DNA of 11,174 nt from contig JANPJS010000072.1 of NCBI GenBank assembly GCA_031425655.1, forward strand, positions 1 to 11,174, read 5' to 3'. Made by a program: the position numbers and the translations under genes. The stretch comes from Abditibacteriaceae bacterium (GTDB lineage: Bacteria > Armatimonadota > Abditibacteriia > Abditibacteriales > Abditibacteriaceae). The notes beneath the pieces are model-generated. The model worked only from the letters and a program-made list of their open reading frames with translations, searched no databases and had not been told where the DNA came from. Below, piece after piece: positions 1 to 11,174 of the stretch; the first letter of the stretch is position 1; each line of letters begins with the position of its first letter.

Positions 1-13
1 TGGGGGTTTTCAG

Positions 14-113
14 GAGCGGCAAAGCCGCTCTTCTTTCACTAACTTAATGCCATTGGGCTAACGCCCTCTTCCAAACCAAATAACCTCACTGGTTTGGAAG
101 AGGGCGTTAGCCC
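14..113. repeat. Cluster of REP-like palindromes: GAGCGGC-AAA-GCCGCTC hairpin (14-30) and a perfect 24-bp inverted repeat (55-78 / 90-113)
   Basis: GGGCTAACGCCCTCTTCCAAACCA at 55-78 is the exact reverse complement of 90-113, with an 11-nt loop. A 7-bp hairpin lies at 14-30. Confidence 0.75.
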
Positions 114-131
114 CGCCTCACTGAGCCACAT

Positions 132-174
132 AAATAAAAACTCCGCGCAAAATAATTGTGCGGAGTTTTTATTT
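132..174 (-). terminator. Intrinsic, probably bidirectional, terminator downstream of lepB
   Basis: AAATAAAAACTCCGCGCAA / TTGTGCGGAGTTTTTATTT is a 19-bp inverted repeat with 1 mismatch and A/T tracts on both sides, about 20 nt after the lepB stop. Confidence 0.8.
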
Positions 175-196
175 TGTTTTCTTACGAAGAAACGCT

Positions 197-1027
197 TCAG
201 CGCACCGGAACCATGTCGGCGGGTGAGTTGGGCGTTAGTGGGCCGGTTCGACTTTTGCGGTCTACGAGACCTAAGCGCGTTGGCGGCCAGAAGACGAAAA
301 TCGCTTTGCCGACCACGTTTTCGCGCGGCACGAAACCCCACGCGTGACCATCGTTGGAATTATTGCGATGGTCGCCGAGCATTAACAGCTTGCCGGCGGG
401 CACGGCCTCGGCTTTCGCGCCATCAATGCGCGCTTGATCCGATTCATAACTGCGCGGCGCCTGCACCCATTGGCCCGGCTGTCCGGAATCAATATATTCG
501 CGCGAATAGACTTTGCCGTCCACGATTTTCATATCGTAAGAGTAAATCGGCGCTCCAGGCTGCGGACTCCACTTGGGATACGGCTCGTTAATCAGCTTGC
601 CGTCGCGGTAAAGCCGGCGATTTTTGATTTCGACGACGTGGCCCGGCGTGCCGATGCAACGCTTGATGAAATCCTCTCCGCCCGAACCTGACGCATCCGG
701 CGCTTTAAAAACGACTACGTCTTGAAAACCCGGCTCACGCATCCGGTAAATCAATTTGGAAACCAGCAGACGGTCACTCACGCGTAATGTGTCTTCCATC
801 GAGCCGGATGGAATATAAAACGCTTGCAGCAAAAACGGCTGGATGATGAACAGCACGAGTCCGAGCGCAATCGCAGCCGAATCGAGCGTTTCCGTGATGG
901 ATTTTGAGGCTTCGCTGCGCTGCCCATCGCCCTCAACCGGGCTGCACAGTTGCACGAAGAGTTTGGCGCCAATCAGCGCGCCGACGATGGCGAATTTAAC
1001 CGGCCACGAATCGAATGGAATCTGCAT
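197..1027 (-). CDS. lepB: Signal peptidase I
   Basis: N-terminal TM segments, catalytic Ser box IPSGSMEDTL, catalytic Lys box FIKRCIG, box E LGDHRNNSNDG. Position after rplS is the conserved one. Confidence 0.95.
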   Translation of the reverse strand: MQIPFDSWPVKFAIVGALIGAKLFVQLCSPVEGDGQRSEASKSITETLDSAAIALGLVLFIIQPFLLQAFYIPSGSMEDTLRVSDRLLVSKLIYRMREPGFQDVVVFKAPDASGSGGEDFIKRCIGTPGHVVEIKNRRLYRDGKLINEPYPKWSPQPGAPIYSYDMKIVDGKVYSREYIDSGQPGQWVQAPRSYESDQARIDGAKAEAVPAGKLLMLGDHRNNSNDGHAWGFVPRENVVGKAIFVFWPPTRLGLVDRKSRTGPLTPNSPADMVPVR

Positions 1028-1090
1028 AACGGTGAAACTTGAAGATTTTTCGGGACAGTTGCCCCTTTAAACGGGCCTTTTAGACCCAAT

Positions 1091-1133
1091 GACAAAGCGC
1101 GCGTTGCATAAAATTCGCAACACGCGCCTTGTC
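1091..1133 (-). terminator. Stem-loop downstream of rplS (terminator or RNA stabiliser)
   Basis: 17-bp arms at 1091-1107 and 1117-1133. Both mismatches become G-U pairs in the minus-strand RNA. The U-tract is weak. Confidence 0.55.
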
Positions 1134-1145
1134 CAAAAATCCAGT

Positions 1146-1499
1146 TTAGGCCGACTTTTCTTTGATGCGAATGGCTTTGCTGCCGACTCGGTCACGCAGG
1201 TAATACAGCTTGGCGCGGCGCACTTTGCCTTTGCGGCGCACTTCGATTTTGTCAATGCGCGGCGAGTTGAGCATAAAGGTGCGCTCAACGCCAACGCCCT
1301 GCGAAATGCGGCGCACTGTAAAGGTTTCGCTGATGCCGCTGCTGTTGCGGCCAATGCAAGTGCCCTCGAACGCCTGAATGCGCTCGCGAGTGCCTTCGAC
1401 CACTTTCACGTTCACGCGCAGCGTGTCGCCCGGCCCGAAAACCGGCTGATCGCTCTTAAAATGCCGTTCTTCGACGGCGCGGATCAAATTCTGATTCAT
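1146..1499 (-). CDS. rplS: 50S ribosomal protein L19
   Basis: Motifs [26 protein letters not shown] and [17 protein letters not shown] upstream (plus strand 1508-1512). Confidence 0.98.
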
Positions 1500-1559
1500 A
1501 TCACAAACTCCTGACTAATTTTTTGCCTTAGGGAAGGACGGGCGCAGTGCACCAAGCCG

Positions 1560-2378
1560 TTAACGGCTCTCTTCCCCAGCGGGCGGGGAATCTGGTTCGC
1601 CAACTTTACGACGGTCGAATTCTTCCCAGATTCGGTGTTCTTCTTTTGTCCATTGGCGGCTTTCGCGAAGCGCGAGCGCTAAGTCTGATCGCTGAGCCAA
1701 AGTTCGTTTCAACGCCTCACAGCGTCGCCACTTTTTTACATTTTCGTGATGCCCACTCAGCAACACATCCGGCACCGATTTCCCGCGCCACATCGCTGGT
1801 CGCGTGTAATGCGGCGCTTCAAGCAGGCCGTCGCTAAACGATTCATCAAGCGGCGATTGCTCGTTGCCCAGCACGCCGGGAACTAAGCGCGCAACAGCTT
1901 CGATAACAACCAACGCCGCCGCTTCGCCGCCAGTTAAGACGTAATCGCCGATGCTGATTTCGTCCGTCACCAGCAATTCGACAGCACGCTCGTCCAAGCC
2001 TTCGTAATGTCCGCAAAGCAGCGCCAGATGCGAATGACTGCTCAATTCCTGCGCGATGGCCTGCGAAAGAGGCCGTCCCGTCGGCGTTAGAAAGATTACT
2101 GGACACGGCGCGGGCGAAATTTCACCGTTTTCATCCGGGCCGACCTTAAAATTTAACACATCTTCAAGGGCCGCTGCCACCGGTTCGGCTTTCATGACCA
2201 TGCCCGCGCCGCCGCCGAAGGGATAATCGTCACACACGCGATGCTTATCACTCGTCCAATCGCGGATATTATGCACCCCGATTTCAATCGCGCCACTGCC
2301 CTGCCCGCGCTTTAAAATGCTGCTCGAAAGCGGCCCGGCGAAGAACTCTGGAAAAAGCGTGAAGATGTCGAAACGCAT
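1560..2378 (-). CDS. trmD: tRNA (guanine37-N1)-methyltransferase
   Basis: Motifs [47 protein letters not shown] and [10 protein letters not shown]. Confidence 0.98.
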
Positions 2379-2381
2379 GAC

Positions 2382-2447
2382 TTGGGTGGTTGGGTGGTTG
2401 GGTGGTTGGGTGGTTCACGACCTAACCACCCAACTACCTAACCACCT
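2382..2447. repeat. Inverted array of 8-nt tandem repeats: (GGGTGGTT)x4 followed by (AACYACCY)x3
   Basis: GGGTGGTT x4 at 2384-2415. AACCACCC AACTACCT AACCACCT at 2424-2447. The array fills the tauE-trmD gap. Confidence 0.9.
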
Positions 2448-2452
2448 CACGC

Positions 2453-2836
2453 TCACGGCGCAGCGCGCATTTTCGCCAGCGCAACGACAATCGTATAAAC
2501 GCCCATCACGACAGCGAAGACGCCGAAGCCGAGTTGCAGCGTCGGGCCTTTGAGTTGGTTGGCGTATTTGCCGCCCGCCCAAGCGCCAACGGCCAGTAAC
2601 GCGCCGATAATCAGCGCGGCATTGAAGTCTACGTGGCCCTTTTTGTGATATTCGTAGACCGCGCCCAAGCCGAGCGGCGGCAGCAGAATCGCCAGACTGG
2701 TGCCCGTCGCTTTATGCTGCTCGAAGCCGAGCAAATAAACCAACGCCGGCACGATAATCATGCCGCCACCGATGCCAAAAAAACCGGCGGCGACACCGGC
2801 CAGCACACCAGTTAAGAGTAGTTTGGCGATTTCCAT
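2453..2836 (-). CDS. Half-size sulfite exporter TauE/SafE (TSUP) family membrane protein
   Basis: Family motifs AGFFGIGGGMIIVP and ATGTSL, about 4 hydrophobic segments, 127 aa. Confidence 0.88.
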   Translation of the reverse strand: MEIAKLLLTGVLAGVAAGFFGIGGGMIIVPALVYLLGFEQHKATGTSLAILLPPLGLGAVYEYHKKGHVDFNAALIIGALLAVGAWAGGKYANQLKGPTLQLGFGVFAVVMGVYTIVVALAKMRAAP

Positions 2837-3259
2837 CTACTTCACGATTCCCTTGTAAAACGCGACAACTGCGGGCGAACGCAGCCACCAAAACCAGATC
2901 GCGCCGAAAATAGCGTTCAAAACGGTGAACACTTGTTGCAGTGGTGTGTCCGAGCCAATCGTCGGCAGGCTGAGAACCGAGAGCACGCAGCCTATCATCA
3001 CTGCGATGCGCCCCCAATTGCGGCCATTCCACAACGCCCAGAGAAAGGCCAGCCAGATAGCCGACAGCACCGCATAAGCCGCTAAATCGGCGGCCACGGA
3101 AGTCTCTGTCATCGTGCCGTCGCAATAGACGACTCCAACAACAACGAGAAGGAGTTCAAGGCTGATGAACGTCTTCAGCGCCGGCGGACGAGGGCCAATT
3201 GGAAGCGGAGTGGGCCGAGGTGGTGGCCCCGAAAACGGATCGGGAATAGGTGGATTCAT
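2837..3259 (-). CDS. Hypothetical integral membrane protein (Pro-rich N-terminus, ~4 TM)
   Basis: The ORF fills the gap exactly: 2 nt after the rimM stop and abutting the tauE ATG. It has four hydrophobic stretches and a GRNWGR loop. Confidence 0.7.
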   Translation of the reverse strand: MNPPIPDPFSGPPPRPTPLPIGPRPPALKTFISLELLLVVVGVVYCDGTMTETSVAADLAAYAVLSAIWLAFLWALWNGRNWGRIAVMIGCVLSVLSLPTIGSDTPLQQVFTVLNAIFGAIWFWWLRSPAVVAFYKGIVK

Positions 3260-3261
3260 GG

Positions 3262-3771
3262 CTAATCTTCGGTCTTCAAGCCCGGCACATCACGGACAAC
3301 AAGCACTTTTTCAACAAAATCGGTTTTGACGATGAATTCGCTGACGCCGGGAATCATGGCTAAGGGCGTGACGTAAACATCGTGGGCCGGCGTTTCAAGG
3401 ATTTCTTCGATTTCGCCAAGCTCTTCGCCGCTTTCGGTCACCACGCGCAGGCCCAGCAATTCATCAATGTAGAACTCGCCTTCGGGCAAAGATGGACGCA
3501 TCGAAGCATGAATGAAAAGCTCGGCGCCTTTGAGTGCCTCGGCTTCGGGCGGCTGCGTGAATCCAACGTCCAAAATCCAGTGATGCGCCTTGAACTGCGC
3601 CGTTTTCACGGTTAGCAAGTGGCGTTTACCGTCTTTGACGGCGCAGAGCCGCGCTCCGGCCTCGAAGCGGCCCGGCGTGGTGGAAAACGGCTGCACTTTC
3701 AAATTGGCGCGATCCCACGAGCCGCTGATGCGGCCCACGCTTACATTCCACGTCGTTAAATCGTCGTTCAT
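3262..3771 (-). CDS. rimM: Ribosome maturation factor RimM
   Basis: AEALKGAELF, LPEGEFYIDELLGLRV, LGEIEEILETPAHDVYV and terminal PGL, plus operon position. Start placed at ATG 3771; the GTG at 3789 is an alternative. Confidence 0.92.
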   Translation of the reverse strand: MNDDLTTWNVSVGRISGSWDRANLKVQPFSTTPGRFEAGARLCAVKDGKRHLLTVKTAQFKAHHWILDVGFTQPPEAEALKGAELFIHASMRPSLPEGEFYIDELLGLRVVTESGEELGEIEEILETPAHDVYVTPLAMIPGVSEFIVKTDFVEKVLVVRDVPGLKTED

Positions 3772-3790
3772 TGGCAGCTTTCCAGACACA

Positions 3791-3826
3791 CGAAAAACCG
3801 CAGGCGTTTGGCCTGCGGCTTTTTCG
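3791..3826 (-). terminator. Intrinsic terminator after rpsP-khpA
   Basis: The minus strand reads CCGCAGGC-CAAAC-GCCTGCGG-TTTTTCG. Confidence 0.7.
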
Positions 3827-3852
3827 CATCACGGCCCGAAATTAAGGCTTCG

Positions 3853-4239
3853 TTACGCAGCGGCAGCTTCGTCAAGCGGCGCGTCTTCGGTCATGATTTC
3901 GACCGTGACGTGCGCGCCGGTTTTGGTGGCGGCGGCTTTGACAACCTGGCGCAGCGCATTGGCGACGCGGCCTTCTTTGCCGATCACGCGTCCGATGTCG
4001 TCGGGACTCACGCGCACGCCGTAAACCGAGCCGATGTCGTCGAGAAATTCTTCGACTTCGACTTCGTCCGGGTTAGTCACGATGCCCTGCACGAGGTAGC
4101 CCACCAATTCGATGAGGCGGGCTTCGTCTTCGGAAAGCGCCTCGAAAGCCTCTTCCATTTCACCGTCAATGGCTTCCGGCTCGACGGGAGTGTTAGCTCC
4201 CCCGGCGTTGGCTTCCTGCGGCAAATCGTGTTCGCTCAT
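3853..4239 (-). CDS. khpA: KH-domain RNA-binding protein KhpA (YlqC family) with acidic N-terminal extension
   Basis: KH motif [18 protein letters not shown]. The ATG at 4239 overlaps the rpsP stop (ATGA at 4236-4239), so the TTG start at 4308 is unlikely. Confidence 0.9.
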
Positions 4240-4478
4240 GCTTCGATGCCCTTGTGTTTCAGCAAAGAGCGCACGGTGTCGCTGGGCTGGGCGCCTTTGG
4301 CCAGCCATTCGCGCGCTTTAGCTTCGTCAATTTCCACGACGCCCGGCTGGCGCGTCGGCAGATAGTGACCGATGGTCTCAATGAAACGCCCGTCGCGCGG
4401 GCTGTTTTGATCCGCCACCACGATGCGGTAAGCGGGATTGTTTTTGGCGCCGGTGCGGCGCAGTCGGATACGAACCAT
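4236..4478 (-). CDS. rpsP: 30S ribosomal protein S16
   Basis: Motifs [29 protein letters not shown] and [20 protein letters not shown] at plus strand 4483-4488. Confidence 0.98.
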
Positions 4479-4487
4479 TTTTCTCCT

Positions 4488-4576
4488 TGGTGCTGGGTTT
4501 TAGGTATTGGGTTCTGGGTGTTAAGCCTTCTCCACGATTAAAATCGCCAGAACCTAACACCCAACACCTAAAACCG
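4488..4576. repeat. Inverted array of degenerate 7-nt tandem repeats
   Basis: TGGTGCT GGGTTTT AGGTATT GGGTTCT GGGTGTT at 4488-4522, then AGAACCT AACACCC AACACCT AAAACCG at 4549-4576. Confidence 0.8.
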
Positions 4577-4581
4577 CACCC

Positions 4582-5928
4582 CTATTTTAACATACCGCGC
4601 GGATTAAAACCGCGCGGCATTTTCATTTTTCCCGATGCCATCGCGTTCATCTGGCGCAGCAGCTTTCTCATGTCGCGGAATTGGCCCAATAAACGGTTGA
4701 CATCCTGCACTTGCGTGCCGCTGCCCGATGCGATGCGCTTTTTGCGGCTGCCGTTAATCGTGTCCGGGTCGCGCCGCTCTTTGAGCGTCATCGAAAGAAT
4801 GATGGCCTCGACGCGCTTCATTTGCTTTTCGTCTACGCCAAGCTCGGCGCCTTTGGGCAATTTGCCCATGCCGGGCAGCATTCCCAGAATGTTTTCCATC
4901 GGCCCCATTTTCCGCATTTCCTTCATTTGCGTCAGAAAATCTTCGAAGTCGAAGTTGCCTTCGCGCATCTTGGCTTCCATCGCCAAAGCCTGCTTTTCGT
5001 CGAACTGCGACTCGGCTTTTTCGATGAGCGTCAGCACATCGCCCATGCCCAAAATGCGCCCGGCCATGCGGTCGGGATGAAACGCTTCCAATGCGTCCAA
5101 TTTTTCGCCCAATCCGACGTATTTGACGGGCACACCCGTCACGGCACGAACCGATAAAATCGCGCCGCCACGCGCATCGCCATCGAGTTTGGTCAGCACA
5201 ATTCCCGTCAGCGGCAGCGTTTCGTGAAACGCTTTGGCGGCGTTGACGGCGTCCTGTCCGGTCATCGCGTCCAGAGTGAGCAGCACTTCGTGCGGCGACA
5301 CGGCATCATGGACGTGGCGCACTTCGGCCATCATCGCTTCGTCAACGTGCAAGCGCCCGGCGGTGTCCACGATCACCACGTCGCAGTTGTGCGCGTCGGC
5401 GTATTTAAGGCCCGCTTTGGCGATTTGCGGCGGCGGATTGGTGCCCATTTCAAAAACCGGCACGCCGACTTGTTCGCCGACGGTTTGCAATTGCAAAATC
5501 GCGCCGGGCCGGTAAATATCGCAAGCCACGAGCAGCGGTTTTTTGCCCTCGCGCTTCAGTTGCGCCGCGAGTTTGGCGCAAGTCGTGGTTTTGCCGGTTC
5601 CCTGCAAGCCGGCCATGAGAATGACCGTCGGAGGCCGCGAAGTGAATTGAATGCGCGCAATACGTCCGCCGAGCAATTCGCTCATCTCGTCGCGCACGAT
5701 GGCGATGACCTGCTGGTCGGCTTGCAGCGATTCCAGCACGCTCTGGCCAATGGCCTTTTCGCGCACGCGCGCCACGAAATCCTTGACGATTTTGAAGTTC
5801 ACGTCAGCTTCAAGCAGCGCCAATCGCACTTCGCGCATCGCGGCGTCAACGTCAGCTTCGGAGATTTTGCCTTTGCCGCGCAATTTGGCAAAGGTATCGG
5901 AAAGTTTTTTAGAAAGATTGGAAAGCAT
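4582..5928 (-). CDS. ffh: Signal recognition particle protein Ffh
   Basis: Motifs ALLEADV, GLQGTGKTT, DTAGR and TKLDGDARGG, and a Met-rich M domain with SRKKRIASGSG. Confidence 0.99.
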   Translation of the reverse strand: MLSNLSKKLSDTFAKLRGKGKISEADVDAAMREVRLALLEADVNFKIVKDFVARVREKAIGQSVLESLQADQQVIAIVRDEMSELLGGRIARIQFTSRPPTVILMAGLQGTGKTTTCAKLAAQLKREGKKPLLVACDIYRPGAILQLQTVGEQVGVPVFEMGTNPPPQIAKAGLKYADAHNCDVVIVDTAGRLHVDEAMMAEVRHVHDAVSPHEVLLTLDAMTGQDAVNAAKAFHETLPLTGIVLTKLDGDARGGAILSVRAVTGVPVKYVGLGEKLDALEAFHPDRMAGRILGMGDVLTLIEKAESQFDEKQALAMEAKMREGNFDFEDFLTQMKEMRKMGPMENILGMLPGMGKLPKGAELGVDEKQMKRVEAIILSMTLKERRDPDTINGSRKKRIASGSGTQVQDVNRLLGQFRDMRKLLRQMNAMASGKMKMPRGFNPRGMLK

Positions 5929-5931
5929 GAT

Positions 5932-6300
5932 TTATGTAAGCGGCTCAATTGTCACGGCGCCGCCGTCGGTGAAAGTAGCGTTGAGTTGATGGTGATGGAA
6001 CAGATGAAGCCCCACCAAAATAAAGCCCTGAGTCGGAACGACGTGAACGACACGATCCTGTCCATCCCAAACGACGGTGACTTTATAACTTTGCATCTCG
6101 ACTTCTGAGCCATCTGCCAGTTGAATAGAGATAGCTGGATCGGGCAATAGGCCCATGTCCCTAATGATGGATGTAGGCAGAACTAAGGCTCCATCGAAAC
6201 CGGTGTCAACCCAGGCCTCAACTTCTCGCGTCACGCCCTTCAAACCGCGTAGGGTTAATCGGATATAAGGACGAAGTTCCGGCGAAACAAATCCAATCAT
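5932..6300 (-). CDS. Clan AA (retropepsin-like) aspartic protease, copy B
   Basis: Catalytic VDTGFDG motif, flap-like QLADGS, ILVG motif, 122-aa single domain. ATGA overlap with the upstream small gene. Confidence 0.85.
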   Translation of the reverse strand: MIGFVSPELRPYIRLTLRGLKGVTREVEAWVDTGFDGALVLPTSIIRDMGLLPDPAISIQLADGSEVEMQSYKVTVVWDGQDRVVHVVPTQGFILVGLHLFHHHQLNATFTDGGAVTIEPLT

Positions 6301-6566
6301 GGAATGTCCGGACGCAAGCCGCCATGAAGCGACCAGGCTGTGCGATAACCGATGCGAATTAAATAGCGATGGCCGTCCGGATGGCGCCCTCGGACGCGGT
6401 CGCTGGCCGCCACTTCATCTGTGTCCACTTCATAATCGCCCGATTCGACATCCACGACGAGGAACTCGCCGCGATGATCGTCAATAACGTGCGGGCGAAT
6501 GTCGCGCAGATAAATTTCCCAGCCGCGTGCGGCTATCTCTTTAAGTGACATCTCGGTTTGCGGCAT
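6297..6566 (-). CDS. Small uncharacterised partner protein (DUF5678-like, assignment uncertain), copy B
   Basis: GAGGTG SD 4 nt before ATG 6566. Paralogous to 6949-7221. Its stop overlaps the protease start. Confidence 0.75.
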   Translation of the reverse strand: MPQTEMSLKEIAARGWEIYLRDIRPHVIDDHRGEFLVVDVESGDYEVDTDEVAASDRVRGRHPDGHRYLIRIGYRTAWSLHGGLRPDIP

Positions 6567-6586
6567 AAAACACCTCACAGTTCATT

Positions 6587-6952
6587 TTACAGCGGCTCAA
6601 TCGTCACGGAGCCGCCGGTTTTGACTTCGATTTTCAATTCGCTGCCTTCGAGCAGGCGCATTCCAAAAACCGGGTCGCCGGTGGTGGCCATGACGGTAAC
6701 TTGCCGAGGCTCATCGTTCCACAAAATCGTGCCTGCAAAAATGAGAACGTGGACACCGCTGCCGTCGGCCAACTGAACCGTTACCTCGTCCAACAATTCA
6801 AAGCCGGCTCGCGCAATAACAGCGGGCGCCAGAGACAGTTCACCGTTGAACCCCGTGTCAACGAAGACTTCGATCTCACTCGCATCATGCTGCGCGTCAA
6901 GCAAGCAAACATGAACAGCCGCTTTGAACTCTATCGTGACGACACCGATCAT
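6587..6952 (-). CDS. Clan AA (retropepsin-like) aspartic protease, copy A
   Basis: VDTGFNG, QLADGS and PVFGMRLL motifs. It aligns without gaps to copy B at about 43/121 identical. Confidence 0.85.
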   Translation of the reverse strand: MIGVVTIEFKAAVHVCLLDAQHDASEIEVFVDTGFNGELSLAPAVIARAGFELLDEVTVQLADGSGVHVLIFAGTILWNDEPRQVTVMATTGDPVFGMRLLEGSELKIEVKTGGSVTIEPL

Positions 6953-7221
6953 AGCGCGTCATCCGGCTTCATCAGGCCGCCAAAAGAGTAGGCTGCTTGA
7001 GAGCCAACGCGAAATCCAAAGCGACGACCTTGCGGACGCCGCGCCATCAAGCGTCGAGCGGCTTCCAGATGCTCGGCGTCCACCTCATAGTCGCCGGATT
7101 CGACATCCAACACCAGAAATTCGCCGCGATGTTCGTCAATCACTTGCGGGCGAATGTCGCGGTAGTAAATCTCTTTGGCCAACGCCGCGAATTCTTCTTT
7201 TGAGAGTTCAATGACGTTCAT
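6949..7221 (-). CDS. Small uncharacterised partner protein (DUF5678-like, assignment uncertain), copy A
   Basis: GAGGTG SD 4 nt before ATG 7221. About 47/89 identical to copy B. ATGA overlap with protease A. Confidence 0.75.
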   Translation of the reverse strand: MNVIELSKEEFAALAKEIYYRDIRPQVIDEHRGEFLVLDVESGDYEVDAEHLEAARRLMARRPQGRRFGFRVGSQAAYSFGGLMKPDDAL

Positions 7222-7225
7222 TTCG

Positions 7226-7247
7226 CACCTCACACTTTATTTTAGCA
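7226..7247 (-). promoter_or_regulatory. Putative extended -10 promoter (TGcTAAAAT) plus SD for cassette A
   Basis: The minus strand reads TGCTAAAATAAAGTGTGAGGTG. A related motif precedes cassette B. No -35 at canonical spacing. Confidence 0.5.
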
Positions 7248-7252
7248 AGGCT

Positions 7253-8122
7253 TCATTCAAACATCGCGCGGGCGAATTCTGCGGGGTCGAAGTCGAGCAA
7301 ATCTTCGATTTTTTCGCCGACGCCGATGAGTTTGACGGGCACTCCGGTTTCCTTCGCCACGCTGAGAATAATGCCGCCTTTGGCCGTGCCGTCCCATTTG
7401 GTGAGAATCAGGCCGCTGAGAGGCGCGCTTTGCGTGAAAGCCTGCGCCTGCGTCAAGCCGTTTTGGCCCGTCGTCGCGTCTAAAACCAGCAGGCTTTCGT
7501 GGGGCGGCGCGCCGGTTTCGCGTTCGATAATGCGCGTAATTTTCGCCAACTCGTTCATCAGATTCGATTTGGTGTGCAAACGCCCGGCGGTGTCAATGAG
7601 AACAGTATCGCAGCCGCGACTTTTGGCGGCGTGCAGGCCATCGAAAACGACCGCCGCCGGGTCAGCGCCGGTTTGCTGCGCGATGACCGGCGCTCCGGCG
7701 CGCTTGCCCCATTCCTGCAATTGCTCGATAGCCGCCGCGCGAAAAGTGTCGGCAGCGATAATCAGTGGTTTGTGGCCTTGTTGCACCAGACGATGCGCCA
7801 ATTTGCCGACCGAAGTCGTTTTACCAACGCCGTTGACGCCGACGAAAAGCCACACCGTCAGGCCATTGGGATTGGTTTGGAGCGGCGTGGTCTCGTCGCC
7901 TAAGACAGCAGCGATTTCGCGCTGTAAAACCGCGATGGCGTCGGCATCTGTCGGCACTTCGCCGTGCCGCGCCGCCTCGCGCAAAGCGCCTATTAAATGC
8001 GAAGCCGTATCGAGCGAAACATCGCTCATGATGAGCTGTTCTTCGAGTTCATCCAATAACTCGGCGTCGAGCTTGCGTCCGGCAATAAGTGAAGTGACTT
8101 TCTTGAAAAAACCTTTGAGCAT
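7253..8122 (-). CDS. ftsY: SRP receptor FtsY (NG domain only, no long acidic A domain)
   Basis: Motifs GVNGVGKTT, AADTFRAAA, DTAGRLH, DATTGQNG, TKWDGTAKGG and GVGEKIEDL. Confidence 0.98.
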   Translation of the reverse strand: MLKGFFKKVTSLIAGRKLDAELLDELEEQLIMSDVSLDTASHLIGALREAARHGEVPTDADAIAVLQREIAAVLGDETTPLQTNPNGLTVWLFVGVNGVGKTTSVGKLAHRLVQQGHKPLIIAADTFRAAAIEQLQEWGKRAGAPVIAQQTGADPAAVVFDGLHAAKSRGCDTVLIDTAGRLHTKSNLMNELAKITRIIERETGAPPHESLLVLDATTGQNGLTQAQAFTQSAPLSGLILTKWDGTAKGGIILSVAKETGVPVKLIGVGEKIEDLLDFDPAEFARAMFE

Positions 8123-8128
8123 AACGTG

Positions 8129-8152
8129 AAAAAGCGGGGCTTTTGGCCCCGC
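8129..8152 (-). terminator. Terminator-like hairpin immediately upstream of the ftsY start
   Basis: The minus strand reads GCGGGGC-CAAAA-GCCCCGC-TTTTT, ending 6 nt before the ATG. Confidence 0.55.
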
Positions 8153-8172
8153 CGAACCTTGATAACATTCTA

Positions 8173-8282
8173 CCCGCCGCTAAAGCAGCGGGCTGAAACA
8201 CAAAGCCTCTGCGAGGCTGGAGAAATACTTCTCATCAGCCTCGCAGAGGCTTTGTGTTTCAGCCCGGCCATTCATGGCCGGG
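8173..8282. repeat. REPIN-like nested palindromic element
   Basis: Perfect 31-bp inverted repeat at 8189-8219 / 8236-8266, flanked by hairpins CCCGCCGC-TAAA-GCAGCGGG and CCCGGCCA-TTCA-TGGCCGGG. Confidence 0.85.
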
Positions 8283-8289
8283 CGAGGCT

Positions 8290-9048
8290 TCATGCAGCGA
8301 TGGCGATTGGCCTCGAAAGTCGCTCCAATTTCACGTCCTCGCCAAGATGCAGGCCGCATTCGCGCTTTTCCTGCCCGGCCCAGCGTCCGGAGCGCTCGTC
8401 TTCGCCCGACTTAACAGCGCGCGTGCAAGGCCAGCATCCGATGGAGGGAAAGCCTTGATCGTGCAGCGGATTGTAAGGAACATCGTTTTCACGAATGTAA
8501 TCCCATACTTGCTGTTGCGTCCAGTTGGCCAGAGGGCCGACTTTCACTAAAAAATCAAATTTCGGGTCGGGGCCGACTATCGCGGTCACGGCGCGTTCGG
8601 GCGTTTGCTCACGGCGAATGGCGGTAATCCAGGCATTGAAGCCCTCGACGGCATCGCGCAGCGGCACGACTTTACGCATATGGCAGCACAAATCCGGGTT
8701 CGTCTTGTAAATCGGCCCGCCCAAACGCGTTTCCATCTCTTTTGCAGTTTCGGGAGCCGATATCAAGCGGATGTTTAATCCGTATTTCTTTTGAATTCGC
8801 TCGCGCAAAGCCAAAGTTTGCGGAAACTGATAGCCGGTTTCGAGATTAAAAATGTCGGGCACGAGGCCGGTTTCATCTCGAATCTGCGCGATCATGTGGA
8901 GCAAGCAACAACCTTCGGCACCAAAGGCCGTGGCCATAGTCAGCTTATCGCGGTAGGTTTCTATCGCCCAGCGCAAAATCGTTTGCGGGGACGCCGATTC
9001 AAACCGCGCGCTGATTTCTTGTAAATTAATCAGTTGCTGTTCGCTCAT
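8290..9048 (-). CDS. cysH: APS/PAPS reductase (4Fe-4S, probably APS-type)
   Basis: Motifs TAFG, LETGYQFPQT, CC..RKV.PL, SIGCWPCT, ERSGRW and KRECGLH. AGGAG SD. Confidence 0.95.
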   Translation of the reverse strand: MSEQQLINLQEISARFESASPQTILRWAIETYRDKLTMATAFGAEGCCLLHMIAQIRDETGLVPDIFNLETGYQFPQTLALRERIQKKYGLNIRLISAPETAKEMETRLGGPIYKTNPDLCCHMRKVVPLRDAVEGFNAWITAIRREQTPERAVTAIVGPDPKFDFLVKVGPLANWTQQQVWDYIRENDVPYNPLHDQGFPSIGCWPCTRAVKSGEDERSGRWAGQEKRECGLHLGEDVKLERLSRPIAIAA

Positions 9049-9066
9049 TTCTTGCTCCTATTTTAA

Positions 9067-9095
9067 ATTCTACCTGCGTGGTAGGGAATTGCCAA
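9067..9095 (-). promoter_or_regulatory. Sigma70-type promoter for cysH
   Basis: Minus strand TTGGCA (9095-9090), 17-nt spacer, TAGAAT (9072-9067). Confidence 0.6.
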
Positions 9096-9168
9096 CAAAC
9101 GACGGCAAACCGAGTGCCGCGCTCCGTTTCGAGCCGAAGTGGCTTCACCAAAGGTAAAATTCAACCTC

Positions 9169-9858
9169 ATGCCACGCCTCCAACGCCCACCTCTGATTTT
9201 GCCGACGCGCCCGACTTTCGAGCATGAAATTGCGTTAATTGCGCGAGGTTTTGCGCGTATTGTCGGTGTGGACGAAGCCGGGCGCGGGCCTTTAGCCGGC
9301 CCGGTTGTCGCGGGCGCCGCTATTGTGCCTTTCGATTTCGCATCGCCCAATTTTGCGCGACTCAACGACTCGAAACAACTCGATGAGGCGACACGCGAAG
9401 TGCTTTTCGCGGAACTGGCAGCTGAAATCGAATTCGGCGTCGGCATCGTGGATGCGCAAAGCATTGACGAAATCAACATTCGTCAAGCGTCGTGGCGCGC
9501 CATGCAACTCGCCGTCGCCGATTTGATGTCGCGCGCGGCGCCAGTGGACTTCGTTTTGATTGACGGCCTGCCTTACGGCCCCGGCCCGTGGCCTTACGAG
9601 GCCTTAGTCAAGGGTGATGCGCGCAGCCTTTCGATTGCCGCCGCTTCAGTCATCGCCAAAGTCACGCGCGACCGTTTAATGATGGAATTCGACGCGCAAT
9701 TTCCGCTTTACGGTTTTGCGCGACACAAAGGCTATCCGTCGCCGCAACACCTCGCCGCACTGCGTGAACACGGCCCGTGCGCGATTCATCGCAAAACTTT
9801 CGGCCCGGTGCGCGAAGTAATTTTAAACACAAAGACACAAAGACACAAAGAAGATTGA
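9169..9858 (+). CDS. rnhB: Ribonuclease HII
   Basis: Motifs GVDEAGRGPLAGPVVA, LNDSKQL, LIDG, VKGD, SIAAASVIAKVTRD, HKGY and IHRKTF. ATG 9169 preferred over GTG 9139. Confidence 0.97.
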   Translation: MPRLQRPPLILPTRPTFEHEIALIARGFARIVGVDEAGRGPLAGPVVAGAAIVPFDFASPNFARLNDSKQLDEATREVLFAELAAEIEFGVGIVDAQSIDEINIRQASWRAMQLAVADLMSRAAPVDFVLIDGLPYGPGPWPYEALVKGDARSLSIAAASVIAKVTRDRLMMEFDAQFPLYGFARHKGYPSPQHLAALREHGPCAIHRKTFGPVREVILNTKTQRHKED

Positions 9859-9941
9859 AGGATGTAGATGCGACGATTACTTTTCCTACTCTTTTCGTGT
9901 TTTCTTTGTGTCTTTGTGTCTTTGTGTCTTTGTGTTTAAAA
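9821..9941. repeat. Inverted array of 8-nt tandem repeats: TTTTAA(ACACAAAG)x3 ... (CTTTGTGT)x4 TTAAAA
   Basis: Perfect units at 9827-9850 and 9904-9935 with matching outer hexamers. It lies between convergent genes, and the left arm is inside the rnhB 3' end. Confidence 0.92.
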
Positions 9942-9942
9942 A

Positions 9943-11058
9943 TCAGCTTTGACGTAATGAGGAAAAGGCCAATACCGGCACGAGAAACAGGAACGAAAGC
10001 GCAACAATGACCGCCGAGGCCGGCAAATCGAGAAAAAGAGATAAATGCAGGCCGAAAACTACCGGTAGCACGCCGGAAAGCAAGGCAATCGGCCACACCC
10101 AGCGAATGCGCTGTGCCAAAAGCAGCGCGGTGACGCCGGGAATGATCAGCATCGTGGTCGCCATCAAAACGCCGGTTGCGCGGATCGAAAACGAAATCAC
10201 CACGCCGATAGTGAGATAAAGCAGAAAGTCCCAGCGCACGGCGTTGTAACCCATCGTTGAAGCGGCATCGCGGTCGAAGGAAACCAGCAAGAATTCTTTG
10301 CCGAACAAGATGTGAACTAAGGCCACGACACCGAAGATACCGAGCATCTCCAGCGTTTCAGAGCGCGCAACGGTCAGCACATCGCCTTGCAGCAGTTTCA
10401 ACATATGCGTTTCGCCCTGCGCGCTGTTGGCGATGCATAAAATCGCCAGCGCGCCCGCGATTGAATACACGATGCCGATCACGCTTTCGGTCGGCACGCG
10501 GCGCGGCGACCAGCGCACGGCAAACATCGTGACGCCGAAAAGCATCAGCGCCAGCGCGCCGAAAACCGGCGAAATTTGCAGCGCCGAAGCCTGAGTTTCA
10601 GCGGCTCGCACCACGAGAATGCCATTGATGAGCAAAACAATGGCGATGCCCGCCGAAGACAATTCGGCTAAAGCCACGCCGACGAAAACGATGCGCTTCA
10701 GCACGACGAAAACGCCCAAATACGAACACATCAGCGCCACCAGCAAACCGGCCCATAACGCCCGGCGCATGAAATCAATCTGAAAGGTGTGCCACAAGTC
10801 GAACCAGCCGACAGTATGGCCATCCGGTGCGGGAAACTCAGGCTTGGTGTGCGCGGCGTCAAAATGCTCGTCGCTGGGATGAACGTGGTCGCCCACGCCG
10901 CCGTGATCTTCGTGGAAATCCGGTGGTTTGGTGGTTTGGTGGTGAGGCGGTTGAGCCGTTGGCACTACGTCGGCAATCGGCAAATCTTCGATGCCTTTTT
11001 GCGCGACGGCGGGCAAAACAATGAGTAGTAGAAGAAAAAGTAGCGCGCAGCGTCTCAC
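9943..11058 (-). CDS. Metal (Zn/Mn/Fe) ABC transporter permease, ABC-3 (ZnuB/MntB) family, with signal-peptide-like and His-rich N-terminus
   Basis: Motifs FMRRALWAG, LGVFVVLKR, LLQGDVL, KEFLLVSFD, IRATGVLM and IIPGVTA. The start is uncertain: GTG 11058 was chosen because it begins a signal-like peptide, but the frame is open to the window edge. Confidence 0.85.
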   Translation of the reverse strand: MRRCALLFLLLLIVLPAVAQKGIEDLPIADVVPTAQPPHHQTTKPPDFHEDHGGVGDHVHPSDEHFDAAHTKPEFPAPDGHTVGWFDLWHTFQIDFMRRALWAGLLVALMCSYLGVFVVLKRIVFVGVALAELSSAGIAIVLLINGILVVRAAETQASALQISPVFGALALMLFGVTMFAVRWSPRRVPTESVIGIVYSIAGALAILCIANSAQGETHMLKLLQGDVLTVARSETLEMLGIFGVVALVHILFGKEFLLVSFDRDAASTMGYNAVRWDFLLYLTIGVVISFSIRATGVLMATTMLIIPGVTALLLAQRIRWVWPIALLSGVLPVVFGLHLSLFLDLPASAVIVALSFLFLVPVLAFSSLRQS

Positions 11059-11114
11059 CCCATCCCCGGCCCTTCCCTCCCGCCCAGAGGGCACCCGACG
11101 ACAGGGGAAGGGAG
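11054..11114. repeat. GC-rich palindromic repeat (CCCATCCCCGGCCCTTCCC ... GGGAAGGGAG) with an internal CGCCCAGAGGGCACCC hairpin
   Basis: CCCTTCCC pairs with GGGAAGGG, and GCCC-AGA-GGGC forms an inner hairpin. The family resemblance is from recollection only. Confidence 0.5.
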
Positions 11115-11174
11115 TTCCGCCGCTTTTGTTCTGAGAAAAGTCATGGTTTTTTCTAAGTAGAACGGTTTTCACTC

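Follow-up and report, generated by a model that had tools for sequence, protein, structure and literature searches.

The window analysed here is a stretch of 11,174 nucleotides from an Abditibacteriaceae genome (G000). On its minus strand, two consecutive cassettes, each made up of a small partner gene and a gene for a single-domain retropepsin, lie between ftsY (7253..8122), the flank upstream of the slot, and ffh (4582..5928), the flank downstream, both of which were recognised as SRP54 by Pfam. The first cassette comprises S1 (6949..7221), an ORF call for a partner protein of 90 aa, and Pr1 (6587..6952), a retropepsin of 121 aa with the motif D32-T-G-F. The second comprises S2 (6297..6566), an ORF call for a partner of 89 aa similar to S1, and Pr2 (5932..6300), a retropepsin of 122 aa that likewise carries D32-T-G-F and whose stop lies 3 nt before the start of ffh. 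The preliminary description of this DNA had spoken of the genes in each cassette as fused by an ATGA overlap; the overlaps are present (6949-6952 for S1/Pr1 and 6297-6300 for S2/Pr2), but the genes merely overlap and are not fused. Both partner genes have a GAGGTG ribosome-binding site 4 nt upstream of the start (7226..7231 for S1 and 6571..6576 for S2, minus strand), that of S1 being kept in genomes G001 and G003. In agreement with the preliminary description, the ORFs, D-T-G motifs and GAGGTG elements of both cassettes are intact, and the divergence that it gave (about 35% identity for the protease and 53% for the partner) is close to the measured values of 36% (43/121) between Pr1 and Pr2 and 54% (47/87) between S1 and S2. 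These two cassettes were the only such pairs found in G000.

An extended -10-like element, TG-n-TAAAAT (7239..7247, minus strand), lies 7 nt 5' of the ribosome-binding site of S1 and is kept in G001 and G003. A similar hexamer, TAAAAT (6584..6589, minus strand), overlaps the Pr1 stop and lies 7 nt 5' of the ribosome-binding site of S2. Since 35% of 217 partner genes are preceded by a -10-like hexamer, vs. 14% in shuffles, each cassette may have its own promoter; a two-hexamer promoter scan of the window did not report the element at 7239..7247. No operator-like inverted repeat was found in the leader of either cassette, and an RNA search gave no RNA holder among the matches listed. Elsewhere in the window, long inverted repeats of REP-like appearance stand between genes or at gene ends (55-113, 2382-2446, 4496-4575, 8189-8266 and 9821-9941), reaching 31 nt at 100% complementarity and in some cases built of short tandem units. 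Two membrane proteins are encoded between rimM and trmD (2453-3259), one of 127 aa, a TauE/SafE protein of half length, and one of 140 aa that has no Pfam match.

The assignment of the larger proteins to the clan AA proteases was confirmed by profile. Pr1 scored 59.9 bits against TIGR03698 (clan_AA_DTGF), above the curated cut-off of 57.35, whereas Pr2 stayed below it (46.9 bits, E 2.7e-12) and matched a clade profile at E 7.8e-37; 65/66 paired proteases match TIGR03698 at E ≤ 0.001. The hallmarks of a retropepsin are present (D32-T-G-F, V/L-[FV]-G97, the flap and the fold), and the fold model of Pr1 is that of a retropepsin with a pLDDT of 95.9. Its best structural match is APRc of Rickettsia conorii (5c9b; Z 11.4, rmsd 2.4, 107 aligned), a bacterial protein of like fold at 17% identity, and RloA2 of Pseudomonas (9g59) also resembles the model (Z 6.9, 12% identity). 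RimB and RloA of Pseudomonas are bacterial retropepsins as well, of which RloA is described as having a signal peptide and cutting polyglutamate (10.1101/2025.03.18.643919). In contrast, Pr1 and Pr2 look cytoplasmic, since both sequences open directly at the first strand of the retropepsin fold. As far as the cited passages go, few bacterial clan AA proteases have been characterised (PMC2642776; 10.1101/2025.03.18.643919), and little is known of TIGR03698-type proteins of ~120 residues, whose description in those passages mentions no partner (PMC2642776).

For the partner S1, an alpha-beta-beta-alpha-beta core and a C-terminal tail are predicted. S2, modelled on the basis of the family alignment (pLDDT 82), likewise folds into a small alpha/beta domain followed by a loose tail. 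No Pfam family, and no recognisable DNA-binding domain, was found above Pfam cut-offs in S1, S2 or 66 relatives. When the partner model was compared with known structures, nothing matched clearly (best Z 4.1, rmsd 4.8), Foldseek gave no hit at E ≤ 0.001, the sequence search was equally empty, the ESM Atlas returned unnamed clusters only, and no solved relative of the partner was found; such failed fold searches do not show that the fold is new. The profile check proposed in the preliminary description named the protease (TIGR03698), while for the partner it yielded a remote similarity to DUF5678. In a single pairwise hhalign comparison with a profile of 15 DUF5678 matches, the partner aligned over 61 columns at 85% and E 5.9e-6, and DUF5678 genes themselves stand before retropepsin-like genes. 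On these two grounds the partner is a distant relative of DUF5678 and not a member. Identity with DUF5678 proper was ruled out, as 0/66 partners match PF18929 at E ≤ 0.1 and the window locus has no match. The two kinds of pair have the same gene order, similar size and profile-profile similarity, but the cassette partner is set apart by its longer N-terminal helix and by D-x-x-[ST]-G-x-Y as a conserved motif. G000 itself has a pair of the second type, a true DUF5678 gene followed by a DTGA retropepsin-like gene (L158:1453-1707; G000:C45, near 62580-62696). DUF5678 is fused to the retropepsin-like gene in 4/20 loci (L145, L146, L147 and L152), where it is N-terminal to the retropepsin domain, in tandem at L147, with the look of a prodomain and its enzyme. 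One fusion of the cassette partner to its protease was found (P0035). Proteins with two partner domains in tandem, in one case separated by an antitoxin-like insert, and a fusion of the partner to PF14384 (the DUF4415 family) also occur among P0031-P0033, P0034 and P0036.

The position of the cassettes invites the question of whether they serve the SRP pathway, either as a ylxM-like regulator or as a protease that acts on Ffh, on FtsY or on signal peptides. All five matches in the family, found in four genomes, are between ftsY and ffh, and a metagenome locus (L280) also carries a cassette before ffh. However, 23 of 27 Abditibacteriaceae genomes have no match, the slot in other genomes of the family is empty or occupied by unrelated genes, and elsewhere the pair adjoins many unrelated genes. 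Because ftsY abuts ffh with a gap of only 36-100 nt in G005, G007, G026 and G038, the interval is a variable slot. The preliminary description had likened it to the slot of ylxM; this analogy is not supported, since the ylxM family (UPF0122, PF04297) has 0 matches in G000 (97% complete), although the Bacillus subtilis positive control was matched, and since ftsY adjoins ffh in those four genomes. A role in the SRP pathway is therefore very improbable. The presence of the cassette in only 4/27 genomes of the family also shows that it is not vertically conserved at this locus; in a tree, all five slot cassettes lie to the same side of a branch with weak support (39/94). In a genome of the same genus (G002; loci L002 and L003), ftsY and ffh are unlinked, ffh comes after genes resembling metK and prfB, and the search for a cassette gave none.

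Beyond the family, the same gene order and overlap recur widely, which argues that the cassette is more than a chance arrangement. Among 80 genome loci chosen by a partner match, 73/99 partner matches are followed by a protease match and 77/78 protease matches are preceded by a partner; the offset in the 73 full pairs is -4 in 34 and -8 in 27. Among the phyla represented at these loci are Armatimonadota, Chloroflexota, Planctomycetota, Actinomycetota and Latescibacterota. Of 151 genomes from the window's own phylum, 33 have the partner and 36 match the protease profile, the 33 being a subset of the 36, with a maximum of 23 partner and 20 protease matches in one genome. Among plasmid records, S1 matches 11 and Pr1 matches 9, every one of them cyanobacterial, and one such pair is carried by Nostoc PCC 7120 plasmid alpha (L164:4001-4650; PCC7120DELTA_RS29705 and RS29700). 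The record holds two copies, and this pair lies near a transposase and a nuclease/nuclease-inhibitor gene pair. With the sensitivity of a single pattern or a single protein, viral contigs gave no relative of the partner, and none of 50,697 phage records matched the protease. A second hot slot exists in Dehalococcoidia (L057, L058, L078, L079, L082, L106, L108, L120 and L122), where cassettes, often in arrays of 2-3, stand beside amidase-family genes downstream of a glmU-like gene.

The surroundings of the pair outside the ftsY-ffh slot consist of many, unrelated, mostly housekeeping genes. Toxin-antitoxin, restriction or mobile genes account for 12/69 Pfam-named nearest neighbours vs. 6-7/49 third neighbours (125/140 control genes covered), so that this comparison gives no clear defence-island signal. 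No constant third gene was found by the cassettes in the 150 of 182 candidates examined with crude gene calling. PADLOC 2.0 gave 0 matches for the partners and, for the proteases, matches to generic protease models only, at E of about 0.01.

The pairing is confined to the DTG[FY] clade of TIGR03698, a family of COG5550-type clan AA proteases that also covers solo proteins with DTGA or DSGA. Of 20 TIGR03698 loci that did not adjoin a first-round partner match, 17 were of the DTGA/DSGA kind with the Asp intact and no partner match upstream; the remainder were one DTGF protein with a partner, one edge fragment and one without a row. Since these solo members keep an intact Asp, retropepsins are not harmful as such. 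We found no description of the pair in the literature, supplements aside; the supplements of PMC2701414 may list such gene pairs. Taken as a whole, the cassette is a real, widespread and undescribed two-gene module.

The preliminary description had left the role of the small protein between inhibitor, adaptor and substrate of the protease. When two copies of Pr1 were modelled with one S1, the score was 0.85 in three runs, compared with 0.23 for the best of 3 controls, which is in line with the interaction that it had suggested. This score mark is reached by 116/157 solved complexes and 2/215 mismatched pairs, figures that apply to the present case only approximately. The runs share at least 97% of their contacts, and the pLDDT is 90, a value given for the partner only. 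In the model, residues 66-70 of the partner form a strand beside the outer strand of the protease flap (54-57) and pair with it, tail residues 76-79 pair with the flap (57-60) beside D32 of both subunits, and partner residue 78 would occupy a pocket formed by protease residues 35, 37 and 59. The S1 tail (codons 75-85; 6967..6999, minus strand) is thus predicted, from the model's interface list and from covariation, to contact both catalytic aspartates and the flap, and the model supports binding of the partner at the active site. No confident contact involves the far half of the cleft (8, 30 and 92-95 of the first copy; 36-37 and 57-60 of the second) although partner residues up to 85 are engaged, and we therefore infer, from the contact list rather than from coordinates, that the tail turns at Gly81-Gly82 in an inhibitor-like pose. 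The PDB contains many retropepsins with bound substrate, which may have influenced where the tail is placed. Models may also put any tail whatever into the cleft of a protease.

Covariation was assessed in an alignment of 204 rows, namely 203 distinct pairs and the reference. The top coupling joins partner residue 78 to protease residue 37, a listed contact of the model, and an aromatic residue at partner 78 goes with Gly37 in 109/116 cases. Six of the top 25 couplings join interface residues, vs. 1.9 expected and 0-2 in 12 shuffles, and the top z of one shuffle (8.9) is above that of the real data (7.4). In a charge test of 653 column pairs, 57 of them at the interface, 9 of the 15 strongest opposite-charge pairs were interface pairs. 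Partner 56 and protease 84 carry opposite charges in 59 cases and like charges in 4, both polarities being found; in a tree-aware test of this position pair, 4.8/6 pairs went the same way and none the other way (p 0.06). No tree-aware covariation test reached p 0.05 and 85/93 were without support, the tests being short of power. Covariation points to the same interface as the complex model, with which it overlaps in 66 sequences.

A tail lying at the catalytic dyad could also be cut. The partner might be a dedicated substrate, whose tail is cleaved, perhaps at 79/80, to switch on or off an effector activity of its N-terminal half. Residue 78 sits in its pocket like a P2 residue, which we take it to be by analogy with HIV protease; the N-terminal half of the partner is strongly conserved and mostly outside the predicted interface, so that it may do something else; and partners that occur alone would be harmless pro-forms. 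Nevertheless, the contacts missing from the far half of the cleft, a variable and polar position 79, and the absence of any enzyme-like fold match for the partner speak against such a role, which also leaves unexplained why intact proteases are not found alone. We regard a dedicated substrate as quite unlikely, and the evidence, among the three roles first suggested, favours an inhibitor.

If the partner is an inhibitor, its specificity would reside in the C-terminal half, which holds 21/27 interface residues. S1 and S2 have only 6/27 interface residues in common vs. 41/62 elsewhere, with Arg in S1 and Asp in S2 at position 56, and Pr1 and Pr2 are 35-36% alike both inside the interface and outside. 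The suggestion that the two cassettes have separate specificities fits with this observation, as it is at the predicted interface that the partners have diverged most. Close relatives of S1 share 83-96% identity with it over residues 1-47 but 46-79% beyond. In G001, the N-terminal half of the partner is 89% and the C-terminal half 47% identical to S1, and the protease is 35% identical to Pr1, compared with 90% for Ffh; the share of conserved residues with identical codons is 60% in ffh and declines to 46%, 30% and 29%, albeit with small counts. The halves of P0012 group differently (AU p 9e-7 and 0.01), with groups picked after viewing the alignment. The conserved N-terminal half next to the divergent C-terminal half and protease in G001, together with the different grouping of the halves of P0012, suggests that the C-terminal half of the partner and the protease have been exchanged as one unit.

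The loss of the two genes is lopsided. In a genome-wide sample of the best 150 of 185 partner matches, 106 have a listed protease directly downstream and 44 do not. Among the top 104 protease matches, 91 have a listed partner and 7 more an unlisted one, giving 98 with a partner upstream; the other 6 are 3 solo proteins that lack this Asp of the active site, plus 3 fragments; DTG is retained in one fragment, which begins after a stop. Among these 104, every full-length protease of the clade with an intact DTG had a partner. In a tally of all loci, which were mostly selected by the partner, an intact partner accompanies 191/191 full-length proteases in which D-[TS]-[GA] is intact; 7 proteases with an altered motif also have a partner, and 3 have neither the Asp nor a partner. 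The 271 intact partners stand before a full protease in 196 cases and before a broken one in 25, with none in 42 and at an edge in 8, and many orphan partners are still trailed by a protease remnant. The solo full-length proteases, in which the Asp is replaced by Trp or Ser (L170:1513-1881, L175 and L177:2863-3231), occur in three genomes; being of one family, they may represent one event, and decoys or partner sponges are possible roles for them. Lopsided loss of this kind would be expected if the enzyme were harmful and its partner protective. It could also reflect the partner gene being first and shorter, or assembly errors. In G003, the protease gene is frameshifted, which we treated as an assembly error because ffh is frameshifted as well, and some broken proteases in long-read genomes may likewise be such errors.

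Alternatively, the two proteins may bind as predicted, with the partner acting as an inhibitor, a chaperone or a propeptide in trans of a harmless regulatory protease. The module would then serve stress responses or quality control and involve neither addiction nor killing. The prodomain-like fusions of DUF5678 to retropepsins and that of P0035, the location of cassettes among housekeeping genes, and the existence of solo relatives with an intact active site are in keeping with such a module. However, it does not explain why a genome should carry up to 23 copies with diverged interfaces, nor why partners persist alone and intact proteases do not. We consider a harmless regulatory protease rather unlikely.

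Our preferred, tentative reading, to which we give somewhat less than an even chance, is a putative cognate inhibitor-protease module that works like a type II toxin-antitoxin pair. The partner is predicted to bind the protease dimer and would likely block it, and the protease would be the harmful part. The tail would fill one half of the cleft and turn away at the conserved Gly-Gly, and would for this reason be a poor substrate. Each partner would be specific for its own protease, and the C-terminal half of the partner would be exchanged with the protease as a specificity unit. A freed protease might then cut a host protein, so that the cell is slowed or killed. As in type II systems, the cassette is a small two-gene operon with the partner first and overlapping stop and start codons, and is patchy, multi-copy, frequently reduced to a solo partner and predicted to form a direct complex (likeness drawn from the main text of PMC2701414). 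That main text does not name COG5550 and names a Zn-protease (COG2856) module as the only one of a protease (PMC2701414). The cassette differs from such systems in that it has no recognisable DNA-binding domain or operator and in that its putative toxin is an aspartic protease. A DNA-binding domain and an operator are usual in type II antitoxins but not universal, and the partner might conceivably have a new DNA-binding mode. The toxin-antitoxin-like reading of the preliminary description is thus sustained in respect of co-occurrence (33 of 151 genomes, up to 23 copies), predicted active-site binding and patchiness, and falls in respect of ylxM; of the findings that it had named as contrary to it and that are open to computation, neither rare co-occurrence, nor lack of a predicted interaction, nor vertical conservation was observed.

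Co-encoded cognate inhibitors of proteases are known from staphopain-staphostatin and protealysin-emfourin, where staphostatin binds in a substrate-like manner, and PI-3 of Ascaris extends the flap sheet of pepsin, an aspartic protease. These systems differ from the cassette in protease class or organism, and their enzymes are mostly secreted. No fold match of the partner to staphostatin, emfourin or PI-3 was seen among the matches listed. A small retropepsin in a defence setting is the aspartic protease of type III CRISPR loci in Sulfolobales (PMC3973734); its PADLOC model (PEPT_D) matches at fold level and weakly (E 0.011), and the cassettes have no cas genes.

A bolder joint reading, which we hold to be possible but doubtful, is that the cassettes are a new class of toxin-antitoxin system. 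In it, the toxin would be an HIV-protease-like dimer and the antitoxin, as a natural protein inhibitor, would clamp the flap and plug the catalytic dyad; recombination in the constant N-terminal half of the antitoxin gene would rewire specificity by swapping the binding half together with the protease, and, with DUF5678 included, these pairs would form one large retropepsin-inhibitor superfamily.

The present analysis offers a testable role for two large uncharacterised families, the DTG[FY] clan AA proteases and the unnamed partner family with DUF5678. Since the pair is present on Nostoc PCC 7120 plasmid alpha, a model organism is available for such tests. Should the partner prove inhibitory, retropepsin-type dimers would have a natural protein inhibitor, of which, to our knowledge, none is known for this class. 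If the free protease is toxic, proteolysis would be added to the chemistries of type II toxins. The hundreds of natural pairs with charge-swapped interfaces would, in addition, be a model for the way in which paralogous pairs are insulated from one another.
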